Shown in pieces: positions 1-64,000 of a stretch of 64,000 nucleotides of DNA (position 1 is the stretch's first letter; the number at the start of each line of letters is the position of its first letter). Both the position numbers and the translations under genes were made by a program. The notes beneath the pieces are model-generated. The model was not told where the DNA came from and did no database searches. It worked only from the letters and a program-made list of their open reading frames with translations. This DNA comes from Magallana gigas (taxonomy: Eukaryota), in the NCBI RefSeq assembly GCF_963853765.1, contig NC_088860.1:25668001-25732000 (forward strand). The letters are read 5' to 3'.

Positions 1-934
1 AAAGAAAATATCTCCAAAAGCATCCTTATCTCTACCACAAAGTTGGGACAAGAACACCCCCCCCCCCCCCGGCGGAAAATTACACGGGGTCGACAAGTTG
101 GTCAATTAAATAACTGAGATGCAAAGTTACCAAGAAGAAAAAAAAACAATATTTTAAGATATTGGTTTTGAGATTTTGATTAATATGAGACATAAGAAGC
201 GAACCCACCCACCCCCTTATAAAAATATTTAAAAAATTCAATAGATAAGGTTAACTGTCGTGAAATTAGAATGTGTAAAATTATTTCTAAAAATGTTTCA
301 TTTGGCACTGTCGGCAATGAATAGGGAAAAAAGCCTATCATACAGGTGAAAATTGGCATTTTTTTTTATTTCAAGCAATAACCGGTATTACGGGATATGA
401 ATATAAACTGAATGTCGGTTCAATACAGACTCACTTAGTGAAGTTGGATGATGAAAATTTTTTAGGAGAGCTATTATATATAATACAGCTTTACAGTCGC
501 TTGTGAAGATGTACTGTTTACCATAGCGCAGGTACTTAGTTTTGTAAAATGATCGTCAATACAGTTTATTTTAAAATATTTTTGATTATTTTAAAAACTC
601 TACCAGTTCATAAACGATCAATTTCATCTGACCCACCCCGTTCCTTCATTTCAGAAATCCAATTATACCCTTTTGTTACTATTTCTTCAAAACCTTTCAA
701 TATTTCACAAAACTTTGTTCTTTAATTATTTATAATAAAGCATCTTTTTATAAGAGTTTTAGGTTGTTTTGTTATTTATCTTCTACTTGCACAATAAAAT
801 CATTTTGATATTTATAAAAAAGTATAAATACATGTATAGTTACATACATTTTTTCCGCGAAAAAATATCAAATCTTTGCAAGTCGTTTATTTTCTAACCA
901 ATTCAGAAAAATAAAAAGAGAAAAGCTGTCAATG

Positions 935-1287
935 TGACAACAGACCGAGTTTTCCTTTGTGTGAACAGTGTCCATAATCCATTTGTCAATTGATAAATAC
1001 TACCTATCCAGAGAAATGGGGTACTCTATATGCAATATTGTTGCCAAAAATGACTAAGTTCAACAGCTGGTTTTTTCCCCACAAATTATCAGAAATCAAA
1101 ATTCTAGCAATTTGCATACCTCTGATATATGTATAATATGATCTGCAAGAGAACAACTATCTATCTTGAAAACTGTATGAGGAGTTATCGGTACGATAAA
1201 GGTTCCCTTTTGGCAGCCATCCGCCCGTCGGCCATTTTCACTAAATTTCAATAACCGAATTTTTCCTTTCGAAAACCTGGTTAAAAA
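935..1287 (+). mobile_element. Partial non-autonomous Helentron/HINE-like element
   Basis: Ends in an imperfect hairpin (aaccgaatttttcc-tttc-gaaaacctggtt) followed by an A-run and preceded by a ccgcccg core; a similar motif (accgagttttcc) lies near 945. Resembles common oyster Helentron repeats from memory; 5' boundary uncertain. Confidence 0.45.
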
Positions 1288-2866
1288 TTCTTTCAAAATT
1301 CTTAGAATTCAGAAGCAATGGAGCTACATGGGACCTCACGACGATCCCCGAACCCCATGCCGCTCAAAATATATTCACCCCCTTAGGGAATTTCTTGATC
1401 CGTCTAATTTCTAGAGAAGAGTACGCATAAACTTATATTTCATATCAAATTATTTTAGTGAAATATGATATCATTTCTTTTTAACCCTTATCGTTTAATA
1501 CCACGAGAATTATATTACTGAAATTAGCGCATTTGTCAAATCGGCAACGATTTTTATAATATTCATGAACCTCTTCCTGTTTGGTCCAGTTTCAATTACC
1601 TCCTAATTTTTCTAAATATAATACAGGTATTTTCGATAGAAAAATAGTTTAGCTGAATATTATGGTTTTTTTCATTCCGGCGATTACGACATGCTTTTTC
1701 CCCGCAGCAAGGCAGTTGCCATATAAGGTCATGTCAAAATTCGACAAACTTGTAGACTTTACATTTGTCAATTTGTATAATGTCAAATGTGCTATTGTCG
1801 ATTCTGAAGATACAAAGCAGAAACTCCGGATTGAAAGTGTGCAAAGTTGAAGCTTTGATTAATTAATGAAAACAATAAAGCTGCAAAATGTGCATTATAC
1901 GAAGGAAATGAGTCAAATCTTACATGTTGATACCCGAGTTTTAAGGTTACACGATCAGAATAACACACTTTTATACTTAGGCTCACACACCAACACGATA
2001 GCATATTCACAATTACATGCTAACTTGTCTGGATTTTTTAACACAATTGCCCTCCATACCTCATTACTTACTAGGAATTGTTGAAAGCGGCACACAATAG
2101 AATGACCCAATATATTAAGTACTTTATTGGGCTCCATAAGTAAAATAAAACAAAAATATAAACCTTACCGCTTTAAAGATCGCTTTGAAAATTTTCAATG
2201 CTTAGAGATCAGCGTCCTGAAAGAAAATGAGAACCCACGCTATTAAAATGACGCTCCCAAAATTTTACCGCGAAATAAATTTATTGGTTACATCCGGCGA
2301 CGTTGGTTTTGTGTCCATTTATGAAGATGCTGTATAACTTTGACAATACCGCAGGAAAGATAACTCTCGCGAACTTAACAGAAATTTTCAATATGCATAA
2401 AATATCTTAAGAACTCTTAAAATTCTTTTATACAAGCACTATACTTCGTAGAAATATTTAGAAAAAAGAAAGACGTAAAAACACGTACATCTAAAAAACA
2501 TAATGTAAACTTGGATGCGAAATGGCCGTGTACATATGTTACAAATGAACATTTTTACCGCCATACATGCATGATCTTAGCTTCAAAAATTAATAATAGA
2601 AAACTAATTTTATTCAGCCTTAAAAATCCTGAACATGACTAAACAGCAAGCAAATTAAAAACAGACTCAGCTCAAAAGGATGAGCCTAATACGTAATAGG
2701 CCTACTTCCATTACTTGTTAGCATGATGACGCGACGCGTAATAATTGTGACGTAACATTAAAAATTTGTCGATTTTGTTGATTGTGACGTCACAATAAAG
2801 TGAAAGGCTAGGATGAATTGTGTACATTGGGATTTTCAATTTGATCATCATTTATTTTGATCAATC

Positions 2867-3627
2867 ATGTTTAAAGATTTTATGAAAAGGTATGCATATG
2901 TAGATATCTTAAAATTTACTCATAATAATTTCTGTAATCTTTCAATGTTATCATTGATATGTACAATTGATCAATGTATGCGAAACTTAACTATACATAT
3001 GGTAACTGTTCATCATAATATGGGCCTAATATAATTTGTAAAGAATAAACCACACGAATTATTTAATTAATCAATGAAAGGCTGATGTTAATAGGTACCG
3101 GTATACATGTACTAAGTAATCATTTACATTTTCATGTTGTTGTTGTTGTTTTTGTTTTTTGTAGAATCGTTGGAGTTCCGATGTTTTCCACATCGTGGAT
3201 CACGATGTTGAGTTGCGAGGTTAGACGCCAAGACAAGGAGGATAGATTGCGCCAAGAACTTCAGAAGTTTCAGTCAGATCAAAATGTCAAGCTCGACGCA
3301 AAGACCAGGCTAAAGTTCTACCAGTTCCTGAAACCCGAAGGTAAATTTATTATCAAAGGATTCATTAGCTTTGCAAGCGTTTCGGGTTTGCTTCATTCCC
3401 GTTGTTACAAAATAGGTAAAACATAAAACAGGTGCATACAAAAGAAAATGTATGCGATTTTTGGGAAAGAATTTTTCGAAAGTTTATTTATCTGGTCAAT
3501 TTATGAAAGTAGCGTGTATTTTTTGTCTTTTATAGAAGTTTACGAGGGACCACGGGTTAAAGACCAAACACCGTCTCAAATACAAGAGATGCTGGAAGTA
3601 ATTTATGATAGAATGCAGTACTTCTGA
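2867..3627 (+). CDS. Candidate 3-exon gene, 96-aa protein of unknown function
   Basis: Exons 2867-2889, 3165-3340, 3536-3627; GT-AG introns with pyrimidine tracts and matching phases (2, 1). Protein MFKDFMKRIVGVPMFSTSW...KEDRLRQELQKFQSDQNVKLDAKTRLKFYQFLKPEEVYEGPRVKDQTPSQIQEMLEVIYDRMQYF*. Exon 1 is the least certain part. Confidence 0.5.
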
Positions 3628-6600
3628 TGAGGCCCAGGCTTATTACCATTCGTCTATTCTACCACTGAAATAGACGGCGTTTGCGATAATGGGCAAATGA
3701 AAATGAAGAGAGGATTATATTAATAACTGTTTTCACAAGAATGTTCTGCAGTACTTTTGGAATTGGCAAATTCTGGCAGTCAGAGAAACACCGAGGTTGT
3801 GAGGTTTTGCTTTTTTGCGATAAGATACAGATGTACAAGTGGAACAAATTTGATAACTTGGTTTTGCCGTAGACAAGACACAGAAGGACACTCTATCCTC
3901 TTTCTACCTGTATTATATCACCTTTAATTCCACTTACCCTGATTTTTTTAAGTCTAATATTTTTTTCCAATTTATGTTGAAGTTCAAAAGTACGCCAATG
4001 AACAACTAAAGATCAAAACTTGCGTTTTTTGTTTGATTTTACCCAATTTGTCAATACGAGCATTATCATGACATTTCTAAACATATGGCGGTTCACACAT
4101 TCAATGCATGCATCATTCACTTCCGGTGATCCAGCCTCGTCCAAAGATTCGCCTTCGCCATTCTTACGAGGTGTTTTTCGCCTATTTGGGAATGGCTGGT
4201 GGGACTATTTGACAAACAGAAGACGTTCCTGGAGGTGAAAGGTCGGTAAAAGAGAAGGGCATATTTAATATGAGTAACCTGTTCAAATGTGTTTTTATTG
4301 ATTATCACCTGTTCTTTATAAATAATTATTAATCAATGTCATCTATAAAAATATTAAGACACCTTTTATTTTTATTGATATTTAGTATTATACTAACCGC
4401 TGATTTTACTTTAATCTTGGTGACTCATAAATTCGTTTGTTGTCTCCCACATCTTTTAATTTGGTTTGACAGTTACCATGGTTACTAATATTCATTACAT
4501 AATCTAACGAACTTTTGTCTCAAAATCATTTTGTCACTAACCTAGCGACTGACTTTTCTCATCATTCACCAGATAAAAAAAAGAACAACCCACAAACGTA
4601 TCTCACCCTTGACAAGCGAAGATGCAAAATGGTTGCACGAGATGTTCATAAAACTTCAAAAATCACATGTAGCAAAAATGAAGCTTGAGCATATTCTGTA
4701 AACACTTGATGTCTTTTTCAGTTTGATGAACCTCTGTGGAAAAAGTAAAAGAAACACATTTTTCTAATTGACAGAGTGTAGTTCTTTATTATTGTCAGGT
4801 ACAATATGATAAAATTTTTATTTCTTTAAATTTGTCTTTAGTACATGGTCATGCAAGCATCGAGCTGAAATATATAAAAAGTTACCTTTTTAACAGTATT
4901 CAAATGATTAAAGTAGAAACATAACATTATTCACCGTAGCAAGAGAATGGTACAACAAAGCTAGCATTTTAGTATAATAATCGAAATCTACATGAATTTA
5001 TGACTCCATTCATGCCTTTGTAACCCAGTGGAAGGGACCATGAATTCATCAATGACATGCAAAACACTGGAAGAAGACTGATAAACCAATAGGCCAATAC
5101 TATAATAACAACACCATCATGGTTCCTTTGGTTGTGATGGACGTTACATTTAGGGTCAATTCTGATTAATACACTACTTTAACAGTTGGTCCAGTATTGA
5201 CGTGGGTGTAAGAATGATAAATATCCCCAAAAATGATATAATTGGTCCGAATGCCACAGAGGTTTCTTTTTTTTAATCTGGAGTCTTTACAATCATAGAT
5301 GACATATTGGAATTTAAACGGAAAAAATTCCAGAAAGGTCCTTGATAAATACAATACCATACACAATGGAAGATTTTTATGACCTCTTCCACGACCATGT
5401 TGACTTATCACTGTTTTCTATCTACAAGTTATACAAAGCTTTATTTAATTACTACAACTCATGTACGTTGTATTGTTATCCCATTTATGGTCATGTGCAT
5501 TTAAAATTTAAGAGGAAAATCTTACAAAAAGGCTATTTAGAGTAAGAAAACCGCAATGTACAATCTTGTATTATCAAGATCTCAGCTACCGTTTATATGG
5601 TATATTACTCAAAGATACAACACAACATTGTTGGAAAAAAAAAGAAAAAAAAATGAGCGGCTTTCTTTTCTTTCTTTTCTCATCCGAATTCATTTAATAT
5701 AATTGATATGACTTTGTAATGCAGGCAATATACTAGTATTCTGTAGGTTCTTTTATCGTGTAAAACTCAAAATCAGCAGTTATGTAGAAAAAATCAAGCA
5801 AATATCATTTTGCAAGAACTTTAATTCCTTCAACTATTAAGCTTTTTAATAATCTTAGTGACGATGTAAAGACTCTCTCTCACTTCCAATTAAAAAAAAG
5901 AGCTTAAAAGCTTGGGAGGAACGAGTTCTTGTAAATATTTCAATGTCGGTAGCAACTTAAAAATAAAGCTAGAAATCTTAATTCGTACTTAAAAAGTCAT
6001 TTTTATCAGATGAACAGCTACATGTATGTGAAAAATGTGGTTATTATATAAAAGACAGTAATTTATGCAGTGTCCATATTATTATTTTGAACTAAATAGA
6101 CTTGTAAATAAACTAACTGATAATATTGGTGTTGGATTTGAACTTGAAACTCTAGTAAGGGGAAAATCAAATATTTTGATCAAATTCCTTTTTTTTTATT
6201 TTTTATTTGAATGTTTTTATGCATACTCCTATTAAATTGTGACTTATATATTAAAATGTATACTAATGAATTGTAACTTGGCCTGCTTATACAAGGAGAG
6301 GAATAACATAAGCATAGTCTGTTTTCTAATTCTTATTATTAAATCAATCCATTGAAATATATTTAAACCATCTGTGAAGTCGTTTTTCTAAATAATGACC
6401 ATCTCCCCTTCCCTTGTCTTGATTAATATTTGCGAAAGATGTAAATGTTACCGTTAACTTCTCAAGAATGTTTTGATATAACCAAGTTAGGTTGTGAGTA
6501 ACTTTGACTTATCGATATATTTTTAAAAAAAAATAAGATTATGCAAAATTCACCTATTAACATCAAGGTTATGAGCAATTGTGTGACTACTAGTATGCGT

Positions 6601-7118
6601 TCGTTGTTTAAAATATGAAAAGATATTCAGACCGATAATTACTGAAGTGTGTTCGTTGTAAAAAAAAAAAATCAACGTATTTTTATATTAATTATCATTA
6701 GACAAAAAAGAAATCACTCTTAACTATTCAATTTTTTATTAGTATAAACAAACAAACAATCAAATAAATAATTCATTCTGTATTTAAAATACAAAATAAA
6801 ACTTCGCTGATCAACAGCCATATAAATTCTCGAGCCAGCTCGATGATATCATAAAACGAAAAATAATGTAAACGCTGTTCATGCAAAAATATCAAAACAA
6901 CAAATGAATATGATATACAATGAAACAGCAAGCATTGGCGATCGGGACAGAAATGCCGCTACTTTTTTGGTCGTCGAACTTCTTGGAAAGCGATTTGTTG
7001 AAGAGCAGAGTCTTCGACCAGTAAGCACTATTTCAGACAAGCAATAGTGAAATCCAGTAGTTGTCAATGGTGTGACGGAAGCTATCTAGAGAGAGCATGG
7101 TACCCTGTGTTCAAAACA

Positions 7119-7387
7119 TCAGCACGACAGTTGTTGCTCATTTTGACTGTAGTATCCTTTACTATCTTTAAAAGGCGAATCGCCCCAACCTGTAAAGAGA
7201 GAGAGAGAGAGGAAACAATTAAGTTGATTGAAATCACCCACATACAGCATAGCTACCATGTTACCATTACTGCTAGATAAATTCCCCTTTAAATGGACAT
7301 CGTAGGTAACACTAGCAGATTTGTTCTTAAAGACAGTAATTTGGCACCAAAGGTAAATGCCAGATTCATTTATTGACGTGTTCGGCT
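7119..7387 (-). CDS. Candidate last two exons of an unidentified gene
   Basis: Exon 7387-7265 (phase 1-1; PNTSINESGIYLWCQITVFKNKSASVTYDVHLKGNLSSSN), a 75-nt intron with a (CT)n-ttacag acceptor, then exon 7189-7119 (GWGDSPFKDSKGYYSQNEQQLSC*). No upstream partner found. Confidence 0.25.
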
Positions 7388-9227
7388 CTTAAAAGGCAAA
7401 CAGAAAGTCTCCCCTCAATAAATAGCCAAGGTTACTATGTGCGGGGGTGATGACAAATGGTCGCTAACTATGTCAACAAAAGCTGCCTATCTGCGATGGA
7501 TTGAAAGGGTCATCCAGTAAATAGTGTGGACGCCCTAGAGTGTCATTTCTCCGAGAGTTTAACATCTCCAGAGTCACTAACGTTTACTAACTCATCAGTT
7601 AATCCACGATTCAATAAAAGGTTTCGTCGATTGCCTTTGTGGATTAGTGGCAGCAAGTTTTCCCTTTCTGTTTGTTCTCCTTTTAAGAAGGCATTGATTT
7701 TATTACGGAATTCGAGGAGTTTTTAAATTTTGATAACAACTTCAATGCGCGTAGTGATGCAATGATTTGTAATGTGACGTAAATATTCAACGTTGTTTCG
7801 TCACACTGTCTGGGATGGTGACAGGACCATATCAATCAGAGTCATTTTTAAATGATTGTTAAAATAAGGTGTAACTAGGACTAAATGAAGTCAAAAATAT
7901 TTAAAAGGATTTTTTTTTGCATTTTTATTTATAAAACCATGCAAGTACCCATACAAACAATATTTAAAAAACAATAAAACCCTAATTAACAAACAATATT
8001 TAAACAAAAAATAAAACTTGAGTTTAAAAAAAGGAAATTGCATAATTTTAAAACATCATGCATATTTCAATGAATGCACAGTATATTCATTTTTATTACA
8101 TCTTTCAAATTGTGCAGTTGAAGTTTATTTGCGATGTAAAAATTGCATGTCATGTTTGATTTGGGGTTTTCTTACGTGTGAGAAAAAACTCGGATTTATA
8201 ATATGCATTTAAAAAAAAATTCTTAATATTATAACAACATAATTTGATTTTGAAATAGACCAAAGAAATAATCAAAATTAATTTAGTAAGTAGATTGCCA
8301 GATTATTATAAAAAGGAAATCAATATCCACATACCCCATATTTATTATTTATAAATTATGTATAAAAAGATTATAATACCCAAATCGAATTAGAAATCCT
8401 TTGAGTATACATGCAACATATATCAAAACACTTGCATATCAAAATATTTCAAAATATTGTTTGCTGAAGTGTGAATGTTGTTTTTTTTTTCAATTTAGAT
8501 TTAAATTTGATAAATAAAAGAACATTGCTACATTAATATATATGCGTAATATTAAACTCTATTTATAAACTGCTTAGAAAAATTGTAAATAATGCAAAAA
8601 ATGTTACTACATGTATTAAAACATTGACACTTGAAATATTGATTTCAATGTTTCTTTTTAGAACATGTGGCAATTCCGTTTTATATTTTTAGCTATGATT
8701 ACATCAATTCGAGTTTATTATCTTTCAACGTGTTACGAAATGTTACCTATTTATACTGCAGACTTCAGCAATATATTTTACATTTGTTAGATATTTTTAA
8801 AAATAAAAATACTCTAGATCACTTGTAAAATAATGCAAATGACTTATAAACTCGTTCTAACTATTGCCCAAAGGGATCAACTTGGTAAGCTTGTAAAGAA
8901 AGACAATAACCAGCACTTTATCACATACTGGTTATGTAAAACGTATGCTGACACACAAAATACTACACATACACATGTAATGACATCGTAACAAAATGCA
9001 TTCTGGTATGCATTTTTAAGTAAGAAAATTCTAAACACTTAAATTACATCTGCACAAAAGTTAATTACTTATTTAATTTTGATAGCATTTTTTTTTATTT
9101 CTGTATATAAATTTAAGAACTTTGCACATCAAATCAAAATTAAGACAATTTAAAAAGGAAAAGAATTTTAAACAGAAATGAAATCAAACAAGCTTAATTA
9201 ATAAAAATAAAAATTAATAAAACATAC

Positions 9228-9535
9228 CACTTTTTCCAAACTCGTCGAAATTCTTTTGCGTTTTGCATCAAGTTCAGTAATTTTCTGCTGTTTTCTCGAA
9301 TTTCATCTTGAGTCTTTCTTCTTTGAACTTGGGACGTTCTTCCAGGAATACTTCTCTTGTAAGTTGGTCGTTCTCCTTTTTCTATACATACTTCAGAGCA
9401 GAAGATGTCAATATAACAGCAAGAAACTCGAAATCCTTCATGTCTTTTAATGGCCCTAAGTTTTTTCCATGATTTCGAGGACAAAGTGACTTGCAGGCAT
9501 GCAATAATAACAAGAGACAATTTCCAGAATTTCAT
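9228..9535 (-). CDS. Candidate first exon of a secreted precursor (signal peptide, dibasic sites, 4-Cys segment)
   Basis: ATG at 9535 then MKFWKLSLVIIACLQVTLS (signal-like); KR-HEGFRVSCCYIDIFCSEVCIEKGERPTY-KR; consensus donor TG|gtatgt after 9228. Downstream exon not resolved. Confidence 0.45.
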
Positions 9536-10380
9536 CGTTATGTTTATAATACTGGCAAAAATACTATTTCTTTCGTGTAATTCACGAGTTACATACTATT
9601 CAAACGAGACTATCGGTATTTATACTCTGTATCTAACATTTCCGGCCGAAATTCCCTTATACGGTTAAGTGGGAGGGGCTTCAATGTGTGTTTGATATTT
9701 TCATTGGAGAACAAACAAACCCAAACTGTTGCTCTTTATGTGTTCAAATCAATTCCCTCTTATCAGAAGTGATTAAACAATGTACCACTAATTGAATCAA
9801 AATACACGCGTTCGATAAATTTTTCTGTGAAATTAATTTTAATGTCAAAAGAATCGAAGTGCCTGCCAATTTTGAAAAAGAATCACCATTCTAATATAAC
9901 AAATCGGTATTACAAAAGGCCTCCCCGCCAAGGATTTTATTTGACCTTCGACGAAACATTTCAAATATTGCGGGGGTGTTGGGATATCTCAAGATTTACG
10001 ATGCCTATTTAATAGGGGGATTAAATGATACCAGTTATTATAAAAGCGGTTATCAGTTTCCAGAGTATGGTAGCTGGGTGTTTCCTCAGTGAAGAATTAT
10101 AAAAATCTTTTATGAACGTCCCTATTCGACAACTCTGTTTTAATTTATTTATGTCTGTATTTGCTTCCAAGAGTAAATAAACATTCTCCTCTTTTAAAAA
10201 AATATAACCTTAATGACGTAATAAAATGTCCTAAAACTATACAGATCAACCCCTATCTTTTATATTCTAGAACTCCGTGCAGGATACATATGATAACATG
10301 ATTGATGTTTAATAAGCTATTTGTAATCTGCAGCTGTTGTAAAATGCTACTGTCTATATCAATTTTGCAATGATTTAGGT

Positions 10381-10543
10381 ATATGAAAATTATTCATTTT
10401 CCTCGCTCTTTACAATTCATCATGATATATATTGTATGAAAAGTGTTCATTTTCCTCGCTCTTTACAATTCATCATGATATATATTGTATGAAATATATT
10501 CATTTTCCTTGCTCTTTACAATTCATAATGGTATATTTTGTAT
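10381..10543. repeat. 53-bp minisatellite, ~3 copies
   Basis: Unit ttcattttcctcgctctttacaattcatcatgatatatattgtatgaaaagtg repeated with few changes. Confidence 0.9.
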
Positions 10544-13500
10544 TTCTAGTCGATCTTTTTCTTCGAACTTAAATGGCTAGCTACTTGTTTTATGTGTTTG
10601 ATAAAAGTTTAAAAATTCATGATCTCTTGTAATTTGAAAAATTGGAGCAAAAAAACACACATGGAAAGAAATTCTAAGACCTTTATGAGATGAAAATTTA
10701 CCAAAAATTCATGAGCATAGGGTAGTTTGTTTGGATACATTTTACAAAGTTGACAAAAAGATTGTGTAGTAGATTAAAATTTACAATAAGCTATCTGTCA
10801 ACAGAACATTTTATTACATTGCAAAAGCTATCCGTCTAATATAAAAAAAAAAAAAACTTGCCGTTAGAGACAATTTGACAAAACTGTTTGTTGTGTGTAT
10901 GTCTGGTCAATCTGGTTTCTCAGGGGGCTAGTAAAGTTTTTAGAAATATATCACTTGGCTGGACGAGATTGTCTCTTCAAATTCTGAAGTGTCAAGTGTT
11001 TTAAAATTCCACTCAATGTTTATTAAAGTTATAAGTCTTTTTTACCTACCATTTTGTTATCAATAAGAAAGCTGCTAAATTGAAGAAGTATTATTTGCAT
11101 GTTATACCAATAAAAAAAGGAGAATAATTTTTTAGAATATAAACTTTTATTTAGTAAATGAAAAATCCATATATTTCACTTTCAAGTTTGGGTATTTTTC
11201 TTTTAGTTTTATAAAGAGCCCTTCTTTTAAAAGATCTAAAGAGTCTTAACATGGCCATGACTATCGAGCTCTCTTAAAGGGAAAAAATGTAAATACCCTT
11301 TATTAATTTCAATTTTACTAATCCTCTTTAAAACTATTTACATTCTGTGAACTTGCTTAAACATCTCTCAATAATGAAAATTACATTTGAGAGGATATTT
11401 TTACATATCATAGCAATGAAGAGAAACACTTGTATTGTTATGGCGATAATTTTCAAAAGACCTTTGAAATATTTATTTCATTTTAAATTGTGTGATGAAA
11501 GAAGCCTTACGTAGACTTTGTGGTCTACAAATCAATCATCAGATCTATATACAATTTAAGGCAGATATGTGACTGATGACAATTTAAGAAATAATAAAAA
11601 AATTTCCAACTGGCATTTGCATTTTTATGAGAAAAAAAATGGTTACTACTCATCAATTTTTGACTAGAAAGCACTAAGGACAACTTATATGAATGACAGG
11701 TCACCATAGATTAACGGATTTCAAGAAAATCAGAAAAAAAGTTTTTGTTTTGTTATATTTTTTATATCAAATATGTACACATTCTTTATCTGGTAGAGTT
11801 TGTGAAATAAACTAATATGCAACTATTGCAATCCCAGAACATTAAATTGTCTATTTTTGAAGTTTGTTTTATAACACAATTTATGCCGAAACATAGTTTT
11901 AAAATATACATATTGAATGATATATTAAATAGACGATTCAAGCATGCTGTAAAATTTGTCATAAAGAAAAAAAAAAGTTAAGAAGATTTTGAAAAAAATG
12001 ACGAAAAAATGCTTCTAATGATATGGTGATAAACTTAACATTTTTATGGTACCCTGCTTCTGATTAAAGGGTGTTAAAGTCAATTTAAAAATAATTTCAA
12101 AGCGGATTTCTCCTGTGTTTCTTTTCAGAGTAGACCTACATTGCATTGAAACTAAAATGAAATGTAATTTTGTCGAAGCAGCAAAAAGAAAGTTTTTTTG
12201 ATAAGATGTTATAAAGTTAAAAAAAATATACTATTATTCTCATATCAGATCAGGTTTTGCCGTTACCAATTTTCCTCAAGGTAACACACAGCCTCTGAGT
12301 TGAGTAATTTGTAAATTTTTGCGACGAAGGGGGTCTGATTAAATATATATATTATAATGTCTGTCGAAATACTTCTGAGTGAATAAAAATCAAATAGTTG
12401 GAGGCCCAAAAGAACCCGAAAGCTAATATTTTTTTCGTACAGAACTTGCTGTCTTTAAATTTCTGTGTTGATTAACCTGAGACAGTCGAATGTTTAAGGA
12501 CATCTGCATAGTACCAGTCTTACATGTACGTTAAATATAATGTTATACCGATGGTTAGCTCACTAATATCGTACTACCAAAGGAAAGTTTGTAGATGGTC
12601 GTTACAAAATGATGGCGTCATAACAGTGTCTAAACACAGAAAAAATACAAATGTTCTTAACTTAGTGCATGCGACCCTTACAAACCAAAGTAAGGCATCT
12701 GTATGTGTATACATTTACAACTTTATCAATATTTACTTTTAAGATAAGGAAAGTCTACGTGATCCTCTTATAAATACTTTGAATAGATTCTAGGGTTAAA
12801 AATAGACATTGGCCATTCATCAAATGGTTTCAACTCCTTGGAAGTATATTTTCTTTAATTCTGTAAGACAAAATATGAATGATAAGAATAATTATTACAA
12901 TAGTTGATATTTTTGATAAAAAGGTAAAAAAAAAAAAAAAAGCTTGGTTCGATAAATAACATGCTATCAAATATTTCCATATTTATTTAATAAGAAAAAC
13001 AGAAATTGAAATGATATAGTACAAAGGTCAAATTCAGTTAGATGGTTACATATATAAGAATATTATCAATCAGTTTGCATTGGTATTGATCTATTTACAT
13101 TTTGTTAAACGAACTTGCACACGACGTCTTGCAAAACTTACGAGTAAGAATTGTATTCTTATGTATGAATTTAAATGAACGTATATTCGTGTGTTGTTCC
13201 CTACTCGATTCCCAGTAAGTTATAGATTGAATAGGAAAAGTGACGTACATTTTCTGTACATTTACTGTAAATGCAATGCAAATCGATTCTGGTAGAATTC
13301 TAAAAAAAACTTCCAAGGCAGGTGTGTTTTCTTTTCTTTCTTTTTTTTTTTTGGCAGACATTGAAATAAAATTGTAAAAAGAAGGTGAATTTTCAGAAAC
13401 AACGCAAGAATTTAATAATAAAAAGAAGGTGTAAAATGGATATCTCTTTTCAGTTTATTTGCTCTTCTTGTACCTTACGCTTCCACAGGTCAAATGTGTT

Positions 13501-16500
13501 TGCGTGTGGGTGGGTGACAAGACATGTTTATAAGGGAATGGAAATGACTTCTTTCTACGTTTTGTTTTGATTTTGCATGCAAAAAAGATTCAAACTAATT
13601 AAATCAAGGAGGCTTGGTGTCAACAAATTAACCAGAAGATCCGCATGCTTAAAACTTTTCAACATGATATTTTTTCCCATAATTTTATTCAGACATATTG
13701 AAGACTTCCGAGCGTTAAGGAATAACTCTCATTACGCACTTCTTCTCCTGAGGGATAGTGAAAATGGTTTGTAGAAGAAATAATCCTCTAAACAAAGTTT
13801 GAATGACTTCAAGATAACATTCTTGTTCATCTGTCTGATTATCACCACTTTTAAAATAAATGCACCTTCAAACGTCAGCATACGTTAGTCAAAGATTAGA
13901 ACTTTAGAACCAATGTGGGATTCATTGAATGTATGCTCATCCCATAATACGGACGGAGATGTTGGTCAATAGATTTCAGGATAGGTATTCATAATTTATT
14001 TGAACATTCGTCATTCATGAAAAATGTTTTATAAAACTGTTTATTCTTTACACATACTTGAAGATCATTTGTTGGGTGAAATTCTGAAATTACGTATTTT
14101 TCTTTGTTAATCGAATTCCCCAACGATTTAACTGTAACTCTGGTGGTGCACTCAATTACATTGCATATCCAATATACTGTCAAATTTATTTTTATTAGGA
14201 TTTTTTTTTGGCCCATTGCTATTAAGATATTTTTGTATTTACCAGAGAAAATAATAATAAACAACAGTATAATACCATTTTCTCTGCAATCAAGATTTTC
14301 TCGGTCTTATAATCAAAATACAAAAACTGTTCAGTATAAATGCACTGCTAAACTAGTAATTTGTATTTAATAGGTCAACTAACTTTTTGGTTAAATCATG
14401 AAATTGGTAGTTGGTTTGCACGTTTAAAAGTGTTTAAGGAATAATCGGAAATGACAAATAGAAGGTGGAAAGTTTATGCTGTTTTGAGAGCACGATAATA
14501 AAACATATATCTATGTACATACATGCAGTAATACAGATATCATTAATTGTTAGCTACCAAGCTAACATGCAGTACATTTAGACGAGGAAAAAACAAGTTT
14601 ACAATCTAAAAGGAAAGACTAAGTATGCAAAATTTCATTGAAGGCCAATAGGAATATACACAATAAAGTAAGTTATCGTTTTATTTTCAAATTTCCTTAG
14701 GTTTTGATTGGGGGTTTTTCCGGGGAGGGGGCACAATTTGACTGTAGTTTAAACTGCTTTTTTTTTTAAATAAATTTGATTTATGCATAAAAAATATGCT
14801 TTTGAACCTTTTTTCTTGAAAAAAATACTTAAATAGTTTAAATATTAAGACTTTAATTGATATTTTATTCGAGTGACAGCTGCTATTATGATTGTTTATG
14901 TATTCAAATCATCCCTTTAATCGATCGTCGTGTGATTTGGCATTAATATGAACTGTTTAAATTAACGATATACATGTATATGTGTTCAGATATATGTGTT
15001 TATCTACATGTATCTGGTAGATTTTATTTCTCACTCTTTTTTATGGTTAATTATGTAAATGTTATAAACAGAAAAATGTCTTCATTTTTGTTTTGTTTTA
15101 CGGAATAAACAGTTTAAAACAATAAGTCTTTTGTTCTAAGACTGAATTAGTAAACCTCGAAACAAAGACGATCAATATCTTTTTTTAATTGTAACAGTTA
15201 AACCAGTCTTATATAGCATAGATAAAAAGCTGACTTAAACAATTTCATATTCCTTCACTCTTAAACTAAGCAACACCAAAATTTCTTTCTATGTTGGGGA
15301 AAGCGTATTTTTTACACAAAAATTAAGGAATTTATTAAGTACTGCAAATACTGACACCGTTTGATATTCTGGATATGGAGGTTGGATATTTTGTGACAGA
15401 TAACAGCATTTTTTGATAAAAGTGATTATGCCAAACTAAAACAAAATTCCTTAACAGGGTTGTATGCAAATTTTTTTTTAGGAATGAAGAGGAGGTGGAA
15501 AGGCAAAGTTTATTTTATTTTCTTTCATTTAACATAAACCTTTTTCAGAAAGGCTGTGGTCTGGATAATTGAAAGATTTCTTTAACTTTAGAATTTCATA
15601 TGATGAGAGTACTTTTAAATCTACGTTGTGAATTGTGATCACACGTACATGTAAATTTATAGGATCAATTGGAATAATCTCGGTTCTACAAAATGGAGTT
15701 GCAAATTACAACAGGGGATAATTTACTAGCATTTCAAAGTTTCTTTTGAGGTTTCGTTGCCACTCCCACATATGTCACTCCCATATAAATTTGTTTCTTT
15801 AGTGGCAAATGTAATGTCTTATTTTGTTACCAGCATGCCTGTAGCCGTCCAACAAGTTTAACCCGTCGCTGTCCATTATATTTAAAAATGATCAGTTTTA
15901 TATCCATTATTTTTTAAGAATGGACACTTAAAGGTAACTTATTGGCTTGTATTATAAATTTAAAAGTGGTTTATCTTGGATCCAAGCTGAAAATGACAAA
16001 GGATTATATAACAAAAAAGATTTCATTAAGGAAAATTAAAATACTATATATTTCTTTTTACTTCAGGGATATTGCTCTTAACTATATCTGTTATATTATC
16101 CAGTGTTTGAAACTGGTTAACGATGAACACATATCATGCTTTACAGGTAGCCACCTCAAAGGTAGGTAATAGCAGTTTTTATTCATCTCTTTCAGTTCGG
16201 TATTTCACATTTTACAGTGCATGTCAACTGATAATAATAACTGTTTGTTTATGTAACCCAAAATACCATATTAAACAGGAGGCTTAAACATTTTATTATC
16301 AGCCTTTTTGGGTCTTTTCATTAGCGATTGTATCAAAAGACAATTTTACTATTCATTATAAAATCTAATCGATCGGAGTTTGCACCATTTCAAGAGAAGT
16401 GTTTCTTGACTAGCTTTATTAACTTTTTCTTTAAATCGTTCACAGTTTAAGCAAGATGGGGTGTAGTCTTAGGTAATGCTCATTATGCAAGTCTATGTTG

Positions 16501-17770
16501 ATGTTATATTGATGCATGCACAATGACCAATCTTATCTTAACATGTTACTTGTACCTGTTATAGTGCACGTGCTCTAAACAGGTTGTCAGAGATAACATC
16601 AAAAGTGGGGTTTTTTTTCTTGAATTAAAGTTAGTAAGACTTTATTTGCTTTATTGGAGAGATATCGACACCAAATGTCAATAAGTACGCTTTATACATA
16701 AAATCTGCTACTGTCTCCTTTTGAAATTGATACATACGTGACATTTATCATGGTTTTTGGGTGTACGGGGAGTGAATCCGACTTTGGTTTAACCTTATCC
16801 CAGCCAGAGCCAAAAGCATACCAGACGCAGTTCCTTGTTGACCAACCATAAAATATATGACCCCAATCAAATTTTTATGGCTATCGTACGCATAATCCCT
16901 AACTATGCAATAGAATTTTATAGTTTGTTTAACTTTAAAAACTGACACGTGGGTACTCCTTGTTCGTTTTGGTAATAAGGGAATATTTAAATGTTAGAGT
17001 TGTAGTTCTTTTTCCCAGAGAGGTGTTTTGCATTGCAGGTAATTATGATACTAGAGCAAAACATTGTTTTGTTACTATATACTTATTTAAAAGTTAAGTC
17101 AGAATACTGGTAATAAGACCAATCTGATTAATATTGGTTTACTTGCTAGCTGTTTATTGTTTTAGATAGTTTTTTCGTCATGAAAAACAATTTAAGCTGA
17201 CAATATGATTTATGTAAATACCATCAGTCTCATTAGAATTCCTATTGCTTGATGCCAATAAACCTTTATTTCGCGTATGTACGTACTATATCCTTTCTCT
17301 CACTCTTTGTATAGACCAGAATTACCACTTTTCTTTCAATTCATAGAGATATAATTAAAACCAACAACGACCAAAAAAGTTGAAAAGTTTTATCGTCAGT
17401 TTTGTCTGAAGTTTAGTGGACAGTCTTCAAATTACGAAAAATGTGTGAGAAACCAATGTGATCAGCTAAAACGATATGTTGATGTCAGAAATATAACGCA
17501 TCCATGAGAAAAGAAATCCGTACATTTTTGTTCGATTGTTTCTTTCCCTAAATTTTGTGCTCGTATCTTGCATATTTACACATTATGCAATACACAACAA
17601 TACACATTATGTTTGAGAGCAGATACAAGATCCATGCTCCTAATAGATGGTACGGTTTTATTTGTTGGTATTTTTGTTTCGTTGATTTTCTGGAACGTAG
17701 ATGACAATGATAAAAGGGCTAGCTAGTGAATCCATCAGGATTCGGATGCCCAAAATGACGGCTGCTCCAG

Positions 17771-18738
17771 TACACACCACCCATAACTGACAGTTACACG
17801 TCGAGATTTTCAGAGGATAAGCTGAGGTACAAGAATTGTCAGATCCTCGCTGGAGAGAAATGTTTTGATGCACCAAGTAAGTATTTTGTGATAAAATACC
17901 ACAAGATGTGCATATAACAGGATGATTAATCACTCTCTCATCTCCTCTCTTACTTTCTGTGTGTTTACAAAAGTGCAAGCGCTGATTGACATAATTAATT
18001 AGTGTATTGTCTTACGCTTACACTGTGTGTTTCAGGGCTTAAGGAGATTCCCGTACTTTTCTATTTCAAGGGGTCAAAATGTACTTTAGCATTAATACTA
18101 GTACACTAGTACTGCTAACAGGATAGTACATGAACCAAAGTTGAGATATCAAATCAACGGTCCTCAAAAGGCAGCAATATTTTTGTAAAGAATTATCAAA
18201 AGAGGTTTTCTTAAAAAAAAAGTTGTTCATAATTAACATCAAATATAGCGCTTGTTCATCACGCAATTTAATAAATAAAACAATGTTAACTTATTTAAAG
18301 ATAATAAATTCTTTAAAAATTGATAATGTACATGTAATATACATGAAACTGCTCAGTTGAATGAAATGCTAATAACGACCGTGTGTTTCATTGGTCCTAT
18401 ATATATTAAGGCAGTAACGGTAAGGACGACAAACTAAGGTCAAATCCCATGTGGCTACTTGGTGGTGAGTCCTATGACAATGTAACTTATCCATTGTGCA
18501 ATAATTCACCTACAAATCGTCAGAAACATACGACCAGTCTTACATAAGCTTTTTGACCTTCAGTAAAGGTAAGCCAGACTGGCCGCGGGTCTTCGACGAT
18601 GACTTGGTCTGGAAGTTTACCTGTGATGGACTGAATTCCCATTTACTAAGGGGGCATTACTATTTATCACTACAGGGACCAAATATATGTCAAAGGCCTT
18701 TAAAAGATCATGTTTTAATTGAGAAGTTTTTCAAATGA
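17771..18738 (+). other. Exon-like segments (possible 5' UTR exons or a small unknown gene)
   Basis: Consensus donors gtaagt (17877) and gtgagt (18465); a phase-consistent chain 17771-17876, 18411-18464, 18569-18738 is possible, but a competing minus-strand parse exists. Confidence 0.2.
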
Positions 18739-20031
18739 TTGATCGATACCATTTTGACAGTTTGAAGCACTAGTACATGGTTCCTGTACGCATTTGCATC
18801 AGTCCTAGGGAATTCAGCGCTTGTTTCTCTTGCACACCAGAAAATTTCAAAGTGTCAAGACGATGCCCAAAACAAAGACTTTGTTTTAACGAGTTACAGT
18901 TATACGGCTTTTGTTATTTAATACAATTTTGAATGATATATACTTTTTTAATATCCAAAGGTGCAGATTTGACATGACTTGACACACTAATAAGATTTGC
19001 TGTGCAAGAAGTCAGAAGAAACACACATTTTTGATGCTATCTGTTTTATGTGCAGAGTTATTAAATAACCCATTTAAAAGCTGATCATTTTGAGAAGAAA
19101 CAAAAATGCATTTTTACTGTATTTTTTTTTTTACAAATCATACATGCATTGCATTTTGTTTTGAGTAACTGAATGAATAAATCACACTAAAGTACCTTTT
19201 TGGATATTTTCTACATCGTCTCTGGTTTTCATCTCTTATGAATTGCTAAATATCATACGGACCGAACATGCAACTTTCTACAACTTATTAAACTCATTGG
19301 AATACTACACAGATTTGTGTTTGCGGGGTCTATTTTTTGTTTGTTTCTTTGCTTGAAAATATGTGTGGATTTTAAAGAATGTCTTGCCACAATCATTCGC
19401 AGGTTTTTTTTTCCTGGTGGAAACGGCATGCAACAGATTGGTATGAATGGTAATTGTTCAGCAATCTGAAGCTGTGCACATAGGCATAAAATACCTTTCT
19501 TCTGTAAGAACAAGAATCATCACTGTGTGTTAAAAAAGAGAAGAAAAAAAAGTAAATAACCCTCTGAATTAACCATTCCATGTTCTAAGATTACAAATCG
19601 TTCAACAAAGACGTCTTATTTTAATTGAACAGATTAGTGTTCCATCTGTGCCTTTCTCTCTTCAAAGAAATTCGGGATATTTTGATTGCAATTGCAGCCA
19701 CATCAGAAAAAAACCAACATATTCGACAGTGAACCTTATGATACAAGCAAAGAATGCACTTTGATTGAATTTGATTATTATTCTTCTCATCAAATGCTTG
19801 ATGCTGGGAATCATACTTTATTTATATTTATAGTATCTCCAGAAACTGCAACACCAGAATAGCGAAGAATTTTCATTGGTGAATAATACTTCCAACATCG
19901 TAGGCAGTTGCCATAGTATTTAACGCGACAACGCTAAGCAGATTTCCATCAGAATTCGCTTCCGCATTTCTCTGTGTGCTCCTCTTTCTTGCTAAATTAT
20001 TTTCTTACAACAAATTGGTCTGCGAATCAGG

Positions 20032-20709
20032 ATGAGCTGTGATCCTCAGCCAGAGATGCCAGAGGGCTACCTTGGTCCCCAAGAACGGTTTAACGAGCTG
20101 GGACTAAGCGTTCAGTCACATACCGACCCCGTTATTACGGCTAGAGACAATCATTACGAAATTAAGATGAAACACCGAGGACCTATCAAGGTTACTCACC
20201 AACTTCAGTCTTGCAAGGATGAAAAGGACTACTCGGAATTTGTTTTCACTCAGATCAAGGATGGAGTCGTTCAGCTCCTCCTCCACTTTCCCTCACCGGG
20301 TTGGTACAAGCTTCAGATTTACGCCCTCCCGTTGTCAGACCCAAGCAAGTCATTGCCGAACGTTTACAACTACCTAATTCACTGCACCAAAACATTAAAC
20401 CCATGTTTTCCCTTTCCGAAACAATATGTGCAATGGAAGGATGGCTGCTACCTGTATGAGCCGTTGAACCTCTGCGAGTCTACTAAACTGACCCACGTCA
20501 AATGGCGGGTCCTGATACCCCACGCTAAACAGGTGGCGGTGGTCGTTGATGACGAATGGACCCACCTGGAGAACAAAGGCGGTCCCGTTTTCGAAGGCAC
20601 GTGTAATCTTAATCAGTATCGCGGAAAGGACAAAAAAGTTACGTTAAACGCAAACTTCGGAGAGGATGAAAGCAAATATTCTACTATGCTAGAATACCAC
20701 ATCAAATAG
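20032..20709 (+). CDS. Kyphoscoliosis-peptidase/hillarin-like C-terminal Ig-like domains, 225 aa (single coding exon or last exon of a longer gene)
   Basis: Uninterrupted GC-richer ORF with family-type motifs GYLGPQERFNELGL..HTDPVI, FPSPGWYKLQIYA, LPNVYNYLI, PFPKQYVQW and VTLNANF...YSTMLEY. ATG directly follows cag|g. Confidence 0.88.
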   Translation: MSCDPQPEMPEGYLGPQERFNELGLSVQSHTDPVITARDNHYEIKMKHRGPIKVTHQLQSCKDEKDYSEFVFTQIKDGVVQLLLHFPSPGWYKLQIYALPLSDPSKSLPNVYNYLIHCTKTLNPCFPFPKQYVQWKDGCYLYEPLNLCESTKLTHVKWRVLIPHAKQVAVVVDDEWTHLENKGGPVFEGTCNLNQYRGKDKKVTLNANFGEDESKYSTMLEYHIK

Positions 20710-20893
20710 ACTGTTGTACAGTTCCATAGTTATACTTTGTATATTACATTTTTCTGTAAAAACTTAGCTTGCTTATATATATGGCTATAGTTGGGATATA
20801 GATATGTTTTATATTTTTGGACTGCTGTGATTTGAAAAACTATAAGGAATCTGCAGGTCTTTGACGAAAGAAGTTTAGTGTGAAGTAAGTAAG

Positions 20894-20903
20894 TCTCTCT
20901 CTC

Positions 20904-20957
<54 letters not shown>
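20894..20957. repeat. (CT)n microsatellite
   Basis: About 30 CT units with one interruption. Confidence 0.97.
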
Positions 20958-20961
<4 letters not shown>

Positions 20962-23108
20962 AATTTTTGAAAAAAAAATCTTGTAACAGAAAGCAGTATT
21001 AAAAACCATGTTTGATCAACAGACGCATGTTTTCAATATACTTTTCATAATTTCGTACATTATTAAAAATTCATTTGGAAAGTAGTATTCGTTCTTGGAA
21101 AGAAAATAAAACAATTATAATCTACTTAAACTACAAAATGTCATACCATTGCAATTGAGCGTCACATTCTTCAAATTGTTTCCAAATACTAGTAAACCTT
21201 TAAAAAGGGTTTGTTTTAATGATGTAAAACATTAAATTTTCAGCGCTTGCGTGTGTGGTTTGTCTTCAAAGGAAACATAGTTTCATGATTCTGTAGATAA
21301 TAGAAATCGAGGAAAGGATCGTTTACGATAGTTCTAATTTTATTCACATTAAACAATGATAAAACAGTTAGATAGAATATTTCTGCGTTTAACCCTTTTA
21401 ACAATCTTAGCAGCCACGAAAGCACACCGTTATAATATCGATGGCATTCTGTTTGAAATCAAAATAAAAAGGATAAGTTCCGTGATTTCTGGAAGCCCGG
21501 CTCTACTTTTCACTAATTCTGATATCTTTTTATCACGTGTAAATATAGCTTTCAGATGTATCTGAAAATTGAACAGCGCTGCAAGTGGTCATTCATCTGT
21601 TTTATAATCAGCAAACCAGATCTATACAGGGGGGAAAAAGCAACTGGCTTCATCGACGTCAGATCGAGATAAATATGAAATACTTTCATATGCTGATCAC
21701 CGCAAGACTACTTCTTTATAGTACGGGAAAATAGCTCAGAAAAAATATACCCTTATCTTATCAAACCTGTTACTTTTAGCAATGTACAAACACATCAAAC
21801 TGGTCATTAGCGGGATGGAGTGAGAGGTGTTTTTTTTCCTTATGTATGTATCTTGTTTTTAAGCCAAGCAAAAATATGTAATTGCGGAAACGTTAAGTTA
21901 GATATATATTTGAAGAAAATAAGTTGACCAGATTTGCTTCTGGCGCTTTTGATATCATGTGACTGATAGATCTCTATCCAGAAAATGCGAGTCGTGTGAC
22001 GTACTGCGATTTTTATCAATATCCAACGACTGTTGGTTTGCCAGGAAACCTGTTTTCGTTGGTAAGCAACAAAGTTGTCAAAACAAATTATATCGCAACA
22101 TAAACGAACAAATAGTGACGAAGGCAAGGAAATGTATATGTACCCATAGACTAAAGCTTCGTTTCCGTGATGCTTACTCCGATATTTATTTCCCGAGTCG
22201 CAGAAAAGCGGAGTGAGTAAAAATCTCGTAATGTGCTGGCAGAACAACAACAAACTAAGCAGCTCTTCTACCTTGAACTTTTATGCCTTGCATCCAGACC
22301 CTGTAATCAATCACTATTCTTGTTCTCGAAGTGTTTCTCGTGAGATAAGGACGCTGGTTTTTCTTTTTACTTCATTTCAAACTTCACAAATTTTGCGTTA
22401 GGAAGTTTAGAAGTTTTATGAAAGTCGTAACTGTCGTTTTCACTTTCTCTTTGAACATGCCAACATTTTACGTCAAGCAAGAAGCATGCAAGTGACGACA
22501 GCGGAATGTTGTTTGTTTCTGCATCACCTATATGTATATCTGTTACTAGAATCTTTTTTTTAGTTCAGTTACAAATATGATAATTCGCAACATTTATCGT
22601 AAACTTTAATATCATGATTATTATTTTTTTTTTTACAAAGCAGTAGATGGTTAAATGGAACTTTATTAAAAATGAAGGTTTTATATTTAAATTTTACAAA
22701 TTAAGAACGTGGCTCAAACAGTTCCATTATAAAAACTTTACTCCTCCCTAAACGTTTTCTCATGATATTAATATCATTGTACATACAAAGTCGAGAGCTA
22801 TGTTTTCATTGAAAAAAAGTAAATATTGATGAATCGAAATCCCTGTAAATATTTCCACAATGCGCATGAGTCAGACTGTTTCCTTTACAATCTGCCTATT
22901 GATGGTTAAGTTCAAAGCAAAAGAATTAAGATATTCTTGTCCAAAATAAGCCGGTGGCTGGGAATAGACTTTTACAAAAAAAAACCGAACAAACAAACAA
23001 AGGCGAATTATTATTACTTCTACACATCAAAACTACATTTCCTCTTGGGAAATTGATAAATTTTTACTGAAATCTTCTTCTATACTAGTATCTTTTTTTT
23101 AATTATTA

Positions 23109-24058
23109 CTAGACTTTGACCCGTGCGTGCACGGGTTGACATTGCATATCGGACATTTAGAAATAGGTACATCGATACACCTTATTGTTGACATTTACAT
23201 AACAAAGCTATAAGCCTACAATAATGCTATTAATTTCACTACACTTTCCTTAGTTTGAATAACCTAACTGTGTCTCGGGAAAAGCCCCTCCCTTACTTAT
23301 ACCCGTAAAGTAGCAGAAAATTGCAGAATCGCTCTGGAACGATTTTGGAGAAAGTTAATGAATGATGTTGCCTTGAAAATAACAGTCAAATACATCACAA
23401 CAAACCTTTTTGAGACTGCAAATACCTTTCAACTAAAAATTTTAATCCATAGAATGGAAGAACTCAACACCTTTTCACCAACGTACATGTATATTCTTTG
23501 TAAAACTGGGTCTGTAGAACATTATTCATTTTAACGATAAAACATATTCTATCTTCACTCTCCTAACAAATATAATGTAACATTTTTGCATGTAATCAAA
23601 TATTTTTTGTCATCACGAAGATGAAAGTAAATGCTTAGTTGAAATGTATATTTGTTATTTTATACTTTCTCTCATAAGAAATCATTAATTTATATGAACA
23701 AAATATATAGCAAAAGTCCAATGAAAATTTACCCGTATTTGTATTATCATTTCTGAGTTTATTCAGGCAGATGTGATATTGTGGAAACAAATATAAACTA
23801 AAGATCCCGTTAGTGTGAATGTATTGCGCAAGTGCAAGATTGTAAAATCCAAAAAATCCAGGTGATTTCCGGGATTTTTTGAGGAATTTTCGTTGATTAT
23901 TAATGAGCGAAGCTTAACTGAGAAAAAATAAAAACAAATTGGTAATCTTCAAGTACCAAAGATGTTTAAAATATATAAAACAAAAGACAGTATTCTTCCG
24001 ATTTCTCGGTATTAAAGACTAAAAATTCGAGTCTATTATTTTAATATAGTAGTATAGA
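23109..24058 (-). mobile_element. Complete ~950-bp non-autonomous Helitron
   Basis: On the minus strand: 5' TC start (tctatactac...), 3' CTAG end, subterminal hairpin cccgtg-cacg-cacggg, inserted between A and T with no target-site duplication. Confidence 0.88.
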
Positions 24059-24133
24059 TTATAGTTTTTAGTATAGTTTAATTTGAATTGATTTATTCAG
24101 ATTTAAAATTCAAATGAACATTTTTTTTTTCAG

Positions 24134-24181
24134 AATGCTGCGGCTGCAATGAACGCTGTGCGTACCCTAGAGGCTGAATAG
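24134..24181 (+). other. Candidate terminal exon
   Basis: Strong (t)n-cag acceptor, GC-rich 48 nt reading NAAAAMNAVRTLEAE* or xCCGCNERCAYPRG*, and aataaa about 80 nt downstream. Confidence 0.25.
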
Positions 24182-27100
24182 CTGCCGATCGCTGGCACAT
24201 ACAGAATTTCATCCGCTATCGCTTTTCCAGAGAATTATTTATATGTACATATAAATTAGCTTTAATAAAGATATCAACATAGTTATATCTTTTTCATAGT
24301 TTTTTCTCCTTGAGTTTGACCGCTTTGATGCAATAATCAAAGCAAAAATAAATCCAAACCTTCAGTTGGCAAAATCTTTGCAAACGAATTGGAAAAAAAA
24401 ACCGTCCATTTTTAAGAAAATCGGTGGAAAATACTTATCATCATAAAGCTAAGTGGCTAGCTGGAACTCTAGATGGTCCCAAACTATAACATGAAACCCA
24501 GCATGTCATTCCGCCCAGACTTGGCAATGGGATTGAGAGCAGGTTAATTAACAAAGATACACGTGTCATGCCAATGGGGTTTTGTGTCTAAGAAACAGAG
24601 GGAAGCATACAGGCGTAGACGAGTATTTAGGAATGTAGACTTCTCCCACACAACGGAATATTTACTCATTTATATTGATTCGGCAAACAATCCTTGTTCA
24701 TTACGCTCTCGTCTCGTATTTAGCTTGGTAATCAAAAACTTTTATTTTTTTTTTTATAATATATGATTCATAACCGTCTAATATTGCATATTGTGGTCAT
24801 TTAATATACTATAAAAAAGTAGGCATTTCATATATGCATTTTTTTTAAAAACTTAATTCCCTCCATCTATTTTTTACATGCGAAGTTTAGTGGATATTTT
24901 GTTTTCAAATTGTTGATATTAGTCGGTGAAATTAAGAAGACCATTATTTGAAAAGTTAAGAATTAATCTAATATTAATAAGGAAGAAGAATTTTATACAT
25001 TCTTTTTTTACTTTTTTTTACAAACATTTATCATCTTTATTATAAGAAACCAAAATCTGATACGAATCGTATGTTTTTGAAGGATATATATTCATCGTAA
25101 AATTAAATGCCTTTGGAATAATATATTGTTGCAATTGCTGCCTAGCTCGGATAGTTTTCTGATTAATGCAGCATTTCGGACAAGCGTGTAAAAACCAACC
25201 AGATGTCGAAAGGGAAGCCATAAATTTATTTCACTCATTTAATTATAGACAGATAGGTCTGCGATGAGAGTGAGAGGAGAGAGAACAAAAACTATCAAGT
25301 ACGGTGCAGATATCGTAATTCACTCATAACTCTGTTACATAACTGAATAGTTTCGAAACGTTGTAACGGGGAGTGGAATTTCGTGTTTTACATTTCGGCA
25401 AAATCTAAATTCGATTCTATACTTGTTAGAACCACTGCCGGTGTCTAGCTTTTTCTCCTTTTTCTGTTTAAAAAAAAATGAACCAAAACCATGCTGACAG
25501 CAACGGCAAGAGCGCGTGCACTTGCTTTTATTTTTGGATTACGTGTTTAAATCACTGACTACTCAAGCATTTACCAGATTTTACATCTTTTGCTATATAA
25601 ATGTTGAGGTCTCTTGTACACGTAGCGTCTTTTTAAATGATACAACAATTTGCTGACTGAAAAACTAGTAATAAATGAAAAAAAAACTGAGCTAATTTTT
25701 GTAGAATTTTTAAAAGAAAATGTTGACATTTTTTTAAAGTTTGAGAGAGAATGTATATTTACGTGTCCCATAATTCTTATTTAACATTTTACTGTAGTTA
25801 CTGTATCAAAGTGGAATTGCAGTCAACCATTTATACCATTACATTTACTATACCACCTTACAACCATTTACTGAGTTAACTTGGTTAGCTCCAATAATTT
25901 TGACTGATTTAAAACCCGTCAAAATTGAAGTCGCCAAAATTAAGCTATTGTATACTATACATCATACTATACTATTTTTAAACATATCAAAATCGCAAGA
26001 TTTGTTGTGGCTGCCGCTGGAATTAAATGCAATACTATAGTCTGTCCCAAGTTATTGCTTCCATCGCTTTTTGATGATTTTTAATAAAATTACATATGTA
26101 CCTGTGAAAGAAATACAGTTGAAATCGTTAAAAGGGAATTTATCCAAGATATCTTCACTGAACAATTATCCCTTTCCACTCAGAAAAATTCACAGGAACG
26201 AAAACAGATTCCTTACGGAGATTTATAATGGGGAATGTTTACATCTTTTCTCCATTCGGAATACACTCGGAATACATCGCGCAATTTTTTAACGTTATCA
26301 TCCGGGCTTATTAATGGCTGTTGCAATGCAAAATCTCCGTAGACTTTCAATTTCGGGATGTGAATTGAAACCTGAAGGGTAGAGGGGGCGTTTCAAAACA
26401 GATAATCTGGACATTTTTTATATTAATGGATGAACGTAGTTTGAGCACAAAGGTATTTACTATTATTGAAATATCATGCAAAAAGTGGTGGAAGCAAAAA
26501 CTCGGGACAGAGTATAGTAATTTATCAATAAAAATGGCAACATTTTACACCTGCCAAAGTGACCCGTTATGCATTTTTACTTACATGTGAATGTACATAG
26601 AATTAAAAAAACATCGTTTATTGTAGTACGTTGATGAAATACTTCAAATATCATGCTATCGTTGAAGAAAAAAGCGACAAAATACCGCACACGCGCAGTG
26701 AGCGTTTAAACTAATGCAAATTGACTTTTTAAATTTATTCCAGATTTCTGCATCTGTACGGTCTTGCTGGTCGTATCAGCCGACACATATCAGTAAAGCG
26801 TTTGATAGTTCAAACTCTTTTTTTTTCACCTGAATGACACGGCGGTGAATGAAAAGATTATAGATATGTAGATGAGGAGTTTAGAAAAAAATTCTTCAGC
26901 TTATTGAGAAATTGTATTCTTGTCAAACTACGATAATTAAAAATTTCGCCAGAAGTTGGACCGAATGCAACGTATGCAAACACACATGCGCTGGCTGAAG
27001 GTGACACGCGATTTACAATTTTTAAAAGAAAACGGTACATATATCATCTGTAAAACTGAATCTTGGCTTATCAAATATTCAATAAAAAAAAAAGATAAGT

Positions 27101-28851
27101 GAAAGCTTGACATATATCTGTATGAATCAATCACCACAATCTTAGAACTATTTCATGCTGCTTCAAATTATACACGGCTCGCAGAGTTATGCTTGTTAGC
27201 GATGGACCGATAATTTGATTGAAAACAGAAATTTGAAAGTTAAGTACCTGTTAATGATGTTGATTTTTAAAGCTTACGGGATGCTTAGCTCGGAAATGAT
27301 TTTTTCGTGCAGAGTTAATTGTTTTTGCACCTGCCTTTTGGGAAAGCTACAAGGAAGACAAACTATGTCGGGAGAGAAGGTATGTGTTGTTATGCTTCAG
27401 GGTTTTTTTTCTTGATAATAATGAACGAAATTAGCCGTGTCAGCTAAAGGAATCTGTTTTTGCCTCCACAGATAAAAGAAGAAAGGAAATGCTACCCCAA
27501 TTATGAAACGTAGTCACATTTGATTTAGCCATTATCTGTTCAACGATCATCTGTTTTAGTTTAATTGTGTTCACTTTCGAATAAAGAAATTTGAGTGTGA
27601 GCGTGTTTTTTTTTTTTAATATTTCAAATTTATGATATTGAGTCTTTCTCAGTTATGCAGATTCTATAAAATGTGGTTTTTTTATTGAATTTCTTTAAAA
27701 TATATATAAAAAAAGAATAAATGTTTCTCATTGAAGTATTTCAATTACGAACATTTCCTAAGAAATAAGACCAAATATTTCAGAGTTTGGTCGCAAAAAA
27801 AGTAAATTTGAGATCGTTTGATATCTATATCAGCATGTAAAAGTAATTAAGAGGGAATTGCCAGAAAAAAAATCAATAAATAGATAATAAATAGAATTAA
27901 TATGAAAATATGATCGAACCATCAGAACTTTTGGAATGTAAATTATTTAAACAATAAAATTTTTCATTGGTGATTCATGCGGGATATGAAGGTACATGTA
28001 GCAATTTGAGTATGACATCATAATGATTATTTAGGTTGTTAAAGGTTTCAACCGATCGATAATCTGATTAGAAATGGAGCTCTGTCAGTTTTTATACAGC
28101 TATGAATCAAAACCGGATTTCTTAAGAAATAGAGAGGAAAATACTCATTTCATGTACATGTAAATATATATCAAAAAATTCGACTGCGTTTAGTCGGAGC
28201 GACTAACTAAAGTAAAACATGAATAAAAAGCCAGTTTAAAATGTAGGGAACCATGCAATTTTAATCTTTTATTTATGTCCCAGGGAAGACCACCGAGTCA
28301 CGTCCAATAGTAGGTGTCTTATTCTCCCCATTCCTCCCTCCTCATCAACCTCTCAACCTCTCTCAAAAAAAGGAGAGAGAGAGAGAGAGAATTCTTTGAC
28401 AGAGTTTTGTTTATAGCAGTTTTGAATGCATAAATCAAAATAACGTTTAATTTCATAACTAAAAATGTGTATAGAACACACTAGGCTATATATTATGCAC
28501 ACTTTAACAACTGTCGTCAAACAAATGATTTTACCACATCAAATACCACAAGCAGAGTGCTCTATATTACAATTCAAGATAAATCCAATATTTCGTTTAT
28601 CTTATATCTGTGTCATACAAAAGAACACTAAGTGACAATTCACGAAGCTTTTAAACACGATGTTTCATTGTTACTATATTTTTAAGTACCTATGTTTTGT
28701 GCTTTCATTTTCTGATTTTCTATGACTGTGACTTGTCGCGTCTTTATATTATCCATGTATTTGGTATGTGTTGAGAGAAAAATTTTTTTATGTTTTGCTG
28801 GGATTGGAATATCAAAGCGTTTGATCTCGATGACATTTTATCAAATTGCAA

Positions 28852-29016
28852 NNNNNNNNNNNNNNNNNNNNNNNNNNNNNNNNNNNNNNNNNNNNNNNNN
28901 NNNNNNNNNNNNNNNNNNNNNNNNNNNNNNNNNNNNNNNNNNNNNNNNNNNNNNNNNNNNNNNNNNNNNNNNNNNNNNNNNNNNNNNNNNNNNNNNNNNN
29001 NNNNNNNNNNNNNNNN
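28852..29016. other. Assembly gap (165 N)
   Basis: Run of N characters. Confidence 1.
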
Positions 29017-30118
29017 AAATAAAATAAATATGACTGAAGGATGACGATAAAGAGTTTGTGGTCGACAAGCTTTTGAAAAGAGTTGAAGGACTTGTGGTAT
29101 TAAAAACCCCACAGAAATCTTGATTCATCATGTATCCCCTTCCTCTCTCTATCGTTATCACAGAGTATCAATGTATATGCCGTTTTAAGGTTTAATCTCA
29201 GTACTATGACAACAACAACAGCAAAAATGATCACAATTAATCACTTTACGTATGATCCTCTTTCTTTTTAATGGTGCGGGGGGGGGGGGGGGGGGGCTCT
29301 TTCCTCAGAACTTTTCTGTTTATCTATTAAATTGCTATATTTTTATCTATATTTGGGAGTAAACAATCGTATAGCAGTTGAATTAATTAGGTACTAACAC
29401 GATATAACGATAAAATGGTTTTGCTTGAAGAAGAACTAGAAGAAAGAGAGAATTTTATTGAAAAAAAATACCTTATAATAGTTATTGATACATAATTAAT
29501 AATTGGTTTTGAGTCATCCGTCTAGAATTTATCAAACAATCCTGTCTAGCATAAGACCGGAAATATACAGTTTCTGGACGCTATGAACCCCCTTCTTTAA
29601 AAAAAAAATATCCTTTGGGGATAGTATAACGGTCAAATGAAGATTTCCTTATATGGCTCGATCGGTCATCTTCGGACATCTTCGGAAACTAGTGCGTCAC
29701 TCTCTTAAACATCAAGTAGGTCACATCAAAGTGCATCACGCATCACTTGATACAAGGACGGGAAAACCTCCTTATTGTTTTCCTTCCTATACTTTACAAA
29801 AAGATCACACCGATAAAACACCAAGCAACGAATAATTTGTTTCTTTCAACAAAGGGGGTTATCTTAAAATTATGTGTGTTCAAATGTGATTTAATAATTA
29901 AGAGTTAGTCACTTACAATTATTTTTTTATACCATCAAATCTGAATTAAATATGAATTCAAGAAAAAAATTTCATTGGAATCAAAAGAATTCAATGATGA
30001 TAATGGGCAGTCTATACGACAGAACCCTGTGGGGTACCTCTTTTGACCCAGATCCTCGTCTTCGCAATAAGTTTACATCACTTTAGGCGAAAACGTAGGT
30101 ACTCAATGATTCAGTGGT

Positions 30119-30129
30119 GTATATATATA
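30119..30129 (+). promoter_or_regulatory. Putative TATA box of the 30185 gene
   Basis: TATATATA run about 60 nt upstream of the ATG. Confidence 0.4.
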
Positions 30130-30184
30130 TGGCAAAGCTTCACACATTGCGACACTAACGATCGGAACAGTAAAGAACGACAAA

Positions 30185-31180
30185 ATGGCCAACAAACTCC
30201 AGGCATTACTTCTCTTAACGGTGGTTGTTTTTGTTGCAGAGGCCCGAAGAAATGTTGCAACTTTGTTTTGCAACGATATCAGAACCATCAGGTAAAATAT
30301 TTGAATTATTTTTTTCGTGAATGTAACGCAAGAACATTTATGTTTAGATGTGTATTGTAATATTTAATACCTCTATGCCCTTATTAAACAAGAAAATAAA
30401 TTATGAAAAAAAATAATTTTGTTTGATATATCCGAAATTTGTAAAATTTTCTGATTTTATTTTTTAAAAAACCTAATCGTTTATCTAATTTACTGATATT
30501 TCTCTCGTATATGAAGGGCTGAAGTCGAGGTCAACAATGGAGAAACCTTGTTCGTACCTGCAGACTGCATTAAAGGGCGAATTCAGTGGAACCTACCCAA
30601 TCCATCGACGGAGCTCGATGTCCAATTCCAAAGTCAGAACCCATCCAACTGTTTCGTCAGCAACTATCCCGAGAGGTTTGCCAACTATGAGGTTATAGAG
30701 GACGGCATTTCTACTAAGCCATACAGGGGTAATTTATTTTACGTTTAGAAAAAATCACACTACTATTGATATTAGAATTTCAGAAATCGAAAAGATAGAA
30801 ATTATTTAATAAGAGGATTTTGTGGATACTATCTATTTTTTTTTTTCGTATTGTTCTGAGGGTATTATTGTGTAATTTGATTCAATGATATATATCTCTC
30901 ATCATTTTTATTTTTTCGGAGAATTGGATGGTAGTTCCTCTCTGATTATTTTCATATTTTAATATCAAAAATTAATTTTTAAACGTGAATAAACCATATC
31001 TGCATTGAATTTGGATACTTTAGATAAAACGTATTTCTTAAAAAAAAAATGAAATGAACTGAACAATTTCTTATCATTTTTTTTTCAGGAAATGAACATT
31101 GTATTTCTACATCCAATGTTCAACTATCTGTTCCCGTGAGGTACTATTTGGTCTATATCAATTTTGAGTTGCGACCTTGA
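30185..31180 (+). CDS. Secreted 136-aa protein, meteorin-N-terminal-domain-like (possibly molluscan vdg3-type)
   Basis: Exons 30185-30291, 30517-30728, 31089-31180 (phases 2, 1; 411 nt). Signal MANKLQALLLLTVVVFVAEA, four Cys, CIKGRIQWNLP and C-terminal INFELRP resembling meteorin CAEGAVEWLYP and FRFELRE. Gene structure is solid; family identity is inferred. Confidence 0.82.
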
Positions 31181-32998
31181 AAAGGACGAGAATCCAGTTT
31201 TCTGACATTAATTAACAGCGTATTGTGATAATTATATCGTGTTCAAATCCCGTACGTAAGAAATCCAGGATCCACGGAGTGATCTTTATACCGCATATTA
31301 TACTTTAGCCAGTATTCTAAATATAATGTACTTTAGCTGTACTGTTGTATTTATAAAACATGTAAAAAATTTATTGATTTTTTGCTGTGATATTTTCTAT
31401 AAAATAAAATAAATTTTTTGGAACAATGTTGGTGTATTAATTTAATTAACAGCATGTGTAAGGATGGCTTATTAGGATTAGTTTATCCATTAATTATATA
31501 TGCATTAATTAGATATAGCTGTTTGAAAAAACAAAGATTTTTTGCCGTCTTGAGGTACAATATCAAAAAGTTCTGTGACGTAGAAACATCTGTAACCAGA
31601 TAGCTGTCTTGGCCGTATTGTTAAATATGTGTAGATGAGTCAATGTACTTGAAAAGGCGATGAACCATAATTTGAATATTAAATCTAATTATCAACAATT
31701 TGCTAAAATTATCATCAGTTTAAAAGTCAGGATTTGGAGGCTGAAATTAAAGCTGCTTGGTCCGATTTTTTTGTAATTACAGTATCAAATTTTTTTTCAT
31801 ACAAATCATTTATCTTAGAAAGTTTTGGACTTTCTCCTATTTACACCAGCAGAATCAGTCTCCTTTCAAAGTTAAAAATATTCAAAGTAAATAAAAAAAA
31901 ATTCTCTTTGGGCAAACGAAAAAACAAACCAAAATGCATCACGGAAATGTTTAGAAAAGGAAACCGCTTGATTTCGTCCCCCGAATGATTGGGGTTATTC
32001 AAACCGCATGCTATGCATCGATTGCAAAGAAAGCAGACTTTGGAAATATTAGCGAACAAAACGTACACATGTTTATTTGTAATATGTCTGATCATTTCGA
32101 CCTTTATTTAGAGCGATGTCAAAGTCGTAATACAACCATACCCGTCTCGTCGTCAGGGGTGAAATTTAACATGAGGCGAAATAACGCGGTACCTTTTAAT
32201 GTCGTTTGTTTTGTTAGCAAATTTTGTACGTATTTTTCTTCACTGAAATTTGGCATAATTGACGGGTAAAACTACTGCAATGTCTATTATTATACATATA
32301 CTAAGCATAGCCATCGTTTAAAAGCGTGCATAAAATTTGATATAAAATCGGACCAAGCAGCTTTAAGTTAATTACGTTTAGAGCCTGAATTTTATTATGA
32401 TGAGTAGTTAGTTTGTGTTGGTCAAACAGACCATATGGTGTTCAAATGAATCGGGGAGGAATCGGCCGCGGGTCTAATCTACATGTATATAAATGTTGCT
32501 GTAGGTTAAACATATATAATGAATGCCCAGTGTGGAATGTTAATTGTTAATAATTGTAATGTAACTATTTGCGATAATACCATATGGCCGGTGAACCAAT
32601 CTGAATTGTTCTCTCTTTGTGAACATGAAAGTATGTAAAGTTAACCCATGTTAATAGATGCTAGAAGAGATTTGATACCGAGAAGCAAAGAGACTGAGAG
32701 TTGCTTGTAAAAATTACACGTAAATCGCTGTTCAACACCAAATCGGACTTAGTCATTTTATATGAACTAGGTTAGAAGCAGAACTAAACGATGGGCTAAC
32801 ACATCATATACTAATATTCATACATTTATAAAACTTACATATCCAAAGACTGTTATAAAAATAGGAAATATTAGATCATGTCACGGTAGTCTTGAAATTA
32901 AATTTTGTATAATTCATAATGAGTTTATTTCTAGGTAGTAATAGACATTGAAGGATTGAATACCAGTTTATACTTGCATGATATGTAAGACTAACAGG

Positions 32999-34388
32999 AC
33001 AAGAGGCCCAGGGGCCACATCGCTCACCTGAACAACAATTGCCTTAATTCTGATCAAATTAGCATTACAGTATCAAAATATCTTGACAACTGAGTACAGT
33101 AGATCTTGCTAAAAAAAATATATGAAAATCTGCCAATTTTTATACACCTGTTATTTTTTGGTAAATACCAAGCCCCTTTTGTTGTTGTACCTGTAAGAAG
33201 ATTTTTCTCTATTCCTATAACCCCCCCCCCTCCCCATTTCGTGGCCCCACTATTCTCTAGGGAATCATGGTTTCATCAAACTTAAATCTACCTTTAATCT
33301 CATAACCTGTGCTTTCACACTAAGTACTGAGTTTTGGACCGAAAACTTTCCCAGAATATTTTTAAAGATTGTAAAACTTGATCCCCCAATTGTGGCCCCA
33401 CCCTACCCCCGGGGACCATGATTTGAACAAACTTGAATCAACACTTCCTGAGGATGCTTCCATTTTAATTTGAGTTTTTCTGGCCTAATAGTTTTTGAGA
33501 AGAAGATTTTTAAAGATTTTCTCTATATATTCCTCTGTAAAACTTGATCCCCCAATTGTGGCCCCACCCTACCCCCGGGGACCATGATTTGAACAAACTT
33601 GAATCTACACTACATGAAGATGCTTCCACTCAAATTTGAGCTTTTCTGGCCTGATAGTTTTTAAGAAGAAGATTTTTAAAGATTTTCTCTATATATTCCT
33701 ATGTAAAACTTGATCCCCCAATTGTGGCCCCATCCTAACCCTGGGGACCATGATTTGAACAAACTTGAATCTACACTACCTGATGATGCCTCCACTCAAA
33801 GTTGAGCTTTCCTGGCCTTATAGTTTTTGAGAAGAAAATTTTTTAAAGATTTTCTCTATATATTCCTATGTAAAACTTGTCCCCCAATTGCGGCCCCATC
33901 CTACCCCCGGGGACCATGCTTTGAACAAACTTGAATCTACACTTCCTGAGGATGCTTCCATTTTAATTTGAGCTTTTCTGGCCTAACAGTTTTTGAGAAG
34001 AAGATTTTTAAAGATTTTCTCTATATATTCCTCTGTAAAACTTGATCCCCCAATTGTGGCCCCACCCTACCCCCGGGGACCATGATTTGAACAAACTTGA
34101 ATCTACACTACATGAGGATGCTCCCATTTTAATCTGAGTCTTTCTGACCTGATAGTTTTTGAGAAGAAGATTTTTAAAGATTTTCTCTATATATTCCTAT
34201 GTAAAACTTGATCCCCCAATGGTGGCCCCACCCTAATCCCTGGGACCATGATTTGAACAAACTTGAATCTACACTACCTGATGATGCCTCCACACAAGTT
34301 TAAGCTTTACCGGCCTAATAGTTTTTGAGAAGAAGATTTTTGAAAAATACCAACAAATTTTCAATAATTCTCAATTATCTCCCCTTTA

Positions 34389-34434
<46 letters not shown>

Positions 34435-34482
34435 TAGTGGTGCTTTGTGCCAAATTTGGTTGAAATCTGCCCAGTGGCTCTT

Positions 34483-34513
<31 letters not shown>

Positions 34514-34544
34514 ACGACGACGACAACGACGACAGACAACGGAC

Positions 34545-34576
<32 letters not shown>

Positions 34577-34596
34577 TGGCTCAGGTGAGCTAAAAA
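32999..34596 (+). mobile_element. Non-autonomous Helentron (HINE) carrying a satellite array
   Basis: 5' acaagaggcccaggggccacatcgctcacctga; subterminal inverted repeats gctcacctga / tcaggtgagc; (GAC/AAC)n microsatellite near 34511-34545; 3' hairpin agctcacttgagc-cttt-ggctcaggtgagct followed by an A-run. Confidence 0.88.
33371..34340 (+). repeat. ~166-bp satellite (Cg170-like), 6 monomers plus a degenerate upstream copy
   Basis: gtaaaacttg monomer starts at 33371, 33537, 33703, 33870, 34035 and 34201 (spacing 165-167). Confidence 0.93.
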
Positions 34597-35228
34597 GTCA
34601 ATCTTCTAAGCTCTGCAACTGCTTTTTCAGACAATGCATTAACAGATAATTTGTTGTAGCCAAAAAACGAATATTTTAGTTTATGTACATGTAGAACCGT
34701 TTTCACAAAAGCTTGGATTTTCGATGGGATGTTACTATCTAGTTTGCTCATCAAAACAAGCTGTCAAATATTTACCTTCTTTATTCTAATTCGCTAAAAG
34801 AAGCTCATTAATATTCATAGACTGTCAAAATCGGAAAGCCCCCCCCCCCCTTATACAAGAACTCCTCGGTTGTGTAAAAATGACGCTGTTTCAACTAAAA
34901 TAGACAGCCCTGGATAAAGTCAATTGCGTATCACTGTATTCACATCTGTCAGCCAATGACTGGACGGTTAATTAACCAAGTAGACCCCACCTTCATCAAA
35001 TCGGAGTTTGTCACGTACTGATCAACGCCAAGCTCTAGCTAAAACGGTTCTATATTAGAAAAAATTGTAGCTGTATTTCACAGATAACAATTTTCATTAC
35101 ATATGTATAATGAAAATGTGATTTTTTTGTTGCAATTATCCCCGTTGGTGTTTGTTGTTGTTCGTCTTTTCTCTGTTTAAAGATTAAAAATCCGATAAAG
35201 TTGTTTAAAGTTTATTCAGTTTTAATGG

Positions 35229-35480
35229 AACCATTTTAACAAGAGCTTGGGTTTTGGGTAGTTGGTGTCAAACAGCATTGTGACATAGGTCTGTCTATTT
35301 CATTGCTGGCAACTCAGCCATTGCTCTTTGAAATCAACAAGAATTGTCTAGCTTTTGAGCTTAAACTACGCAATCCGTTTGTATTTCACTTGAAACCAGC
35401 GTCATTTTCTACTTGTTTTGATGCAAGAAATAGATAGTTACGTCCTACTGAAAGTCCAAGGCCTTGTTAAAATGGTTCTA
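35229..35480 (+). mobile_element. ~250-bp MITE, family X copy 1
   Basis: Terminal inverted repeats aaccattttaacaag / cttgttaaaatggtt; internal sequence shared with three other copies. Confidence 0.85.
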
Positions 35481-35561
35481 ATTATAAAAAAGGCAACATG
35501 AAAAAAATTGAAAACCATTATTGATTCACATACTTTAATTTGGCAAAAGCATCTGAACATT

Positions 35562-38486
35562 TTAATGATTTCCTTCCCTGTCTTGGCACGTTCCAGGTTC
35601 GACCTTCACACTGAAATGATACAGCGTTGTGCCCTTGGTCCAAGAGTTATTCCACCTAGTGTTACAACCATTCTTGTTGTTGCATTTGGCTTTCAGACCA
35701 AACTAAAATAGCAAAAGTATACAGAAAGACAGGTGAATAGAATTATGAATATTCAAAACTAAAAACAAAATAAACAGATAAGTAAATACATGTATAGAAT
35801 AACAAATATTCAAAACTAAATCCATACAAAAAAAATTTCGCGTATTTTGCGAGATCCAGGTTATTTCCTTTAAAATGCGAAAAAAGCTCGTTTAAGGTCA
35901 ATGAAAACCGCCCACCTGAAAATAGTGCCTGTGTTGACATTTAGGGCTGACATCTATACACGTCGTTCTCTGCCAGTCGTCGGAGTACGCGTCCGTCACG
36001 TGATAAGCGTACACGAGGTGCGAGGCCCAGACACACGGCCTGCTGTCCGGGGGAGCTGAACAGTGTGGTCCGGAGTTATCTCCCCAGCATGGCGGGGTCT
36101 GGCCCACGTTTCCACAAAGTCTCGTCTTGATCTCAATGGCGTCGAACTCTCGCGGAGACTTAAAGACCGGATGGCGGGTTTTGTAATCGGTCTCCCACAC
36201 CGACATCGAGTAGGACAACACCAGGCGATAATTGTCCTCTGTAAGAGTCAGATTCCTGTCAAGTTGTAAACTTTGTATCTATTGCCATTTTTTTTTAAAT
36301 TTTGAATTTACCGGGTGGCAGTATATGTAAAATTTACAACATGACAGATTAGTGTTAGATAGGGCGATTTAAAGAAGCACTACGCAAAAAAGTTTGACAG
36401 TTCTGCAGTCAATTTGTGGGCGCACAATTTTAAAGACTGAAACTCTTTTATGCTTAGAAGCAAATAACTTATCAAAATTCGAAACAGTATTACCAGTGTT
36501 CAAATATACAGATAATGTATTTTTATATGACATAAGTTAAATAAAATGCCAGAATGTCCTTTTTCATTTTTTTCTTCATACGTATTAAATCTCTTTTGAA
36601 ATTTTTTTAGTCTTTTTTTAGTAGAAGTGCTTCTTGTTTGATAGGAGATAATTATATACAATGTAGTAAGAGGGTTTTTTTAATATCAATTTAGACAAAA
36701 TAACACTCTATTTATACTTCATCATTTTTAAATGATAAGCTTTTTATACGTACTTATTGCTACATTCTTGCTTTCCATTGTAATTACTGCTCCTTGCTTC
36801 GTATTGTCTGGAAACCAAATCTTATTCTGCAAATTCATATCAAATCATGTTAGTAAGGCGGTGTTACTGGTACTGAAGATTTTCAGTCAATGTCGTTACT
36901 TTATTGGGCTTTTCCAGTTAATGGCATTATTACACTGGACATTTTTAGTCAATGACATTATTACACTGGACATTTTTAGTCAATGCCATTATTACATTGA
37001 AAACTTTCAGTCAATGACATTATTACATTGAACATTTTCAGTCAATGACATTATTACATTGGACATTTTCAGTCAATGCCATTATTACATTGGATATTTC
37101 CAGTTAATGACATTATTACATTGGATAATTTCAGTTAATGACATTATTACATTGGATATTTTCAATTAATGACATTATTACATTGGACATTTTCAGTCAA
37201 TGACATTTATTTATTACATTGGACATTATTAGTCTACAAAACAATGCTTAGGTCTATCAAACTCACGTTGAATAGGGAATGTTTTCCGATTATTTTCTTG
37301 AAAAAACATTCTTCATTGTCATAATGTTCACATTCAGCTTAAAGAAAATAGTAGAAAAACATATGTTTAGAAATATTAAAAGAACCCTGTTACAGTTCAG
37401 AATATTATATATACATTATTTAAATACTTGATCATATTTTCAAAAATTCATATCGTATCAATATTAAAAAATATCAAAGAAACTTGTCACGTTTTTCCTT
37501 GCACATCAATCTCATTAGTTATGTAGCTGTTAAATTTAAACAAAATTAAAACTGTACACATAATTTCAAAGTAAAGGTTTTTGTTTCTTTTAACAAATAT
37601 GTGAATAAATCAGTAGGTTAATTTGACAGTATAATAAACAAATTTACAGCGCAATATACGATATCGATGAATACATGTGCTTGATGTGTCTTACAGTTGA
37701 ACTGGCATCTCCTCCCCCAGTAATGGCCGTCGCATAAACATTGTACCGTCCAAGTAGTATTTCCATCAACACACAGCCCCCTCCCATGGCAGAAATAGGG
37801 ATATCGAGCGCACACACCTACAGATATATTTATTGACAACTCATCAGAAAAGAAAAATTTTGGAAAAATGAGAATATGGTTAATTTTGTAAAACATACTT
37901 AACCAACACTGCTGTCTGGTGATCATTGGTAATAGAAACACTGATACAGAATTTGCAATACATAAGTAATTCTAAAAAATTTAGGGTCAAAAGAGCTAGG
38001 CAAAATAAGTTAAAGATGAAAAATACACAAATTCATGACTCGTTCTTTGATGTATATCAAACTGATTTTAAAATAGCCAGTTTAAGATATTGTTCAAAAT
38101 TTAAAAGCACAATAGTTTGTGGTTTGTTCTTAAAAATATGGGTTGTCATGTTGCAAAATTTTGTATTTACAACCACCCAGTAAATTCAAAATTTACAACA
38201 TGACAATATCCCTGCATCTATAACTTGTGAAAACTAGATCTTAAGCTCAATGCTAGGACTAGAAAGAGAGGCAATGCACTAGTATGTATCAAGCCTATGT
38301 AAAAATTACACAAATGAGAATAGAACGTTATTGTTATGGAAAACTTAAAAAAAAAAAAGACAACTCACTATTACACGTTTCTGTCGACCTTTTGGAAATT
38401 TCTTCGTTTTGTGAAAAATATTCCGACTCTGATGCAGCTGAAAGAGGAAGCATCAAAACGAGGCATGGGATCAAGTACACCATCAT
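35562..38486 (-). CDS. Paralogue A: secreted EGF + divergent MAM-like protein, 282 aa
   Basis: Exons 38486-38369, 37817-37695 (EGF), 37337-37267, 36826-36754, 36238-35916, 35702-35562; all GT-AG, phases 1,1,0,1,0; 849 nt open. Signal MMVYLIPCLVLMLPLSAA; EGF CARYPYFCHGRGLC...CLCDGHYWGRRC. Confidence 0.88.
36876..37230. repeat. 31-bp minisatellite, ~11 copies, in intron 3 of paralogue A
   Basis: Unit cattggacattttcagtcaatgacattatta recurring every 31 nt. Confidence 0.93.
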
Positions 38487-38901
38487 CTCAACCCTCGGAA
38501 CGATAATAAAACATGGACTTTGTCTGTTACCACTAAGTTATATTGATGTTCCCTAATGCAGTTAATTGATTTTAATATTTATTTCAAGAAAATAACAAGT
38601 TAGCATAAATAAAAACATTTATCTTTAATTGAATATCTTAGTGTTTATCTGGATTCAATTTTTTCTCTCTCTGAATAATTATACGCAAGTTATTAAGATA
38701 CGATCTAGTCATTAATATCTCTTATCCATTATCCATTAATATCCATAATATCGGTATATGATTTAAAGTCCCTGCTATATTTACAATGTCATCTGATAAT
38801 TGATGGTATGTATGCATGTATAATTGCGCTGCGTTAGTAACATTATAAACTTACAGAACGGATAAAATATATGAAATGAGTAATGAAAGATTTAATAGTA
38901 G

Positions 38902-38953
38902 TGTCCTTTCTGATATATTTTATTTGATAAAATGAAATATATCAGAAAGGACA
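38902..38953. repeat. Perfect 19-bp inverted repeat (hairpin)
   Basis: tgtcctttctgatatattt ... aaatatatcagaaaggaca with a 14-nt spacer, flanked by gtag on both sides. Confidence 0.85.
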
Positions 38954-40433
38954 GTAGCATTGTTTAGTCGAACATAAAAAATCTTCTTTTTTTTGCCATT
39001 TTAACATTCAGAGTTTGTTTCTGTACATGTACCATCATTTGAATGTCTGATTCAAATTAAACGTATATACATCAATAAAATCAGTGATTTCATTTAAGGT
39101 CTTTCGATTGTCGTGTGACGTCATTGTGAGCAATCCGGAATATTTTACCGTTATCGGTTATAATAATAGTGTTATGTGGTGCATAGTTTTGCCAATATTT
39201 CTTGATTTATACTTGTGTTTAACACATTTTAAGCTATGTAAAGTGAAATGACACCAATGTTTAACAATTCATAGAGAGTAGTTTGAGTTGAAATCGCTGA
39301 ATTCAATGAAAAACTGATAAAACCGTATATAGGCAAACTTGACAGAGACCACAATTCATAATTTTTTACCTGGCAAGGTAAACATTTCTTTGCAGATTTC
39401 GATAGGATATATAATGAATTACAAATGTACCAATTTTCAGTGAGTTTGAACCATTATTTCAAAAGTTATAGACGTTTTATGTTGCTAAACTGTACTTATT
39501 CATGGTTGAAAAATCGTATCAAAATGCACTGTAAATGTGATAGCTTTCATACTGGCAATTTTAAATGGCCTTAAAATGTTAAAATACTTAAAATAAAGGA
39601 TTGCGATTAATTTCTTTTAAGAATTGCTTTATTATATCGAAATTAGTTAAAATAAATGTGATGTTTGATAAGAGAGCAGTCGTTGCTTAAACTGTCCTGA
39701 GAGTGTACTTGTGTTAGCTCCTACAGCATGAACAAAATATTTGCAACATACCAATATTTAACTTTAATTTGATTGTTTGCATATTAATCATCAAACTTAA
39801 ACAAAAATTACACAGATTAAACCATAAAAACATCGAGGGTGGAGAAACCTTAATTAATATATTTAAGATGATTGAGTTCCATCTGTCGTTTTGTATTTAT
39901 TGATAGATGCAGTATAATAAATCAGAAGAAGTGGTCTTTCGTTCACACTCGGTGTTGAAATCTTGGGTGTTTCCCGTTTTGGGAGCTTTATTTGCTAGTT
40001 TGTTGTTTTGCTTTGTTGACAGAAGTTAATTAAAACATCTGTGGAAATAATGGTTACATTTACTGGTGTCCTGTTTCACAAATTTGACATTGACTAGGTA
40101 TAATATATTACTTCGTAATCAATCAAAACTTTAACAACTTTGAGAGCACGAACTGCTCGGACTGACTTCAGACTTACAAGAAGTTATAGCAACCATATAT
40201 ACATGTATATTTTGTTTCTTCGGTGTAATTAACGTGCTCATTGACAATAACAATAAAGAACGTACTTATATACTTACTTTATACGTATAAAAAGAGACTA
40301 AAATGCTTATTGTTTATAATAACCCGCAGTTTCGTGTATTTTACTGAAATGCTTGGTACATTCATCCATGAAACCGCATGAAACACATAAAAAGAATATT
40401 TATTGTTTCATTGAATTGAACTAAATATAAAGT

Positions 40434-40684
40434 AGAACTATTTTAACTAGAGCTTGGACTTTGGGTAGTTTGTGTCAAAAAGTAATATGACGTAGGCCTG
40501 TCTATTTTATTACTGGCCACTTAGCAATGGCTCATTGAAATCAACACGATTTGTCTGGCTTTTGAGCCAAGACTTTGCAATAAGTGCATATTTTACTTGA
40601 AACCCAGCCTCACTTTTAACTTTTTGACGCAAGATATAGATAGTTATGTCCTACCGAAAGTCCAAGGTCTTGTTAAAATGATTC
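40434..40684 (+). mobile_element. MITE family X copy 2
   Basis: Same internal sequence as 35229-35480; degenerate TIRs. Confidence 0.8.
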
Positions 40685-40743
40685 AACTATTCGAGCTAAC
40701 ATATGAGCTATGAGGTATAAACGGACAAAGATAGGAACTAAAC

Positions 40744-40931
40744 TACTGTATATCCGGCAGTTTTCGCGATGATCTAATTTTACTGAATACGTAGACACTA
40801 TATCCTGCACATTTACTATAAGACACTTCGAAAATCGCAAGAAATGACTCACGCAAAATGAAAAGTGCTACACATTTTCCCCATTTACGAAAATTTTGTG
40901 ACACGCGAAAATAACCCACGAATGTACGGTA
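40744..40931. mobile_element. TA-flanked MITE (Tc1/mariner-like), family Y
   Basis: Ends tactgta / tacggta; homologous to 62826-63038 (shared gctacacattttcc...aaattttgtgac.cgcgaaaa). Confidence 0.7.
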
Positions 40932-41059
40932 TAATATGTTACCGGTTTTTATCATCCGATGAGCATGAAATGGACGGGTCGTTCTGTTGTTAAAAAAAAG
41001 TTTTTCTGTAACATAGAATTCGAATACAGGCATTACAAGTTCCAGGGGAGATAACTTCT

Positions 41060-41534
41060 ATACGGTAATGATATAACTTAAATTATCTCTTCTTTTTTTT
41101 TTGTAGAATATCATACTTTTATACTAAAATGCTTCAAAACGAGCAGTTTAAAAATTCATTACATCTTACCCAATGAAATCATAGTTACTAGATATCATTC
41201 TGTTGAATTTTAGTTCTGACAAGCGAACGTGGTTTTTAATTGAACAAAAGTAAAAACCTTATGGTATGTATAATGTATAATTTCATTTTATTTCTTTTTC
41301 GAATTTGTTTTCCAAGAGCGTAGTGCATTGAGTTAGAGCGTTGATTACAAATCTGTAAGGAATGAGTTCGAATCCCTTTGGGCCTTTCACGTTTTTGACC
41401 TTTCCAAAAAAAATTTAAAATTATGTTTTTGGTCAAATAGTGTATAAACTGGAAATTCTAAAACTGTGAAAATTTTTTGACTATGATGTACTTTTATTCA
41501 CGCCAATATCGACAGGTGTCCCATACCACCTCAA
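41060..41534. mobile_element. Partial DNA transposon containing a tRNA-like segment
   Basis: Right end gtgtcccataccacctcaa; internal A/B-box-like stretch (gagttcgaatccc near 41364) without a full cloverleaf. Left boundary approximate. Confidence 0.5.
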
Positions 41535-41810
41535 TCACTTTTCGAGGACATCGATTTTCGTGGATTAAACAAAATTTCCACTTTAGTTAAAAGCGGACAA
41601 CTTTACCACCAATAACACGATTCGCTATAAAGTTAAATTAGAACTCTTTCGACTATAACACTACAATTGAAGTTTTGTGGATGTGAGAGAGTTTCAGTCG
41701 AATGTATATGTGTGCGTGATCCACTCCAATCAATGTGACAATTCATGATATGTAAAAATGCATCGTCATGGCCATTTTAGACGATATTATATTTTATTAT
41801 ATGATTGATT

Positions 41811-42040
41811 AGAACCATTTTAACAAGACCTTGGACTTTCAATAGGGCGTATTTATCTATTCCTTGCGTCGGTTTCAAGCGAAATATGCATCGATTGCGT
41901 AGTCTTAGCTTAAAACCCAGACAAATCTTGTTGATTTCAAAGAGCCATGGCTGAGTGGTCTTCAATGAAATGGCCAGGCCTATGTCACATTGTTGTTTGA
42001 CACAACTACCCAAAGTCCAAGCTCTTGTTAAAATGAATCT
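41811..42040 (-). mobile_element. MITE family X copy 3
   Basis: Reverse-complement match to copy 1; TIR agaaccattttaacaag. Confidence 0.85.
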
Positions 42041-42542
42041 GATTTCTAGCTCTGATTGGCTCATATCCAACTATATAGAAAAAAATAGAATGTTAATATA
42101 TTCACCTGCACGTGATCTAAGAGGTCAATATAACATTGATTTTCTCTACATTCGACAATAGATCATCCAATGAAATATTGCGTTTATCAATTTGTTCGGT
42201 TATGTCTTCAAACTAAAACATTTAATTTGATATGTCTGTATCAATTCGTCGCTGAATCATATATTAAAACAATTAATACTTCCGCATCCGGCTTGATAAA
42301 TATTGTACTTCTCGGGTAGCTAAATCATCGTATTGACCCCAAAAACAGAAATAATTGTATAATTTTGTATAACAATATAGAGAATACATGTAGTTTATAG
42401 CTAAAAAATCATATCACAAATTTTGAGGAAAATCTGATGGGTAATTTGTTGACCAATCAGATGCCTCCTTAATAATACACGGATCCTGTTTTGGTTTTTA
42501 ATCATTTATTCTGATATTTTTTCACACATTTTTTGTACATAT

Positions 42543-44539
42543 CTAATGCTCAAAATATTGACATGTTCCGAGCTCAAGCTTCAAGGAAAACTTGATACTG
42601 GTTGACCCCGTGCCGTGAAGGTTACAGCCCCTTGGGTTGTTGCACTTGGTTCTGACACCAAACTGAAAAGAAGGGTTCGATACGTAAAAAACTAAATTTA
42701 ACGATGTTTAAGAATTGAACCATTCTAATGCCACTTTAAAGTCTTTTCATATACATAATTATAGCAGATCTTACATTCTTTTATGTCAACTTTTGATTTA
42801 TTCATCGTTAAAAATAATACTGTACACTCACTTCCATAAAACGTCTTTCTCCCTGCGGGCTCACATCAATACAGACAACTCTCTTTTTGTTGGCGTAATC
42901 GTGTGGGTAGTAGGCGTAATGAACGAACTTTTTCTCTGTGCACCAGCGATCCTGGCGGTCTTGTTCACTGAGTCGGGAACATTCAGCCTCGTTCTCAAAC
43001 GCGCAGACTCCGTCTGCTCTATCTCTGCAACCTCTGAACATGATTTCCATCGTATCAAAATCGTGCGGTTTCCAGAAGACGATCTGCGGCTCGTAATCAT
43101 GGACATTGGCCGCCATTATGTAAGTCAAGATCAAGCGACGTGGTTTAACTAAGAAAAAAAAAGAATCAAAACTACTTCAAGTAGACATCGATATTCATCT
43201 AACTGCGCCTTTCGAAAGTTTAGAAAATCTGCATAGATTTGTATTAAAGATTAAACCTATAGGCAATACTAGAAACTAATATATTGGTTGTCTATTAGAG
43301 TAAACTGGCTTACATATCATTACGGGGTTTGTTCTTCCTATGAATACTCCATCTTTTGCGGTCTCAACACTAAAAGCTCCCTGATGAAAATAAAAAAAGA
43401 AAAAGAGACATTTTAACCATTTTAGATTCTATAAAAAAAACCATCATCATTATCTTAATATTTTTTTGTTAAGTCTTACGCTGTGCTCATTTATTGTGTG
43501 TGGTCCGTGCATTCTACTGAAGAAAAAACAAGATGGGTTGTGTCCCAAGCAATCATCTAGCAATGAAAATAAAGCTTTTAACTAGATATAATTATGTAAA
43601 TCAAATAACATGCTAAGGGAATTTGATCAAACTTGTCGGTTCTAAAGTTGCCAAAGATCTTTCCTTTTACTTGCTCGAATATTTTGAATCATTTATTAAG
43701 AGTTAATTATTGGAATATTTCCGTTTTCTGCTTTTCATTGCAGCCAGCTGTCCACGGAGTGTCCAAATTTTATATAAAGCAATAGAATTTACTTTTAGTT
43801 TAATGGACGTAAATTTTCTGTGAATAAAAAGTACATATAATTAAAGTGTAAAATTGTATATGCAGTATCTTGAGGCCTTGTTAAGGGACTTCCATAATTT
43901 TCGCACAGAAATTTTGTTAAAGGCACGTGGTTTGGTTACGTTGTAAAATGTTCACTGTTCATGAATTCGTACCATTAAATTCACAGTGGCGCCCAAAAGA
44001 CCCTCTCTCACACTGACAGTGAGTGAGTCGTGGGTTGTGGGTGTTGAGACACAGGCCTTTCCCACCGCAGAAATCCGGAACCCTGTCACATTCACCTAAA
44101 TGTAAAAGATCCATCATATATCATATCGTTAATGACGTTAATGAGAAAATAAATTTGATTTAAGGGGGCCGGATGGACGTGGCCATATTTTCTACTTTGT
44201 CTACCTCATTGAAATGAAGATCTCTGTCAAAAATATATAAAGGGAAAAATCAGACTTTAAAGCTGAACTACATGGAGGATTTTCTTCACTAAATAAACGT
44301 TTATAGCTTTAAAAAAAATCATATCTAGAAATTAAAGGTAGATCTGACGGTTAATTTGTTGACCGAACAATCTCATTAATTAGTTTCACGAATTGACTCT
44401 CTCTTTAAAAAAAAAAAAAGAATAACATACCGCATGCCTCTCCGTATTCTCGTCTCTGCAAAACTTTTTCAATATCGACAGAGCTTAACTCTGCAAAAGC
44501 TAAATGGAAAAAAGCTAAAACGAAAATAAAATTCCGCAT
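42543..44539 (-). CDS. Paralogue B: secreted EGF + divergent MAM-like protein, 270 aa
   Basis: Exons 44539-44431, 44095-43973 (EGF, 123 nt as in A), 43556-43480, 43380-43314, 43148-42832, 42662-42543; same phases as A; 813 nt open. Shares RLxLxYxM, FDxxEI, YAY, CIDVSP, FGxxxKCNNxxGC and ExGTC with A. Confidence 0.9.
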
Positions 44540-44754
44540 GTTTACGTTGGTCGACCTCTTCTGATAGTATGATAAGTTTATAAAGAGAGTTGAAACAAAA
44601 CTTATATTTTTATCGATTTTATTTAAAAACAAATGCTTTTATCGATGTAAAAGTTTGCGGGGTAATTACTTTAATTTATGAATATTTTTTTTTAATAAAT
44701 ATATTTTTGTATTTACATTAGTAATTAGTATCAATATACGTTGTAATTTAAAAG

Positions 44755-46882
44755 GCGATCCTATTAAGATTACTGTTGATCTGCATTTTAGCAATTATGA
44801 GGTAAATTATTTACATTAGCAATCAAAACTGATAATCAAGCATGTAATTAATAAAAGCACTTACTAAATGTTAGTAGTGATGCCATCGTGTTTTTATACT
44901 CGAATATCATTTCTATAAGAGATGTATAGAAAATTGGATTATATACATAATTAAAAAATATAACAATAAAACATCTGTGCAAAAAAGCACTCAGAAACAT
45001 TTCTTTTTTATATAAATTCTAGTTTGAAGGTACAAAATGTAAGAATTGCGCATGGAATGCTGATCACAAAACGAATTGCGTACTCGGCAATGGCGTACGC
45101 GAAAACTGTATGTAACAGGCAAGCAAGAATGGGGCAAGCAAGAATATGCATGCACTCATCTTTAAGCTTTGCACTTCGCAATAACCAAAAAGGGAACCGA
45201 CCTTAATGAAAAAAGGCAACTTTTTCGCCTTTGTCAAATCAAAGACGAAATTACTTGTAAATAAAATGGTGATTGGTATTTTTTGGAATCAATAGCTAGG
45301 ACATTCAGCTGAAGAGTGCAGCTTAGGCTTAAAGAAATGTCATTCAATGAAAAGAATAATTATATGTGAAGGTTATACAGCCGATTAACTGGTGAATGAT
45401 ACATTTGTTTAATTAATGAAATATTAATTTGAATCGAATTGAAGCCAGAATGAATATCTTTTCAAGATTTCTTATTTTCAACCGGTGACATCAAAAGAGC
45501 TAGAAAAGGACTAATTGGATATTAAAAGGGTTTATTTTTTCTTAATCTGCTGTGCATAAATAAAGATAAATTTTGCAATTGGAATCAAGCTATTAAAAAA
45601 AGAATAAGAATATTGTATTGGGATATACATGTAATTGGTTTAGTAACTACTTGCAGTTGGATAATTTTCCCTCAAAAATGTTCTTTTCACGGCATTAAGG
45701 GTCGTGTGTTCAGTATGTGTACAGTCGTAGCATCATGAGCAGATACAGGAGCCAAGACAGTGCATGTGAGAATGCATTTAATACCAAAAACTTTCTGTTC
45801 AAAATATGTTCACTTAGTAAGCATTCGCAATGTTAAGCATACTAGTATTTCTCTACAATCTCATTCTTCCCATGAGGTGATAAAACCCTTTCAGGGATAA
45901 CAAACTGAAAGTCGTTACATGTATATTACTTCTGGTCATTTCCCCCCATAATTCAATGCAGTGAAACTGCATTACTTACATTGTATTTACGATATGATTA
46001 CTTATTTACTATATGAAGTTTATTACAAGTTCAGTGTTTAAAAAAAAACTTACCGTATTTAGAGCAAACTCGATCTTAACAGCAATAAGTTATTAAAGGA
46101 AATTCAATTTTTTTATATACACGTATATTAAATGTCGTGTTCCTGTATATGCCATGGTGTGTGGAATCTTTTGATATGTCACTTTTAAGCGTGCGTGCCT
46201 AAAATTGAGAAATGTGTATAACGTGCTTGTTAGTTGAGAGTAAAAAAAGATACCTAATAAGGAAGGATCGTATTATTTTAGTAAAATCAAAGTTAATACC
46301 ACTGCACTCAACATATGTTTTACTGATATGAGTTTTATCCTATATCTAATAATTATGCAAACTTGTTTTTAGCCATGCCGTATCAAAATTATACATTTTT
46401 TTACATTTGCATATTAAACAACCCAAAAAGAAAAGAACAAATTATTTCAATAGATATTATAGAATATTGCTATCAACTAGTTGTTCTGAAAAATTAAAGA
46501 CTGAATTTCATTTATAGCAATTTTTATTTTCATCTTTTTTTCTCCGTTTTCTCACTTTTTAAGATTTGAAAACTACGAAAATTGTTAAGTCGTACGTAAA
46601 AAAAATTATCCCCCTTGTGCCGAGCAGTATTTCAACCAATGTAATAAATGTAAATTTTCACGTCATGTAACTATATTCTACCAATCATAATGCACAGGAA
46701 GTGCACAACCCGGAGACTGTAAATTATATCAACTCTTTATAAGGAAGACGGTAAATAATGTGAGCTATGGCAAAAATGGCAACCATTGTGGTTCCTCATC
46801 AGTTACCTTTCCTGTAATATTTTCATCATTCCAAAACACTTGGATATTTTATGATCAGAAAATACCATCAGACCGGAAATAG
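44755..46882 (+). pseudogene. Orphan exon-like segments, possibly a Cys-containing extracellular-domain remnant
   Basis: 44755-44801 (DPIKITVDLHFSNYE) joins in frame to 45023-45107 (FEGTKCKNCAWNADHKTNCVLGNGVREN, donor gtatgt); open segment 46698-46882. No start exon found, and the last two do not join directly. Confidence 0.22.
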
Positions 46883-47931
46883 AAAGCACAAGAGAACTGA
46901 TTTGTTCTTCTGTGCATAAATGACGTAAAAGGCTTAAGCAATTTGATACCTTTTTTGCCAAATATACCGAGTAAAATACTTTAAAATTGATTTGTTTTTG
47001 ACAGCATTTTTTTTTATGTACATGTATACAACATACGAAATTCCCTAGCCTTTTTTATTGAGGATTATTTCTTTCTCTTTATATTGTATTTATTTAGGGT
47101 CGTTGCGTTTTTGGAATGTTTAACTTGTCACTTTGTCAGTTTGTGATTAACGATTTCTAATCCTATGTTTTCAGTTTGTTGTATTTTATGACCTAGTTAT
47201 TGGAAATTACACTTTTTCTCTCAATACTGTCGTATCGAAATCGCCTTATATATATATCATTGCACATCAAATTTACACATTAGATTCAAGTTCAATTCCC
47301 CTTCGACACCCCCACCACCCCCTCCCCAATTTCTTTCCTTGTCCTGACTCTTACAACACGACACAACACAACACACAAAAATTCAACACAAAGTACTTTG
47401 TATTCTCATTTATTGGATTAAGACATCAAGCAACCATAAACACTTTCAATGACTGCACCCGGATGTGGTTTCCTGTATGGTGACCCCCATCAGGGAAATC
47501 TGGGTAATGTCCTGGTAATCGACAGCTTTTGCACACTTCGTAGAGGCACAAATAATTTTGAAAGATATCTGCAAGAAATTGATCAATCTAGTTTTATAAA
47601 CATGTAGGATGGGTTTTTTTTGACATGTACGTATGAAGAAAGGGTAGGGCTGTAGGGAAAATAGGCTTTGCCCCCCCCCCCAATACACCCCGGAATGAAA
47701 ATCTAGATCCACGCCTCAGATATAATTTACATCTATTTCATTGTGTATTTGAAAACCGAATTCTTGACTAAATGAATGATTATATCTAAGTTAAGATGAT
47801 TTAAATTATTCATCATACTTATCCTTCTCAGACAAGAATAGGTAAAATATTTTATTCCGAATGTTTTACAATTAAATCTGTTAGAAAAGTTATTAATTCT
47901 AAAATTATTATGTGTGTATATGTATTTTCTT

Positions 47932-47935
<4 letters not shown>

Positions 47936-47983
<48 letters not shown>
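47936..47983. repeat. (GA)n microsatellite
   Basis: About 24 units, immediately after a paralogue C splice donor on the minus strand. Confidence 0.97.
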
Positions 47984-47989
<6 letters not shown>

Positions 47990-48625
47990 GCAAACTTGGG
48001 GTCTCCGGTTTTGGGCAGCTCTATACAGAACTGATTTGATACGACATGGTTCTTAAACTGGGGTCTTTCCAAAGTTCTCAGGACCTGGGGCTCGGCGTAG
48101 GGACGTTGTAGAATTACTATCACTTTGTCTGCCTGGATTGGTACATATTGTAATGCATTGTAGAACATCACACGGAAGAAAAGATTGTGCTTTTTGTAAC
48201 CTACAAAGGTAAGAAGCTGTAAATGTCATCGCCATTTCACTAATGTAAAATTTATAACTAGCGGAAATCTGTACTGTGTAACGGGAAAATGTTCCCTATT
48301 CATTTTTTTATCCATTTTCTTTCATTCTTAGTTGGCGAACTTAATTTTCTATAAGTGCAACTGTGTACGGGCAAATAAAAAAGGGTGAAGTCTTAAACAT
48401 CCGTGATTTGGCAAATATAACACTAGTAAATATAACTTTAAAAGAAATACCCTGCTAGCACTCACCCCAGTAAATTTCACCCGTTGTCAGTACGGTCTTT
48501 CCTCCTCTTGGTAACTTAGCAATCAACTGGTTCGACGCCACATAATGCTAACCAAAAAAAAAAAATGATTCTAAAATTGAACCATTCAATCACAAAAATA
48601 TGTAATAGAGACATTTAATACATCT

Positions 48626-48682
48626 GCTGGATTTGAACCCGGGTCCCCTGTCTTTCAAAACCAGCACCATACCGATCGAGAT
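48626..48682 (-). repeat. tRNA-derived (SINE-like) fragment
   Basis: B-box GGTTCAAATCC on the minus strand; no complete tRNA stems. Confidence 0.45.
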
Positions 48683-49925
48683 ATTTAGGACGTAACTCAC
48701 AGTTTATATTTCGTAAGAATGCCACATTTCTGACAAGTATTTTTATCAATTGCATTTTCTCGGGCATTTTCGGCAGAGTCCGACTGTTTTACCGAGCTCT
48801 GTCGGAGAGGCCCAAGAAGATGCGAGCGACAGAACAAAGAGATATCAATTGATTGTGTCTGTTTCTTTATAATTACAGTAGTGGTATAAATGGTACAACT
48901 TTACGTGATGGTGTAATAACATCAAACAGTCTTGAATCATGATTCTATTGGATGCAACGTAGTCGGGTTCCAACAAAATAATTTCTTTATTCAATATCAA
49001 TGAATTAAATCAAATGGAAACATTGTCTGTGTTTACAACTTACAGTTTCGTGCAGGATCCATTGTCCCAGGCTTCTTCCACTCTCAAACGATTTGAGAAA
49101 GACACAGGCGTGTGTCTTGCAAGAATGATCTGTAAAAATATTTTTAATCATAGCTTTTAGATACATGTAACTATTCGTTCATGGTGTAAGGTCATGGCAT
49201 GGTCTCTTATGTACTACAAATACTATTAGTTTCATAGCATATTTCATACATGTTATATGTTAAATCATGTTAAATGATACTGGTATATACTGAGAATTTG
49301 ATATTAATATGATAATATATAAAGTGGAATGAAAACATGACCAAATCTAACGCAGGATATAAAAGATTTGACAAAACGACCATGAGTTTAGGTACATGAT
49401 ATCTGCTCTCTGGATCATGAAGCATTTTTAGACTTGATTAAGTCCAAATTTCAACCATTTATAAAATTACAATTTTTTCATAAAAGTACACTCGAAATAT
49501 GAAATCATCAACATAATATAGAGACACATTTTAAAAAGCATTTCATTTTTTCGATGTTTTACATCACAAGACAAAACAAAAAGACAGTGACTTTAGTCTA
49601 AGACTGCAGAATGAAAATTTAATATACTAGTATATAGAAATCATTACCTAGTTTGATGCCGCACACGTGTCCGACATAATTGTGCAGTAGCAGACAGGGC
49701 GGTCTCCGTCCACGTGACAAATCCCACCATACAGGCAGACATTTCCACTACACGGTGCTTCATAAAAGTTCAAATATTATATTTCATTCTGCAAATATTT
49801 TTTATTGTTCGTCTTCCTTATCTGCCCCCACCGTCACCAATTTCTCTTTTTATCATTCATTCAACGCAGTTCTCAACTTAAATCATTTTAGGAAAAATGC
49901 ATATATTTGAGGTCAAAAATGCTCA

Positions 49926-50100
49926 GGGTGTATTCGTTTGGTCGATTGGAGAACTGCAAGAGTAATCCTTATTTTCTCGTTTGCAATATGGAGATATCCG
50001 GTAGATCTACATTGTCTACTTTCCAAATAGCAGGTAGTCAATGGAGATCTGCTGGAGATATTCGGGACCAGTTCTGGAGGTAGCAAACGAATACACCCCT
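49926..50100. mobile_element. ~175-bp MITE, possibly PIF/Harbinger-type
   Basis: TIRs gggtgtattcgtttg / caaacgaatacaccc; tca on both flanks as a possible 3-bp TSD. Confidence 0.75.
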
Positions 50101-50531
50101 CAGACTTGAGGGCTGGTATTGACTTGAGGAAAGTTGCCGTCAGTGGGGCCTGGTCACAATTTGACGTAGATTTTTGTAATGGTTATAAAACAATGTAGAT
50201 GTACATTTGCATAAATATATATTAAATATAGATTTAAATACGAAATTGTAAAATGAAATCGGCATACGATCAAAACGGGGTTTTTTTTTAGTTAGAGACA
50301 GAACGCCCTTTGTTTTAAAGGATAACTCCAATTGTATTGTGTTACTATTTAAAAGAGGCACATCATCTAAAGCTAGAGTGATTTTTGAATTTTGAAAAAT
50401 TTCATCCCGCAATGATATTGTTTGGATTTAAATTCCGGTTTTATTTTTTGGATAAAAATTATCATTTCCAAAGGAATTTTTCTAAGAGTTTATCATAAGG
50501 AAGGGGGTTGTTTTGTTCTTTTATTAAGACT

Positions 50532-51833
50532 AGTAGGGTGATTTCACCATGCATCGGACACCTTTGGATTTTTCCCTTTGTTCACGCATCAAATATCGTC
50601 CAAATATAAATAAAACTTGTTTTAAAAGTTACAGGTTTTCCCCTTGCTTAATTATTGGAGAAAAAATTGTGAAATTGTTAAAAATGTAGAAAATAAAGCA
50701 AATTAATGAAGCGTTGAACTATTTCACCATGGATCGGACAATATTTACCAAGCATCGGACAGCTATAGCAGTGCAGTAGAGATTAAAAATAACAACATTT
50801 TCTGGTTTTAATGCAAAAATACAAATGTTCGGAAATATTAATTTATTCAATTGCTATTCATATTTCTTTTAATGTAAATCCTCAAATCTACATATAGGAA
50901 TTTAGACTGGTGCTTTTGTTTAAAGGAATATTTATCATAAGGGGTTCTTTATCTTGCCAGCTCCTACAGGAACTTTGGACTTAAAAGGGTGTGTCCGTAA
51001 AACTCGATTTTTAAGTGGTTTGAGGAAAATGTTTGTTTCAATTATTTTTTAAATTTTTATTTTACTTCACATTTAGAGTATATCACAAGGAATGGGCACA
51101 TAATCTCCATATTATTAGAAGAAATCATGCAGGGAAAACTGTCCGATGCATGGTTAATTTGCGTCCGATCCATGGTGAAATGAACATATGGTGCAATAAT
51201 GACCTTGACATTAATTGTTCAAATTTCTTGGACTTATTTTAATCAAATTTTGTTTCAAAACTTACTTCTTTCTAATTATGTTACACAGAGAGTGCATTTT
51301 CACTAATTCACAATCAAACGCACAACATTCAAATAATGCTTTAGTGTAAAATCTTCGTAACTAAATTTTCAATAATGGCGTATTTGATGTCATTTTACGA
51401 TGTCTATATTGTTATTTCTTTGACAATGTGACTGTCAAATTCTTAATAATGATAAAGTTCATTTGTTCTAATTCAGGAATATACGAAACAACATATGAGC
51501 GCATGCACATTTAGAACCATTTTAACAAGGCCTTGGACTTTCAGTAGGATGTAACTATCCATTTTTGCGTCAAAACAAGTTAAAATGATGCTGGTTTCAA
51601 GCGAAATGTACACCGATTGTGTAGTCTTCGCTCAACAGCCAGCCAAATCCTGTTGATTTCAAAGAGCCATGACTGAATGGCAAGCAATGAAATAGACAGA
51701 CCTACGTCACATCGCCGATTAACACAACTACCCAAAGTCCAAGCTCTTGTTATAATGGTTTTATTTGTATTTTTTATAAACAAAGTTGTCCGATCCAAGG
51801 TATGTGTCCGATGCATGGTTAAATCACCCTACT
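50532..51833. mobile_element. ~1.3-kb non-autonomous TIR transposon in intron 2 of paralogue C
   Basis: 30-bp TIRs agtagggtgatttcaccatgcatcggacac / gtgtccgatgcatggttaaatcaccctact (one mismatch); related internal motifs near 50725 and 51140; no transposase ORF. Confidence 0.85.
51511..51758 (-). mobile_element. MITE family X copy 4, nested in the 1.3-kb element
   Basis: Matches copy 3; TIR ttagaaccattttaacaag. Confidence 0.85.
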
Positions 51834-52116
51834 GTTTTTAAAAAAAATATACTTACAACAACTTCCGGGGGGCGGAATTTCACTCTGAAATGAAATGTTA
51901 AAAGTAGATTTTTATGTTTTTAAAAACCATTGTGATCAATATAAGAGTTGAAATTGGTCAAAATTTACTTACCCGATCGACCAATTGTTTGTCTTCGTTA
52001 AGGTTGCTTGCAGCTGATACTCCAGCAACGGCTGCGATGAGCAACAGGATTGCACAGTGGATACTCATAATCAAACTGCAGAAGAAGACTAAATGAACTG
52101 TCCGCTACACTTTCTC

Positions 52117-52133
52117 TTTATATAGCCAATCAG
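52117..52133 (-). promoter_or_regulatory. TATA box and adjacent CCAAT motif of paralogue C
   Basis: TATATAAA on the minus strand about 50 nt upstream of the ATG, next to agccaatcag. Confidence 0.6.
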
Positions 52134-53637
52134 TTGTAAATAGTATCATGTTTAACATCAAGAGTACTCTACTTAATGGTTACTTTAAAATAAAAAGCTT
52201 TCGTCAATTTAATAGCTTAAGATTAAAAAATAAATCCATAAACTATTAAATGACCATGTTTCCATTAGAGTGTGCATTAATTAAAAGTGATTTTTATGAA
52301 TATTGCTAATGTAAGCGATGTCGTTAAACGTTTTTTATACATATTTTTTTTCTTTTATTCGTACCATAAATCTGACTTTTTATACGGACAATTTAATTAG
52401 TATTCTAGATAGTGTTAGTATTACCATATCTCACTCAACTACATGCTTGGAGTAGTGGATCCACGGAGAACTACTATTCAATTACATGTTGGTAAAGAGT
52501 TCGAGCCATCGATGCAACGTTACTTTTTTTCAAACCCAACTTGTTTATTTATTCCATTATTATTTATTACATTTATTCATTTATCAGTGTATATTTCCTC
52601 TTATGTTTGCATTGGAAATCTGCGACGTTCAATTTTTTATGAATACACTTTGTTAATTCGTGCGCCATGAGCACAAATATAAACGTCTCCACGTGTTTTG
52701 AGTATGTTCATTATTGTAAGATTAAATGAAACTTTGAATCTTACATAACCAATTTGATATGTACTTTTAAAAACAATCATTAATTTATATCTACTCCTAA
52801 AAAAGATTTTTCTCCACAAGGTTTCTGGCACTATATTTTTTGTCGCAAATTTATGACATGTTAAGACTAAGAGCGTAAATAATGGCTATATAGCTGCGAT
52901 ACATAATATTTCATACAAATAGACATCAGTATGAAAATATAAATATAAGCATTGAATGCTTTTAAAAATATCTATCGTAGGCAAATTTGCAATATTTTTG
53001 CAAAACGAATGGATGCCATCCAAAAATTTCATTTTATTTCATTTCATTTATAAAGTTTGAAAGAAAAATAACATTTTTATGATAAAAAAATTACTTTGAT
53101 GCTGAGGATCGAAGAACCTTAAACTACAAAACATGTACATGTATAACCTAAATTTCACAGAAATTTAACAGAATGATTGATAACGAACAAAACATATATT
53201 TTGTCTACATGAGTATAATTGTTCCAGATAATTAAAGTATTTTGAAAAATTTTAAAATGTCGTTGCAAATAATTTTATAATATCCGTAGATGACGTAAAA
53301 AATAATTATTTGTGTCAAAATGGAAGGTCTCTACTAAAAAGCGTTAATAAATTCAGAAGTCTTCTTTAATATAATGTATCTATAACTATATATGACTTTC
53401 TGTGATATGATCATGCAGTTAATCTAATGTAAACGAATATAACCTTACAAAAACAAATCAAATTGATTCCCTGCGTACACAAAAAATTAACACTCATTTG
53501 GTGTACGTTGACCAAATCAATACCATACAAAATATTCAATATACACGTAAGACCTTTGATATATAAAATACATCTTTATTCGATTCTAACAATTTTGATG
53601 CTTATAACACAAACTCACAAAATTCTAAAATTTAATT

Positions 53638-56548
53638 TTATTCAACTTGAAATCTAAAGGAAGAAACATCTCCAATCCCGGCATCGATTACATCCCCTTT
53701 GTCCACTGGCCCTACACCTGAGGGCGTACCAGTCAAAATGACGTCACCTTCCTCCAACGTAAAATACTTGCTAATATAACTTATCAAAAAGGGTATGTTG
53801 AAGATCATGTCTTTGGTGTTGCCATCTTGTTTGGTTTGACCGTTGACCTTTAGCCACAGCTGAACATTTTCTGGATTCGGTAGTTTGTCTTTGGAAATTA
53901 GGTCACCTATAGGACAGGAAGTGTCAAAACCTTTGGCTAGGGTCCATGGGTGACCTTTTTTCTTAGCCTCGTCCTGAAAATGACAAAAAAAAAGAGATGG
54001 GTTTTTTCATTGATACGTGTTCATGTAGCATTATTAAAAAAAAAGAACCTTATCGTTAACAATCTCGAAAGGAATTCATGTAGTACATGTACGTTCGATT
54101 TACTTTTCTTGAAGTTAAAAACATTCAGTGATCAATGCAATAACAGAAAGATGAAGAATTTTAACATTCAGGTTCCTTTCAATGCTACATTTCTTTGCAG
54201 AATATCTCATGAATATTCATATAAACAATAGTTCAGCAATTCGGACCTCTTCGTCTACCTCTACTGCAATCTGATTCATTGACATTAATTATCCTTTCTT
54301 GAATCGCGTCTCCAAAATGTGATTACTTACATAAGCTTTATCACAACACGTGCTGACCTACCTGTAGATCCCTAGCGGTCATATCTAGGGCAAGGACGTA
54401 GCCCCCGATGTGGTCTGCGGCTCGGTCCTCTGTGATATGGCTCCCAGTTTTACCGATCACAATGCCGAGTTCTACCTCATGGTGGAGAGACTTGCAGTTT
54501 GGTGGAATCTGTTACGATGAAAAAAAAATGATAATTTAATCAACAAACTTCTTAGTGTATGAGCTGAGATAGCTTCATGGTTATTCAAATCACATTGCAT
54601 ATTTGAAGTTTATTCATATGCAATTATATAATGATATACATGTAAATATAAATTGAATCAGTGAAAAGTAAAATCATATTAAATGATTTCAGTTTAAAAC
54701 TGAGCCAAAAGTTGAGCATTGTTAAAAGGATTAGAAGAGAAAACATAATTTCCACGTTATTCTTCATTTGGACATTGTCCATCATTTTTAAGCTCTGTCA
54801 TAAGTAACCGACAACTGTCTGTGTACATGTACCTTAATGTTTTGTCCCTGGGTGACGTAGGAGGTGGTGGGCTTCAGGAAGAGGATAGGTTTTGTCGGGA
54901 CGGCGTTCCCTAGCTCAGCGGCATGTTCCCTGAGGGAGACAGGGGAGATCTTTAATAATATGAATCTATCAGTACATCTAATAATTGACAAAAGCACGAA
55001 TTAAGACATTGTTTGGTATTTAAAATAAAATATGTAAAATAATAGAGAAGTTGGATTACTATTTAAAAATTACGAACTGACATGTACTTCTGAATAATAA
55101 TCACAATTTTCATTTATCGTTTAGATGTGTGTATTTATGCTAAAACAAAGAATAAATGAATATCGGAAAGTATTACATATGAAAGGCACTGCACTTTTGA
55201 AATTTTAATTTACCAAGATAAAGACCCCCTCCCATCTCCATCCATCCCCTCAGATTGTCACTAAGGAATTGTTTGTTTGTTTAATTACATACTTGATCTT
55301 TTAAAAACGTTTTTAAGAGAGGGTAGGGGTTCACTTCAAAGTATCTCCGGCTTAAAAAAGAAGAAGACGAATCCACCTCTAATTGCAGTCCAAATGTCAA
55401 TGAAGAAGATTCCTTAATAAAATACATGGATACAAAGCTTTATAAATGTGTGTACTGTATGTATCATTAAATATGATTTTGTTTTTTATGGTTTAAGGTG
55501 ACAAAGTCATAACGCGTTTTCCCCCAACCTTCCAACTGATTGGTTATTGAATGCCAAGCACAACTTTTCGGGCCATTCTGGTGGAGTTCGGAATAGTTCA
55601 CCGTGATTAATTGAATGTCACATATCCCGTCGAGATTCTTTCACTCAAATCCAAAAGACATATTTTAATAAATAGTTGAATAATTGGGGTGTACTAAGCC
55701 CTAACATCTAATCATAAGAGCAAACGACATAAGCTGTATCCCGCACTGAAAATGTCGTATTTTCATTGCATATTTCATTTTTTCTTTTTTATTTGTAAGC
55801 AAAAGCTTCGTGAAGATGTTTAAAGCGCTATATTTACATTCTACTGTGTTTTTCCATTAAATTCTGTGATCTTCAAATGCCTCTAAATGCAACAAGAAGT
55901 CAAAGGTCAAATTGACGAGTTTTATTATGACGTCACACACGTTAAACGCTGTAAACTGCAACGTCACAAGCGAAAATCAAAGTTTACGCTTGCGGCTGTT
56001 ACTGTGGCTCTTCCATTAATATTAACTTACCCTTCGGATAAGATAGGAATTTTAAGGTATGAATCACATTTGCAGACAAGGCAAGAAGTTAAGAAATGTA
56101 AATATAAGCATTGAATCATGATTTTTTGAAGTATACACTCTCATAACTGCAGCGGTGTGTGCATACAAATTTTCAGAACGCGCTAGCGCGCGTTACTCAA
56201 TTTGTATGCACACACCGTTGCAGTTATGAGAGTGTATACTTCAAAAAATCATGATTCAATGCTATATTGTATTGCCTATTTAACTACAGGACAAACTTCT
56301 GCCAGAGTTCGTTTGTTGAAAAACTTCGAACATGTAGATGTAAGTTTGAATCTCAAGACCGAACTCTTTTCAGATCGGATTCGGGATTCCAAACATGCCA
56401 TATTATGACCTGGTGGAGGGCGTGTATTCAAATGTAAAAAAAAAAATGATAAGAAGTGTTTTAAAAAAGCATCGTACTTATAATTTCTTCCGACTGCAAC
56501 AATTTTCTTTCCAAGTTCTCGGAATCTGGACACTGTAGTCGAGGCCAT
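53638..56548 (-). CDS. FAHD1: Fumarylacetoacetate hydrolase domain-containing protein 1 (acylpyruvase / oxaloacetate decarboxylase-tautomerase), 216 aa
   Basis: Exons 56548-56478, 54929-54833, 54508-54362, 53973-53638 (651 nt open). Motifs VAVGRNY, PILFLKP, HHEVELGIVIG, ALDMTARDLQ, PWTLAKGFDTSCP, LEEGDVILTGTPSGVGPV. Confidence 0.97.
56101..56268. mobile_element. Foldback/palindromic MITE in FAHD1 intron 1
   Basis: Near-perfect inverted arms of about 70 bp (aatataagcattgaatcatgattttttgaagtatacactctc...) around a short CG-rich palindromic centre. Confidence 0.88.
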
Positions 56549-56845
56549 TCTCTTGAACTATATACAAAACACACAACTCTAGGGGTCGTTTCAAAACCAA
56601 AACAAGCAAAGTCATAAAATTTTATAGCCGCGTCCACTCAAAGTAAAAGTAAGAAATCTAAATTGATTCGTAAAATGACACAAAATGTTATCATTCACTC
56701 ATTTCTTAGTTATAGAGCAATTTTACTATCAAATATTGTTTTTCATACAATGTATACAATGCATACAAACCCGATCCTATTTTCAATGAGAACTCTCCAG
56801 TTTAGAAGATAGATAAATGCTTTTGTTTATTTCCGATAAATCGAC
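56549..56845. promoter_or_regulatory. Putative bidirectional promoter shared by FAHD1 and PIGS
   Basis: Only 297 nt separate the two divergent start codons. Confidence 0.7.
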
Positions 56846-58660
56846 ATGCCGGGTGAAGAAGCATCAGAAGAAAAGGGTATATGTATTTCCACTTTGCTTG
56901 CAATATAGATGATTTGATATGATGCAAGATATGCTTATATTACAAAAACAATATCTTCTAACATGAAGGTTTATTATATGAAGAAAGATTTTAAAGAAAG
57001 GAAGTCGAGAACATCTGATCAATAATTGATCAGTTAGGCCAAATTATATTTATAGAACCACCATAGCCACAGATACTTGTTTCAGCGCTGAAGCCTAATA
57101 GTGTGATAATAAAACAATGTATCTAACTCCAAATTACGTGGAGTACGACCTTTCCCAGCCGAGATTAAATTGACCAAAATGCAGTAGTTGCATCACTTGC
57201 GTGCCTTTTGCCTTTATGGTTCATGTATTAATATCTAACTGATACTCTGATTTAGATGGGGAGCGCCTATGGTACTCTACATTTTCTTATTATATGGATT
57301 GTACTATGGGCAAAACTTTATCATAGAAACAGGTGCCTATGATTAGAACGTAAGAACTTAGGGAGCAAGCTAATGATTGTCAGATTTAATTTTTTTTTTT
57401 TTTAGATAAATCTATTCAGCATACAGCAGCACTGAGTTTTGGGTTCATATGTCTCATAATTGGAATACCATTGTGGTGGAAAACAACAGAGGTGTACCGG
57501 GTCAATCTGCCCTACTCAGATATAGCGGACCTATCGAATACTAAGGTAACTAAACTTTGCTACAGGTACATGAACTAGACTCTGTAAGATTCAAATGATT
57601 GTTTTAAAAAATTATTACGGTAGGTCAATATTCTGATCTTTTGTCAACTAAAATTGATATGGTGTTGATTTTATTGTTTATTTTATAAAAAAAATTGGTA
57701 CACTACAGAATGAAAGTTTTTTTTTCTGTGAAGTCTTAATTACTTCTAGAATGACAAGATTTCTAATTCAGTTTCAGTTTACTATTGACATTGATGTGGT
57801 TAATTTGGAGAAGTCATGGACCGACAAAGATCTGACAGATTTGTCCAAGCTATTGAAGGCAAACTTAGGTAAAAATAAATGATGACGTCTTTATGTTGCA
57901 AAACATACTTTCTAAAAGTGAAAATAAAATGATAAGCCAAACCATGCAGATCTATATCAAATTGATAATTGTTTTTTAATTGTCGGACTTGTGAAGGACT
58001 AATTAATTTGAAAACTTGTAAAATATTTTAAATTCTGTTTTCAAAAATATGTGTAGCTGATGACAGGAAAGTTGGAGCTATTTTCCCAAAGTACCGTGTG
58101 GCAGTCCGACAGGCAGCAGAACAACAATCAAGTGACGTTACTTCACTGAAAACATTAGCAGGTAGCGCAAGCACTGATTGTGAATTTAATAATCTTATAT
58201 TTAGCTAATTGTATTGATAACTGAAAAATTTAACTGTTCTCTATCAATACAAATCATTAATATTTTTTAAAGACTTTCGTTGGTCATGTTGATATTGTCA
58301 GTCACAGACAGTGATATTTTTGAAGTTATTTTTCATTTTCACGATGTCTTACTATTTTTGCATTAAAATTCTTTCTTTACAACAGTTCTTGCAGAAAAAC
58401 GAAAGCGAAATTTTAAAATCTTTGAATGGTGCTTCTCGCAATTTTACATGGATATTAATCTCTCATGTTTAATCAGGAATCTACAGTAACATGATACTTT
58501 TTTGGGCATTTTAGCACTTGATGAATATTTCCATGGGGAGGAGTCTTCTGTCAACAAATACCTGATTGTTTTGATGCCTGTAAACAATGCAGTGGTTAAA
58601 CAGACAACCATTGGGAACTACAGGGCAGTATATCTACCAGCTGGAAAAAGAGGTACTCAA

Positions 58661-58717
<57 letters not shown>

Positions 58718-61700
58718 GAATATTATTTTAGTATTTTTTACAATGCATGGCAGCCATTTTCATAATTTGTTTATACCGGTACATGTAACTTTCAGATCTG
58801 AAGACAGTTTCAGCTGAGGTCACAGAGATCCTTCATAATGTGTTGGTCAGAGAGGATGCATTGCTGAAGTCCTTTCAGAATTTTCTGGGTGCCAGAGAAC
58901 CAAAGGTATGATTAAGATGTGTTTCTAACACAAATGCATTTTTGTCATCAATATAGAAATGTTAACTTTACTGATACATGTATATCACAGGTTTACAGAT
59001 TATGAATCATGAACTACCTTAACCCATTTGATAATGAATACTTTTGCATAATACTGCAGCTATTTACCAATTATTTGGTCATCTTGTAGCTTTTTTGTTT
59101 AATTTTGTTTTCGTAAGAAACTTTGGCCATCTGTTAATTTGCTTTTACTGTTCATTGTACATGTATTTCTGTTAGGTTTGGTTTTAGTTATTTTGAGTAA
59201 CAACAGATTTGAATTGAAATTATGTCATTTTGTGTGATGGGAATTTTTAAAACGGACGAATTCATGGATCTTACATGTACATGTTGGATATTAATTGACA
59301 CATTTTATTTCAAATTTGAATTTGATGTTGAATTGACAGGATAAAGCAAGTATGAGATCTCTTAGCTATCACCAAGGCTATGACATATTGTTCACCTTAG
59401 TGAACCCCCAGCCTGATATCCTGGATATTGATTGGTCAATCAAGGAGGCAGTGGAAGGTACATTTAACACACTGAAATTTACAATTCATATAACACACTA
59501 AATAGTGTATATCCATTTTTTCACGTGTCACAAAATTTGCAAAAATATATAACTTTGCTTATAGCAAATAATACCGGATATAATTTCTGCAAATTGGATA
59601 TTTTGCGATGAAAAAGTGATTGTAAAAAAAACCTACAAAAATTAGATCATTGTGAAAATTACCAGTTGTAAGTTATGATGTGAATCTATTTTCATAGATT
59701 ATTCAATCTTTGTTATAGCATAAGGTATTGAAGATCTTACAGATTTTTGTTCAATTTTGCATTATATTTATTTATACCATCCAGACAACCCTCCTAATAT
59801 TTTGCTATATTTGCATCAGAAATTCTTTTAATTTATGTTTTCATAGACCAGGCAGTCCTGCATATCTTCTTCTTCTTTTTTTTAGCTTACCTGAGTCCTA
59901 TGGTCAAGCAGCTCTCAGACTACATCAATCTAGATATCAAGTCACAGGTCAGATATTTATAGATATCTTCAATCTAGATATCAAGTCACAGGTCAGATAT
60001 TTATAGATATCTTCAGTCTAGATATCAAGTCACAGGTCAGATATTTATAGATATCTTTAGTCTAGATATCTAGTCACAGGTCAGATATTTATAAATATCT
60101 TAAGTCTAGATATCTAGTCACAGGTCAGATATTTATTAATATCTTCAGTCTAGATATCTAGACACAGGTCAACTATGAGTACCGGTAGATATTTCAAGTT
60201 GTACCGGTATGTAGCTATTTTCAGATAACTATAAAAGTCTAGGCATCAGGTGATCTGTTAAGTATATACAAGCAGACAAATTCAGAATAAGATCAACCCT
60301 CGTCTTTACACTGTAGATGTTATTTTTCACCGGCCTCAGAAGAAAACCACACAAGGACAAAAAGAACTCAGGTTTCTACTATGAGGAGACAGATTTACCA
60401 CACACCATTAATCCTTTGGAAGCCAATCTAGGTGAGAGAAAGGGAGCAACACCTGAATTCACAGTATTTACTTAATCCGCAATAACACATGTATTTCATG
60501 TATGATAGAACATCAAATTTTTTGTGTATCAAACAATCTTTTTACAAATTCAAAGTGGCAGTTTCATACGTATTACCATTGCTACTTTTTCAGGGTCACA
60601 TGCCTCCAATAATCCCATGCTGAACTTCATTGTATACGTACCTAGCAGGGACCAGCACCCTTTACACATTGTCCTTAAAAATGGTAAAAGTTTAATAAAT
60701 ATTTTACATTGATTATTAAAGTTAACTTAAGAGCACTTTTATAATCAGTACCAGTTTACAAGTAAACATATAACTGGATTTTTCAATTAAAATAAATATT
60801 GAGTCTAAATGCAAATTCCTCTCATGAAAATTGTTGTTTCCAATACCTACATGTAAAGATATACATATTTTGCTAATTTCCCCCACATGTCTCTGATTAA
60901 AAGGTGAGAAGGTGAAGACCAACTCCTTTTTGAGCCCCCAGTGGGGAGGGATTGTGGTCCAGAACCTGCCCTCACCCCCTCCCAACTCCAGCCTCCCTGT
61001 CAGAGTGACGGTAGACATGAAGACTTTGATGGAGGTGTTCCTAACTCAACTCAGACTCCTCATGGACTTCAACATTCAGGTACATTTTACTTAAGGAACT
61101 TTGATCCTTTAACAATAGAGATAACTCCCACAGAGGTAAATTGCCATTAATCCATCATAATATTTTTAAGTTGAAGAGCAACATTTTATTGTGTTTAGAG
61201 TACACATGTATTATTTTCGTAGAGTTTCCAGTTTGTTGAGTTGGAGGGGATAGAGTATAGGGGTTGACTATATTAAAAGTCAGGATTAAGGTCAAATGCT
61301 GTGTATTGATATTAATCTGACTCATAATCTGACGCAAATTTAGAAGCATGCTCTCTTATGAGGGCGTGCTGCACCTTCCTCAATATACTCACTTTGTTGT
61401 AGATGAAGTGATTATAATCAAGAAATTTTCTCATTTTACAGGTCAAGAAAGACCTACAAGTCAGAGAAGTAGGAAATGACGTAATTAGAGAATGGGTAAG
61501 AAGATCTGCAGATCTTTATGTATGCGTTAAATATGGATCTGCTTAGAAACCAATTTTAGTCCACAAAATTATGTTTATCTCGTCAATGAAAACTGAAGCT
61601 GAAGCTGTATTTTTGAATGTCACATCCCTCCTTTGAGACATCATGATAAATCGATATGTGTCATGCAGTGATCCCCCTAACTGGTTGTGGCAATGTCTTT

Positions 61701-63990
61701 ATGAAAATCTTAACTGTTAGTGTGTGTTTGACCGAGTACTTGTATGTTGGAATGTAAAAATTTGATAATTTTTAAGGGTAAAATTTTGCCGTTTTGGTTT
61801 GTCTTTCAGAGTAGAGAAGTCACAAACTGTGTTATTGTTTATAAATCTGTTCCCTCAGTGAATAAAATTTGTGAAATTATAGTCATTTTAAACTGGCCAT
61901 CTGTATGATAAACATGAAGATAATTTGAAGTCAGATTTTTCTGTGTTGACCAGGAGCTGGATAATTGGCTGAGGAAGAAATGTCTGGAGAACTTGGCCAC
62001 GTCTATATCCACACTGCAGTCCCTGACCGCGCTCCTGGAAGGAATCAGCAATATTGTCATACAGGATGACATAGGACAGCAGGTCTCCCTAATTGCAGCT
62101 TCTTGGGTCTCCTGCGGAGCTCCAAAAAAACACTGAATGTTTTACATAGTCATCCATAAAACACTGAATGTACTGTAGATTCCTAATTAAATGCGAGGAA
62201 TTAATTTCCGCGTAAAATCGCGAGAAGCGAAATTATAACAAAAAATTGGTGATCGCGATTTTATATTCTTGTGATTTGATACAAAACAGCGGAATTGCAG
62301 AATTAAGTACTCGCGTAAAATAAGGAATTTACAGTATTACATAATCATCCATGACAACCCCCCCCTTTTTATAAAACTTGATATAAACGCAACACATTTT
62401 ACGATCTGTTGAAATGTGAGTTAGACTTCATTAAAGTCAATGATATACCCTAAAATATAATGAAGAAGCGACATACAAGGCTGTCTAGCCGATACTTATA
62501 TTAAATAGATCTTGATATCTAACATATGATATTGTTTATACATTCGAGGTGCTTGTCCGAGCTCTGCCAGAAAGGCCCGAGAATTTCCTATTGCAGGTCT
62601 TCCCACAATTTATATCATTTGTGTTTATTTAATAAATTATTTGGAATTATACTTTGTTAATGACATCAATTTTTCAAAAATTTCAAAGGTTGTTTTAAAT
62701 TTTTTTATGATGGACAAATTTTATTGAAGTCCCTCTATTTATTTTTAATGTTTCTCTTTTGGTCAAGAGTAATCCCTTCATAAATGATATTTTGTTTTTT
62801 GTTTTTTTGCACATGCATTGCATTATACCGTATATCCGTATATTTACGCTTTATTTTCGCGATGTCTTTTAATTCGCAAATTATTGAATACACTGAAATT
62901 ATATTCTGTATTATTTTCTATAAAAAACTATTTAAATCGCAAAAAATGACTGGCGCAAATTAAAAATGCTACACATTTTCCTTATTTTCGCAAATTTTGT
63001 GACGCGCGAAAAAAAACGGATATATGCCTAATATGGTATTAACCAACCATTCATTCTCACACTTCTGCTTTATTATCTCTGTAATCTATGGATCTAGTTT
63101 TATTTCATACAGGTGGAAAATGCAGTGACTGGGATAAAAGAGGCCCACAGACACCTGTCCAGTGGGCAGATAGCCCGGGCTTTTACCCAGTCCCGGAAGG
63201 CCCTGGCCTCATCAGGTGCATATTTCTATCAGGCTTTGCCCAGTTTTATCCAGAAGTGGATAATAATTCATTCCTTGACATTCTAGATATTATAAATATC
63301 TATACATTTATTCATGTTATATGCTGGTGACTTTGAATTTTGATTATACTGTAAGTGAACAAATCTTAAATTAGAAAATTGTCCACAAAATAAGTTGAAT
63401 CGTGAATAATTCATGCCCCTTTTTGAATTGGCACACTTCCATGAATGAAATCTAATCCATTGCAGTGTTGCTTGCACTTTAAAAAAAAAAGTTATATCTG
63501 GGTTGGTTTTTCATCTCTAAGAACCCAAGAGATTAACTCTTCTATTTGTGGATTGAGAATGATAAATATTCATGAAAACTTTAAAAATTCAATAAGTTTG
63601 CCCACATTTGTTGAGAATATGACTGGTTATGGGTTTCTGACAATGTACATTTATTTAAAATACGGTACATGCTGCTGCCTGTTACCCTGAATCAATAACA
63701 TTGTTGTAGCTTTAGTATAATTTTTTTTACACCCAATCTGTACATACAATTCCCTCACCACACAAAAAAACCTAATGCATTGAAAGTTAGTACACGATGT
63801 ATAGGGTTTGGAAGGTTTTATATACATGGATATGTATTGCTCTGTCATTATTTACATGTATCTTGTGTATGCTTTTCTTTCCATTACTGTATCTATATAT
63901 TGAATCTTATTCTAACTCTCATTTCATTGCAGAGAAAGCTTTCTTCGATCCGTCCCTCCTAGAACTGCTGTATTTTCCAGAAGATCAAAA
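56846..63990 (+). CDS. PIGS: GPI transamidase component PIG-S (3' end beyond the window)
   Basis: Exons 56846-56876, 57406-57545, 57772(or 57778)-57868, 58057-58161, 58515-58652, 58796-58905, 59340-59457, 59886-59947, 60317-60431, 60594-60683, 60904-61079, 61442-61495, 61954-62082, 63113-63215, 63933-63990; phases consistent. Motifs [65 protein letters not shown]. Confidence 0.96.
58663..58715. repeat. (CT)n microsatellite in PIGS intron 5
   Basis: About 26 units starting 10 nt after the donor. Confidence 0.97.
59929..60172 (+). repeat. 44-bp minisatellite spanning the PIGS exon 8 / intron 8 junction, 5.5 copies
   Basis: Unit tctagatatcaagtcacag|gtcagatatttatagatatcttcaa starts at 59929, 59973, 60017, 60061, 60105 and 60149. 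Confidence 0.95.
62171..62336. mobile_element. TA-flanked Tc1/mariner-like MITE in PIGS intron 13
   Basis: Ends tactgta / tacagta with extended imperfect TIRs (attcct.att..a.gcgag / ctcgc.t.aaataaggaat). Confidence 0.8.
62826..63038. mobile_element. MITE family Y copy in PIGS intron 13
   Basis: Ends taccgta / tatggta; homologous to 40744-40931. Confidence 0.7.
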
Positions 63991-64000
63991 GTATGTATCA

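What the first reader, a model, noticed from the sequence alone, without database searches (positions are those of the whole stretch)
35562..52068. Hidden tandem family of three secreted EGF-domain proteins with a shared unannotated C-terminal domain
Seen: three co-oriented genes, mostly invisible in the ORF track, share signal peptide, short propeptide, phase-1 EGF exon and the same downstream intron phases (1,0,1,0). They share C-terminal motifs (CIDVSP/CIELP; x6-C-x4/5-C...G-x0/1-C) yet are very divergent. I recognise no named family with this compact architecture. Inference: an old, diversified bivalve family of secreted ligands or matrix/adhesion proteins; the best candidate for an undescribed system in this window.
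Basis: partly seen in the sequence, partly recalled or inferred. Interest (0 to 1): 0.85.

Follow-up and report, generated by a model that had tools for sequence, protein, structure and literature searches.

The report
Oyster secreted EGF plus MAM-like proteins
Three neighbouring Pacific oyster genes encode small secreted proteins made of one EGF module and a very divergent MAM-like beta-sandwich; the family is real and so far seen only in oysters, but it is already annotated as uncharacterized, and the third gene carries a 4-base frameshift in this assembly.

Summary
The observation largely holds. Three co-oriented minus-strand genes lie at 35562-38486 (g1), 42543-44539 (g2) and 47446-52068 (g3). 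Each has a signal peptide, a phase 1-1 EGF exon and four further exons with intron phases 1,0,1,0.

- **Gene models.** My g1 and g2 models equal RefSeq proteins of Magallana gigas (LOC105344529, 282 aa; LOC105344528, 270 aa). Spliced RNA-derived contigs give the same junctions.
- **g3 is broken here.** g3 is LOC105344527. Its EGF exon is 4 nt shorter than in C. angulata, which shifts the frame and gives a TAG at 49650-49648. No CDS is called there in this assembly.
- **Conservation.** All three genes lie in the same order in C. angulata and C. virginica. Saccostrea has g1 and g2. Non-synonymous change is low (omega 0.05-0.18 against C. angulata).

Best reading: secreted EGF plus divergent MAM-like binding proteins, so far seen only in oysters. 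This is a new variant of a known architecture (compare EGFL6 and nephronectin), with function untested.

The parts
35562..38486 (-). g1 = LOC105344529, 282 aa. Coding exons: 38486-38369 (signal peptide plus acidic leader ending KR), 37817-37695 (EGF, phase 1-1), 37337-37267, 36826-36754, 36238-35916 (large exon with a 4-Cys insert and CIDVSP), 35702-35562 (last exon, stop included).
   Evidence: My model is identical to XP_034330890.2 = P0005. The RNA-derived contig L007 gives the junctions of exons 1-5 exactly.
42543..44539 (-). g2 = LOC105344528, 270 aa. Coding exons: 44539-44431, 44095-43973 (EGF), 43556-43480, 43380-43314, 43148-42832, 42662-42543.
   Evidence: Exon 3 was found by enumerating phase 1-to-0 exons. 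The model equals P0013 = XP_034330888.2. A gene with a 270-aa product is called at the same range. Contig L008 gives the junctions of exons 2-5.
47446..52068 (-). g3 = LOC105344527 (246 aa in older M. gigas records), frameshifted here. Exons: 52068-51973 (signal peptide), 51884-51857, 49757-49648 (EGF exon, 110 nt instead of 114), 49129-49044, 48547-48466, 48200-47989, 47568-47446.
   Evidence: Models. All other exons are co-linear with P0059/P0060. No CDS is called here in this assembly. A 247-aa product is called at the matching place in C. angulata.
49683..49686 (-). Site of a 4-nt deletion in the g3 EGF exon relative to C. angulata. The exact place is ambiguous within these bases because of the local GC/TG repeat.
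   Evidence: blastn of window 49800-49620 against L004 shows a single 4-nt gap opposite L004:3500-3503. tblastn of P0059 changes frame between 49684 and the following residues.
49648..49650 (-). In-frame TAG created by the frameshift, immediately before the GT donor of the g3 EGF exon.
   Evidence: frame translations.
35916..36236 (-). Largest exon of the g1 MAM-like domain (107 aa). It includes a 4-cysteine insertion of about 37 aa that g3 lacks.
   Evidence: It was the query. In the model the insert has low confidence (residues 173-191). Alignment.
37695..37817 (-). g1 EGF exon.
   Evidence: Pfam EGF_Tenascin scores 25.7 bits against a cut-off of 25. A profile of g1 orthologues matches EDIL3 EGF at E 5e-5 and epidermal growth factor at E 0.008.

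Best explanation
The stretch holds a three-gene tandem family (g3, g2, g1 in transcription order on the minus strand) of the Pacific oyster Magallana gigas.

Each gene encodes a secreted protein of 245-280 aa with four parts:
- a cleavable signal peptide;
- a short acidic leader, which ends in KR or RR in g1 and g2 and could be a convertase site;
- one EGF-like module;
- a disulfide-rich jelly-roll beta-sandwich of about 165-200 aa, which is most probably a very divergent MAM-type domain.

Inferred mechanism. The sandwich is the binding or self-association module, as MAM domains are in meprins, RPTP mu, neuropilin and the EGF-MAM matrix proteins EGFL6 and nephronectin. The EGF module is a rigid N-terminal partner or spacer. 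The three paralogues have diverged in the loops, so they probably recognise different extracellular partners. The clearest loop difference is a 4-cysteine insertion of about 37 aa in g1 and g2 that g3 lacks.

Shown here: the gene models, splicing of g1 and g2, secretion signals, the EGF module, conservation of the cluster across oyster genera, purifying selection, and the beta-sandwich prediction with MAM as best match.

Inferred only: homology to MAM, the binding role, and leader cleavage.

In this assembly g3 carries a 4-nt deletion in its EGF exon that ends the frame. This is either a null allele of the sequenced animal or an assembly error.
For: Gene models and transcripts:
- g1 is identical to RefSeq P0005 and g2 to P0013.
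- Spliced Logan contigs L007 and L008 match the junctions.

Modules:
- Signal peptides and the lack of any C-terminal hydrophobic tail are read directly from the sequences.
- EGF.

Common origin of the three genes:
- Same order and orientation, and the same intron phases.
- Three of four post-EGF intron positions fall in the same alignment columns.
- Both predicted structures have the same fold.

Fold:
- AF2 model of g1: pLDDT 60-84 over residues 92-276, all beta.
- AF2 model of intact g3 (P0059): pLDDT 60-85 over residues 115-240.
- The search that does not depend on Foldseek again puts meprin alpha, SR-C MAM and RPTP mu MAM first.
- Swiss-Prot AFDB hits include neuropilin, MDGA1, meprin, the ALK homologue and EGFL6.
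- 29 of the 100 nearest language-model clusters carry PF00629.

Conservation:
- All three genes in C. angulata and C. virginica.
- g1 and g2 in Saccostrea.
- omega 0.18, 0.05 and 0.13 against C. angulata. Against C. virginica pN is 0.22-0.31 with pS saturated at 0.73-0.82.
Against: - No Pfam MAM hit for any member, even at E 10.
- A family profile finds only EGF chains in the PDB sequences.
- Foldseek TM-scores are below 0.5.
- The alignments behind the models are shallow (8 and 13 rows) and overlap, so the two models are not independent. Overall pLDDT is about 55.
- The g3 C-terminal region is not significantly similar to that of g1/g2 by profile comparison (E 0.14).
- No expression, tissue or binding data were obtained. 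No paper mentions these genes.
Confidence: 0.6

Rival explanations
1. The C-terminal sandwich is a glycan-binding module, like a carbohydrate-binding module or lectin. The family would then be a set of secreted pattern-recognition or mucus and matrix glycan-binding proteins of oysters, with the variable cysteine-rich loop as the recognition site.
For: Carbohydrate-binding modules (CBM4, 6, 16, 35, 61), a hyaluronan-binding module and Emp46p/VIP36 lectin domains score only slightly below MAM. Tandem duplication with strong divergence is common among oyster immune lectins (general knowledge).
Against: MAM domains rank first in every structural search. Language-model neighbours are MAM clusters, with only one CBM_4_9 cluster. 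No sugar-binding residues could be assessed.
Confidence: 0.2
2. The EGF module is the active part. g1-type proteins would be secreted ErbB/EGFR-type ligands, and the beta-sandwich would tether or present them.
For: - Cysteine spacing of x6, x5, x10, x1, x8 in g1.
- The residues matching Gly18, Tyr37, Gly39 and Arg41 of human EGF are present (read and from the alignments).
- 13 of 21 PDB sequence hits of the family profile are ErbB ligands: EGF, TGF-alpha chimeras, neuregulin/heregulin, betacellulin and epiregulin (similar result).
Against: - These hits are weak (E 0.003-1). The best hit is an EDIL3 matrix EGF repeat.
- The position of Leu47, needed for receptor binding in human EGF (my own knowledge), is not Leu.
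- g2 and g3 lack the Arg.
- There is no transmembrane precursor.
Confidence: 0.1
3. The C-terminal region is an oyster-specific domain with no true relative. The MAM resemblance would be a generic jelly-roll convergence, or an artefact of low-confidence models.
For: No sequence-level link to any family. Only four hits among 1.84 billion representatives, all oysters. Model pLDDT about 55, TM below 0.5.
Against: Two models with different target sequences give the same fold and the same top family. The sequence-only language-model search also points to MAM. The domain starts with a close cysteine pair followed by aromatic residues, as MAM domains do (my recollection of the family, not tested).
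Confidence: 0.1

Closest known systems
EGFL6 (MAEG) and nephronectin: vertebrate secreted matrix proteins with EGF repeats followed by a C-terminal MAM domain
   Same: Secreted. EGF module(s) lie N-terminal to a MAM-type sandwich at the C-terminus. Mouse EGFL6 residues 303-545 (last EGF plus MAM) align with the whole g3 model.
   Different: One EGF module instead of four or five. No RGD motif (read from the sequences). About 250-280 aa instead of about 550. The MAM-like domain is below Pfam detection. No orthology is shown.
MAM domains of meprin alpha/beta, RPTP mu/kappa, neuropilin-1, enteropeptidase, insect SR-C
   Different: Only 7-17% identity and no PF00629 hit. g1 and g2 carry an extra 4-cysteine insertion. 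There are two more conserved cysteines in the last exon. Those MAM domains sit in large multidomain membrane or protease proteins.
Eph receptor ligand-binding domain and bacterial carbohydrate-binding modules (CBM4/6/16/61)
   Different: They consistently rank below MAM. Eph ligand-binding domains are N-terminal to their EGF-like region, which is the opposite order.
Epidermal growth factor / ErbB ligand EGF modules
   Same: The g1 EGF module has nearly the same cysteine spacing and several signature residues. Weak profile hits.
   Different: Weak scores, no membrane-anchored precursor, no Leu at the position of Leu47, and the feature is not shared by g2 or g3.

Membership tests
MAM domain (Pfam PF00629) | Significant match to the family's sequence profile | tested here: not met
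   hmmscan of exons, full-length proteins and isolated C-terminal domains at E up to 10 never lists PF00629.
MAM domain (Pfam PF00629) | Jelly-roll beta-sandwich of about 160-170 residues that superposes on solved MAM domains | tested here: met
MAM domain (Pfam PF00629) | Four conserved cysteines, with an N-terminal close pair and a cysteine in a 'C-[LIVM]-x-F' strand (pattern recalled from memory) | tested here: inconclusive
   C-x4-7-C opens the domain and C-I-[DE]-[VL] occurs about 100 residues later in all three genes. Disulfide pairing could not be read from the models, and the signature was not checked against a library.
MAM domain (Pfam PF00629) | Profile-profile (HHsearch-type) link to a MAM alignment | not testable with these tools
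   No MAM sequences could be obtained by reference.
EGF-like domain | Six-cysteine pattern with C-x-C and a match to EGF profiles | tested here: met
   g1 exon: EGF_Tenascin 25.7 bits against a cut-off of 25. g2: EGF_2 20.7 bits, below its cut-off. g3: EGF 13.7-16 bits, below its cut-off. PDB profile hit at E 5e-5. The pattern is visible.
EGFL6 / nephronectin family | Several calcium-binding EGF repeats, an RGD-containing linker and a C-terminal MAM domain | tested here: not met
   Single EGF module and no RGD in any of the three proteins (sequences). Only the EGF-then-MAM order is shared.
ErbB/EGFR ligand family | EGF module with the conserved Gly/Arg and a Leu after the sixth cysteine, usually in a membrane-anchored precursor | tested here: inconclusive
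   g1 keeps the Gly and Arg positions but not the Leu. g2 and g3 do not keep the Arg. There is no transmembrane segment. Profile hits are at E 0.003-1.

The most novel reading that the evidence does not exclude
The family is an oyster invention in which an ErbB-ligand-like EGF module is fused to a MAM-like targeting domain. That would make it a new class of soluble growth-factor-like signals in molluscs, with three diverged paralogues and a segregating null allele of one of them.
Probability: 0.1. Interest if true: 0.6.

Novelty: new variant of a known kind. Interest (0 to 1): 0.35.

Why it matters
- **Domain assignment.** It gives a likely domain assignment (EGF plus divergent MAM-like sandwich) to three oyster genes, and their orthologues in at least five species, that public records call only 'uncharacterized' or 'EGF-like domain-containing'.
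- **Annotation repairs.** The C. virginica models of g2 and g3 lack their EGF exons. The S. cucullata g1 model skips two exons. M. gigas g3 is frameshifted in the current reference assembly.
- **Biology.** Small secreted binding proteins that are lineage-restricted and tandemly diversified are candidates for matrix, adhesion, immune or signalling roles in oysters. Nothing here shows which.

Tried and rejected
- **First g2 exon 3 candidates.** My first candidate (43516-43480) has an in-frame stop, and a look-alike ORF ('FLCENYG...', about 43900) has no usable splice sites. Enumerating phase 1-to-0 exons gave 43556-43480, which RefSeq and contig L008 confirm.
- **Aligning short exon translations with full-length proteins.** This misplaced the g3 exons, so only clean rows were used for searches.
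- **Profile comparison.** hhalign of the g3 C-terminal region against that of g1/g2 was not significant.
- **Sequence libraries.** Pfam on all members found only EGF plus chance hits such as MmlI, DUF5450, CoV_NSP15_M and Nairovirus_GP38, all far below their cut-offs.
- **ESM Atlas shape search.** It gave only generic bacterial and viral sandwiches.
- **Paper searches.** Searches for the LOC numbers, XP accessions and SRR run ids found nothing. A topical search found nothing specific.
- **Other copies.** I looked for further copies in the window and for DNA-level similarity between the three genes. There were none.
- No reads were laid.
- **Possible rescue of g3.** I considered that a cryptic donor (T|GTGCGG, inside the EGF exon) could restore the frame of g3. 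It would remove the true sixth cysteine, and it could not be tested.
Full report
**Source of the window.** The window is AT-rich animal DNA. Locus L001, fetched for a protein identical to my first gene model, is Magallana (Crassostrea) gigas chromosome record OY970752.1 of assembly GCA_963853765.1. It carries the same genes at the same spacing, and L005 from the same record is 100% identical to the window over 181 nt at the g3 EGF exon.

**Gene models.**
- I read the minus strand and built exon chains from open frames and AG/GT sites.
- g1: 38486-38369, 37817-37695, 37337-37267, 36826-36754, 36238-35916, 35702-35562. This gives 282 aa.
- g2: 44539-44431, 44095-43973, 43556-43480, 43380-43314, 43148-42832, 42662-42543. 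This gives 270 aa.
- g3: 52068-51973, 51884-51857, 49757-49648, 49129-49044, 48547-48466, 48200-47989, 47568-47446.
- In all three the leader ends in phase 1, the EGF exon is phase 1-1, and the following introns are in phases 0, 1, 0.
- My first guess for g2 exon 3 was wrong (in-frame stop). An enumeration of phase 1-to-0 exons gave 43556-43480, encoding 'DDCLGHNPSCFFF...', which parallels 'SECEHYDNEECFFK...' of g1.

**Independent support for the models.**
- A HMMER search of 1.84 billion representatives with the large g1 exon found four proteins, all from oysters.
- The best hit is a 282-aa RefSeq protein of C. angulata. Its cluster holds XP_034330890.2 of M. gigas (LOC105344529), which equals my g1 model residue for residue.
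- A profile search that also used g2 exon translations returned XP_034330888.2 (LOC105344528, 270 aa), which equals my g2 model.
- Two Logan contigs that encode spliced forms align to the window in blocks that end exactly at my exon boundaries. L007 covers g1 exons 1-5. L008, from a related oyster, covers g2 exons 2-5 with the flanking introns retained.
- The last junction of each gene rests on the RefSeq models and on conservation across species.

**g3 is broken in this window.**
- A profile search seeded with the g3 large exon returned XP_011450612.1 (LOC105344527, 246 aa), a UniProt entry of the same length, and a 145-aa C. virginica protein.
- These proteins are co-linear with my g3 exons, except inside the EGF exon. 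After '...DRPVCYC' they read 'AHNYVGHVCGIKL', which in the window lies in another frame.
- DNA alignment with C. angulata (L004) shows one 4-nt gap in the window, opposite L004:3500-3503. In window coordinates the deletion lies at 49686-49683.
- The exon is therefore 110 nt instead of 114, and the frame ends in TAG at 49650-49648, just before the GT donor.
- No CDS is called at g3 in this assembly. C. angulata has a 247-aa product at the matching place.
- The other six g3 exons are intact. Against C. angulata, g3 shows 7 non-synonymous and 15 synonymous differences (omega 0.13). The lesion is therefore recent, polymorphic, or an assembly error.
This fits transcribed exons.

**Are the three genes one family?**
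- g1 and g2 are 33% identical and align throughout.
- g3 is 17-20% identical to either. Its C-terminal region gives no significant profile-profile score against g1/g2 (E 0.14).
- The case for common descent rests on other evidence:
  - tandem position and shared orientation;
  - the same module order;
  - the same intron phases;
  - exact coincidence in the alignment of the introns after the EGF exon, before the large exon (split codon in one column) and before the last exon;
  - matching cysteine positions;
  - the same predicted fold (see below).
- There is no DNA-level similarity between the copies and no further copy in the window.

**Age and constraint.**
- C. virginica has all three genes in the same order, between an FAA-hydrolase gene and a 136-aa gene on the other strand. 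Its RefSeq models of g2 (180 aa) and g3 (145 aa) lack the EGF exons, but these are present and open at L002:5907-6029 and L006:8891-9004.
- S. cucullata and S. echinata have g1. S. echinata has a g2-like gene about 9 kb upstream.
- Against C. angulata omega is 0.18, 0.05 and 0.13 for g1, g2 and g3. Against C. virginica synonymous sites are saturated (pS 0.73-0.82) while pN is 0.22-0.31.
- The searches could miss relatives outside oysters. The single-sequence HMMER search did not even recover g2, so 'oyster-specific' describes what was found, not a proven limit.

**Protein anatomy.**
- Each protein starts with a hydrophobic signal sequence followed by small residues.
- A leader of 13-20 residues rich in acidic residues follows. 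It ends KR (g1), RR (g2), R (g3) or KKR (Saccostrea), but has no basic site in C. virginica g1. A propeptide is therefore possible but not conserved.
- The EGF module is supported by Pfam (g1 at the gathering score, g2 and g3 below it) and by PDB sequence profiles.
- There is no transmembrane or GPI-like tail.
- The remaining 165-200 residues have six cysteines shared by all three genes. g1 and g2 have four more in an insertion of about 37 residues.

**What the C-terminal domain is.**
- Sequence libraries say nothing.
- The AlphaFold2 model of g1, from an 8-row family alignment, has mean pLDDT 55. Residues 92-276 form an all-beta domain at pLDDT 60-84, and the insertion has low confidence.
- The model of intact g3 (P0059, 13 rows) shows the same picture for residues 115-240.
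- Foldseek lists meprin, the neuropilin MAM domain, Eph ligand-binding domains and carbohydrate-binding modules at E 1e-4 to 1e-3, with TM below 0.5.
- VIA-align ranks MAM domains first for both models:
- The search that does not depend on Foldseek again puts meprin alpha, SR-C MAM and RPTP mu first.
- Swiss-Prot models give the ALK homologue MAM region, neuropilins, MDGA1, meprin and EGFL6.
- A language-model search with the g1 domain has MAM clusters at ranks 2 and 3, and in 29 of 100 hits, at a score the tool calls a lead only.
- My reading: a jelly-roll of the MAM type. Homology to MAM is likely (about two in three) but not proven.

**Function.**
- Nothing was measured, and no paper names these genes.
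- By analogy with MAM domains and with EGFL6 and nephronectin, the most likely role is extracellular binding or self-association, with the paralogues tuned to different partners.
- The alternatives are a glycan-binding (immune or mucus) role and an EGF-ligand role for g1.

My structural tests agree with it and my sequence tests do not reach it.
- The finding is real but less novel than proposed. It is a new, very divergent variant of the EGF-MAM architecture, seen so far only in oysters and already present in public annotation as uncharacterized proteins.

Noticed in passing
window 35228-35482, 40423-40684, 41808-42035, 51511-51772: Four copies (76-86% identical, both orientations) of an interspersed repeat of about 250 bp. 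One lies just downstream of g1, two lie between g1 and g2, and one is in g3 intron 2. It is probably a SINE- or MITE-like element.
   Followed up: partly
window 36874-37234: Minisatellite with a unit of about 31 bp ('aatgtccaatgtaataatgtcattgactgaa'-like) inside g1 intron 3.
   Followed up: no
window 47935-47985: A (CT)n microsatellite starts directly after the donor site of g3 exon 6.
   Followed up: no
window 30185-31180 (plus strand): A gene with a 136-aa product lies on the opposite strand next to g1. It is the conserved neighbour of g1 in M. gigas, C. virginica, S. cucullata and S. echinata (135-137 aa). I did not test that.
   Followed up: no
L002:5907-6029 and L006:8891-9004 (C. virginica): The RefSeq models of C. 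virginica g2 (XP_022287036, 180 aa) and g3 (LOC111099671, 145 aa) start downstream of intact, conserved EGF exons. They appear to be truncated at the N-terminus.
   Followed up: partly
L003:10573-10650 and 10912-10983 (S. cucullata): The 232-aa S. cucullata g1 model (XP_062591390.1) skips two exons that are present and conserved in the genome. The frame is kept because both junctions are in phase 1. This could be an annotation gap or a real short isoform.
   Followed up: partly
window 28852-29016: Run of 165 N (assembly gap or mask). Left untouched.
   Followed up: no
upstream of g3 (beyond about 53 kb in the window; L005:1-902): An FAA_hydrolase-domain gene is the conserved upstream neighbour of the cluster in M. 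gigas, C. angulata and C. virginica.
   Followed up: no

Follow-up and report, generated by a model that had tools for sequence, protein, structure and literature searches.

MAM domains pair their cysteines C1–C2 and C3–C4. The fold (PF00629) is a jelly-roll β-sandwich of ~10 strands, and its four conserved cysteines form two intramolecular disulfides (PMC5104691). Its Ca/Na site, with metal ligands described for NRP1, meprin, and RPTPμ, comprises the E of CxFE, the D of DHT, and a last-strand D (PMC5104691). Here we describe three tandem minus-strand genes (A, B, and C) in a 64-kb window of Magallana gigas NC_088860.1 (the whole stretch of DNA analyzed, to which all positions refer). Each encodes a signal peptide, one EGF module, and a Cys-containing C-terminal domain of 167–204 aa that starts four residues past the last EGF cysteine. 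Like those of MAM proteins (EGFL6, nephronectin, meprins, neuropilin c-domain, RPTPμ, and MDGA), these domains would be extracellular, measure ~160–200 aa, and are predicted here to be all-β jelly-rolls. Further likenesses are a short Cys hairpin with an aromatic residue at the start, G-x-C at the end, a central exon bounded by phase 1 and phase 0, and MAM regions among the top Foldseek matches and language-model neighbours. By contrast, A, B, and C show no significant sequence or profile similarity to MAM, lack the third cysteine and the metal-site residues, and carry an extra CI[DE] and C-x(4-5)-C, with a 40-aa four-Cys insert in A and B. An EGF module followed by a MAM(-like) domain at the C-terminal end recalls EGFL6/NPNT, although A, B, and C have one EGF module rather than five, no RGD linker, and only 246–282 aa.

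Two other groups offer partial parallels. The Eph ligand-binding domain (PF01404) is a jelly-roll of like size and ranks first among PDB Foldseek families with the C model, yet it is N-terminal in receptor kinases, has no preceding EGF module, shows another Cys pattern, is absent from the language-model neighbours, and does not stand out with the A model. The CBM, Cleaved_Adhesin, and SGBP-B sandwiches belong to prokaryotes, bind glycans, lack the Cys framework, and share only the common jelly-roll fold.

Gene models, transcripts, and distribution

Gene A has canonical GT-AG boundaries at all junctions and an intact frame, and its product is identical at 277/282 positions to P0002 (NCBI uncharacterized protein LOC128181874, C. 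angulata).

35562–38486, minus: gene A, six coding exons, 282-aa product
38369–38486, minus: A exon, signal peptide
37695–37817, minus: A exon, EGF
37267–37337, minus: A exon, Cys hairpin
36754–36826, minus: A exon
35916–36238, minus: A main exon with four-Cys insert
35562–35702, minus: A last exon and stop
35562–37337, minus: A C-terminal MAM-like domain (family alignments, AF2 model, fold searches)

Gene B also has canonical GT-AG boundaries throughout. RNA contigs from three runs join introns 2–5 (42662|42832, 43148|43314, 43380|43480, and 43556|43973) and bridge intron 1 in pieces; they also end the main exon 6 nt before the naive reading, at a GTAAGT donor at 42831. The peptide strings that an earlier note on this DNA had read from A (ECEHYDNEECFF, YRLVLSYSM, and EPGTC) all occur exactly in the 282-aa spliced product, and those read from B occur, in the order quoted, in the 270-aa spliced product.

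42543–44539, minus: gene B, six coding exons, 270-aa product, transcript to at least 44556
44431–44539, minus: B exon, signal peptide
43973–44095, minus: B exon, EGF
43480–43556, minus: B exon, Cys hairpin
43314–43380, minus: B exon
42832–43148, minus: B main exon with four-Cys insert
42543–42662, minus: B last exon and stop
42543–43556, minus: B C-terminal MAM-like domain, 193 aa, four exons (family alignments)

Gene C was delimited by tblastn of P0008 and P0009. The range given in the earlier note did not include its EGF exon and 5′ exons (49648–52068).

47446–52068, minus: gene C, seven coding exons
51973–52068, minus: C exon, signal peptide
51857–51884, minus: C exon
49648–49757, minus: C exon, EGF, 4 nt short in this assembly
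49648–49692, minus: C frame break (splice sites, CDS length, tblastn)
49044–49129, minus: C exon, Cys hairpin
48466–48547, minus: C exon
47989–48200, minus: C main exon, no insert
47446–47568, minus: C last exon and stop
47446–49129, minus: C C-terminal MAM-like domain (family alignments, AF2 model, fold searches)

In this assembly the C coding sequence is 737 nt long (2 mod 3). Relative to P0008, P0009, and P0022, four nucleotides are missing directly after the C-Y-C codons (49684–49692), which shifts the frame and leads to a TAG at 49648–49650, just before the donor. The shortfall may be an allele or an assembly error. The reading is intact in all three of these sequences, two of which are named C. 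gigas gene models, and the intact product elsewhere (P0008, P0009; other assemblies) has 246 aa. In RNA contigs, 47568 is spliced to 47992, and the sequence continues from 48201 into exon 48466–48547. The string NHDSRLFDVITPSR, taken in the earlier note as a C exon, was a mis-splicing, since the RNA contigs and the C. gigas proteins P0008 and P0009 splice elsewhere: ...GQWILHET continues into exon 48466–48547 (HYVASNQ...GEIYW) and then into G-YKKHNLFF.

Several studies yielded abundant RNA contigs of B and C in spliced form. The family numbers three copies in the M. gigas genome, and HMMER, run exhaustively on 1.84 billion representatives, returned only eight clusters, all of them members of this family. 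Named orthologues come from oysters only (Crassostrea/Magallana gigas, C. angulata, C. virginica, and Saccostrea cucullata); C-like and B-like genes are neighbours in Saccostrea in the M. gigas order, and the exon plan is the same in Saccostrea and C. virginica. Additional searches for homologues, with either the family alignment or the C domain by itself as query, found nothing beyond family members, an Rfam scan of the window gave no match, and papers in the searched library made no mention of the accessions used as queries. Databases label its proteins only "uncharacterized" or "EGF-like domain-containing". The EGF module has the six-Cys pattern and exon phase 1-1, with Pfam matches (EGF_Tenascin 8.5e-4, EGF_2 0.003, EGF_Teneurin 0.004, and EGF 0.078) all below the gathering score. 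Pfam matches of single exons or full proteins to MmlI, Megourin, and Nairovirus_GP38 (E 0.01–0.07) were regarded as noise. We consider A, B, and C a tandem family, confined to oysters, that encodes small secreted proteins; the existence of the genes, their splicing, their expression, and this confinement are established.

Cysteine framework and intron phases

The earlier note had proposed that the C-terminal domain is a highly eroded MAM domain with rewired disulfides, and its remarks on which cysteines are present or absent are borne out by the alignments. The RL[VI]L[ST]Y stretch is devoid of the third canonical cysteine, neither candidate C3 position holds one, and other cysteines are conserved instead: CI[DE] is invariant, and a C-x(4-5)-C pair takes the form KCNNxxGC in A and B and CASTKC in C. 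An N-terminal hairpin of C-x(4-7)-C followed by an aromatic residue resembles C1–C2 of MAM, and the domain ends in G-x-C or GC. A and B share an insert of ~40 aa with four cysteines that is absent from C. The alignments, whose register is uncertain here, contain no family-wide E after C1, DHT, or last-strand DD, and the MAM GP..DHT motif is unrecognizable.

Five reconstructed canonical oyster MAM domains served as the gene-structure reference. In these, a phase-1 intron splits the Gly before [HY]Y.Y.E after 44–53 aa (usually 44–46), and a phase-0 intron lies 24–28 aa upstream of the final cysteine. The central exon of the family domain begins in phase 1 and ends in phase 0 in all three genes, and in C the split codon is likewise a Gly, followed by Tyr. 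Agreement in both phases would be expected by chance in about one case in seven.

Predicted fold and alternative origins

Modelled with AF2 from nine-row alignments, the A and C domains are predicted, with low confidence, to be all-β jelly-rolls of 10–12 strands (pLDDT 53–55, pTM 0.52 and 0.55). A confident sandwich of non-MAM type, which the earlier note had named as evidence against its proposal, did not appear among these models. In the PDB, the best Foldseek match of the A model was the NRP1 MAM domain (5l73, E 1.7e-4), with LAST-MAM, meprin, and RPTPμ also listed; the C model matched Eph ligand-binding domains first (E ~1e-4, TM 0.40–0.45), followed by meprin and NRP1 MAM domains. In AFDB Swiss-Prot, the C model ranked human EGFL6 MAM residues 421–548 first (E 1.5e-4, TM 0.47), and 11 of its top 20 matches were MAM regions, including those of meprin, neuropilin c-domain, and MDGA1. 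About 12 of 30 matches of the A model also fell in MAM regions. TM-scores of these fold matches reached only 0.37–0.48. By language-model features, the top neighbour of the C domain was an EGFL6 MAM cluster (0.90, 170/256 features shared), with 27 matches in that set, and MAM clusters ranked first and third for the A domain (0.86). The MAM signal was absent from the Atlas features of P0005, an N-terminally truncated B-like orthologue (0.77).

Profile comparisons point the other way. The PF00629 check suggested in the earlier note was negative, with no MAM match in hmmscan at E ≤ 10, and resemblance to the MAM signature did not rise above chance: with an HMM built from 20 oyster MAM domains, real family sequences scored −0.1 to −1.9 bits, equalled or bettered by 104 to 370 of 500 shuffles. 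A genome scan with PF00629 found at least 156 MAM exons elsewhere and none at this locus. With hhalign, probabilities against the 20 oyster MAM domains were 0.1–0.4%; local, greedy, global, and exon-by-exon runs with the family or the A, B, C, and AB subsets stayed at chance level (<1%) in inconsistent registers. A PDB sequence search returned only ZO-1 and UDG at E 0.2–1.3, taken as chance. The eroded-MAM proposal is favoured by fold matches, language-model neighbours, and intron phases and opposed by Pfam, HMM, and hhalign results. Weighing both, we are inclined to regard the C-terminal domain as a jelly-roll sandwich stabilized by disulfides and a very divergent MAM descendant.

A jelly-roll of other descent, for instance discoidin/F5-8C (as in MFGE8 and EDIL3), reelin subrepeat B, Eph ligand-binding, or CBM-like, is a rather unlikely source that would retain the secreted binding role. 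Geometry-only searches place MAM level with CBMs, Cry domain III, reelin, GOLD, and Eph ligand-binding domains; VIA-align puts CBMs, SGBP-B, reelin, Cry domain III, and Eph ligand-binding domains at or above MAM, and the Atlas shape search gives TM 0.60 for Cleaved_Adhesin and 0.53–0.56 for F5_F8_type_C against 0.53 for meprin MAM. Eph ligand-binding domains head the PDB list of C, and a reelin cluster stands at 0.80 among the feature neighbours of A. Discoidin domains end in E..GC, which the closing [VL]E.GTC motif resembles. However, discoidin is absent from the top 50 PDB and top 30 Swiss-Prot Foldseek matches of both models, PF00754 gave no Pfam match, and hhalign against oyster F5/8C segments was at chance. 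In neuropilin, the matched part is the MAM (c) domain rather than b1/b2, language-model neighbours are mostly MAM, and the intron phases agree with MAM genes.

We consider it improbable that the domain is an oyster-born orphan whose likeness to these sandwiches is convergent or an artefact of low-confidence prediction. Under this scenario, to which we give equally little weight, a disulfide-braced jelly-roll would have been reached independently, with the four-Cys insert of A and B as a fast-diversifying recognition surface. The finding of only ostreid sequences among the representatives, the lack of a known sequence relative in Pfam, PDB sequence, and MAM HMM searches, an hhalign P of only 0.03 for C against A/B, and models of such low pLDDT from nine rows all fit an orphan. 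Yet paralogues only ~16% identical independently yield all-β models with the same neighbour families, ESM features agree with the AF2-based neighbours by a method independent of AF2, the exon phases match MAM genes, and loss of detectable similarity is expected in a fast-evolving family. That the genes are pseudogenes or chance ORFs, as the premature TAG of C in this assembly might suggest, is highly implausible and effectively refuted for A and B by intact frames and canonical splice sites, and it also conflicts with the abundant spliced transcripts of B and C, the orthologues with a like exon plan in Saccostrea and C. virginica, and the intact C of P0008, P0009, and P0022.

A putative secreted binding module of oysters

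If the domain does descend from MAM, its sandwich would have retained the MAM-like N-terminal Cys hairpin and the C-terminal G-x-C while losing the third canonical cysteine and the acidic residues of the metal site. The cysteine gained in CI[DE] is the likely new partner of the C-terminal cysteine (predicted pairing). All three proteins would also have acquired the C-x(4-5)-C mini-loop, and A and B alone the ~40-aa four-Cys insert in one inter-strand loop. Once secreted, the sandwich may act as an extracellular module that binds or adheres to protein or glycan, with the variable loops and the insert conferring a specificity particular to each paralogue. We hypothesize that extracellular binding or adhesion is probably the function of the family.

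These results offer a fold-level assignment for a previously unannotated domain of uncharacterized oyster proteins. They also provide a test case for remote-homology methods, as language-model, fold, and intron evidence disagrees with HMM methods. Their practical value is modest: oyster biology gains a family of candidate binding proteins of the extracellular space. Should the MAM link be true, the family would illustrate the extent to which a MAM domain can diverge with its sandwich apparently kept, even though the disulfides are rewired, the metal site is lost, and a loop carries an insert, and it would represent a minimal secreted EGF-MAM architecture in molluscs.

Gene models, products and transcript support

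Near-identity to annotated proteins places the window (G000:C8:25668001-25732000) in a Crassostrea/Magallana oyster. Its AT-rich sequence (~32% GC) carries three minus-strand genes in head-to-tail order, and each model was rebuilt from splice sites:

35562-38486, minus strand: gene A, six coding exons, 282 aa, identical at 277/282 residues to C. angulata LOC128181874 (P0002)
42543-44539, minus strand: gene B, six coding exons, 270 aa, canonical GT-AG at all junctions
47446-52068, minus strand: gene C, seven coding exons, with the 246-aa C. gigas proteins P0008 and P0009 as counterparts

All three products comprise a signal peptide, one six-Cys EGF encoded on a single phase 1-1 exon, and a 167-204 aa domain with Cys residues that is encoded by four exons. 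Six Cys are common to the paralogues (a hairpin pair, CI[DE], a C-x(4-5)-C pair and a terminal Cys), and A and B carry four more in an insert of ~40 aa within the central exon. The EGF exon of gene C measures 110 nt in the window vs the 114 nt required for P0008/P0009. The 4-nt shortfall falls directly after the C-Y-C codons and shifts the frame into a TAG at 49648-49650 (site 49648-49692, minus strand); either the assembled individual carries a loss-of-function allele or the assembly is wrong at this point. The older C. gigas model K1PX96_MAGGI in UniProt (P0022, 575 aa, 'EGF-like domain-containing protein') is a mis-annotation of the cluster, a chimera of C, B and A parts with several exons skipped.

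About one third of the words sampled from the B locus were present in contigs from several studies, in runs provisionally assigned to RNA; this is close to the roughly 39% of the locus that is exonic. Contigs of four runs were aligned to 42450-48449. Joints at 42662|42832, 43148|43314, 43380|43480 and 43556|43973, together with pieces spanning 44096 to 44433, confirm the B model and shift its main-exon donor to 42831. For gene C, contigs join 47568 to 47992 and run on from 48201 into sequence matching exon 48466-48547; two runs showed contig depths in the hundreds for B and for C alike. The peptide strings quoted in the earlier note proved exact for A and B. The middle of its string for C, 'NHDSRLFDVITPSR', is intronic and was rejected as an exon, the contigs using 48466-48547 instead.

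The window also contains several repeats and a run of N:

35228-35491 (+), 40435-40684 (+), 41808-42035 (-) and 51514-51757 (-): four copies, 75-90% alike, of a ~250-nt dispersed, probably SINE- or MITE-like element, one immediately 3' of A, one in the A-B interval, one 3' of B and one in the second intron of C
36843-37245: tandem repeat in gene A intron 3, ~13 units of 31 nt
47926-47991: (CT)n microsatellite starting within a few bases of the gene C main-exon donor; its masking in read alignment hides the last 3 nt of that exon in the contig alignments
28852-29016: run of 165 N, an assembly gap or masked sequence

A small, fast-diverging oyster family

The 564-Mb, 29-contig assembly holds only three copies of the family, and an exhaustive search of 1.84 billion representatives with a main-exon profile returned eight clusters, all of them A/B/C members. 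Those with a named source come from C. gigas, C. angulata, C. virginica (P0021, 286 aa) and Saccostrea cucullata (B-like P0005 and A-like P0006). On one Saccostrea contig, a C-like gene was reconstructed directly upstream of the B-like gene; its splice sites are canonical and its phases identical, and P0006 lies on the same contig. The C-B order, the exon plan and the three paralogue types thus predate the Crassostrea-Saccostrea split. No publication naming the accessions tried was found. Divergence among the paralogues is extreme: identity is ~33% between A and B and ~16% between C and either, and hhalign of C against A/B gave only P = 0.03. The case for kinship of C with A and B is built on exon phases that are identical, on the tandem arrangement and on colinear motifs.

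Sequence searches and intron phases

The C-terminal domain had been read as an eroded MAM domain (PF00629) from its motifs, a resemblance that does not rise above chance. Pfam gave only sub-threshold EGF matches and no MAM at E<=10. A PF00629 scan of the genome found at least 156 MAM exons at other loci and nothing at the A-B-C locus. An HMM built from 20 single-exon MAM domains at PF00629 loci of this genome gave the family scores from -0.1 to -1.9 bits, which do not exceed those of shuffled sequences; hhalign against oyster MAM domains gave probabilities of 0.1-0.4% for the whole family, each subfamily and each exon segment, and PDB sequence searches returned chance matches only. Because the family diverges so fast internally, these negative results are weak evidence against MAM homology. 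Elsewhere in the genome, canonical MAM exons form a very large group at G000:C5:21514000-21595000, where one uninterrupted 3427-aa open frame has at least 16 tandem MAM domains.

We reconstructed five canonical multi-exon oyster MAM domains, with splice sites picked to give the highest HMM score. In every one of them, 44-53 aa (44-46 aa in 4/5) precede a phase-1 intron, which in four splits the Gly preceding [HY]Y.Y.E; a phase-0 intron then separates a central exon of 84-89 aa from a last piece of 24-28 aa, ending in G-x-C in 4/5. PF00629 matches on six or more chromosomes repeatedly show exon boundaries close to model positions 41-45 and 131-136. The central exons of A, B and C show the same pair of phases, 1 at the 5' end and 0 at the 3' end, and in gene C the split codon is a Gly followed by Tyr. 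The family's N-terminal part spans 48-57 aa, and 34-39 aa of the last exon lead up to the final Cys; the central exon of C encodes 70 aa, those of A and B 105-107 aa with the ~40-aa four-Cys insert included. Chance alone would give two matching phases about 1 time in 7, and the intron phases lend moderate independent support to a MAM origin. They also suggest a register different from that of the earlier note, in which YRLVLSYSM / RLILTYIM / NLFFRVMFY may represent the 'G.Y.Y.E.S' strand and VFKSP the 'A.L.SP' motif, not the 'CL.F.Y.M' strand. The best, non-significant hhalign path agrees with the earlier register.

Fold-level evidence and competing origins

ESM-Atlas feature neighbours of the C domain were headed by an 'EGFL6 (fragment)' cluster, 100% PF00629 (0.90, 170/256 features shared), and 27 of the matches listed belong to the MAM set. 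The A domain had MAM clusters at ranks 1 and 3 (0.86), and an N-terminally truncated B-like P0005 retrieved nothing. AF2 models from nine-row alignments are all-beta for both A (pLDDT 55.0, pTM 0.52) and C (pLDDT 52.9, pTM 0.55). In Foldseek searches of the PDB, the best match of the A model was the NRP1 MAM domain (5l73, E 1.7e-4, TM ~0.4), listed with an L-type lectin, Cry domain III, CBM35, LAST-MAM, meprin, an Eph ligand-binding domain and RPTPmu; the leading matches of the C model were the ligand-binding domains of EphA7 and EphA2, promeprin beta, meprin alpha and NRP1 MAM. Against AFDB Swiss-Prot, human EGFL6 residues 421-548 ranked first for C (E 1.5e-4, TM 0.47), with 11/20 top matches on MAM regions and the remainder on Eph ligand-binding domains; for A, ~12/30 fell on MAM regions, interspersed with other jelly-rolls. 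The structural comparison speaks for the MAM proposal, but at low pLDDT and with other jelly-rolls alongside.

Fold-level, ESM-Atlas and gene-structure evidence together favour a MAM link, and on balance we consider it somewhat more likely than not that the C-terminal domain is a highly divergent MAM-type sandwich following the EGF. A jelly-roll of another lineage, as the Eph and CBM matches would allow, is possible but distinctly less probable given the intron phases and the MAM-dominated feature neighbours. An oyster-born orphan domain or a prediction artefact, compatible with the low pLDDT and the family-restricted profile matches, appears improbable beside the recurrent MAM matches. Non-functional DNA, contradicted by RNA evidence and conservation, is very improbable.

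In the published NRP1 MAM structure, a jelly-roll fold has four Cys engaged in intramolecular disulfides, together with a metal site whose residues are reported to be conserved in meprin and RPTPmu (PMC5104691). The A/B/C family retains a hairpin Cys pair and a terminal Cys, but is without recognisable metal ligands; the earlier remarks that the third canonical Cys is missing and new Cys have appeared hold in family alignments. As a divergent MAM-type sandwich, the domain would, judging from family and architecture, belong to a secreted product and may act as an extracellular binding or adhesion module.
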